Source of the DNA: Desulfobacterium sp.
GTDB taxonomy: Bacteria; Desulfobacterota; Desulfobacteria; Desulfobacterales; SURF-7
Length of the DNA stretch: 36,759 nt
Direction of reading: 5' to 3'
Assembly (NCBI GenBank): GCA_013824585.1
Contig: PNOB01000003.1
Coordinates: forward strand, 1 to 36,759
Of the stretch, positions 1-36,759 are shown in pieces (within the stretch, counting starts at the first letter, position 1; each line of letters begins with the position of its first letter). Position numbers and translations under genes: made by a program. A model generated the notes under the pieces. The model was not told the origin of the DNA. It saw only the letters and a program-made list of their open reading frames with translations, and did not search any database.

Positions 1-819
1 ATGCGGTGTCGCGGTCATCAGCAGGAAGTGCCGGGTAAGGGTTGACAGGAGTTGTCCGAGCCGGTAGCGTTTGGTGTATTTTGCTTCATTGCCGAATACC
101 GTAGCCGACATTTTGTGTGCCTCGTCACAGACAATCAGATCCCATCTGCAATCCGGGGCCTGTAGTTTCTGTTGCACATCTTCATTGCGAGAGAGTTTGT
201 CCAGGCGGGCAATGATCAGGTTTGTTTCCAGAAACCAGTTGCCGGTGCGTGCAGCTTCGAGCTTATCGTTTGTGAGAATCTCAAACGGCAAGGAAAATCG
301 GCGGTAGAGTTCATCCTGCCACTGTTCAGCAAGACTGCCTGGGCATACGATTAAGCAGCGCTGGAGATCACCACGGGCAATCAGTTCCTTGATAAACAGG
401 CCGGCCATGATTGTTTTACCTGCACCAGGGTCGTCAGCCAGAAGGAAACGGAGCGGCTGCCGGGGGAGCATTTCCTCGTAGACTGCGGTGATCTGATGGG
501 GCAGGGGATCAACCAGTGAGGTGTGGACTGCCAGCACCGGGTCGAACAGATGGGCAAGATGGATACGATGCGCTTCGGAAACCAGCCGGAACATGGACCC
601 GTCACCATCAAAGCTCCATGGCTGTCCTTGTTCGACCAGATCCAGCCGCTGTTCATCACTGCGGTAGAGCAGTTCGTTGGCTACCCTGCCATTTGGTGCT
701 TTATAAGTCAGCTCCAGCGCCTCGGAACCATACCACTGAATATTGACGACAGTGACCAGGCAGTCAGGCAGGAGCCCGCGTATGGACGCGTTTGGTTCAA
801 GGTCTTCGAGTCGAATCAT
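1..819 (-). CDS. SNF2/RapA-family helicase, N-terminal 273 aa (runs off the left edge); type associated with DUF499/DUF1156 restriction-like or DISARM-like defence loci
   Basis: Manual translation from the ATG at 819 (AGGA SD upstream) is open to position 1: MIRLEDLEPNASIRGLLP...PLPHQITAVYEEMLPRQPLRFLLADDPGAGKTIMAGL (Q motif and Walker A), IVCPGSLAEQWQDEL (motif Ia), LIVCDEAHK (Walker B), LLMTATPH (motif III). Confidence 0.9.
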   Translation of the reverse strand, partial: MIRLEDLEPNASIRGLLPDCLVTVVNIQWYGSEALELTYKAPNGRVANELLYRSDEQRLDLVEQGQPWSFDGDGSMFRLVSEAHRIHLAHLFDPVLAVHTSLVDPLPHQITAVYEEMLPRQPLRFLLADDPGAGKTIMAGLFIKELIARGDLQRCLIVCPGSLAEQWQDELYRRFSLPFEILTNDKLEAARTGNWFLETNLIIARLDKLSRNEDVQQKLQAPDCRWDLIVCDEAHKMSATVFGNEAKYTKRYRLGQLLSTLTRHFLLMTATPH

Positions 820-942
820 TTTTTGTCCTGTGATAACAATATTAAAATGGGGGTATGATCTTATTTTATTATGATTGGCAATTACTTCAAAAAAACGCAA
901 CAGATTTTTTCCGGCGTAATAAAAACTGTTGAGCATACAAAT

Positions 943-971
943 CTGGATGCCGGATATAAGTCCGGCAAGAC
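943..971. repeat. REP-like palindromic element (single copy)
   Basis: CTGGA-TGCCGGA-tataag-TCCGGCA-AGAC has a 7-bp perfect stem (948-954/961-967) in an intergenic region and resembles GTCATGCCGGACTTGATCCGGCATCCAG-type extragenic palindromes. Confidence 0.45.
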
Positions 972-1064
972 CGAAAATTTTGGACAATCAAGTTATTCAA
1001 ATACATCAATCATTGAGTATTCTAATTCCCGAATTCTGACAGCCCGAATCTGAAAAGTTTTCCC

Positions 1065-1093
1065 TTGACAAGGAACGAAGTATTCTTTACTAT
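1065..1093 (+). promoter_or_regulatory. sigma70 promoter of tetR
   Basis: TTGACA (1065-1070), 17-nt spacer, TACTAT (1088-1093). Confidence 0.75.
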
Positions 1094-1094
1094 C

Positions 1095-1114
1095 CGGACT
1101 GAACGTTCATTCCG
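1095..1114. promoter_or_regulatory. Putative TetR operator 1 (autoregulatory)
   Basis: CGGACTGAACGTTCATTCCG is an 18/20 palindrome over the predicted transcription start; a related copy lies at 1753-1770. Confidence 0.75.
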
Positions 1115-1170
1115 CATTAAAATGCGGGTAAAGATTTTAACGGATGAAATCGTTTTTGGGAGTAGTCGAT

Positions 1171-1728
1171 TTGGACAAGCGTGAAGATATTTTGCAGGCT
1201 GCTCTGGAGTTGTTTGCAGAGAGGGGTTATCATGGTACGGCTGTGTCCCTGATCGCCGAGAAGGCCAAGGTGGGGAGTGGGACTATATACCGCTATTTCC
1301 AGGATAAGGAGCAGTTGGTCAACGAGCTCTATCGTTACTGGAAAACAGAGGTGGCCAAGGCTGTGAAAGAGGACTTGGCGGATAATTTGCCCCTGCGAAC
1401 TCTATTCCATGAAACCTGGAGCCGTTGGGTGGAATTTGCCATGAAAAACCGTGCGGCCTATTCGTTTCTCATCGCGCATCATCACGCCCCTTATCTGGAT
1501 CAGGCCAGTGTGGCAATCAACGAGAAGATCCATGGAGAGTATCGAATTTTTTTTGAAATCGGGCGACAGGAGCAGATTATCAAAGATATCAATCCGGAAC
1601 TGATCATGGCCATCGTGACCGGTATATTTTCGGAAATGATGCGGGAATACTGGGCCGGTCATTTGCAGCTTACACCAGAACTCATTGATCAGGCCGAAGA
1701 AGCCTGTTGGCATGCCATTCGGCGGTAA
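1171..1728 (+). CDS. TetR/AcrR family transcriptional regulator
   Basis: N-terminal HTH signature REDILQAALELFAERGYHGTAVSLIAEKAKVGSGTIYRYF; TTG at 1171 has a GGGAG SD (the alternative ATG at 1144 lacks one). Confidence 0.93.
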   Translation: MDKREDILQAALELFAERGYHGTAVSLIAEKAKVGSGTIYRYFQDKEQLVNELYRYWKTEVAKAVKEDLADNLPLRTLFHETWSRWVEFAMKNRAAYSFLIAHHHAPYLDQASVAINEKIHGEYRIFFEIGRQEQIIKDINPELIMAIVTGIFSEMMREYWAGHLQLTPELIDQAEEACWHAIRR

Positions 1729-1752
1729 CAGGTTGATTTTTTATTGTGAAAC

Positions 1753-1770
1753 GGAATGAATATTCATTCC
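1753..1770. promoter_or_regulatory. Putative TetR operator 2
   Basis: Perfect 18-bp palindrome GGAATGAATATTCATTCC just upstream of the GAGGGGGAG SD and ATG at 1788. Confidence 0.75.
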
Positions 1771-1787
1771 TGAAAAGAGGGGGAGTA

Positions 1788-2283
1788 ATGAACACTCGCA
1801 GGTATTTTCGGAACCTATCCACCCTTATGGGCTTTTTATCCGGAAAGTGCTCTGAAATCATCGACTTTTCCGAATGAAGCAACCTATGCCCAGGCGCGAC
1901 AATATGCAGTGGAATTGATGGTGCAGGTGAGTTCGGGAAATGCTTTTGAGTTCAGTCGTGAAGTAAGCTTCGGCGATGTCAAGAAAAACCTGGCGCCGAT
2001 CTGGTTCAGTAAAATGATCACCGATGAGCATAGCATTGACAGGGAACGCTGCCAACACTGCGGCACCTGTGCGGAACTCTGTCCCACCGGCGCCATTGAT
2101 CCGGAAAAAGGAGCGGTAAACAAGGAGGTTTGTGTGGACTGCATGGGCTGCATTAACAACTGTCCGGCCCAGGCTGTACGCATGGTTTACTGGGGCAAAC
2201 CGCTTGTCGGATATCATGATTTTTTGCGTCAACAAGGAATCGCCGTAAAGGAACCGAAAGAAATCGTTCATGGAGAATCATGA
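1788..2283 (+). pseudogene. Internally deleted/frameshifted flavodoxin-ferredoxin (EFR1-like) gene; 2x[4Fe-4S] domain retained
   Basis: A strong SD and ATG at 1788 give MNTRRYF (Tat-like start), but this frame closes near 1877. The +1 frame is open from ~1795 with no start codon until GTG 1909 and encodes GTYPPLW...PNEATYAQARQYA...CQHCGTCAELCP...CVDCMGCINNCP. Confidence 0.6.
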
Positions 2284-2299
2284 ACATCGGAGGATGGAG

Positions 2300-2401
2300 A
2301 TGTTGAGATATTACGCAAAACAAGGTGAAATCCCCAAAATGGGAGAAATCTGGGTGCCGATGGGGCAGAAAAGACATCTACGGAAGGAAATGAAATCATG
2401 A
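2300..2401 (+). CDS. 33-aa small ORF or gene remnant, translationally coupled to the downstream oxidoreductase
   Basis: GGAGG SD 6 nt upstream of ATG 2300; MLRYYAKQGEIPKMGEIWVPMGQKRHLRKEMKS*; stop overlaps the next start (ATGA, 2398-2401). Confidence 0.35.
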   Translation: MLRYYAKQGEIPKMGEIWVPMGQKRHLRKEMKS

Positions 2402-3831
2402 AAGTATTATTTCTATGCGGAAGCCCGAGAAAGAAGGAGAGCTCAAGTTATGCGGTCGCCCGGTATCTTTCCTATTTTCTTGATGTTGATTATGAATTCG
2501 TGGATGTAGCCCAGGCCAATTTGTCCTACGATGCTGCCGAAACTGAACTTGAATTTGCCGGAATCGTCCAAAAAATGAACAATGCTCAAGTGATCATTTG
2601 GACCTTTGGCGCCATTTGCTGGCATGCGCCCATACACCTCAAACTGTTTTGGGACAAACTTTTTGCTCAAAACCAGACTTTTGAGGGCAAAATCGCACTT
2701 ACGCTTATGTCTGGCGCTCATTTCCTGGATGACTATATCCTCGACCGCGTTAAATACATCAGCGAACAGTTAGGCTTTGGTTATCTGGGAGATGTCTCAG
2801 CCGACGGATTGCCCGGCGGCTATGCCGATTATGAAACAACCGAAAACTCCTGCCGTGTGTTGGCGCAACAGATCAATCAAGCCTTGGCAACCGGTTATGT
2901 TCCTTACCGGGAGAGCACTTATATTAAGCGGGAATATCTGTCAGCATTGCATTTCGGATCCGGATTCCAGGTTGATGACGCGGCTGCGCCAAAGGAAGGG
3001 GACAAACGACTGCTGGTCATCACCGGACCTGGTATTGAAAGGAATCCGGCCGCGGCATCCATCTATGAAACCATTCGGCGAATTTCACAAAATGAGGTGG
3101 AACTGGTTGAAATTGAAAAAGCCGGCATTCAGGCTTGTCGCTTGAACTATCAATGTTTGTTAAAGGAAAACATCAGCTGTGTCCAACAGGATGCATTCGA
3201 AGATATAAAACACAAAATGAAAATGGCGGACGGAATTATCTATATCGGACATTGCACATCAGCCTTCGTGGACGCCCACCTGCAGGCCTTCATTACGCGT
3301 ACCGGCTCCATGCTGACAATGCCCCAACTCAAGGGAAAATACGGCTTTGTCGTAGCCACCGGCGGCGGGCCGCTGGGTCGGTATGCCGCCGGTCATCTGG
3401 ATAAGCTATTGCGGCGCTATGGGATTACCAGCCTGGCAGCCCTGACTGATGGTGATCAGAATACCAAGGATTTTCCGGCAACGCTTCAATGGGCGGTCCG
3501 CAATCTCGATCAAGCCCTGGCGGAAAAATGGCGGATGGCGGATCGTTTCACCTATCGCGCGGAACACTATTTCATGCGGGAGAACGCGGCCAAATTCGGA
3601 ATGGTATTCCGAGGACTGTATGGATTTCATCACCGGGAGAAATTGTTCGATTTTCCCCACTACTGGATAACCAAAGTCTTATGGTTTGTTTTCAGAAGCG
3701 AGAAATTGATCGGTTTGCTGATGGCCTGGATCGAAAAGATAACGATTCGGCAACGGAAGAAGCGGATGAAGCACGATCTGGAGCGTTATGGCACAGGTAA
3801 AGGCCGGGAGGTAACAAGTGTCATATTGTAA
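2398..3831 (+). CDS. NAD(P)H-dependent oxidoreductase with tandem flavodoxin-like (FMN_red / iron-sulfur flavoprotein) domains
   Basis: N-terminal MKVLFLCGSPRK FMN-binding start; second domain with CRLNYQC..C motif, ADGIIY and LKGKYGFVVATGGG. Confidence 0.75.
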   Translation: MKVLFLCGSPRKKESSSYAVARYLSYFLDVDYEFVDVAQANLSYDAAETELEFAGIVQKMNNAQVIIWTFGAICWHAPIHLKLFWDKLFAQNQTFEGKIALTLMSGAHFLDDYILDRVKYISEQLGFGYLGDVSADGLPGGYADYETTENSCRVLAQQINQALATGYVPYRESTYIKREYLSALHFGSGFQVDDAAAPKEGDKRLLVITGPGIERNPAAASIYETIRRISQNEVELVEIEKAGIQACRLNYQCLLKENISCVQQDAFEDIKHKMKMADGIIYIGHCTSAFVDAHLQAFITRTGSMLTMPQLKGKYGFVVATGGGPLGRYAAGHLDKLLRRYGITSLAALTDGDQNTKDFPATLQWAVRNLDQALAEKWRMADRFTYRAEHYFMRENAAKFGMVFRGLYGFHHREKLFDFPHYWITKVLWFVFRSEKLIGLLMAWIEKITIRQRKKRMKHDLERYGTGKGREVTSVIL

Positions 3832-5017
3832 TACACGAAGATGGAAACCGAAGATCCAAATGGGGGTAAGGTTTTTTTTCATCATCGTTTGTATCAGTAT
3901 CATCCACGTTTCCATAGTAACGGGGTGTCGTAATGTTAATAAGGACAACATGAAAGTGAACGATATGACAACAAGTCAAAAACAAATGGAAAACAGTATT
4001 TCCTTTGACAATCCAGTGCCCACGAACATCAGTAAACCCGGATCTTTATGGAGCACAGTGTGGGATTTCGTTTCCGGTGATGAAATCCGAGAGCCGGTTA
4101 ATCCCCTGGGGCCTTTTGAGGTAGATCTCCGGGTATCGGAACCTCCCGCGTCCGAGGGGCTCAAGGTTTGTTGGATCGGTCATTCCACGGTCATCATTGA
4201 CATCGATGGGTTGAGGTTTTTAACCGATCCCATATGGAGCCGCAGGTGCTCGCCGGTTGACATGATCGGACCGCGGCGTTTTTTCGATCCGCCGGCTGCC
4301 CTGGATCAGGTCAAGTTTGTGGACGGCGTGATCATCTCCCATGATCACTACGACCACCTTGACGAAGCAACTATTCGGCGGTTGGGGGAAAGGGACATTA
4401 TTTTTTATGTACCTATGGGAGTGGGGTCGCATCTGCGGTCGTGGGGGATCCCGGAAAAAAAGATCCGCGAACACCATTGGTGGGAAGGCACCCGCATCGG
4501 CTTTGATCACCAACTGGTCGCTACGCCGGCCCGGCATTTTTCCGGGCGCGGTATATTCGACCGCAACAAGACCTTATGGGCTTCCTGGGTGATTACGGGG
4601 AAAACGCACCGCGTTTTTTTCGGCGGTGACGGCGGTTTTTTCCAGGGAATGAAAACCATCGGTGAATTGTACGGTCCTTTTGACATGACTTTGCTGGAGA
4701 TCGGCGCCTATCATCCTGGTTGGGGAGAGATCCATCTGGGACCAAAGAATGCTGTCAAAGCTCATTCTGCCGTTCGCGGGAAAGTACTCATGCCCATCCA
4801 TTGGGGTACCTTCAAACTGGCGCTGCATACATGGACCGCACCGGCTGAGGAAGTGATTCAATACGCAAAAACTGGCGGCCTTCCGCTGTTGATGCCGAGG
4901 CCTGGAAGGATGGTTGAATTGCCTGAAGCCCCCCTGATATCCAGGTGGTGGGAAGAACCGGAAGAGAATCGTCAACTCGCTGACGCGGGCCTGGATTCAT
5001 TCTCCTATGCCAAGTAA
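3818..5017 (+). CDS. MBL-fold metallo-hydrolase (NAPE-PLD/RomA-like), probable lipoprotein
   Basis: WIGHST, TDPIWS, ISHDHYDHLD (HxHxDH), PARHFSGRG, FGGDGG, PIHWGTF; GGAGGT SD before GTG 3818; hydrophobic stretch ending in IVTGC (lipobox-like). Confidence 0.88.
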   Translation: MSYCNTRRWKPKIQMGVRFFFIIVCISIIHVSIVTGCRNVNKDNMKVNDMTTSQKQMENSISFDNPVPTNISKPGSLWSTVWDFVSGDEIREPVNPLGPFEVDLRVSEPPASEGLKVCWIGHSTVIIDIDGLRFLTDPIWSRRCSPVDMIGPRRFFDPPAALDQVKFVDGVIISHDHYDHLDEATIRRLGERDIIFYVPMGVGSHLRSWGIPEKKIREHHWWEGTRIGFDHQLVATPARHFSGRGIFDRNKTLWASWVITGKTHRVFFGGDGGFFQGMKTIGELYGPFDMTLLEIGAYHPGWGEIHLGPKNAVKAHSAVRGKVLMPIHWGTFKLALHTWTAPAEEVIQYAKTGGLPLLMPRPGRMVELPEAPLISRWWEEPEENRQLADAGLDSFSYAK

Positions 5018-5032
5018 TGATATCCTTAGCGC

Positions 5033-6352
5033 CTAATCCTGCATCACGCAGGCATGATCTGAATCCTGCATATTGAGGCGGACAGATTTAAATTTTTCCT
5101 CCTGTGCCAGAAATGCATCCACTACTTCCGGTGCAAAATGTTTGCCTCTGGCTTTTAAAATCATTTCTTTGACTTTTTCGTGGGAATAGGAATCCTTATA
5201 AACCCTTTTGGATGTCAGTGCATCGTAAACATCTGCCAGGGCGATGAGTCTTGCAGATAAAGGGATGGCTTCCCCTTTGAGGCCTTCCGGATACCCGCTT
5301 CCATCCCATTTTTCATGATGATAAAAAGCGATTTCCCGTCCAATGGTAAGGAAAGACTGTCCTTTGGTTTCCAACTCAATCAGTTCGATCGCTTCTCCGC
5401 CTAGTCTGGCATGGCTCTTCATGATTTCAAATTCTTCAGGAGTGAGTCTGGCCGGCTTCAGCAGGATGGAATCCGGTATGCCTACCTTGCCGATATCATG
5501 TAAAATGGAAGAGTTGAAAACATCATCAATATATTCATTGGTTATGTAATCTTTGTAGTCCGGTAGATCAGACAAGGCTTCTGCAAGGATTTTACTGTAT
5601 TCCCTCATTCTTTCCAGATGCAGACCCGTATCCATATCCCGGTATTCAGCCAGTTTCGCAAGCCCAAGTATGGTCGCGCCACGGGCTGCCTGAAGTTTTT
5701 TATCTGCTTCAATCAATTTTCTTTCCATGATTCTTTTTTCAGTGACATCGCGTGCAATCCCCCTGAAACCGGCCGGGTTACTTTTTGAGTCTCTGAAGAG
5801 GGCAATGGAAGCTTCTATAATTCGATTTGAACCATTTTTGTTCACATACTCCACTTCAAAAAGTGAATTGGGCCTTCCGGTTTTAAAAACCGTTTTGGCT
5901 TCTATAAGAATTTTTTTCAAATTTTTTTCATCGATAAACTCTTTTTGATTTCGGCCTAACAGTTCATTACTGGAAAGACCTAATATCCTGCAGAATGAAT
6001 CGTTAAAAAAGGTGACATTTCCATCCAGGTCTACCTCATAGTATCCTTCCTCAATGCTTTCCAGGATCGATCGGTATTTTTCTTCGCTTTCACGCAGAGC
6101 GCTTTCAGCTTTTTTCCGGTTGTTGATCGTATATTGAACATGGGATCCAAATATGAGAAAAAGACACAGAACAATGACACGGGAATAAATATCATACAGG
6201 TTGGCACCGAACAGATTTTCGGAAAAACTGAAACCAGGGGACAGAAAGATATGCATGAACGATTCAATGAACCAGAACGCTACGGATAGACTGATTCCGA
6301 TCAGGATCATGGAATCCCTTTCAAAGGGATTGATTTTGGTCGCTTCTTTCAT
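5033..6352 (-). CDS. Membrane-anchored PAS + HD-GYP c-di-GMP phosphodiesterase
   Basis: Two N-terminal TM segments; PAS domain (SEEKYRSILESIEEGYYEVDLDG...RDVTE); LHDIGK, HHEKWDGSGYP, ADVYDAL; ATG at 6352 has an AAGGAG SD (ORF track start 6391). Confidence 0.9.
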   Translation of the reverse strand: MKEATKINPFERDSMILIGISLSVAFWFIESFMHIFLSPGFSFSENLFGANLYDIYSRVIVLCLFLIFGSHVQYTINNRKKAESALRESEEKYRSILESIEEGYYEVDLDGNVTFFNDSFCRILGLSSNELLGRNQKEFIDEKNLKKILIEAKTVFKTGRPNSLFEVEYVNKNGSNRIIEASIALFRDSKSNPAGFRGIARDVTEKRIMERKLIEADKKLQAARGATILGLAKLAEYRDMDTGLHLERMREYSKILAEALSDLPDYKDYITNEYIDDVFNSSILHDIGKVGIPDSILLKPARLTPEEFEIMKSHARLGGEAIELIELETKGQSFLTIGREIAFYHHEKWDGSGYPEGLKGEAIPLSARLIALADVYDALTSKRVYKDSYSHEKVKEMILKARGKHFAPEVVDAFLAQEEKFKSVRLNMQDSDHACVMQD

Positions 6353-6455
6353 CAATTTCACTCCTTTTCCATCCGGAAGACAATCAGACACCTGTTATAC
6401 AATCAGGTGGTTGGTTCAAATGAATGGCTTACTATACAGAAACATTATGGATTAT

Positions 6456-7433
6456 TCAACCTGTATCGGATTTTGAAATCATCATTTTAACAATGTCCGA
6501 ATTTTTTCTCTGTGATTTTTTTTTATTTATTTCAACAGTCACATGGGACAGACGGTGAAATCGGCATAAAGCTGTTTTATAGTCTTCCGGAACCGCGTCT
6601 GTATGCGATGTCAGTGAAATAATGGCGCTATATTGTCCCTGACCCAATCGCCATAGGTGCAGATCATCCACCGAAGCAGCTCCGATCGATTCGACGGTCT
6701 CCCGGATATCCTGAAGCATATGGTTGTCACTGTTGTGGTCGAGCAGTACCTTGCCGGTTTCTTTCAGTAAGCCGACTGACCAGCGGCTGATCATCAGAGC
6801 CCCTGCAATACCCATAACCGGATCCAGAAATGTCCATCCGAAAGTCATTCCGAAAAACAGTGCGACAATAGCCAGAATCGATGTCAAGGCATCGGCCAGC
6901 ACATGGATATAAGCTGCACGAAGATTGTGGTCATGGTCATGTTCATGATGGTGATGCTCCGGATCTTCTCTGAGTATAAATGCGCAGATCACATTAACCC
7001 CCAGCCCGACAACAGCTACAATCAAAGCCTCGTTAAAGCGGATGGAGCGGGGTTCGAACAGACGATGGATGGATTCATACGCCATGAAAAATGCGATAAA
7101 GGCAAGGAGAAGTGCACTGCTGTAACCAGCAAGGTCGTTGATCTTGCCGGTTCCGAATGAAAAATTGGAATTGCTTTTATGTTTTTTTACAAAATAATAT
7201 GCCATGGCCGTGATGCCCATGGCTGAGGCGTGACTGGCCATGTGCCAACCATCAGCCAGAAGGGCCATGGAACCGAAAAGAATTCCGGAAATGATCTCCA
7301 CAACCATGGTGGTGACGGTCAGGATGATCACGAACCAGGTTCGGCGTTCATTGGCATGATGGGAATCGGACAGGAAATCGTGGCCATGCGGACAAGTAAA
7401 AGAGGGCCTTTGTGGAAACATCATGATGAACAA
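6456..7433 (-). CDS. dmeF: CDF family Co/Ni efflux transporter (DmeF-like)
   Basis: ERRTWFVI, GSMALLADGWHMASHA, His-rich loop HHHHEHDHDHNLRAAYIHVLADALTS, DLHLW, HVTVE; exact start uncertain (7424-7433). Confidence 0.88.
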   Translation of the reverse strand: MFIMMFPQRPSFTCPHGHDFLSDSHHANERRTWFVIILTVTTMVVEIISGILFGSMALLADGWHMASHASAMGITAMAYYFVKKHKSNSNFSFGTGKINDLAGYSSALLLAFIAFFMAYESIHRLFEPRSIRFNEALIVAVVGLGVNVICAFILREDPEHHHHEHDHDHNLRAAYIHVLADALTSILAIVALFFGMTFGWTFLDPVMGIAGALMISRWSVGLLKETGKVLLDHNSDNHMLQDIRETVESIGAASVDDLHLWRLGQGQYSAIISLTSHTDAVPEDYKTALCRFHRLSHVTVEINKKKSQRKNSDIVKMMISKSDTG

Positions 7434-7454
7434 TCTCTATGTCTTGTTTTGTGA

Positions 7455-7486
7455 GACAGACAATCCCGGCAAAGGGATTGTCTGTC
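7455..7486 (-). terminator. Stem-loop, probable terminator of the lipoprotein gene
   Basis: GACAGACAATCCC-ggcaaa-GGGATTGTCTGTC, a 13-bp perfect stem 23 nt after the stop at 7509; no clear U-tract on the minus strand. Confidence 0.55.
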
Positions 7487-7508
7487 CATTAACCTGCAAG
7501 CGCCTGGA

Positions 7509-9323
7509 TCAGTTTCCCGGTGTATATTGGGTAATCACACCATCAAAGGTGCCTGTAATCGTTCCTGTGATTGAGGTTTCATCTTGGCATGCAGCGTCCT
7601 GACACTGATACCCCCCCAATACATCTACATCAAAACTGCCTGTCAAACGCTCTCCATACTGGGTGCCATAAGTTTGTATGGTAACGCTTCCGGAAGTTCC
7701 GGCCATATCCGATCCGAAAGTAACTGGTTGTCCATTTGGTTTATCAATAATATCTTTACTGCTAAAGAGGACGATTGGCGTGTCGCATTGGCCGAAGCCC
7801 AGGTTCCAAGTACCTGTTCCCATGTAATTGTTCAGCACCACGGTTAAAATATCGCTGGTTGTAAAATTCATTACATTTCCGCCGGAACTGGCATAGATGG
7901 TTGGGACCATGTATTTGTTGATGCTGTCATCACACTCTCCAAGCGCAATCACCTTGAAATTAGGAGAAAATTTACCATAACCGGGAATATTTACATTTGC
8001 ACTCAGGGTTATGCCGGCTGGGCTGTTGTCCTGACATGACGCATGCGTATCGCATTGACCGTCGTAACAATCGATGAGCATGTTACAATTGTTATCCATG
8101 CCGTCTGTGCAGATCTCTGGGGCATTGGGGTGAATGGCTGCATTTTGATCATTACAGTCGCCTTGGACTTCCGAAAACCCATCCTTATCATCGTCCGTCA
8201 GTGCCCGAACAGGAACAAGCTTTACAAGGGACTGAATCGGACTATTTCCGTTGGCATCCACACAAATCGAGGTCTTCCGCAGATGGCCGTCTTCCATCAG
8301 CAGGAAGGTCCAGTCTCCTTTCGGGACATTGTAAAATGAACCGTTCTGACTCGTACCGATATAGATATCATCCGGAGTCAGATCATTTGGATTGATGGCC
8401 TGGATCTGCCGAAAATCCGGATTATCCAGTTTCAGGGAACCATCCGTATCATCGCAGCGCCTGATACCGAAAGCTTTTTTGATGGAATCGACATCGTCAT
8501 AAGTGTCATATGCCTCAATCAGAAATTTTATGGTTTTCCATTCCTGGACACCGGCGGCCCAACTGGATATGTCGGTAACACCATTGGAAATCGTTGCCTT
8601 GATTGCCTCCCCGGCAGCTTTGGGCCACTTTTGGATAATACAGGCAAGCTTTTCCGCTCTCCATTTCATGCATTCGGAAAATCTCGCATCTGTTGCAGCC
8701 GGCATTGGATTGCATTCCGGCAAACCATCACATTCATGAATAGCATCGGCAGCTCCTTTTCCTGCGGCAGCGACTGCTCCGAAAACGGACAGCAGAACAA
8801 GGGCGCCCCCTATCAGGCCGATGGACTGGGAATCCCGGATGACGACCGATGTTTCATCATTTCCGGATTCCAGTGAATCTGCGATGATTTTTTCCTGATC
8901 TTTCAATGCTTCCACGGAAAGGCTGAATGTGTCGGCCGCCGATTGAACATCATTGGCAAGCTCTGTGAGTTGAGCAATGAGATTGGCAGCCTCCTCAGGG
9001 TGTTCGTCAATATAGTCCTCGATCGCTTTCTGATTCGGGGACACTGTTCCAAATGCATCTTCAATCAGCTCCCTGCCGGACTTGAGGTCATTTTCCATTT
9101 CCACTGCACCGGATATCGCAGATTCGGCCGATCTGTTCTGACTGTCCACGGCATTTGCTACTGTCGTATTCGTGCTGGATGGAGTATTGGTGTTGTCCGT
9201 GCTATTGTCTGAACTGCTGCAACTTGATAAAAAAGGAGTGATAATAAAAAAGAAGATTATATGATAAATGAATAATTCCCGGATGACTGCATTGTTCCAA
9301 AAACGTTTGACATTTTTGTGCAT
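7509..9323 (-). CDS. Large Cys-rich lipoprotein with a putative metal-binding (MopE-like, DxDxDG...DCND...CxDGxDNNC) motif
   Basis: Hydrophobic N-region, LSSC lipobox and Ser/Thr/Asn linker; DDDKDGFSEVQGDCNDQNAAIHPNAPEICTDGMDNNCNMLIDC; AAGGAGG SD. Confidence 0.75.
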   Translation of the reverse strand: MHKNVKRFWNNAVIRELFIYHIIFFFIITPFLSSCSSSDNSTDNTNTPSSTNTTVANAVDSQNRSAESAISGAVEMENDLKSGRELIEDAFGTVSPNQKAIEDYIDEHPEEAANLIAQLTELANDVQSAADTFSLSVEALKDQEKIIADSLESGNDETSVVIRDSQSIGLIGGALVLLSVFGAVAAAGKGAADAIHECDGLPECNPMPAATDARFSECMKWRAEKLACIIQKWPKAAGEAIKATISNGVTDISSWAAGVQEWKTIKFLIEAYDTYDDVDSIKKAFGIRRCDDTDGSLKLDNPDFRQIQAINPNDLTPDDIYIGTSQNGSFYNVPKGDWTFLLMEDGHLRKTSICVDANGNSPIQSLVKLVPVRALTDDDKDGFSEVQGDCNDQNAAIHPNAPEICTDGMDNNCNMLIDCYDGQCDTHASCQDNSPAGITLSANVNIPGYGKFSPNFKVIALGECDDSINKYMVPTIYASSGGNVMNFTTSDILTVVLNNYMGTGTWNLGFGQCDTPIVLFSSKDIIDKPNGQPVTFGSDMAGTSGSVTIQTYGTQYGERLTGSFDVDVLGGYQCQDAACQDETSITGTITGTFDGVITQYTPGN

Positions 9324-9364
9324 ATTGCACCTCCTTTTGAGAAGAACTCGGTTTTCATGTGTAT

Positions 9365-9393
9365 TTTATATTTGAGATTCAATTGTGTGTCAA
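9365..9393 (-). promoter_or_regulatory. sigma70 promoter of the lipoprotein gene
   Basis: Minus strand TTGACA-N17-TATAAA. Confidence 0.55.
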
Positions 9394-9461
9394 GAAATTG
9401 AAATTCATCTTATTGGGTCAGGTCAAAAATCGAAATATGATCATGTTTTTTTAAAAAATGC

Positions 9462-9490
9462 TTGATTTTTAATGATACTATCATTAAAAT
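9462..9490 (+). promoter_or_regulatory. sigma70 promoter overlapped by an 11-1-11 inverted repeat, upstream of the AAA/DUF4143 gene
   Basis: TTGATT-N17-TAAAAT; TTTTAATGATA-C-TATCATTAAAA (9467-9489) covers the spacer and -10. Confidence 0.65.
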
Positions 9491-9498
9491 TCGATATT

Positions 9499-10752
9499 AT
9501 GTATCATCAAAGAATCCTCACCAACAGACTCGAAAGGCTTTTTTCGGTTTTTCCCCTGGTTGTCGTCAGCGGTGCCCGGCAGGTTGGCAAGAGCACACTG
9601 CTGGCCAATACTCTTGGCAGGGAAATGGACATGGTTGTCTTTGATCCGGTTATCGATATCGAAAATGCCCGACAGGATCCCGAGCTTTTTCTGAACAATC
9701 GTCCTCCTCCAGTCATTCTCGATGAAATCCAGTATTCTCCGGAGCTGGTGGCTGCCATAAAACGGAGGGTTGACCGGGAGTGCAAGCCTGGGCAATATGT
9801 CCTCACCGGATCTCAACAGTGGGGGGTGTTGCGGTCCATCTCGGAAAGTCTTGCGGGCAGGGCCGTTTTTCTTGATCTTGATGGTTTTACACTTTCGGAA
9901 ACAGTGAATCAGAGTGGTCACGAACCATGGCTTGAACAGTGGCTGACTGATCCCCTTGCCCTGGTCAAATCAAAATCAGGCCGCCTGCCGATAAAAAGAA
10001 CCCTTTATGAACAGCTTTGGCGAGGCTTCCTTCCGGATGCACAATTTATCCCCCTGGACACGATCCCTGCTTTTTATCAGGCTTATCAACGGACGTATAT
10101 TGAACGGGATGTTCGTCTGCTGGCAGATGTATCAGACTGGCAGTTGTTTGGCCGTTTTTTGCGATTAACAGCAGCCCTCACAGCTCAGGAGATCAATCAC
10201 AGCGAGATAGGCAGGGAGCTGGGAATTACCCCGCAAACAGCAGGACGCTGGCTTGATATTTTAAAAGCAACATTTCAGTGGTTTGAACTTCCGGCTTTTT
10301 CCGGAAATGCGGTAAAAAAAGTCAGCGGCAAACCCAAAGGATATATTTCCGATACTGGCCTTGCCTGCGCTGCACAGGCAATTTCATCGCCTACTGCTAT
10401 CGGCGGACACCCATTATGGGGCGCATTATTCGAGACCGCTTCCGTAGCGGAAATTAAAAAACAGTGCTCTTTTTTGTCGCCGTCCCCCAGGATGTATCAC
10501 TGGCGAGCCTATGGCGGTGCTGAAGTGGATATTTTACTGGAATATAACGGCAAATTCTACCCAATCGAAATCAAGGCCAAGACCAATCCAAGCCGCCGGG
10601 ATACCTCCGGGATTTCTGCTTTTCGGGCCGGATATCCAAATCTTTCCATTGAAAAAGGACTGATTCTGGCGCCGGTGGAAAGGGTATTGCAGATTTCAGA
10701 GAATGATTTTTCCTTACCATGGGATATCATGACGGAAACAGCAGAAGTTTGA
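9499..10752 (+). CDS. AAA_14-type ATPase with C-terminal DUF4143 (PD-(D/E)xK-like) domain
   Basis: GARQVGKST Walker A, ILDEIQ Walker B, LTGS, ESLAGR, YIERDV, GALFET, EVDILL...PIEIK; start placed at ATG 9499 (ORF track 9472). Confidence 0.88.
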   Translation: MYHQRILTNRLERLFSVFPLVVVSGARQVGKSTLLANTLGREMDMVVFDPVIDIENARQDPELFLNNRPPPVILDEIQYSPELVAAIKRRVDRECKPGQYVLTGSQQWGVLRSISESLAGRAVFLDLDGFTLSETVNQSGHEPWLEQWLTDPLALVKSKSGRLPIKRTLYEQLWRGFLPDAQFIPLDTIPAFYQAYQRTYIERDVRLLADVSDWQLFGRFLRLTAALTAQEINHSEIGRELGITPQTAGRWLDILKATFQWFELPAFSGNAVKKVSGKPKGYISDTGLACAAQAISSPTAIGGHPLWGALFETASVAEIKKQCSFLSPSPRMYHWRAYGGAEVDILLEYNGKFYPIEIKAKTNPSRRDTSGISAFRAGYPNLSIEKGLILAPVERVLQISENDFSLPWDIMTETAEV

Positions 10753-10866
10753 CTAAGGTTCTGATTGACTCAATCTAGTTAAAGTCCGATTTAATATTTT
10801 TAAAGGATGCCATCAACGCATGGCTTGCAGTTTTTTTACAAGAGTATTGTTTGTACTTCCTTCAAG

Positions 10867-11883
10867 CTATTCAACCAATATCGGATTTTGAACCAGCCAT
10901 TCTTTCAGGCGTTTGAATCCTTCTTCGGTGGAAATTTGAGGTGAATATCCCAGATCTTTCTTGGCAGCGCTGATATCAAACCAGTGAGATGTTCCCAGTT
11001 CGTTTGCCACGAATCGGGTCATTTTCGGCTCTCCGGGAATCCGGAAAACAGTGTATACAAACTCAAGGATTGCTCCAATGGTCCAAACCACCTTGACCGG
11101 GAGGGTTTTGGTAATCGGTGGCAAATCGGCGGCATTCAGGATTCCATTGATCATGTCCCACATGGGGATTGGTTTGTCCTGACTGATAAAATAGACCTTC
11201 CCGGAAAGCGACGGGTTTTCTTCCAGCTTTTTTGCAGCCAGAATATGGGCATCAGCGGCATTGTCAATATAGATGGTGTCCACCAGGTTGTTCCGGTTTC
11301 CCACACGGACCAGTTTTCTGGAACGCTGAATGACCCGCGGGACAAGATGTGGATCACCTGGTCCCCATATCAGGTGGGGACGAAGGATGATTGTATTCAA
11401 TCCCTGTTTTGCAGCTTCACGAACCTCTTTTTCCGCAATGGTTTTGGTTCGGGTATAATGGGTATGGGATTCTTCCGGATAGGGGAGGGATTCATTTACT
11501 CCTTCCATATCTTCACCAGTGAAGATAACACTGGGTGAACTGGTATAGATCAAATTTTTGATATTATTCTTTTTACAGGCATGGATTACGTTTCGGGTAC
11601 CCAGAACATTGGGTTTGAAATATTCATCATAGGTTCCCCAAACCCCTGGTTTTGCGGCAACATGATAAACAATATCCATTCCGGATAATGCATTTTCAAC
11701 TGCGTTTTTGTCGGAAAGATCCCCCTGAATCTGCTGAACACCCAAGGCATCAAGATCAGGATAGGAATGGCGGGAAAAATTCCATACCTGTTGACCTTGT
11801 TCAACCAGTTTCCGGATAATGGCTTTGCCTAAAAAGCCGCCTCCGCCGGTTACCAGCACTTTTTTTGGATACATGCTGTCCAT
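10867..11883 (-). CDS. oleD: OleD-like 2-alkyl-3-oxoalkanoate reductase (3-beta-HSD/extended SDR)
   Basis: VTGGGGFLG, HVAAK, YTSSPSV, YTRTK (YxxxK), LRPHLIWGPGDPHLVPR; sits with oleB/oleC homologues. Confidence 0.85.
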   Translation of the reverse strand: MDSMYPKKVLVTGGGGFLGKAIIRKLVEQGQQVWNFSRHSYPDLDALGVQQIQGDLSDKNAVENALSGMDIVYHVAAKPGVWGTYDEYFKPNVLGTRNVIHACKKNNIKNLIYTSSPSVIFTGEDMEGVNESLPYPEESHTHYTRTKTIAEKEVREAAKQGLNTIILRPHLIWGPGDPHLVPRVIQRSRKLVRVGNRNNLVDTIYIDNAADAHILAAKKLEENPSLSGKVYFISQDKPIPMWDMINGILNAADLPPITKTLPVKVVWTIGAILEFVYTVFRIPGEPKMTRFVANELGTSHWFDISAAKKDLGYSPQISTEEGFKRLKEWLVQNPILVE

Positions 11884-11900
11884 TTTATCTCCTAATGCTA

Positions 11901-11935
11901 AATTGATAATTAGTCATTAACAATTGTTAATTGAT
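11901..11935. repeat. Degenerate heptamer tandem containing a perfect 16-bp palindrome
   Basis: AATTGAT|AATTAGT|CATTAAC|AATTGTT|AATTGAT; ATTAACAATTGTTAAT at 11916-11931 is self-complementary. Confidence 0.5.
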
Positions 11936-12016
11936 AAGTCAGCGTTTATGCCCCTTCAGCTAATGCCAAATGCCACCAAGGGGAATGAACAATGACCGGG
12001 AGTTTTTGTAAAACAA

Positions 12017-13675
12017 TTATTTCAATTGCTCTTCCGCCCAGATGGCCAGTTCTTCCCGGATAATTTTTGTATGATGCAGGTCATCCACTGGAAGTACATT
12101 GTGAAACAGGATTGTTTTAATGTTCTGAGTGATTACATTTTTTTCTGCCAAAGCCAGAAGCTCCATTTCAATACGGTTTTGTTCAAGATTGTGGCTCTCT
12201 TCCAGTTCGACGCAAATCACCGGTGTTTTGTTTTCCTCTGACCCGATACCGACAAGTGCGCTTCGATAAACATCCGGGTGGGTATTGAAGATCGCTTCAC
12301 AGGGAATCGAATAAAATGTTCCCTGTTCTGTAATGACTCGATGGCTCTTCCTGCCGCAGAACCAGTAACGATTGTTCTTGTCCATCCATCCAAGGTCACC
12401 CATCCGGTGCCATGTTTCACTGTTTTCCTTTATTTTTTGCAGGGTGTCATGTTCACTGTTTTCCAGATAATTTCTGGATACAAGATCGCCCTTGACAATA
12501 AATTCACCAATCTCGCCATGTGGAAGCAGCAGATCATCGGAGAAAATGGATACAGGGGAATCTGTGATCTGAATCAGACGGACGTCAATCTCTTTGATCG
12601 GACGGCCAATACAGTTTCCATATCCTTTTTCACTCAAGCCTTTTGTCTCGGAAAGGATTTCGTTGCTGCCAATGGACAGGATCGGCATGGCTTCTGTCGA
12701 ACCATAGGAAGTATGAACTTCAGCGGTTCCGGATAACATTTTAGCAAATCGCTCAACGCGTGAAGGCTGAAACGGCGCACCAACGGAAATAACTCTTTTC
12801 AGGGAAGAAAGCATAATCCTGTTATTTTGCCCATATCGCCCCACCAGGTCTAACAGGGCAGGGGAGGTGATCATGTTGGTAACACCCTGGTCAAAGATCG
12901 TCTCAATGATGTTCTGCGGGTTCACAAGGGCCAGGTGTGCAGGATCCATATCCGGAATAACCGAAGTCATGCCAAGAGCCGGGCCAAAAAGAGCAAATGA
13001 AGAAAGTGTCGCGAGATCGATTTCATCGGATGAAATATCAAACTGGTCTTTGATTTGCCGGAATTGGGCAGTCAGATTGCCATGGGTATATACCACCGCC
13101 TTGGCTGGTCCGGTGTTCCCGGGGGTGAACAGAATTGCGGCAGTATCATCTGCCTGTGTATCGGCAATAGCAGGTGTGATCCACGGAACTTTTCGAATGT
13201 CTTCCATAGTCATCCCGCCCCAGAACAGACGCTGGCCAGTCGTGATAAAGGTTTTCACACTTTTAAAAAGATCCGGGCGTAATATTTTGAGGATCCGGGT
13301 CCAGGGAACTCCGATAAAGGCTTCGGGCCTTGTTTCCTTCACGCAGCGAAGCAGAGGGGTGATTCCCATGCCAGGATCAACCAGAACCGGAATCGCACCG
13401 ATCTTCAAGAGGGCAAAGGCAAGTGAGAAAAAATCAAGGCATGGCTTTATCATGAGAATGGTTTTTGTATTGCGAACAACACCTGCTTTTTCAAGGCCGG
13501 CAGCCATACAGTCCGATTCCTGTTCCAGTTGACGAAAAGTGAAATGGGAATAAGTCAGACGACCATTTTGATTCCTGGATTCAGGATATACAACAGCTCG
13601 TTTATACGGGTCTTTTTTTGCCGTCTCCGTCACACCGGAGGAGACATTGACAATTGTTTCGTTTGATAGGGTCAC
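12017..13675 (-). CDS. oleC: OleC-like AMP-dependent ligase (olefin beta-lactone synthetase family) with divergent active-site motifs
   Basis: GAIPVLVDPGMG, FALFGPALGMTSVIPDMDP, WHRMGDLG, WFCGRKSHRV, CEAIFNTHP; P-loop reads FTPGNTGPAKA; GTG start overlaps the upstream stop. Confidence 0.85.
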   Translation of the reverse strand: MTLSNETIVNVSSGVTETAKKDPYKRAVVYPESRNQNGRLTYSHFTFRQLEQESDCMAAGLEKAGVVRNTKTILMIKPCLDFFSLAFALLKIGAIPVLVDPGMGITPLLRCVKETRPEAFIGVPWTRILKILRPDLFKSVKTFITTGQRLFWGGMTMEDIRKVPWITPAIADTQADDTAAILFTPGNTGPAKAVVYTHGNLTAQFRQIKDQFDISSDEIDLATLSSFALFGPALGMTSVIPDMDPAHLALVNPQNIIETIFDQGVTNMITSPALLDLVGRYGQNNRIMLSSLKRVISVGAPFQPSRVERFAKMLSGTAEVHTSYGSTEAMPILSIGSNEILSETKGLSEKGYGNCIGRPIKEIDVRLIQITDSPVSIFSDDLLLPHGEIGEFIVKGDLVSRNYLENSEHDTLQKIKENSETWHRMGDLGWMDKNNRYWFCGRKSHRVITEQGTFYSIPCEAIFNTHPDVYRSALVGIGSEENKTPVICVELEESHNLEQNRIEMELLALAEKNVITQNIKTILFHNVLPVDDLHHTKIIREELAIWAEEQLK

Positions 13676-14232
13676 TTTGAAATTTTTTCTTTTATTTTTT
13701 GGATAAAACTTTTTTCTTCGGTATTTTTCAGTCGAACAGTCTGTTTTTTTGATGTTTCAAGGGCTTCGGTTGCTGAAGCCAGCAACTCTTCCTTTTTGGA
13801 TGCCAGAAGTTCCGTTCCTTTTTCCGTGTTAACCGTGTACGCGACAAACAGGGGTTCGATGTTTTTTTCCAGATTTTCAATTAGTGTCTGAAGATCTTTT
13901 TGGGTTTTACTCCACATTTTTTTTTCATCCTGAACAATTTTTTTCTGTTTCGGATACTCATTTTCTATTATTTCAAGACGCTTCAATTCCTTTTCAATCA
14001 TAACAATTTCGTGGTTGAGTTCGAAAAGAGAGTTATAAACATCGGGCATGGATTGATGGACAAAGGCGATGGTTTCCTCCTGGAGATGGATATTTGCCAT
14101 TTCATTGTCAGAAGTCTTTTCTGCATTCAAAAATTTATAGGCAAAAAATCCTCCTGCTGCAACAGCTATTGTAATCATCAACAGCAGAATGAAAAGCAGT
14201 TTTCCTGAGTTATTGTATTTATTTTTCATCAT
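13672..14232 (-). CDS. Hypothetical single-TM, coiled-coil protein inside the ole operon (orfX)
   Basis: N-terminal hydrophobic anchor LLFILLLMITIAVAAGGFFAY followed by ~150 aa of E/K/L-rich helical sequence; GTGA overlap with oleC. Confidence 0.8.
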   Translation of the reverse strand: MMKNKYNNSGKLLFILLLMITIAVAAGGFFAYKFLNAEKTSDNEMANIHLQEETIAFVHQSMPDVYNSLFELNHEIVMIEKELKRLEIIENEYPKQKKIVQDEKKMWSKTQKDLQTLIENLEKNIEPLFVAYTVNTEKGTELLASKKEELLASATEALETSKKQTVRLKNTEEKSFIQKIKEKISK

Positions 14233-14281
14233 CGATACATTGCAATCGTTTTATGTGCCTAAAAAGACAGACCAACCTATT

Positions 14282-15193
14282 TTATATTGGATGAGATTTT
14301 AAGAAATTTTGAACAATCGGCAGAATTTTATCCGGTACATCCTCCAGCAGATAGTGTCCGGCATCTGAAAAAAGATGGTATTCTGCATCTGGAAATCTTC
14401 GCCTCCATTCTTCAAAAAATGCGATTGTAAAAACAAAATCGTGTTTCCCCCAGCAGATCAGCTTGGGGATGTCCGAAAGCCTGTGAAGATTCTGATCCAC
14501 ATATTGCCCTAAATTATAACTGGGATCGCCTGGCTTTACAGGAATATCCTGAACAAACTTCAATGTTGCGATCCGGTTTTCCCATGAGTTGTAAGGGGCA
14601 ATCAGACCAGCTTTGACATCTTTTGTCAGACGTTTGTATGGAGCCATATACAGGGCAGCCCTTGAGAACAGATTAAACCCCTTTACCCCGATCGTGGCAA
14701 ACGGGGCGATATGGCGTATCAACCAGAGACGCAGCGGAAGCCCTTTTCCGCCAGGGGTAAAAAAACCGGCAGTGTTGGTAATCACGATTCGTTTAACTTT
14801 TGTAAGATTCCTCAATGCAAAGGCAAGGCCGATCATCCCGCCCCAGTCGTGAAGAACCAGTGTGATGCGGCTTTTTATATCAACATGATCCAGCAATGCC
14901 TCCAGATCCTCGACCCGGCTTTGGTATCGGTAATCATACTGGTTCTCAGATGGCTTGTCCGAAAGACCGCAACCAATGTGATCCGGCACAATGGTTCGAT
15001 AGCCGGAAGACAATCCTTTCACAAGGCTTCGATAATAAAATGACCAGGTAGGGTTTCCATGCAGCATGACCACAGGATCACCGGAACCTTCATCAAGGTA
15101 ATGCATCTGCATACCGTTTCTGTTCATAAAATGGGATTGAAACGGGTAGAGGTGCTGAAAAGGCGTAATATCAATTGGTTTACTGTTTTTCAT
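14282..15193 (-). CDS. oleB: OleB-like beta-lactone decarboxylase (haloalkane dehalogenase-like alpha/beta hydrolase)
   Basis: HGNPTWSFYYR, PDHIGCGLSDKP, HDWGG nucleophile elbow, WGKHDFVF, AGHYLLED; next to oleC/oleD homologues. Confidence 0.85.
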   Translation of the reverse strand: MKNSKPIDITPFQHLYPFQSHFMNRNGMQMHYLDEGSGDPVVMLHGNPTWSFYYRSLVKGLSSGYRTIVPDHIGCGLSDKPSENQYDYRYQSRVEDLEALLDHVDIKSRITLVLHDWGGMIGLAFALRNLTKVKRIVITNTAGFFTPGGKGLPLRLWLIRHIAPFATIGVKGFNLFSRAALYMAPYKRLTKDVKAGLIAPYNSWENRIATLKFVQDIPVKPGDPSYNLGQYVDQNLHRLSDIPKLICWGKHDFVFTIAFFEEWRRRFPDAEYHLFSDAGHYLLEDVPDKILPIVQNFLKSHPI

Positions 15194-15283
15194 TCTTGTC
15201 TGATACCTGAGTAGAGGGTTTTTTCAAAGCGATTTCCGGATGAATTGGCCGTCTTTGATTCAATTACGATAAAGATAAGGACT

Positions 15284-15312
15284 TCTATAGCTTACAAGCC
15301 TCTATAAAGCAA
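15284..15312 (-). promoter_or_regulatory. Candidate sigma70 promoter for the ole operon
   Basis: Minus strand TTGCTT-N17-TATAGA in the topA-oleB gap. Confidence 0.45.
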
Positions 15313-15328
15313 GGGAATGTATTTTTCA

Positions 15329-17602
15329 TTACTTGCTCTCTTTGTAGTTACAGTCCGGATTTGCGCATTTTAAAAAAGTTCCCTGTTTTTTGCTGGTTTT
15401 TTCAACCAGGAATTTTGAATCACATTGCGGACATACCTGGGCAATCGGTTTGTCCCAGGTTGCAAAAGAGCAGTCCGGATAACGACTGCATCCATAGAAA
15501 ACCTTGCCACGTTTTGAGTTTCGTTCCACAAGGTCTCCTCCGCAATCCTTTTCCGGGCATTTTACTCCTGTGGTTTTCCCTCCTGAAGCACCACCATTAA
15601 CGGATTGGGTATTTTTACAATCCGGATATCCGGAGCAGGCCAGAAACTCTCCATAACGACCTTGTTTGAGAACCATGGGTTTTTGGCATTTTTCGCAGAA
15701 CTTGCCCTCTGCCAGCTCAAAAGACGGTTCAACAGGATGAACTTTTCCTTTTTCATCCCGGGAAAAATTTCTGGAATAGGAGCAATCCGGGTATCCGTTA
15801 CAAGCGAGAAAGGGGCCGTTTTTACCCACTTTGATATGAAGCTTTTTTTGGCACCGGGGACAATCCAGATCTGTGGGAAAACCGACCCCTTTGATGCTGA
15901 GCATGTTTTCCTTTGCAAATTCGAGCTTCTGGGAAAACTGATCATAAAACGTGCGAAGAACCTCCAGATAGGGCAGTTCGCCGATCTCGACCCGGTCCAG
16001 ATTGGTTTCGAATTTGGCTGTAAAATCAACATCCAGTATGTCCGGAAAGTTGTCCACCAGAAGGTCGTTTACAAGAAATCCAAGTTCACTGGGTCGGAAG
16101 TACCGATTTTCAAAATCCACATATCCTTTATCCCGGATTGTGGTCAGAATGGTTGCATAGGTGCTGGGCCGGCCAATACCGTTTTCTTCCAGTTCTTTTA
16201 CCAGTGAAGCCTCGGAGAATCGGGGCGGAGGCTGTGTAAAGTGCTGTTTGGGCTCCAGTTTGATCAGCTTGAGTGCCATTCCTTCGGTGAGTTCCGGAAG
16301 AACCTGTTTCTTCTGCTCTTTGTCAATACTCTCATCCGTTGAAATATAGAGAGCCATGAATCCGGGGAATTTAACCGTAGATCCGCTGACATTGAATGTA
16401 TAGTCTTTGGATTGTATGGACACGGATTTCTGGTCAATCAGTGCCTGGGACATCTGGGAAGCGACAAACCGTTTCCAGATCAGTGTATACAATTCATGCT
16501 GATCTTTTCCAAGATGGGGGGCCAGTTTTTCCGGGGTGTTATAAACCGATGTCGGACGGATGGCTTCGTGTGCATCCTGTGCTTTGTTTTTATTTTTAAA
16601 AAATCGGGGGCTCTCAATGCCGAATTCCGGTCCAAATTTTTCCCGGATAAGATCCTGGGCTTCCAAAGCAGCCTCGTTGGCAATCCTTACCGAATCCGTA
16701 CGCATATAAGTAATGAGACCCGTGGGTTCTCCCGGGCTGATTTCAATTCCTTCATAAAGCTGTTGAGCGACAACCATGGTTTTTTTTGCGGAGAATCTCA
16801 ACTTGCTGATGGCTTCCTGCTGAAGCTTGCTTGTGATAAAGGGGGGCAGGGGGTTTCTCTTGGTTGTTTTATTATTGATTTTATCAACTGCAAAGGCCGC
16901 GTTTCTTAATGCCTCAAGAATTTCATTGGCATGTTTTTCATCCGGTATTTCAATTTTTTCCCCATTTTTTTTGATCAACTTTGCATCAAAGGCAGGTGGG
17001 TATTTTCCTTCCAGATTGGCTGTAATGGACCAGTACTCGACAGGCGTAAATGCCTGAATGGCACGCTCCCGTTCACATATCATCCGGACGGTAACCGATT
17101 GAACCCGCCCGGCACTTAATCCGCCTTGCACCTTTCTCCACAGAAGTGGTGAAATCTGATATCCGACAAGCCTGTCGAGAATTCGGCGGGTTTGCTGTGC
17201 ATCATATTTATCCTTATTGAGTTCGTGTACGGAGCGGATCCCTTCATCAATACCGTTTTTTGTAAGTTCATGAAAAAGCACGCGATAAAAATTCCGGCCC
17301 TTTTTTTTCAGGATATCCGCTGTGTGATAGGCAATGGCCTCCCCCTCCCGATCCGGGTCAGGAGCCAGATAAACATCGGATGCATTGGCCGCCGCAGCCT
17401 TGAGGGATTTGATAACATTCTGTTTCCCTTTTATGTCGATATATTTTGGCGTAAAGTTGTTTTCAATATCAATTCCCATTTCATTGGGGGGTAAATCTTT
17501 TATATGGCCTGAAGTGGCAGTTACATTAAATTGATCCCCAATATATTTTTTTATGGTTTTCACCTTGGTTGGGGACTCGACGATAATTAAGGGTTTTGAC
17601 AC
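15329..17602 (-). CDS. topA: DNA topoisomerase I (type IA)
   Basis: LIIVESPTK, DPDREGEAI, SAGRVQS, LITYMRTDS, GIGRPSTYA, C-terminal C4 zinc ribbons. Confidence 0.97.
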   Translation of the reverse strand: MSKPLIIVESPTKVKTIKKYIGDQFNVTATSGHIKDLPPNEMGIDIENNFTPKYIDIKGKQNVIKSLKAAAANASDVYLAPDPDREGEAIAYHTADILKKKGRNFYRVLFHELTKNGIDEGIRSVHELNKDKYDAQQTRRILDRLVGYQISPLLWRKVQGGLSAGRVQSVTVRMICERERAIQAFTPVEYWSITANLEGKYPPAFDAKLIKKNGEKIEIPDEKHANEILEALRNAAFAVDKINNKTTKRNPLPPFITSKLQQEAISKLRFSAKKTMVVAQQLYEGIEISPGEPTGLITYMRTDSVRIANEAALEAQDLIREKFGPEFGIESPRFFKNKNKAQDAHEAIRPTSVYNTPEKLAPHLGKDQHELYTLIWKRFVASQMSQALIDQKSVSIQSKDYTFNVSGSTVKFPGFMALYISTDESIDKEQKKQVLPELTEGMALKLIKLEPKQHFTQPPPRFSEASLVKELEENGIGRPSTYATILTTIRDKGYVDFENRYFRPSELGFLVNDLLVDNFPDILDVDFTAKFETNLDRVEIGELPYLEVLRTFYDQFSQKLEFAKENMLSIKGVGFPTDLDCPRCQKKLHIKVGKNGPFLACNGYPDCSYSRNFSRDEKGKVHPVEPSFELAEGKFCEKCQKPMVLKQGRYGEFLACSGYPDCKNTQSVNGGASGGKTTGVKCPEKDCGGDLVERNSKRGKVFYGCSRYPDCSFATWDKPIAQVCPQCDSKFLVEKTSKKQGTFLKCANPDCNYKESK

Positions 17603-17604
17603 GT

Positions 17605-18714
17605 TTATTCCTCACAGCTTGAAAAATGTTTGCCCGGTGATTGGGTTACCATGCCTTCAAGTTCAAGTTTCAGCAGAATACCTGCCAGTTTTCCTGGTTC
17701 AATACCAGTCGAACGGACAATATCATCAAAATGAACCGGATATGGCTCAAGGGCTTTAAACACAATTGACTCTTCCGAGTCAAGCATTGTGTGTTTTTTT
17801 TTGATCTGAACCACAGGGGAGGCCCCGGATAATTCATGATAATGAAGGAATGGCTGGATCTCTTCCAGTACGTCTGCTGCGGTTTCCACCAGTTTTGCAC
17901 CCTGTTTCAGGAGGTTATGTGTGCCAGCGCTTTTAAAAGAATGAATAGACCCTGGAACGGCAAAAACCTCACGTCCCTGCTCTGCAGCAAGTTTTGCTGT
18001 GATGAGTGATCCGCTTTTCATGGCAGCTTCAACAACGATCGTGCCAACCGACATACCGGAGATAATTCTGTTCCGTAAAGGGAAATGGTATGGTTCCGGA
18101 TTTGTACAGAGCGGGAATTCCGAGATCACGGCTCCGGTCTCCCTGATTTTCTGAAAAAGGGATCGATTTTCCGGCGGATAGATAATATCAATGCCGCTCC
18201 CTAACACGGCGATGGTGTGACCGTTTGCCTCAATCGCTCCATCGTGCGCTGCGGTGTCAATTCCTCTGGCCATTCCGCTGACAATGGATATGCCATGATG
18301 TACCAACTCCCGGCTCAATTGCTTTGCCGTTGTGATTCCATATCGGGTAGCATTCCGTGATCCGACAATCGCCAAGTGCACGGCTGATTTTTCAAGATTA
18401 CCCAATACGTAGAGAAACGGCGGGGGATCTGGAATATGCAGCAGCAAAGGAGGATAGCTTTCATCAGCCATTGTTACGATCCTGATACCCTTTTCACTAG
18501 CGGATTCGAATTCCCGTTTTTCATGATCCGTGATTTTTTTTTGATGAATCGCTTTTGCAACTGAATGAGAAATGCCCGAAATCCGAGCTAATTCCTCAAC
18601 AGAGGCATTGAAAATATTTTCTGGGGACTGAAACTGATCAATCAGTTTTTTAAAGAGATGATTGCCGACGCCTTTTACATTTTTGAGTGAAAACCACTGT
18701 AGAACATTATTCAT
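17605..18714 (-). CDS. dprA: DNA-processing protein DprA
   Basis: AIVGSR, VSGMARGIDTAAH, FPLRNRIISG, SGSLITA, GREVFAVPG; usual dprA-topA adjacency. Confidence 0.96.
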   Translation of the reverse strand: MNNVLQWFSLKNVKGVGNHLFKKLIDQFQSPENIFNASVEELARISGISHSVAKAIHQKKITDHEKREFESASEKGIRIVTMADESYPPLLLHIPDPPPFLYVLGNLEKSAVHLAIVGSRNATRYGITTAKQLSRELVHHGISIVSGMARGIDTAAHDGAIEANGHTIAVLGSGIDIIYPPENRSLFQKIRETGAVISEFPLCTNPEPYHFPLRNRIISGMSVGTIVVEAAMKSGSLITAKLAAEQGREVFAVPGSIHSFKSAGTHNLLKQGAKLVETAADVLEEIQPFLHYHELSGASPVVQIKKKHTMLDSEESIVFKALEPYPVHFDDIVRSTGIEPGKLAGILLKLELEGMVTQSPGKHFSSCEE

Positions 18715-18728
18715 AGGGAAGGAATGAT

Positions 18729-19553
18729 TTATCTTATCCGTTTTAGCATCTCTTCAGCTTTTGAGCCGGCCGGGCTGAAGGGAAAGTTTTCAACCACCTT
18801 TTTTAAAAATAGCCGTGCATTTCCTTTATCGCCCATGGACAAATACGAATATCCTGTTTTGAGAAATGCGTCCGGTATTTTGCTGCCTTCCGGATAGCGG
18901 GTGACAACATTTTTAAAGGACATGATGGCGGCGGAATAGTTCTTTCTTGCATAATAGCATTCCCCAGCCCAATAAAGTGAATTGTCCGCAAGATCGTGAT
19001 TCGGAAATTTGTCGGAAAGAGAGATGAATGCAGAGGCGGCTTTTTCATAATCCGCTTTTTTATATGAGGCGAGTGCACTGTTATATAATGCCTCAGGGGC
19101 TTCATTTGATGAGGAACTGGATGATTTGGTTGTTACTGGCAATTCCGGCGGAGGCTGAGGGTTTGGCTCCTGATTCTGCTCTAAAATCGGTTGCTCCTGT
19201 AATATTTCAGAAGAGTTCGAGCTCGTAATAGGTTCTTCCTGAAGAGGCGTCTCCTCAATTGAATCGCTTTTGATTACGCCTGATTTTTCAAGATCTTTCA
19301 TTTTTCTTTCATGATTATCGAGCATGAATTGAATGATGGAAACCCGATGATAGATTTCATCCAGTTTTTTATCCATTTCCTGGATCTGTTTTTCAAGCAG
19401 TGTAACCTGAAATTCTTCCTGAGGCGGCGGATTTACCGCAGCACACGATTGAAACAGAACTGGACAACCGGATAAAAGAAATAACAAAAGACAAGACCAT
19501 GACAACTTTCTGCCCAAAGGGGTCTGGAAAGATTTTTTCATAGGCGTCCTCAT
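18729..19553 (-). CDS. cpoB: Tol-Pal-associated protein CpoB/YbgF (coiled-coil + TPR), probable lipoprotein
   Basis: Signal/lipobox region, trimerisation-like coiled coil, Pro-rich linker, TPRs (LADNSLYWAGECYY, YPEGSKIPDAFLK). Confidence 0.85.
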   Translation of the reverse strand: MRTPMKKSFQTPLGRKLSWSCLLLFLLSGCPVLFQSCAAVNPPPQEEFQVTLLEKQIQEMDKKLDEIYHRVSIIQFMLDNHERKMKDLEKSGVIKSDSIEETPLQEEPITSSNSSEILQEQPILEQNQEPNPQPPPELPVTTKSSSSSSNEAPEALYNSALASYKKADYEKAASAFISLSDKFPNHDLADNSLYWAGECYYARKNYSAAIMSFKNVVTRYPEGSKIPDAFLKTGYSYLSMGDKGNARLFLKKVVENFPFSPAGSKAEEMLKRIR

Positions 19554-19648
19554 GTAACCTGTTTATCGGAACTTACGAAAACAAGTGGAATGAATTACAT
19601 GTCTGTCAAATCCGCCCGTCCTGTTTTGTGTGAAAGGACTTATGCCAT

Positions 19649-20677
19649 TCACTCCTCCTGCCACGCAAGCAGTACCGGGCTGGCAACAAATATGGAAGAA
19701 TAGGTTCCAACTAAAATTCCGATGATCATGGCAAAGGCAAAATCATGAATGATTCCGCCTCCGAATATATATAGAGCGATAACAGCAAACAGTGTTGTCA
19801 GAGAAGTCAGAATGGTTCGGCTTAAGGTTTCATTAATGCTTTTGTTGATGGTGATGTCAAGGGTATCTTTTTGTTGTTTTTTCAGATTTTCGCGAATACG
19901 GTCAAAAACAATGATCGTATCATTCAATGAATATCCAGTAATAGTGAGCAGTGCTGCGATGATCGGCAATGTAAACTCTTTCCCAAGAATGGAGAAAGCT
20001 CCCACGGTGATGATTACATCATGCACAAGTGCGATAATTGCCCCCAGGGCATACTTTAATCCCAGAACCCAGAAAAGGATAATGGTTAAGGTCAGAGCAG
20101 CGGCAATGAGTATGGGAATACTTACATCAAAAATCGACAGGACAGAAACTGCACCAAACAGGGCAGCGGCAATGACGCCACTCAGGATCCATTTCAGTTC
20201 AAAACGTCCTGAGATATAAATCGCCGTGAATAAGAGTGAGAAAAATACTGCAAACAATGCCTTTTCCCTCAGGTCTTTTCCTACCTGGGGGCCGACCATC
20301 TCAACCCGGAGGATATGGGATACCTGTTTGGTTGATTTATTCAGGGCCTCCTCAATACGGGTGGCAAATCCTTCTGTTGTTTTGATGGGTGTGTTGGTCC
20401 GGATCAGATACGCATTTTCCTTTTCATCACCAAATCTCTGGACAGAGGTTTTCTCCAGGCCAACTGAATTGAGGCCGGATTGGATGTCGTTGACTTGAAC
20501 TGTATTATCAAATGAAATCTGAAGGAGCGTGCCTCCGGCAAAATCAACACCATACCTGGGTCCCTTATGGATAATCAGCGATCCGATACTGATCACAATC
20601 AGTAAAATGGACAGTGCATAGGCGATTTTTCGATTGCCGATGAAGTTTATATTGATATTGGCTTTGATGAACTGCAT
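19649..20677 (-). CDS. secF: Protein translocase subunit SecF
   Basis: [44 protein letters not shown]. Confidence 0.96.
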
Positions 20678-20732
20678 TGATTCATTCCTTTAAATGTAGT
20701 CTGATCAATATCGATCGATAATGAGTAATTAT

Positions 20733-22328
20733 TTATATGCTTATACTTTTTACGCGTCGCACTAACAGAAAGTAATCAAAAATCAGACGTGTGAGAACAA
20801 GTGCCGTAAAAAGGCTGATGATAATACCAAGACTCAGGGTAACAGCAAAACCTTTCACTGGGCCGGTTCCGAATTGGAACAGGACAAAGGCGACGATCAA
20901 GGTTGTGATGTTTGAATCCAGAATAGTCAGTGTCGCACGATCAAAACCTGCATTCAGGGATGCAAGAGGTGTTTTCCCGAGCCTCAGTTCTTCCCGAATC
21001 CGTTCGAAAATCAGAACATTCGAATCCACTGCCATACCAATGGTAAGGATGATACCGGCTATACCGGGAAGTGTCAGGGTGGCCTGAAATGCAGCCAGTC
21101 CTCCTAATAGCATTACCATATTGAAGATCAGGGCAATGACTGCAATGACTCCGGAGCCTTTATAATATATAATCAAGAACACGATCGCAATAAAACCTCC
21201 AATATACCCGGAGAGCAATCCTTTGTTAATGGAATCCTGTCCAAGGGAAGGGCCGACTGTTCTTTCTTCAACAATACTGACCGGGGCGGGAAGTGCACCG
21301 GCCCGCAGAATAATGGCCAGATCCCGGGCTTCTTCCATAGTAAAACTACCCTCGATAATGGCGCTTCCTCCTGAGATTTTTGACCGGATATTGGGTGCGG
21401 AATAAATGGTGTTATCCAGTACAATGGCAAGCCGTTTATTTACATTCTCACCGGTTACCCGTTCAAAGATCCGGCCTCCTTTTTTGCTGAAGGTCATGGC
21501 TACATAAGGTTCATTATATTGGGAGTCAATCTGAACCTTTGCATCAGTAAGATCCGCACCAGAAAGGGGGGACCTTTTTTTGATCAGCATGGGTGTTTTT
21601 GTCGTCTGGCCGGTTTCTCTGTTTTTACGAGTTTCATAGAGCAGCTCGCTTCCTGGCGGGATGCTGCCGTTGACTGCTGCGGATACATCACCTTCCTCAT
21701 CCACAAGCCGGAACTCCAGAAGGGCAGTTTTGCCGATCAGATTTTTCGCACGGTTCGTATCCTTGATTCCCGGAAGCTGAATCAGAATACGGTTTTCTCC
21801 CTGAAGTCGTATGTCCGGTTCGTTGACACCAAATTCGTCAATCCGGTTTCGAATGGTTTCAATGGCTTGTTCGACAGCCATTTTTTTCAGAGATTCCACT
21901 TCTTTTGAAGGAAGAGAAAGAAGGAAAGTGGTTTCACCGTTTCCGGATTCGGATTTGACCTCTAATTCTTTGTATTCTTTGTTTAAAAATTCATTAAACG
22001 GTTCGACCATCCCTTCCTTTACGGTTATTTCGATCTTATTTCTTCCTGCTGATCGGATTCCTGTATGTTTGATATGGGCAGTTCGAAGAAGCGTTTTGAT
22101 TTCTTGCGTCATTGTCTCAATCTGCCTTTCAACTGCTTTTTCTGTCTCAACTTCCAGGACAAGATGCATGCCGCCCTGCAAATCAAGGCCCAGGTTGATC
22201 TGTTTGTGCGGCCATATGGTGGGTTGCTCGGTCTTGTTAATGGCCATGTGGATTGTCGGAAAAAGATAAATCATCGTAACAACAATCACCACAGGCACAA
22301 CATAGAGTCTCCATGAAAGATTCTTCAA
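20733..22328 (-). CDS. secD: Protein translocase subunit SecD
   Basis: LGLDLQGG, RNRIDEFGVNEP, LRAGALPAP, GMAVDSNVLIFERIREE; TTG start. Confidence 0.97.
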   Translation of the reverse strand: MKNLSWRLYVVPVVIVVTMIYLFPTIHMAINKTEQPTIWPHKQINLGLDLQGGMHLVLEVETEKAVERQIETMTQEIKTLLRTAHIKHTGIRSAGRNKIEITVKEGMVEPFNEFLNKEYKELEVKSESGNGETTFLLSLPSKEVESLKKMAVEQAIETIRNRIDEFGVNEPDIRLQGENRILIQLPGIKDTNRAKNLIGKTALLEFRLVDEEGDVSAAVNGSIPPGSELLYETRKNRETGQTTKTPMLIKKRSPLSGADLTDAKVQIDSQYNEPYVAMTFSKKGGRIFERVTGENVNKRLAIVLDNTIYSAPNIRSKISGGSAIIEGSFTMEEARDLAIILRAGALPAPVSIVEERTVGPSLGQDSINKGLLSGYIGGFIAIVFLIIYYKGSGVIAVIALIFNMVMLLGGLAAFQATLTLPGIAGIILTIGMAVDSNVLIFERIREELRLGKTPLASLNAGFDRATLTILDSNITTLIVAFVLFQFGTGPVKGFAVTLSLGIIISLFTALVLTRLIFDYFLLVRRVKSISI

Positions 22329-22404
22329 AGCTCATTTCCTTTCTTCAATCCGTATTTCCGTTCCTGTTTCAGAATGGTTAGCCCATGATCCGGGAAATGG
22401 AAAA

Positions 22405-22743
22405 TTATTCCTTTTCTACAGAAGCAGATCCTGGACTTATTGTTCCGATATTACCTCTTGAAACCTTGATTCTTACCTTATCTGCAACTTCAAGGGTGAT
22501 GGTGGTATCATCAACCGCTGTGATCCGGCCATGAATCCCTCCGCTGGTGATCACACGGTCGCCTTTTTTAACAGAGTTGATCATATTCTGATGGTCTTTG
22601 GCTTTTTTCTGCTGGGGTCTGATCAACAGAAAATAAAAAATGGCGAACATTAAAATCAACGGTACAAAAGCAGTCAATCCACCTCCGCTTCCAGCGCCTC
22701 CGGTCGCGCCTCCGGTTCCCATTGCATATGCTACATTAAACAA
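22405..22743 (-). CDS. yajC: Preprotein translocase subunit YajC
   Basis: FYFLLIRPQQK, KGDRVITSGGIHG; AAGGAGG SD with TTG start. Confidence 0.96.
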   Translation of the reverse strand: MFNVAYAMGTGGATGGAGSGGGLTAFVPLILMFAIFYFLLIRPQQKKAKDHQNMINSVKKGDRVITSGGIHGRITAVDDTTITLEVADKVRIKVSRGNIGTISPGSASVEKE

Positions 22744-22917
22744 GATGATTCCTCCTTATATTTTAATAAAACCGTTTCCTTTTTGGTTATGAAAAACATG
22801 TCTCTTCCTCTGTGTTGAACACGGGTCGACACCACTGATACAGCAATCAGATCCCGGTGTCAATACAGGGTGGATATATTCTTCATGGAAAATAAAATTA
22901 TATATAAGAGAGGTAAG

Positions 22918-24378
22918 TTATGAATCACAAACGATTTTGCTGTCACCCGGAATCATTTCAGGGTCACCTTCAATTGCGATTCGAATGTCTAGCCGCATTT
23001 CCAGATTCTGTATTTCGCTTCTTTTTCTGTTCAGGAGGTAGGATGATACATTCATGGGAACCGTAACCGTAACATTGGTATCATTTGCTTTCATGGTGGC
23101 CAATCGGAGTTTTCGCAACACGGAAACGCCCAGTGTTTCCACAGATGGCGTGAGGCCTTTGCCTTTGCAGTGGGGGCATTTTACATAGCTTCCGGATTCA
23201 ATGGAAGGGTTGATCCTTTGTCTTGACATTTCCATAAGGCCGAATTTTGAGATGATGCCGACCTTTGTTCTGGCTTTATCTTCTTTTAAAAATGTTTTGA
23301 TGGCATTTTGTATCAGAATTCTGTGTTTCTGATCCCGCATGTCAATGAAATCGATCACAATCAGCCCCCCTAAGTCTCGAAGCCTGAGTTGCCTTGCGAT
23401 TTCTTCTGCAGCTTCCATATTGGTCTGAAAAGCGGTCTCTTCAATGGATTCTTTTCGGGTCGCTTTTCCGGAATTCACATCAATGGCCACAAGTGCTTCG
23501 GTTGGATTCAGTATAATGGAGCCCCCGGATTTCAATTGTACCCGGTTCTCGAAAATAGAGGAGATCTGGTCCTCCAGTTGATATTTTGAAAAAATGGGTT
23601 TGTCACTTTTGAAATGTTTGATAATTTGGACCTGTTTCGGAGAGATGATACCCATAAAGGTTTTAATATCCCGGTATACGGACTGATCATCAATCAGAAT
23701 TTCGTCTGTCTCCGGGGTGAAATAATCACGGATGGATCGTACTGCAAGATTCCTGTCTTTATAGAGAAGGCTCGGGGCTTTTTGTTCAACTCCCTTTTTT
23801 TTGATATTTTTCCAGAGGCGCAGGAGATATCGGATATCTTTTGAGAGAAGTGTTTTGGTGCAGCTTTCTCCTGCAGTACGGACAATCAGGCCAAACTCTT
23901 CGGGCAGCATTTCCCCGATGGTTTCTTTCAGACGTTTGCGTTCGTTTTCATCTTCGATTTTTCTTGAAATACCAATGGTTGTGCTGCCAGGCATCAACAC
24001 GGTATGTCTTCCGGGCAAAGAGATAAAGGTACTGAGCATGGCCCCTTTATTCAGCATCGGATCTTTGGTAATCTGTACGAGGATCTCCTGGCCTTTTCTT
24101 ACGATCTTTTGCAATGTACGGTCGCCGGAGGTGCTGTCGATAAAATAGTCGCTGTGAATCTCGCTTTGTTGCAGAAAGCCGTGTCGTTCTTCCCCGTAAT
24201 CAACAAAAACAGCCTGAAGGCTCGGCTCGATTCTGGTAATAATACCTTTATAAATGTTGCTTCTCGTTATGGCTTTGGATGTGGTTTCAATGTGAAATTC
24301 TTCCAGTTTATTGTCTTTTACAATAGCGATTCTACATTCTTCCATATCAACAGCATTGATAAGAATTTTATTCCCCAT
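22918..24378 (-). CDS. Rne/Rng family ribonuclease (catalytic domain only, RNase G-sized)
   Basis: NIYKG..EPSLQAVFVDYG (S1), IDVNSG, LRLRDLGGLIVIDFIDM, EMSRQR, CPHCKG Zn-link; no C-terminal scaffold. Confidence 0.93.
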   Translation of the reverse strand: MGNKILINAVDMEECRIAIVKDNKLEEFHIETTSKAITRSNIYKGIITRIEPSLQAVFVDYGEERHGFLQQSEIHSDYFIDSTSGDRTLQKIVRKGQEILVQITKDPMLNKGAMLSTFISLPGRHTVLMPGSTTIGISRKIEDENERKRLKETIGEMLPEEFGLIVRTAGESCTKTLLSKDIRYLLRLWKNIKKKGVEQKAPSLLYKDRNLAVRSIRDYFTPETDEILIDDQSVYRDIKTFMGIISPKQVQIIKHFKSDKPIFSKYQLEDQISSIFENRVQLKSGGSIILNPTEALVAIDVNSGKATRKESIEETAFQTNMEAAEEIARQLRLRDLGGLIVIDFIDMRDQKHRILIQNAIKTFLKEDKARTKVGIISKFGLMEMSRQRINPSIESGSYVKCPHCKGKGLTPSVETLGVSVLRKLRLATMKANDTNVTVTVPMNVSSYLLNRKRSEIQNLEMRLDIRIAIEGDPEMIPGDSKIVCDS

Positions 24379-24471
24379 ATTATTTCCTGTGCTTATCCTT
24401 TGTTTCTAATCGTTCTCCGTGAAGGAATTACAGTGCGATTTTGATTTTCATTGATGATGAATATTTAAGTT

Positions 24472-24553
24472 TAAATAAAGAATTGAAGTAGATAAGTCAA
24501 ACAGTTTTTATCCTGAATTACACCTTGCCAAGCGGGATGATTATTTGTATTGT
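24472..24553. promoter_or_regulatory. Divergent sigma70 promoters for rne/rng (-) and leuS (+)
   Basis: Minus strand TTGACT-N17-TATTTA (24500-24472); plus strand TTGCCA-N17-TATTGT (24525-24553). Confidence 0.5.
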
Positions 24554-24639
24554 CTGGATTCATCAAAATAGTGATATTGCGTGACGTTTAAATTATCGGA
24601 AAAGAACCTGAATGAAGAGATAGGTAAGGAAGATCGAAA

Positions 24640-27231
24640 ATGCAAGAAAACTACAATCCAAGATTGATTGAAAAAAAATGGCAGACATTCTGGGAAGATA
24701 CCGAGCTGTTTACGGTTGTGGAAGATGAGACAAAAGAGAAATATTACCTACTGGAGATGTTTCCCTATCCATCGGGTAAAATCCATATGGGGCATGTCCG
24801 GAATTATACAATCGGGGATGTGGTGGCCAGGTATAAAAGAATGCAGGGGCTGAATGTGCTTCATCCCATGGGTTGGGACGCATTTGGTATGCCGGCTGAG
24901 AATGCTGCTATTGCCAATAATACACATCCTGCTGCCTGGACATATGACAATATTGATTATATGCGGACACAACTAAAAAAACTGGGATTCAGCTACGACT
25001 GGAGCAGGGAAATTGCAACCTGTAAACCCGAATATTATCGGTGGGAGCAGTGGCTGTTTATCAAGATGTTTGAAAAGGGAATGGCATACCGGAAGGAGTC
25101 TTCGGTAAACTGGTGTGATCCATGTCAGACAGTTCTTGCCAATGAGCAGGTTGAAGCCGGTTTATGCTGGCGCTGCGGGAAACAGGTACGTCAGAAAAAA
25201 TTGGAGCAGTGGTTTTTCAGGATCACGGATTTTGCCGAAGATCTTCTTCTGTATTGTGATAAGCTTACAGGTTGGCCTGACAAGGTTACAACCATGCAGA
25301 AAAATTGGATCGGAAAGAGCATTGGTGCGGAGATCCGATTCCCTGTTGAAAATTCGGATCAAGTGATTCCGGTTTTTACCACCCGTCAGGACACTGTGTT
25401 TGGTGCAACCTTTATGTGTCTTGCTCCGGAACATCCATTGGTTCTGTCATTATCCCGGAATACACCGGAAAGAGAGAAGGTTGAGGCATTTGTGGAAAAA
25501 ATGTCTCTTCAAGACCGTTCTAGTAAGGCTGTGGAAAAATTTGAGAAAGAAGGTGTATTTATCGGTGTTCACTGCATCAATCCATTAAGCGGAAGAAAAA
25601 TGCCTGTTTATACAGCTAACTTCGCATTGATGGAATATGGTACGGGTGCTGTGATGTCTGTTCCCGCCCATGACCAGAGAGACTATGACTTTTCAGAAAA
25701 ATATGGACTGGAAAAAATTGTTGTGGTGAAGCCGCATGATCAGGACCTCGATGCTTCCGGAATGACAGAAGCTTACGTCGGTGCAGGAGTTCTGGTTAAT
25801 TCGGGAGATTTTAACGGGCTGGACAATACAAAAGCCCAGGATGATATTGCAGAATATCTGGAAAAAAATGGTTTAGGGAAGAAAACCATCAGTTTTCGCC
25901 TCCGGGACTGGGGGATATCCAGACAGCGCTACTGGGGGGCGCCGATTCCCATGATTCATTGTGATGCCTGTGGCATCGTGCCGGTTCCGGAAGAGGAGCT
26001 TCCTGTTCTTCTGCCTGAGGATGTGAAAATGCCGGAAGGCGGTAAATCCCCTTTGAATTCGCTTGCCCATTTTCAAAAAACAATATGTCCCAAATGCGGA
26101 AATCCTGAAGCCAGACGGGATACCGATACCATGGACACATTTATGGAATCCTCCTGGTACTTTGAACGGTACTGTAGTCCGCATGAAGACAAGGCGATGT
26201 TTGACCGGAAGGCGGTTCATTACTGGATGCCGGTTGACCAGTATATCGGAGGAGTGGAGCATGCGATCCTTCATCTTCTCTACTCACGATATTTTACTCG
26301 TGTTTTGAAAGAAGTCGGTCTTGTGGATTTCAAGGAACCCTTTACGCGACTGCTCACCCAGGGAATGGTATGCAAGGAGACGGTTTCGTGTCCCGAGCAT
26401 GGTTTTCTTTTCCCAGAACAGGTCGATACAAAAAGTGATTTGCCTGTCTGTATGATGTGTGACAGTTTAATCAAGGTTGGCCGTGTGGAGAAGATGTCTA
26501 AATCCAAGAAAAATGTGATTGACCCGAACATCCTGCTGAATCAGTATGGTGCGGATACAACCCGGCTTTTCTGTTTGTTTGCGGCTCCCCCTGAAAGGGA
26601 TCTGGAATGGAGTGAGCAAGGTGTGGATGGCAGTTACCGGTTTTTAAACAGAATCTGGCGTCTGGCTGAGAGTGCTATGGGAAAAATCCATGATGTGGCG
26701 CCTTATAATGGAGATTTCAACCTATTGGATGACAGGCTTAAGGAGTTATATCGCAAGGCGCATCTGACGATTAAAAAGGTCACCAATGATATTGAAGACC
26801 GGTTTCACTTTAATACAGCGATCAGCGCTGTAATGGAACTAGTGAATATGATGTACGGCGTTGAAAAATTTCATGAAATCCCGAACGGGACCTCTGTAAT
26901 GCGGTTTTCCATGGAAACAACAGTGCTTCTGATTTCTCCTATTGTACCTCATATCGCAGAAGAGCTTTGGGAAAGTATGGGCAAGACTCCAAGCATTCTT
27001 GATATGAAATGGCCCAGGTACCGTGAAGATGTTCTTGTACACGATAACATGACAATTGTGATACAGGTAAATGGAAAACTCAGGGGGAAATTCGAAATCG
27101 GGTCAGATGCTTCTGACGAGGAGATCCAGACAGCCGCTCTGACTCATCCGTTAGCCATAAAATTTGTTCAGGGAAAACCAATCCAAAAAGTGATCGTTGT
27201 GAAAAAGAAACTGGTGAATATTGTAATATGA
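24640..27231 (+). CDS. leuS: Leucine--tRNA ligase
   Basis: [13 protein letters not shown] (HIGH), [15 protein letters not shown] editing motif, [16 protein letters not shown]. Confidence 0.98.
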
Positions 27232-27734
27232 GAAAATTGATAAAACAAATTTTTTGTGTTTTCTGGGTGCTATGTTTTATTTTATCATGTGGTTATAATT
27301 TTGCAGGTATGGGAAAGATACCTGGCGGGGTGAAAACCATATGTGTTACCATGTTGAAAAACAATACAAATGAAACCGGTTTGGAAAGAATCATTACAAA
27401 CTCAATTGTTAATGAGTTTTCCAGAAATGGCGTACCCATGACGAAGGATCCGGCCAGGGCAGATGGGATACTTTCCGGTTCTGTGGCTTCTGTTTATACG
27501 ACAACCATTGCGCGATCCAGTGCAAACACCTCTTCTGAGAGAAGTGTTTATATTAAACTTGATATGAAACTGATGAATAGTAAGGGCAAACTTTTGTGGA
27601 CTCGATCCGGTATAGAAGATAATGAAGCCTATCAAGCAGGTTTGAACGAAGATAGACAAAAGAAGAAAGCCATTAATGATCTGGTAAAACGATTATCTCG
27701 AACTTTCTACCAGAGGCTGACAGATGATTTTTAG
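27228..27734 (+). CDS. lptE: LptE-family LPS assembly lipoprotein
   Basis: LSCGY lipobox, C-terminal DDF; conserved position downstream of leuS with ATGA overlap. Confidence 0.8.
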
Positions 27735-27764
27735 CCGGTTTGCCTTATCAAAAAGGCAAACCGG
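27735..27764. terminator. Hairpin between convergent lptE and rpsT (possibly bidirectional terminator)
   Basis: CCGGTTTGCCTT-atcaaa-AAGGCAAACCGG, a 12-bp perfect stem. Confidence 0.65.
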
Positions 27765-27771
27765 AAGTCAA

Positions 27772-28035
27772 TCAGGCAGATTTTGAATTGATCAGCTTGG
27801 ACAGGCGTGAAATTTTTCTGGAGGCTGTTCGTTTATGCATAACCCCTTTTTTAACAGCTTTATCAATAATTGATTTGGCTGTATTCAGGGTAACCGTATT
27901 ATCTTTTCCAGCTTCTGCAGAACCAGTGCGAACATCTTTAATGATATTTTTTACTCTCGTTCTGACCGCTTTGTTCCGCATATGCTTGAGTTCACTTTGT
28001 TTTACGCGTTTTAATGCAGATTTATGATTTGCCAA
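27772..28035 (-). CDS. rpsT: 30S ribosomal protein S20
   Basis: MANHKSALKR...IDKAVKKGVMHKRTASRKISRL; TTG start with AAGGAG SD. Confidence 0.97.
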   Translation of the reverse strand: MANHKSALKRVKQSELKHMRNKAVRTRVKNIIKDVRTGSAEAGKDNTVTLNTAKSIIDKAVKKGVMHKRTASRKISRLSKLINSKSA

Positions 28036-28083
28036 CTTGATTTGCTCCTTTAAAGATTATTTTTAATCCAAACTGAACGAAAA

Positions 28084-28112
28084 TAAATATCGAAACTTTC
28101 CAAAGCTGTCAA
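28084..28112 (-). promoter_or_regulatory. sigma70 promoter of rpsT
   Basis: Minus strand TTGACA-N17-TATTTA. Confidence 0.55.
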
Positions 28113-28125
28113 GTGAATATTTGAA

Positions 28126-28557
28126 TTATAGGGTATAAACCTTATCCCCGTCAATAACCACCACCCCATTTTCCTGCAGGACTCGGACCGCTTCATCCAG
28201 CTTTTCAAATCGGAATATCATGACTGCATTGCTGGAATTCGGCTGGACAAATGCGTACATATATTCAACATTAATACTCACCTTATGAAGTATATTGAGA
28301 ATTTTGTACAAACCTCCTGGTTTGTCTTCAACCTCAACAGCCACGACAAAGGTTTTTCCCACAGTAAAATTTTGTTTTTTCAGGGCTTCTTCAGCTTTTT
28401 GATTGTTGTCAACGATCATGCGCAATACGCCAAAGTCAGAGGTGTCTGCAAGGGATAATGCGCGGATATTGATCCCTGATTCTGCGAGGATGCCGGTTAC
28501 TTCAGCAATACGCCCGGATTTATTTTCCAAAAAAACCGAAATCTGTTCAACTTTCAT
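28126..28557 (-). CDS. Tandem ACT-domain protein (paaK-associated)
   Basis: [16 protein letters not shown]...[18 protein letters not shown]...DKPGGL...NVEYMYAF; AAGGAGG SD before ATG 28557. Confidence 0.92.
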
Positions 28558-28594
28558 TTCTGACCTCCTTATCGGGTTCAAAGCATCGTTGTTT

Positions 28595-29896
28595 TTATAG
28601 TTTTCGGTTATCAATGACACGAATCGCTTTTCCTTCACTCCGGGCAATGGTTTTGGGTTCAACCAGTTTGACCGCAGCAGAGACACCCAAAATCTCTTTG
28701 ATGTCTTTTGAGATTTTTTTCTCAAGATTCTGGAGATTTCTGACTTCATCCGAGAACAGCTGTTCGCCAACCTCAACAAGAACTGACAACGTGTCCAGAT
28801 TGTCTTTCCGGTCAACCACCAGTTGATAATGGGGTTCGACTTCGTCAATCTGCATCAGTACGCTTTCAATCTGTGAGGGGAACACATTGACTCCCCGGAT
28901 GATCAGCATATCGTCTGTTCGGCCGCTGACCCGTTTCATTCTTACATGAGATCGGCCACAAATGCATGGTTCAGGATTCAGTGCAGAGATATCTCTTGTC
29001 CGGTAACGGATTACAGGAAACGCTTCTTTTGTAATAGAGGTGAAAACAAGCTCTCCGGTTTCGCCATAGGGCAGGACATCACCGGTTTCAGGATTAATGA
29101 TCTCTGGTATAAAATGATCCTCGTAAATATGAAGGCCGGCTTTTGCTTCATGACATTCAATGGCAACTCCCGGTCCCATGACCTCACTGAGGCCATAAAT
29201 ATCAACCGCGATGATTTTCAGCTTGTTCTCAATTTCCTGCCGCATGCTCTCAGACCAGGGTTCTGCCCCGAAGATACCGTATTTAAACTTCAGGTCTTTA
29301 AATGAAACACCCATCTCTTCAGCCACTTCTGCAAGATGCAGGGTATAAGAGGGGGTGGCTGTCAGGATTGTGGGACCGAAATCTTTCATGATGATAATCT
29401 GTCTTTTGGTGTTACCACCGGAAACCGGTATAATGGACGCCCCAAGTTTTTCCGCTCCATAATGAACGCCAAGTCCTCCGGTAAACAGTCCGTATCCGTA
29501 TGCATTATGGATAATATCTCCTCGTGTGGCTCCACCTGCGGATAAAGAACGTGCCATGAGTTCAGACCATGTTCCGATGTCGCGGGCAGTGTAACCGACA
29601 ACCGTAGGCTTTCCTGTGGTTCCGGAGGATGCATGAATGCGGACGACATTATCCATCGGGACGGCAAACATCCCAAACGGGTAATTATCGCGCAGATCCT
29701 GTTTGGTCGTAAACGGTATTTTTTGTATATCCGCAAGTGACCTGATTTCAGATGGGGTGATTCCTGCTTCTTCAAATTTTTTTTGATAAAATGGAACGGT
29801 TGCATAAACACGATTCAGCGTGGCTTGAAGTCGTCTGAGCTGGATGGCTTCAAGTGCTTCCCTTGGCATGGTTTCGTATTCAATATTGAATATCAT
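28595..29896 (-). CDS. paaK: Phenylacetate--CoA ligase family protein
   Basis: [63 protein letters not shown]. Confidence 0.93.
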
Positions 29897-29953
29897 GTTT
29901 TTATCCTTTGATCGGGTTTCCCATTATCCAGTGTCGGACAATAGGATATCTGA

Positions 29954-30748
29954 TTATTTATTGAGTTGCCCCTTAAATTCCGGTTTTCGTTTTTCAAGAA
30001 AAGCCGTTGTACCTTCCCGAGCGTCTTCTCCAGCCATGCAGATGGAGAATGCGTCGATTTCCAATTTACAGCCTGTGGCAAGATCAACATCCATTCCGCT
30101 GTTTACTGCCTGTTTGGCGGCTCTCAGACTGACTCTTCCCTTGGATGCAACCATATTGGCTGTTTTTAATACCTCTTCCATGAGAAGCTCGGGAGGCAGT
30201 ATTCTATTCACCATCCCGATCTGATGAGCTTCAGATGCACTAATCATTTTTCCAGTAAAAATCAACTCTTTGGCCATATTTTTTCCAATCTGCCGGGGCA
30301 GCCGCTGGGTCCCGCCAAATCCAGGGATAAGTCCCAGTGTAATCTCAGGTAGACCGAATTTTGCATTTTCAGATGCATAAATAAAATCACATGCCAGGGC
30401 AACTTCACTTCCACCCCCTAGCGCAAATCCATTTACTGCTGCGATTACCGGTATTGGCAATGCTTGAAGTTTATTCATGACCTGATGACCCATTTCCGCA
30501 AAATGTTTGGCCTGTATTGAATCAAGACAGCGGGCAAGTTCTGTAATATCCGCACCTGCGACAAATGATTTATCTCCTGCTCCGGTTAAAACCAGTACAC
30601 GTATTTCCTGATTTTTTTGAATTTCATCCAAGGCTGCTGAGAATTCAGATAAAAGCTCCGAGTTCAGTGCATTCAAGGCTTTGGGGCGATTAAACGTTAT
30701 GATGGAGATATTGTTTTCAATTTGAAAAAGGATCGTATTATATTTCAT
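29954..30748 (-). CDS. Enoyl-CoA hydratase (crotonase family)
   Basis: NRPKALNAL, FVAGADI, AVNGFALGGGSEVALACD, FGLPEITLGLIPGFGGTQRL. Confidence 0.93.
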   Translation of the reverse strand: MKYNTILFQIENNISIITFNRPKALNALNSELLSEFSAALDEIQKNQEIRVLVLTGAGDKSFVAGADITELARCLDSIQAKHFAEMGHQVMNKLQALPIPVIAAVNGFALGGGSEVALACDFIYASENAKFGLPEITLGLIPGFGGTQRLPRQIGKNMAKELIFTGKMISASEAHQIGMVNRILPPELLMEEVLKTANMVASKGRVSLRAAKQAVNSGMDVDLATGCKLEIDAFSICMAGEDAREGTTAFLEKRKPEFKGQLNK

Positions 30749-30771
30749 TATTCCCTCCGTCTGATACGTAT

Positions 30772-32472
30772 TTATGTTTGTTTATCCGGTTTTTTTTCAA
30801 TAAAGGCAGTCGGGTTTGTTTCTTTGATATAGTTTCGAATCCCGAGGAGGATGGAATCACATACTCGTTCCTGATAGGTTGAGTTAATCAATCTTTTGCA
30901 TTCACTTTCATTGCTGATAAAGGCGGTTTCAATAAGAACGGCAGGCATCTGGGCACCCAGGAGAACATAAAAAGGCGCCTGTTTAACCCCTTTGCTTTTT
31001 ATCTGGTTGTATTGTTCCCGAAGTCTATGAAACATGGAGTCCTGAACATGTGTTGCGAGCCTGCTGGATTCATTTATTTTTGCATTCTGCATCAGATCGA
31101 GGAGAATCGATTGCAGATCGCTGATGTTTTTGGTGGATGTGGCATTTTCTTTTGCAGCAACCATAATGGACTCATCATCGGTTGCAAGGTTGAGAAAATA
31201 GGTTTCAATACCATACGCTCTTTTGTCTCTGGACGCGTTTGTATGAATTGAAATAAAAAGATCTGCATTTTTTGTGTTTGCAATTGCTGTTCGTTCTTCA
31301 AGAGTCAGGAATCGATCGGTCTCGCGTGTCAGGATGACATTACAATGGATTGTATCTTTTATTTTCCGGGCCAGATTTTTGGCCAGTTTCAATACAATAT
31401 CTTTTTCATGGGTTCCTTTGATATAACCTGGAGCTCCGAAATCGTGCCCTCCATGTCCTGGGTCGATAACGATGGTCTGGACACCTAATGCCAGTTGTTT
31501 TGCAATGGCACTGGGGGTGATTTTCTTATTGGTGGAGGGATAGTAAGCTTTTTCAGGAGGTGATTTTTTTACGTATTTCTCTTGTTTGCCATTTTTTCCC
31601 CATACATCGATCACGATTCGAAAAGGGTTTTTCAGGGAAAAAATTTTATAGTTTTTAAACGATTTGATATCAATGACGACCCTTACCGTATCGGCGGTGT
31701 ATTGGCCGGCACGGGCATCTTTGAGCAGGTCGTCGTTAATCTGTTTTGTTTTTTCAAATGTCTTGCCAAGTCTGCTTTTGCTCAGATCCACGTATAGACG
31801 CTCTGGTTTGCTGATAGAGGGGTCTTTTTTCAGAAGACAGTGTGTAAAACTGGTTTCCTTGTCTGAATCAATAACGATTCTCGTATAATTGGGGTTCGAC
31901 CAGAACCGGAGGTCTTTTACCGTTGAAAACCCTTTTGGGAAAAGGGGAAGGGGGGTCTCTTTTGCTGCCGGTTCCTGTTCGGGTATTTTCGGAGGATTAA
32001 TTTTTTTTTGGAGCAGACCGGCTTTCCTTTTTATATACCGGACTTCCGTTGATTCCACTACAGGGCTTATAATCGAAATCCGTCTGATTTCATCCACGGC
32101 CTGGTTTTTATATCTGCTTTTGGGATATTGCTTGATGATCTGTTCGAAAAATGTCAGAGCTTCTTTTCTATCTGAATTTATGTTGGACAATCTGTATAAT
32201 CCAGCATAAAGGAGACCGGTTTTATACAGCCCTGCAGCAGCCCACGGACCGTAAGGATTGAGCCTGTGTACTTCTTTGTATTTTTGAATACAGTACAGCC
32301 AGCTTTTCCGATCTTGCTGTTTTTTCTGATTTTCCAGAAGATACTTATAGCAGGATTCTGCCTGATAGTATTGGTCTTTCGGAGACTTTCCTGCACTTGC
32401 AGCAGAACAGAAGATGAATAAGCTGCAAATCGAAAATAATACAATGCGAATTTTTTTATCAATCATGATCAT
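30772..32472 (-). CDS. N-acetylmuramoyl-L-alanine amidase (signal peptide, TPR-like, AMIN and Amidase_3 domains)
   Basis: IVIDPGHGGHD, EKDIVL, LFISIHTNA, APFYVL, PAVLIE; AMIN-like YTRIVID/VRVVID; start placed at the ATG overlapping the mutS stop (ORF track 32508). Confidence 0.92.
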   Translation of the reverse strand: MIMIDKKIRIVLFSICSLFIFCSAASAGKSPKDQYYQAESCYKYLLENQKKQQDRKSWLYCIQKYKEVHRLNPYGPWAAAGLYKTGLLYAGLYRLSNINSDRKEALTFFEQIIKQYPKSRYKNQAVDEIRRISIISPVVESTEVRYIKRKAGLLQKKINPPKIPEQEPAAKETPLPLFPKGFSTVKDLRFWSNPNYTRIVIDSDKETSFTHCLLKKDPSISKPERLYVDLSKSRLGKTFEKTKQINDDLLKDARAGQYTADTVRVVIDIKSFKNYKIFSLKNPFRIVIDVWGKNGKQEKYVKKSPPEKAYYPSTNKKITPSAIAKQLALGVQTIVIDPGHGGHDFGAPGYIKGTHEKDIVLKLAKNLARKIKDTIHCNVILTRETDRFLTLEERTAIANTKNADLFISIHTNASRDKRAYGIETYFLNLATDDESIMVAAKENATSTKNISDLQSILLDLMQNAKINESSRLATHVQDSMFHRLREQYNQIKSKGVKQAPFYVLLGAQMPAVLIETAFISNESECKRLINSTYQERVCDSILLGIRNYIKETNPTAFIEKKPDKQT

Positions 32473-35111
32473 GTAATAATACTGTCTGCTTTTTCCTTTA
32501 ATTTGCATAAATAATTAATTGCATCAATAGGAGTCATTGTTGAAATATTCAATTTTTGCAAACTCTGGATGATGATTTCATCCGGTTTCTGAAACAGGCT
32601 GAGCTGAACCTGTCCTTTTGATGGTTCAGTGTTTGCCCTGATCGATTTTTTTGGCTTGGAAACATTCCGATTATCATGCTCTACCCTTGAAAGAACTTTT
32701 TTTGCCTGCCGTATAATTGTTTCCGGTATCCCTGCAAGTCGGGCTACCTGGATACCATAGCTTCTGTTTGTGCTGCCTTCAACAAGTTTTCGAAGAAAAA
32801 TGATTTCATCATTCCATTCCTTTACCGCAATATTGAAATTCTGCACCCGGGGTTTTTGATCCGCAAGATCGGTAAGCTCATGATAATGGGTGGCAAAAAG
32901 GGTTTTGACTCCTTTTCCTTCAAGGTCATGCAGATACTCTGCGACAGCCCATGCAATGCTCAGCCCGTCATAGGTGCTCGTTCCTCTTCCGATTTCATCC
33001 ATGATAACAAGGCTGCGGGGAGTCGCATTGTTCATAATGTTGGCGGTTTCTTCCATTTCAACCATAAAAGTGCTTTGCCCGGAAGAAAGGTTGTCGAGAG
33101 CTCCAACCCGCGTGAAAATTCGATCCGTAATACAGATGGACGCTTTTTGTGCCGGAACAAAGGAACCCATTTGCGCCATAATTGAAAGAATGGCTACCTG
33201 ACGAAGGACGGTTGACTTTCCGGCCATGTTCGGTCCGGTTATGATCAGAATCTGGTTTTCCGAGTCATCCAGTTTGATTGTGTTGGGTATGTACCTTTCC
33301 CCTGTGATCAATTTTTCAACAACAGGATGACGTCCTTCCTGGATATGAATATATCCGTCTGTGTTGATCTCCGGCTGGATATAGTTGTTCTGTTCCGCAA
33401 TTTCAGATAGATTGAAAATACAGTCAATGGATGAAATGAAGTCGGCAAAACGAAGAATTTCATCATTGGTTTGGATGATTGTTTCCCGGATGTCGGTAAA
33501 CAGCTTGTACTCAAGTTCCGCCATAAGTTCATGGGCGTTCAATACCTTGGTTTCAAATGTTTTCAGTTCATCGGTGATATACCTCTCCGCATTGACCAGG
33601 GTCTGTTTTCGGATATAGTTTCCAGGAACGGATTCTGAATGGGCTTTGGGAATTTCAATATAATAACCAAAAACTTTATTGTATTTTACTTTTAATGAAT
33701 TGATTTTTGTTTTTTCTTTTTCTTCAGCTTCCAGTTTAACCAGCCAGCCTTTGCCGTCCTGGCTGATTTTTATCAATTCATCCAGTTTTTCATGATATCC
33801 GGGTTTGATGATCCCCCCTTCGTTTATGATAGGGGGTGCATCTTCCCGGATGGATTTCTCGATCAGGGTAACAAGATGATTCACCTTTTCAAGGGACTGA
33901 TCCGTGTTCCCCTGGCTAAATTGAAAAGCATCTGATGTGAGCTTTCTGAGGATATGCAGGATCTCCGGGATTTTCATCAGGGATTTTTTTAAGGCAACCA
34001 GGTCCCTTGCATTGGCTCTTCCCATGTTAATCCTGCTGGATAGTCTCTCAAGGTCGTAAATGGATTTCAAAGTTTCCCGAACCTGGAATCTGCATTCGAT
34101 ATTTGATTTTCCTTCTGCCACTGCGGTTAATCGTTTCCGGATCAGATCCATGTCGATCAAGGGATATCGAAGCCACTGTTTTAAACGTCGGCTTCCCATG
34201 GCAGTGACACACTGGTCAATAACCCCCAGCAGAGAGCCATGCGGTTTTCCGGTTCGAAGATTTTCAATGAGTTCAAGATTTTTGCAGCTCATCTCATCAA
34301 CGATCAGAAAACCATCCAGAGAATAGGGCTCTATGCGCTTCAGATGTTCTGTCTTCTGCTTCTGTGTTTCACGTACATAGGCCAACAGGGCGCCGGCAGC
34401 TCCAATTCCAACGGTAGCATTTTCACATCCGAATCCTTCAAGGCTTCTTGTCTGAAATTGTTCGATCAGGATTTCCCGACCGGTTTGAGGTTGAAATTCT
34501 TTATCCGGGAGAAAGGATATGGGTTTTTCGGAAAAAGCCCGGAGCAATTTTACATGGCTGTTGCTGTCACGCATGGATTCCGGCAACAGGATTTCACTCG
34601 GAGAAATGCGCAGGGATTCATCAATGATGGCATTGATCTTATCGGATTCCGTCATTCGGAAGGTTCCGGTCGAAATATCAAGAAAGGAGATTCCGGTGAT
34701 GGAATGATTGGCAGAGATCGACAGAATAAAATTGTTGGATTTTTCATTCAGCAGGTTGCTGTCGATGATCATGCCAGGCGTTATTACACGGATAACATCT
34801 CTTTTTACAATTCCTTTGGCAAGAGCAGGATCTTCAAGCTGCTCGCATATGGCTACCCTGTAACCCTTATCAATCAGACGGCCAATGTAGCTGTCTAAAG
34901 CCCGTGCAGGTATCCCACACATGGGGATGGCGTCTTCATTTTTTTTATTTCGGGAGGTAAGCGTGATTTCAAGAATCTTGGATGCGGTTACAGCATCCTC
35001 AAAAAACATTTCATAAAAATCACCCATTCGATAAAACAGGATGGCATCGCTATATTTCTCCTTGATGGAGAGGTATTGTCTGACCATCGGTGTTTCTGTG
35101 GGGATGCTCAT
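32469..35111 (-). CDS. mutS: DNA mismatch repair protein MutS
   Basis: TPMVRQY, GDFYEMF, GPNMAGKST, DEIGRGTST, ATHYHEL, SYGIQVA; C-terminal QLSLF clamp-binding motif. Confidence 0.98.
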   Translation of the reverse strand: MSIPTETPMVRQYLSIKEKYSDAILFYRMGDFYEMFFEDAVTASKILEITLTSRNKKNEDAIPMCGIPARALDSYIGRLIDKGYRVAICEQLEDPALAKGIVKRDVIRVITPGMIIDSNLLNEKSNNFILSISANHSITGISFLDISTGTFRMTESDKINAIIDESLRISPSEILLPESMRDSNSHVKLLRAFSEKPISFLPDKEFQPQTGREILIEQFQTRSLEGFGCENATVGIGAAGALLAYVRETQKQKTEHLKRIEPYSLDGFLIVDEMSCKNLELIENLRTGKPHGSLLGVIDQCVTAMGSRRLKQWLRYPLIDMDLIRKRLTAVAEGKSNIECRFQVRETLKSIYDLERLSSRINMGRANARDLVALKKSLMKIPEILHILRKLTSDAFQFSQGNTDQSLEKVNHLVTLIEKSIREDAPPIINEGGIIKPGYHEKLDELIKISQDGKGWLVKLEAEEKEKTKINSLKVKYNKVFGYYIEIPKAHSESVPGNYIRKQTLVNAERYITDELKTFETKVLNAHELMAELEYKLFTDIRETIIQTNDEILRFADFISSIDCIFNLSEIAEQNNYIQPEINTDGYIHIQEGRHPVVEKLITGERYIPNTIKLDDSENQILIITGPNMAGKSTVLRQVAILSIMAQMGSFVPAQKASICITDRIFTRVGALDNLSSGQSTFMVEMEETANIMNNATPRSLVIMDEIGRGTSTYDGLSIAWAVAEYLHDLEGKGVKTLFATHYHELTDLADQKPRVQNFNIAVKEWNDEIIFLRKLVEGSTNRSYGIQVARLAGIPETIIRQAKKVLSRVEHDNRNVSKPKKSIRANTEPSKGQVQLSLFQKPDEIIIQSLQKLNISTMTPIDAINYLCKLKEKADSIIT

Positions 35112-35205
35112 AATAAAATTTAGTACTTTGTTTTTTATATGATACTGTTCTGTTCGATGGCGACTCTTTTCCTGAAACAGCTTCTACTCTGTTACTATCG
35201 AAAAC

Positions 35206-35958
35206 TCAACCTTTTTTCCCACGTGAACATTCTTCTGTCAATGGTATAATGTCAAGGTTGCCCCAAAGCCCGATAATGTCATCGATGATTGCAACAGCAC
35301 CGAGAATTCCATTAATCTTTCCGGCTTCCTGTACGGCAGTTTTAATATCTGCTTTGGATTTGATTCGGTTTCCGATTGCTGTTGCCGCTGCATCTGCAAG
35401 ACTGCAAGAATGGGAGATAATGCATACTGCATCTGATTTGCCGAAACTGAGAGAATGACCGATTGTACCGGAGGATGTACAAATTGAAAGGGGACGGTTT
35501 TCTGGAATCAGACGCAGACCGAGTTTCATACTCAAAGGCGATTTGCCGGCATAGATACCTATGGTAACAGGTTCATTCAACTTCATAAAGACATCTCCAC
35601 CGTTTTCGACCACAACCTCCTCTGAATGTTCAAGCAGATCCTTACCCACAAACTCTGCGATAGCTCCAGCAACAGCGGCCATGGGGCCGACACCGGCCAG
35701 ATTGCCGGCTTTGATCATTTCATTGATAATCAGTGGTGCAGGACTCTCTATGTTCCATGGAACCAGTGATGTCGCAAAGCTGGGGTTTCTCTGTATAAAG
35801 GCTTCAATATATCCTCGAAACTTAAAAACACTTTCCCGTGCCATATCAAACAGATTTTTGTCTGCTTGAACCGCGATATCAGTCTCTTTCACCATAACCG
35901 TGAAAGATACCAGGTTTTTTCTGTTCATGAATTTTCGGTATTCTTCATCACGGTTCAT
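35206..35958 (-). CDS. UPF0280 / ApbE-like family protein
   Basis: VKETD, GVGPMAAVAGAIA, ENGGD, CTSSGTIGHSLSFG, LADAAATAIGN. Confidence 0.88.
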   Translation of the reverse strand: MNRDEEYRKFMNRKNLVSFTVMVKETDIAVQADKNLFDMARESVFKFRGYIEAFIQRNPSFATSLVPWNIESPAPLIINEMIKAGNLAGVGPMAAVAGAIAEFVGKDLLEHSEEVVVENGGDVFMKLNEPVTIGIYAGKSPLSMKLGLRLIPENRPLSICTSSGTIGHSLSFGKSDAVCIISHSCSLADAAATAIGNRIKSKADIKTAVQEAGKINGILGAVAIIDDIIGLWGNLDIIPLTEECSRGKKG

Positions 35959-35984
35959 TGGATAAGGAGACCTTTAAAAAAAAA

Positions 35985-36758
35985 TTATAAGGTGTAGACT
36001 AATTTTGATCTCATTTTTTCCGGACATAATTCGATAAAATACCGATCGGTCATACCGGCAACAAAATCCCTTACAATTTCAGGATGGGAGTTTTGTTCAA
36101 AATATGAATCTGACATATCTTCAAGGAAGTTTGAATAGATACGTGAGGATCGGTTTTTCTTAGAAAGATCTTCCAGAGATGTTTCAAATAAATATTGAAA
36201 CATCTCCTCAATTTTTTTCGAATTTTTTTTAATACGTTGATTCAGGTAGATGTGTTTATAATTAAATGCTTTCAGGGATTGCAATGCATTTGAGATTTCA
36301 GGACTGAACGCAATATAGGGATTCCCATAACTGGTTGCGATCAAGTCGGTCACCAGTTTGTAAACAATGGTTCCATTTGTTTCCCCCAGCAAAGCAACAG
36401 AATTTTTTGGCAGGTCGCAACGTGTAATCAATCCAAGCCGTATTCCGTCCTCTATATCCCGCCCGATATAGGAGATTGTATCCGCCATTCTGACAACACA
36501 TCCTTCCAATGTCATGGGGATAACGGTTTGTAATGATCCTGATGTCATTTCTGTAATGTTTTGATCAAGGATTTCAAATGACCTGTTTTTTTCAGGTTCA
36601 AGTCTTTGTGTGTGGGTTTCGCCATCATGGCAAAGAATTCCATCCAGCGTCTGGAGGCATAAGTTCCATCCGCGTCCTTTTTTTTCAAGCTGGTCAAGAA
36701 ACCGGATGCTCTGAACATTGTGGCGGAAATTTCCGATTCCTGCGGTTTTGCAAAGTCC
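35985..36758 (-). CDS. HD-domain dGTP triphosphohydrolase-like protein (5' end beyond the window)
   Basis: Frame open from the window edge: FRHNVQSIR, NLCLQTLDGILCHDGE, TLEGCVVRMADTISYIGRDIEDG, RDFVAGMTDRY. Confidence 0.88.
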   Translation of the reverse strand, partial: GLCKTAGIGNFRHNVQSIRFLDQLEKKGRGWNLCLQTLDGILCHDGETHTQRLEPEKNRSFEILDQNITEMTSGSLQTVIPMTLEGCVVRMADTISYIGRDIEDGIRLGLITRCDLPKNSVALLGETNGTIVYKLVTDLIATSYGNPYIAFSPEISNALQSLKAFNYKHIYLNQRIKKNSKKIEEMFQYLFETSLEDLSKKNRSSRIYSNFLEDMSDSYFEQNSHPEIVRDFVAGMTDRYFIELCPEKMRSKLVYTL

Positions 36759-36759
36759 G

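Follow-up and report, generated by a model that had tools for sequence, protein, structure and literature searches.

The locus lies on contig PNOB01000003.1 of Desulfobacterium sp. (assembly GCA_013824585.1), from which a stretch of 36,759 nt, here called the window (36.7 kb), was analysed. Positions 10867-15193 are filled exactly by four co-oriented open reading frames on the minus strand, oleB, orfX, oleC and oleD (Table 1), and the stop codon of orfX shares four bases, GTGA, with the GTG start of oleC. Both dprA and topA lie upstream of oleB on the same strand. The flanks described in the initial annotation, topA upstream and an opposite-strand AAA gene downstream, are borne out by the TIGR01051 and AAA_14/DUF4143 matches.

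Table 1. Features of the oleB-orfX-oleC-oleD block and its boundaries (positions in the window)
Feature	Position	Strand	Description
topA	15329-17602	-	Upstream boundary, housekeeping; TIGR01051, 800.6 bits against a cut-off of 456
topA-oleB intergenic gap	15194-15328	-	135 bp; position of oleA in most relatives
oleB	14282-15193	-	303 aa, alpha/beta-hydrolase, haloalkane-dehalogenase-like; putative beta-lactone decarboxylase
orfX	13672-14232	-	186 aa, predicted single-pass membrane protein with helical bundle
oleC	12017-13675	-	552 aa, ANL-superfamily adenylating enzyme; putative olefin beta-lactone synthetase
oleC-oleD intergenic gap	11884-12016	-	133 bp, AT-rich, with a 16-nt direct repeat
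Direct repeat D18 (16 nt)	11894-11909 and 11922-11937		Two copies in the oleC-oleD gap
Promoter-like site	11909-11882		Weak, putative (sigma-70 scan); oleC-oleD gap
oleD	10867-11883	-	338 aa, extended SDR; putative 2-alkyl-3-oxoalkanoate reductase
AAA_14/DUF4143 ATPase gene	9472-10752	+	Downstream boundary, opposite strand (Pfam)

A sigma-70 scan of positions 10600-15500 returned 11 sites, against 8.5 +/- 3.1 in shuffles. The candidate promoter that had been placed in the topA-oleB gap was not recovered, the gap being free of promoter-like and terminator-like sites at the scan threshold. Around the ole block there is no tRNA, no Rfam family and no flanking repeat of note that would indicate a mobile element.

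The assignments of oleB, oleC and oleD made at the outset are supported by Pfam and NCBIfam matches and by conserved positions, with OleC and OleD as putative members of their families. An OleB-type hydrolase is expected to combine an alpha/beta-hydrolase fold with a nucleophilic Asp and a catalytic His. The window OleB matches Abhydrolase_1 (Pfam, E 6.9e-30) and retains 53 of the 53 positions with 97% or higher invariance across 52 OleB sequences; residues H115-D116-W117-G118-G119 (HDWGG) and H280 are invariant in that set. In NCBIfam it matches haloalkane-dehalogenase models best, every one under its cut-off, with no OleB-specific model in the match list, and some of its 7847 homologues at E <= 1e-60 are named cis-3-alkyl-4-acyloxetan-2-one decarboxylase by JGI. 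We assign the protein to OleB on its fold, on these invariant residues and on the position of oleB beside oleC in 64 of the 80 related ole loci that form our comparison set (64 with oleB upstream of oleC, 56 assessable for oleA). The intact decarboxylase positions argue for an olefin as the end product.

OleC matches PF00501 (E 1.7e-45) and exceeds the cut-off of NF006754 (643 bits against 478). Against the NCBIfam equivalogs, whose curated cut-offs for OleC and OleD are set for Shewanella and Xanthomonas, OleC reaches 541 and 522 bits with the olefin beta-lactone synthetase models NF045785 and NF045786 (cut-offs 850 and 900), and OleD reaches 436 and 405 bits with the 2-alkyl-3-oxoalkanoate reductase models NF042423 and NF042422 (cut-off 580). 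The next-best family for OleD, HpnA, scores just 158 bits. OleD carries the TGGGGFLG motif (Rossmann GxxGxxG) and Y143/K147 (Tyr-x3-Lys), and in a comparison of 47 sequences it retains 59 invariant positions with a single deviation.

The window OleC is unusually divergent. It retains 97 invariant positions, and its ATP-binding and catalytic motifs remain; a comparison of 72 sequences shows departures at 25 sites where conservation is 90% or more, among them S187N and G193A within the phosphate-binding loop and R533L close to the C-terminal lysine. Its end branch measures 0.73 (median 0.31), the longest relative branch observed. The relatives P0014 (90% identical) and P0015 (88%) have 19 and 21 of the 25 deviations in common with it, and N187 is common to six sequences, down to 60% identity, which argues for maintained changes rather than random decay. 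The window OleC belongs to a divergent lineage, and the divergence might reflect a changed substrate or relaxed constraint.

Among the 29 open reading frames of the 36.7-kb window that were scanned with Pfam, none has a thiolase or ketosynthase domain, and a tblastn search of the whole window with 34 OleA proteins from related loci found no OleA remnant (best E = 0.031). The absence of a thiolase/KAS-III-like gene claimed at the outset therefore holds, and without an OleA thiolase the window contains no complete oleABCD set. The arrangement [PfaC-like]-oleA-oleB-oleC(-oleD) is found in 52 of the 56 assessable loci, among them those of Geobacteraceae (L062, L067, L071), with oleA directly upstream of oleB (NF006720, 426-466 bits against a cut-off of 285); most loci with oleA also encode a PfaC-like protein of 1350-2500 aa with KS and FabA domains. 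The remaining 4 of 56 lack an adjacent oleA, so the window belongs to a minority arrangement and is not unique. In one of these, L039, the housekeeping gene secA lies upstream, parallel to topA in the window.

The gene between oleB and oleC encodes a protein with one N-terminal hydrophobic helix, in agreement with the earlier description of a membrane-anchored insertion. OrfX has no family match in Pfam (E <= 1e-3) or NCBIfam; it has 12 close homologues, the orfX relative P0003 is 87% identical to it, and a profile search extends the family to 214 representative clusters at E <= 1e-3. The AF2 model (pLDDT 81.5) places a transmembrane helix at residues 9-38 and further helices at 52-61, 63-92, 94-134 and 136-185. 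This fits the hallmark of the family, in which a helical domain of some 140 aa comes after an N-terminal transmembrane helix. Residues F57, P94, Q96, V130 and G139 (window numbering) are conserved in 89-98% of 124 representatives. The N-terminal flank of the transmembrane helix carries more K+R than the C-terminal flank in 91 of 120 family members, which, by the positive-inside rule, predicts a periplasmic location, outside the cytoplasm, for the conserved helical domain. In three pairs, dN/dS was 0.42, 0.29 and 0.21, indicating purifying selection.

Structure searches did not connect orfX to a known fold. Foldseek of the model against the PDB gave no match at E <= 1e-3, the best sub-threshold matches being Borrelia helical-bundle surface proteins (TM 0.44); a profile search of the PDB returned designed helical repeats and short chance matches only; and an Atlas search gave just unnamed clusters for the whole protein (scores 0.78 and 0.76) and no usable match for residues 44-186. 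The homologue P0013 is named FliL by JGI. We reject this name for orfX, which has no Pfam family at E <= 1e-3 and no NCBIfam family; the FliL model is absent even at E <= 0.1 for P0001, P0134 and P0200. Among the 150 profile matches listed, the orfX domain is part of a longer protein only in P0273 (507 aa, with a DUF5685 N-terminus), and there is no orfX-Ole fusion; P0280, considered as a longer form, is a repeat-protein false positive.

In the comparison set, orfX occurs in 13 of the 80 loci, exclusively in Desulfobacter-type lineages, and an unfiltered HMM search of the other 67 revealed no hidden relative (next match E 0.068). With a p-AU of 0.563, the data do not reject a single clade that unites the window with every orfX locus. 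As in the window, the orfX stop overlaps or abuts the oleC start in 10 of the 13, an arrangement that spans lineages whose OleC proteins are only 50-55% identical, and pairwise identities of orfX and OleC co-vary (Spearman 0.68, over 91 non-independent pairs). Lack of conservation at this position in relatives had been named as a refuting test for the initial annotation; the gene is conserved there. In the other three orfX loci (L026, L032, L048), two opposite-strand genes separate orfX from oleC, and in two of the three the 6 kb or so upstream contain no oleB, so that the association of orfX with the Ole enzymes is not without exceptions. Where the region upstream could be assessed, an oleA (NF006720, above cut-off) and a PfaC-like synthase gene lie directly upstream in eight of eight orfX loci. 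Accordingly, orfX marks an ordinary pfa-ole cluster.

These Desulfobacter/Desulfobacula/Desulfotignum/Desulforapulum-type clusters share the oleB-orfX-oleC core with the window, including, in the ten loci mentioned, the orfX stop at the oleC start. They differ from it in three respects. Upstream, where assessable, they have oleA and a short PfaC-like gene (1356-1898 aa), neither of which the window has; 12 of the 13 lack an adjacent oleD, which the window has; and their orfX proteins, 26-36% identical to that of the window, bear a lysine-rich N-terminal extension of 50-90 aa. The closest evolutionary relative of the window block is the group of tandem pfa-ole clusters of anaerobic Deltaproteobacteria. 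Geobacter bemidjiensis, for which the available text of PMC4882568 gives the order pfaD,A,B,C-oleA,B,C,D-pfaE, makes a C31:9 hydrocarbon. Compared with such clusters, the window lacks the pfaC-like and oleA part, having topA instead, and orfX is absent from the Geobacteraceae loci. The OleABCD systems of Shewanella oneidensis and Xanthomonas campestris likewise have OleB, OleC and OleD homologues in the order oleB-oleC-oleD. The window differs from them in lacking oleA beside oleB, in the extra membrane-protein gene between oleB and oleC, and in scoring under the equivalog cut-offs (541 against 850 for OleC, 436 against 580 for OleD).

We propose, at a probability of roughly 0.55, that oleB-orfX-oleC-oleD form a displaced module which still produces olefins, that oleA lies beyond the window and that orfX is an accessory membrane factor. 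The block would have parted from the usual PfaC-like synthase and oleA and would now stand behind topA. Because it is separated from an upstream oleA, the pathway would depend on one lying outside the 36.7-kb window. OleD would then reduce the 2-alkyl-3-oxo acid, OleC would close the beta-lactone using ATP, and OleB would decarboxylate the lactone to a cis-olefin; the expected product remains, in all likelihood, a long-chain olefin that may be polyunsaturated. The orfX family would belong to the pfa-ole clusters of one Desulfobacterales branch. Judging by gene order and by the topology rule, the orfX protein most likely serves as an accessory factor in the membrane and is co-produced with OleC. 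Since the bundle is predicted to be periplasmic, a role at the membrane or on its periplasmic side is favoured over that of a cytoplasmic OleBCD anchor, and a possible task would be the handling or placing of the very hydrophobic product. It is tempting to go further and to see in orfX a hitherto unrecognised fifth component of the Ole/Pfa hydrocarbon pathways of sulfate-reducing Desulfobacterales, a bitopic inner-membrane protein co-produced with OleC whose periplasmic bundle would serve olefin uptake, placement or export or, with reverse topology, would dock OleBCD; we offer this tentatively, as a possibility that we do not favour.

The initial annotation, right about the gene identities, the absence of oleA and the inserted membrane gene, had suggested that the block may be a self-contained BCD module tethered to the membrane, possibly with a product other than the standard olefin, and supplied either by a distant OleA or by a different condensing enzyme (e.g. 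Pfa/PKS). The lack of oleA in the window, the divergence of OleC and a co-encoded membrane protein whose gene overlaps oleC would all suit such a module supplied without OleA, but we consider it improbable. OleA independence cannot be read from orfX, given that every assessable orfX relative has OleA directly upstream of oleB; tethering of BCD is doubtful with a helical domain predicted to be periplasmic from the charge bias in 91 of 120 members; and nothing points to a product other than the standard olefin, with the invariant positions of OleB (53/53) and OleD (59, one deviation) kept and the intact decarboxylase positions of OleB arguing for an olefin. Alternatively, the genome might have lost oleA altogether, leaving oleB-orfX-oleC-oleD as an inactive or drifting remnant. 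The empty oleA position, together with the long branch of OleC and its 25 deviations at conserved sites, would fit decay, yet all four reading frames are intact, OleB and OleD are nearly unchanged at invariant sites, the ATP-binding and catalytic motifs of OleC are present, and most of its deviations recur in P0014 and P0015, with N187 in six sequences. We therefore hold an orphan, decaying module to be unlikely.

A different objection concerns orfX only. It might be a passenger, an unrelated membrane protein that entered an ancestral ole cluster in one insertion and was then inherited. Unrelated insertions do occur between oleB and oleC, as two small ORFs in L051 and a DUF4357 protein in L024; orfX has no recognisable domain or fold match and persists away from oleC in L026, L032 and L048; and the ole context is established for the orfX loci compared here, some 200 other family clusters lying outside the comparison. 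A mere passenger would nevertheless sit poorly with a stop/start overlap that is kept in the window and in 10 of 13 loci across OleC proteins only 50-55% identical, with purifying selection on orfX, and with the co-variation of orfX and OleC identities over the 91 non-independent pairs, and we give this explanation little credence. An accessory membrane factor within a displaced, olefin-making module is the reading that we prefer.

The Ole pathway is regarded as consisting of four enzymes, and the route of its extremely hydrophobic product from the soluble complex to the membrane is unexplained. In the accessible text of PMC6463001, the OleBCD complex forms separately from OleA. As the product of a gene overlapping oleC, from an unannotated family, orfX is a concrete candidate for the product-to-membrane step that is missing in anaerobic sulfate reducers. 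Practical use is likely to be modest; the chemistry is probably the known Ole one. Ole genes unlinked from pfa clusters were already known, with the tandem pfa-ole arrangement designated Type I (Shulse and Allen 2011, PMC3098273). We found no description of a membrane protein within ole clusters in the available literature, the nearest statement being a figure legend on 'oleABCD clusters with 0 to 3 intermediate genes' (PMC7064751, Fig. 6 legend). The published surveys, as far as their available text describes them, take OleA as their starting point and keep only cases with oleB, oleC or oleD nearby (PMC7158056, PMC7064751). Split arrangements are thus discarded by design, and the distribution of ole genes may be under-counted. 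The oleBC fusions of Actinobacteria, in the accessible part of PMC7064751, represent another way of coupling OleB and OleC production; in the window, by contrast, oleB and oleC are separate, with a third gene in between.

By ORF calling, the interval 10867-15193 holds exactly four ORFs, all co-oriented on the minus strand, and the family scores fit the identities that the initial annotation had assigned to them. The top NCBIfam matches of OleB are haloalkane dehalogenases, every one under its cut-off. OleC passes NF006754 (643 bits, cut-off 478) and scores 541 and 522 bits against two olefin beta-lactone synthetase equivalogs, whose narrow cut-offs of 850 and 900 are not reached, while OleD scores 436 and 405 bits against its two equivalogs (cut-off 580), the runner-up family lying at 158 bits. 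OrfX has no Pfam or NCBIfam family match. Its stop overlaps the GTG start of oleC in the sequence GTGA; the remaining intergenic gaps are 135 bp (topA-oleB), 49 bp (oleB-orfX), and 133 bp (oleC-oleD). The candidate promoter previously placed in the topA-oleB gap was not recovered, as a consensus scan of 15194-15328 gives neither promoter nor terminator-like sites; over 10600-15500, the promoter scan gives 11 sites versus 8.5 +/- 3.1 in shuffles. The AT-rich oleC-oleD gap contains a 16-nt direct repeat at 28 nt spacing, which may be an operator or part of an internal oleD promoter region. The window contains another acyl-activating gene group, some 13 kb away, which shows no evident connection to the ole block.

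Coordinates of features in the window and in related ole loci (L numbers)
Feature	Position	Strand	Details
oleB	14282-15193	minus	303 aa; alpha/beta-hydrolase
orfX	13672-14232	minus	186 aa
oleC	12017-13675	minus	552 aa; AMP-binding enzyme
oleD	10867-11883	minus	338 aa; 2-alkyl-3-oxoalkanoate reductase equivalog matches
dprA and topA	upstream of oleB	minus	same strand as ole genes
AAA_14/DUF4143 gene	downstream of block	opposite	
16-nt direct repeat	11894-11909; 11922-11937		AATGCTAAATTGATAA / AATTGTTAATTGATAA
Second acyl-activating group	28126-30748	minus	ACT-domain protein; AMP-binding + AMP-binding_C_2 enzyme (433 aa); enoyl-CoA hydratase
Gene pair between orfX and oleC	L026 6785-9759; L032 6640-9698; L048 3095-6132	opposite	Pfam run on L026 pair only
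432-448-aa gene 3' of oleC	L036, L037, L041, L043, L046, L048, L057, L066, L075, L026, L032	opposite	
oleB in two ORFs	L061 8355-9265		123 + 180 aa
Two small ORFs between oleB and oleC	L051 9290-9999		110 + 126 aa

The window is without oleA, not even as a remnant, and on this point the initial annotation stands. The Pfam scan finds a thiolase/ketosynthase domain in none of the 29 window ORFs; an OleA HMM, built from 34 proteins whose genes immediately precede oleB in related loci, matches 54 ORFs there but no ORF of the window; and the best tblastn match of the 34 proteins to the six frames of the window has E = 0.031. The related loci came from a scan of one genome per species with an alignment of the window OleC and 17 homologues, which gave 600 matching stretches, 594 of them encoding a relative. 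The best 80 loci were kept, a sample skewed toward query-like sequences in which Desulfobacterales MAGs predominate and Geobacteraceae, Planctomycetota, Acidobacteriota, and other groups make up the rest; ORFs of the 80 loci were labelled by phmmer and HMMs.

In 64 of the 80 loci, oleB and oleC share a strand, oleB being the upstream gene. OleA is encoded directly upstream of oleB in 52 of the 64, eight contigs are too short for an upstream call, and four loci (L004, L039, L058, L079), each with 1 kb or more of sequence available on that side, have no OleA there. Since oleA-less oleB-C-D blocks thus occur in 4 of 56 assessable loci, the arrangement is a minority one and the window is not unique; secA precedes oleB in L039, a close parallel to the topA-oleB junction of the window. 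The candidate OleA proteins are of the KAS-III type and score 426-466 bits against NF006720, above its cut-off of 285. Before oleA lies a large gene which, from its ketoacyl-synthase and FabA domains, is taken to encode a PfaC-like synthase. The resulting PfaC-like-oleA-oleB order agrees with the tandem pfa-ole cluster of Geobacter bemidjiensis, whose product is given in passages of PMC4882568 as a C31:9 hydrocarbon. The synthase is short (1356-1460 aa) in the orfX-type loci L024, L036, L037, L043, L046, L057, and L061, 1898 aa in L066, and about 2300-2500 aa in most loci other than the orfX type; in L036 and L046, a gene of the rhomboid family lies before it.

A word-indexed search with orfX returned 12 proteins, the window's own included, at 51-100% identity, all unnamed save one labelled FliL by JGI. 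An HMM from these 12 finds homologues in 13 of the 80 loci, from MAGs of Desulfobacter, Desulfobacula, Desulfotignum, Desulforapulum, Desulfobacterium, and relatives; a broader, unfiltered HMM adds none among the 80, the next match having E = 0.068. The placement between oleB and oleC is conserved in these relatives: as in the window, 10 of the 13 have the orfX stop overlapping or abutting the oleC start, with starts taken from a simple ORF caller. In the other three (L026, L032, L048), opposite-strand DUF3482 GTPase and DUF2868 genes separate orfX from oleC, and in L026 and L032 the roughly 6 kb upstream of orfX contain no oleB. OleD adjoins oleC in one orfX locus (L024); in 11 of the 12 others, a conserved opposite-strand gene follows oleC, the L036 copy of which has DHH, DHHA1, and CBS domains (Pfam). 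An MGMT-like gene follows oleC in L061. Passages of PMC7064751 describe oleABCD clusters with '0 to 3 intermediate genes'. Our literature searches found no paper on the orfX family, although the tables of the founding survey (Sukovich 2010) might list such arrangements.

Run against 1.84 billion representatives, a profile of 24 orfX sequences has 214 matches at E <= 1e-3, of which 102 reach E <= 1e-30; the proteins are almost all 170-280 aa long. Across 124 of them, F57, P94, Q96, V130, and G139 are 89-98% conserved. The sole longer carrier among the 150 matches listed, P0273 (507 aa), has its orfX-like domain at 350-504 and an N-terminus matching DUF5685. Desulfobacter-type orfX proteins are 26-36% identical to that of the window, and their membrane helix is preceded by a lysine-rich extension of 50-90 aa. 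The AlphaFold2 model of orfX (mean pLDDT 81.5, pTM 0.66) has a membrane helix at 9-38 joined by a linker of poor prediction quality to a bundle of helices at 52-61, 63-92, 94-134, and 136-185, with pLDDT > 90 over most of 50-170. Foldseek gives no PDB match at E <= 1e-3, a PDB sequence profile search gives designed helical repeats and short chance matches only, and two Atlas searches gave unnamed low-scoring clusters only or nothing usable. In the 160-300 aa size range, 116 of 120 members of the family have a single hydrophobic segment, and K+R residues are more numerous in the 15 residues before it than in the 15 after it in 91, equal in 9, and fewer in 20 (means of 4.8 and 2.6). By the positive-inside rule, this bias would place the N-terminus in the cytoplasm and the conserved helical domain outside it, a predicted topology that argues against docking of that domain to a cytoplasmic OleBCD assembly.

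The likeliest explanation, to which we give a probability of about 0.55, is that oleB-orfX-oleC-oleD would be a displaced module of the pfa-ole olefin pathway, with its oleA located outside the window and orfX serving as a membrane accessory protein, uncharacterised and specific to the lineage. The chemistry of the block is probably already known; the orfX family, which has no annotation, is a testable candidate for a missing membrane step. An orphan or decaying module is unlikely; of the positions with at least 97% invariance, OleB keeps 53 of 53, HDWGG 115-119 and H280 among them, and it deviates at two positions at least 90% conserved (n = 52), OleD keeps 59 invariant positions and deviates at one (n = 47), and OleC keeps 97. 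We are just as doubtful that orfX is a passenger of unrelated function, as its separation from oleC in three loci might allow; its dN/dS is 0.42, 0.29, and 0.21 in three locus pairs.

Least probable is the system first proposed, OleA-independent and membrane-tethered, with a new product. All eight orfX loci with readable sequence upstream of oleB have OleA together with a PfaC-like gene; therefore, orfX is part of one lineage's ordinary pfa-ole clusters and is no signature of an OleA-free system. Of the proposed BCD module, the gene observation and the absence of oleA hold, the interpretation is supported in part, and the membrane tethering is doubtful, the helical domain being predicted outside the cytoplasm.

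The divergence of OleC is the sole hint that substrate or activity might have shifted. The enzyme deviates at 25 positions at least 90% conserved (n = 72), including S187N and G193A in the phosphate-binding loop (TxGxTGxxKG), F224L/P225S/L226S, and R533L/N535H. Nineteen of the 25 residues are common to P0014 and 21 to P0015, homologues 90% and 88% identical, and N187 is common to six sequences of identity down to 60%; at all 25 sites, orfX loci of the Desulfobacter type show the consensus residue. Therefore, the divergence is lineage-maintained and unlinked to orfX.

In a tree of 80 OleC sequences, the window falls within the Desulfobacterales group on a long branch (0.73 versus a median of 0.31), outside the clade of 13 orfX loci with weak support (SH-aLRT 84-90). 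A tree constrained to unite the window, these 13, and locus L031 is not rejected (p-AU 0.563; log-likelihood 5.07 above a quick free search), and a single origin of the oleB-orfX-oleC arrangement is therefore possible, with the caveat of long-branch attraction of the window. L013, a record titled Nitrospinaceae, and L001, a Desulfobacterales MAG, have sister OleC sequences (both end branches 0.11), which suggests recent transfer or a mis-binned contig. The split oleB of L061, a chromosome-level Desulfobacter MAG, reflects a frameshift or else a sequencing error, and the two small ORFs of L051, a Desulfuromonadales MAG, resemble by eye a nucleotidyltransferase/HEPN-type pair.
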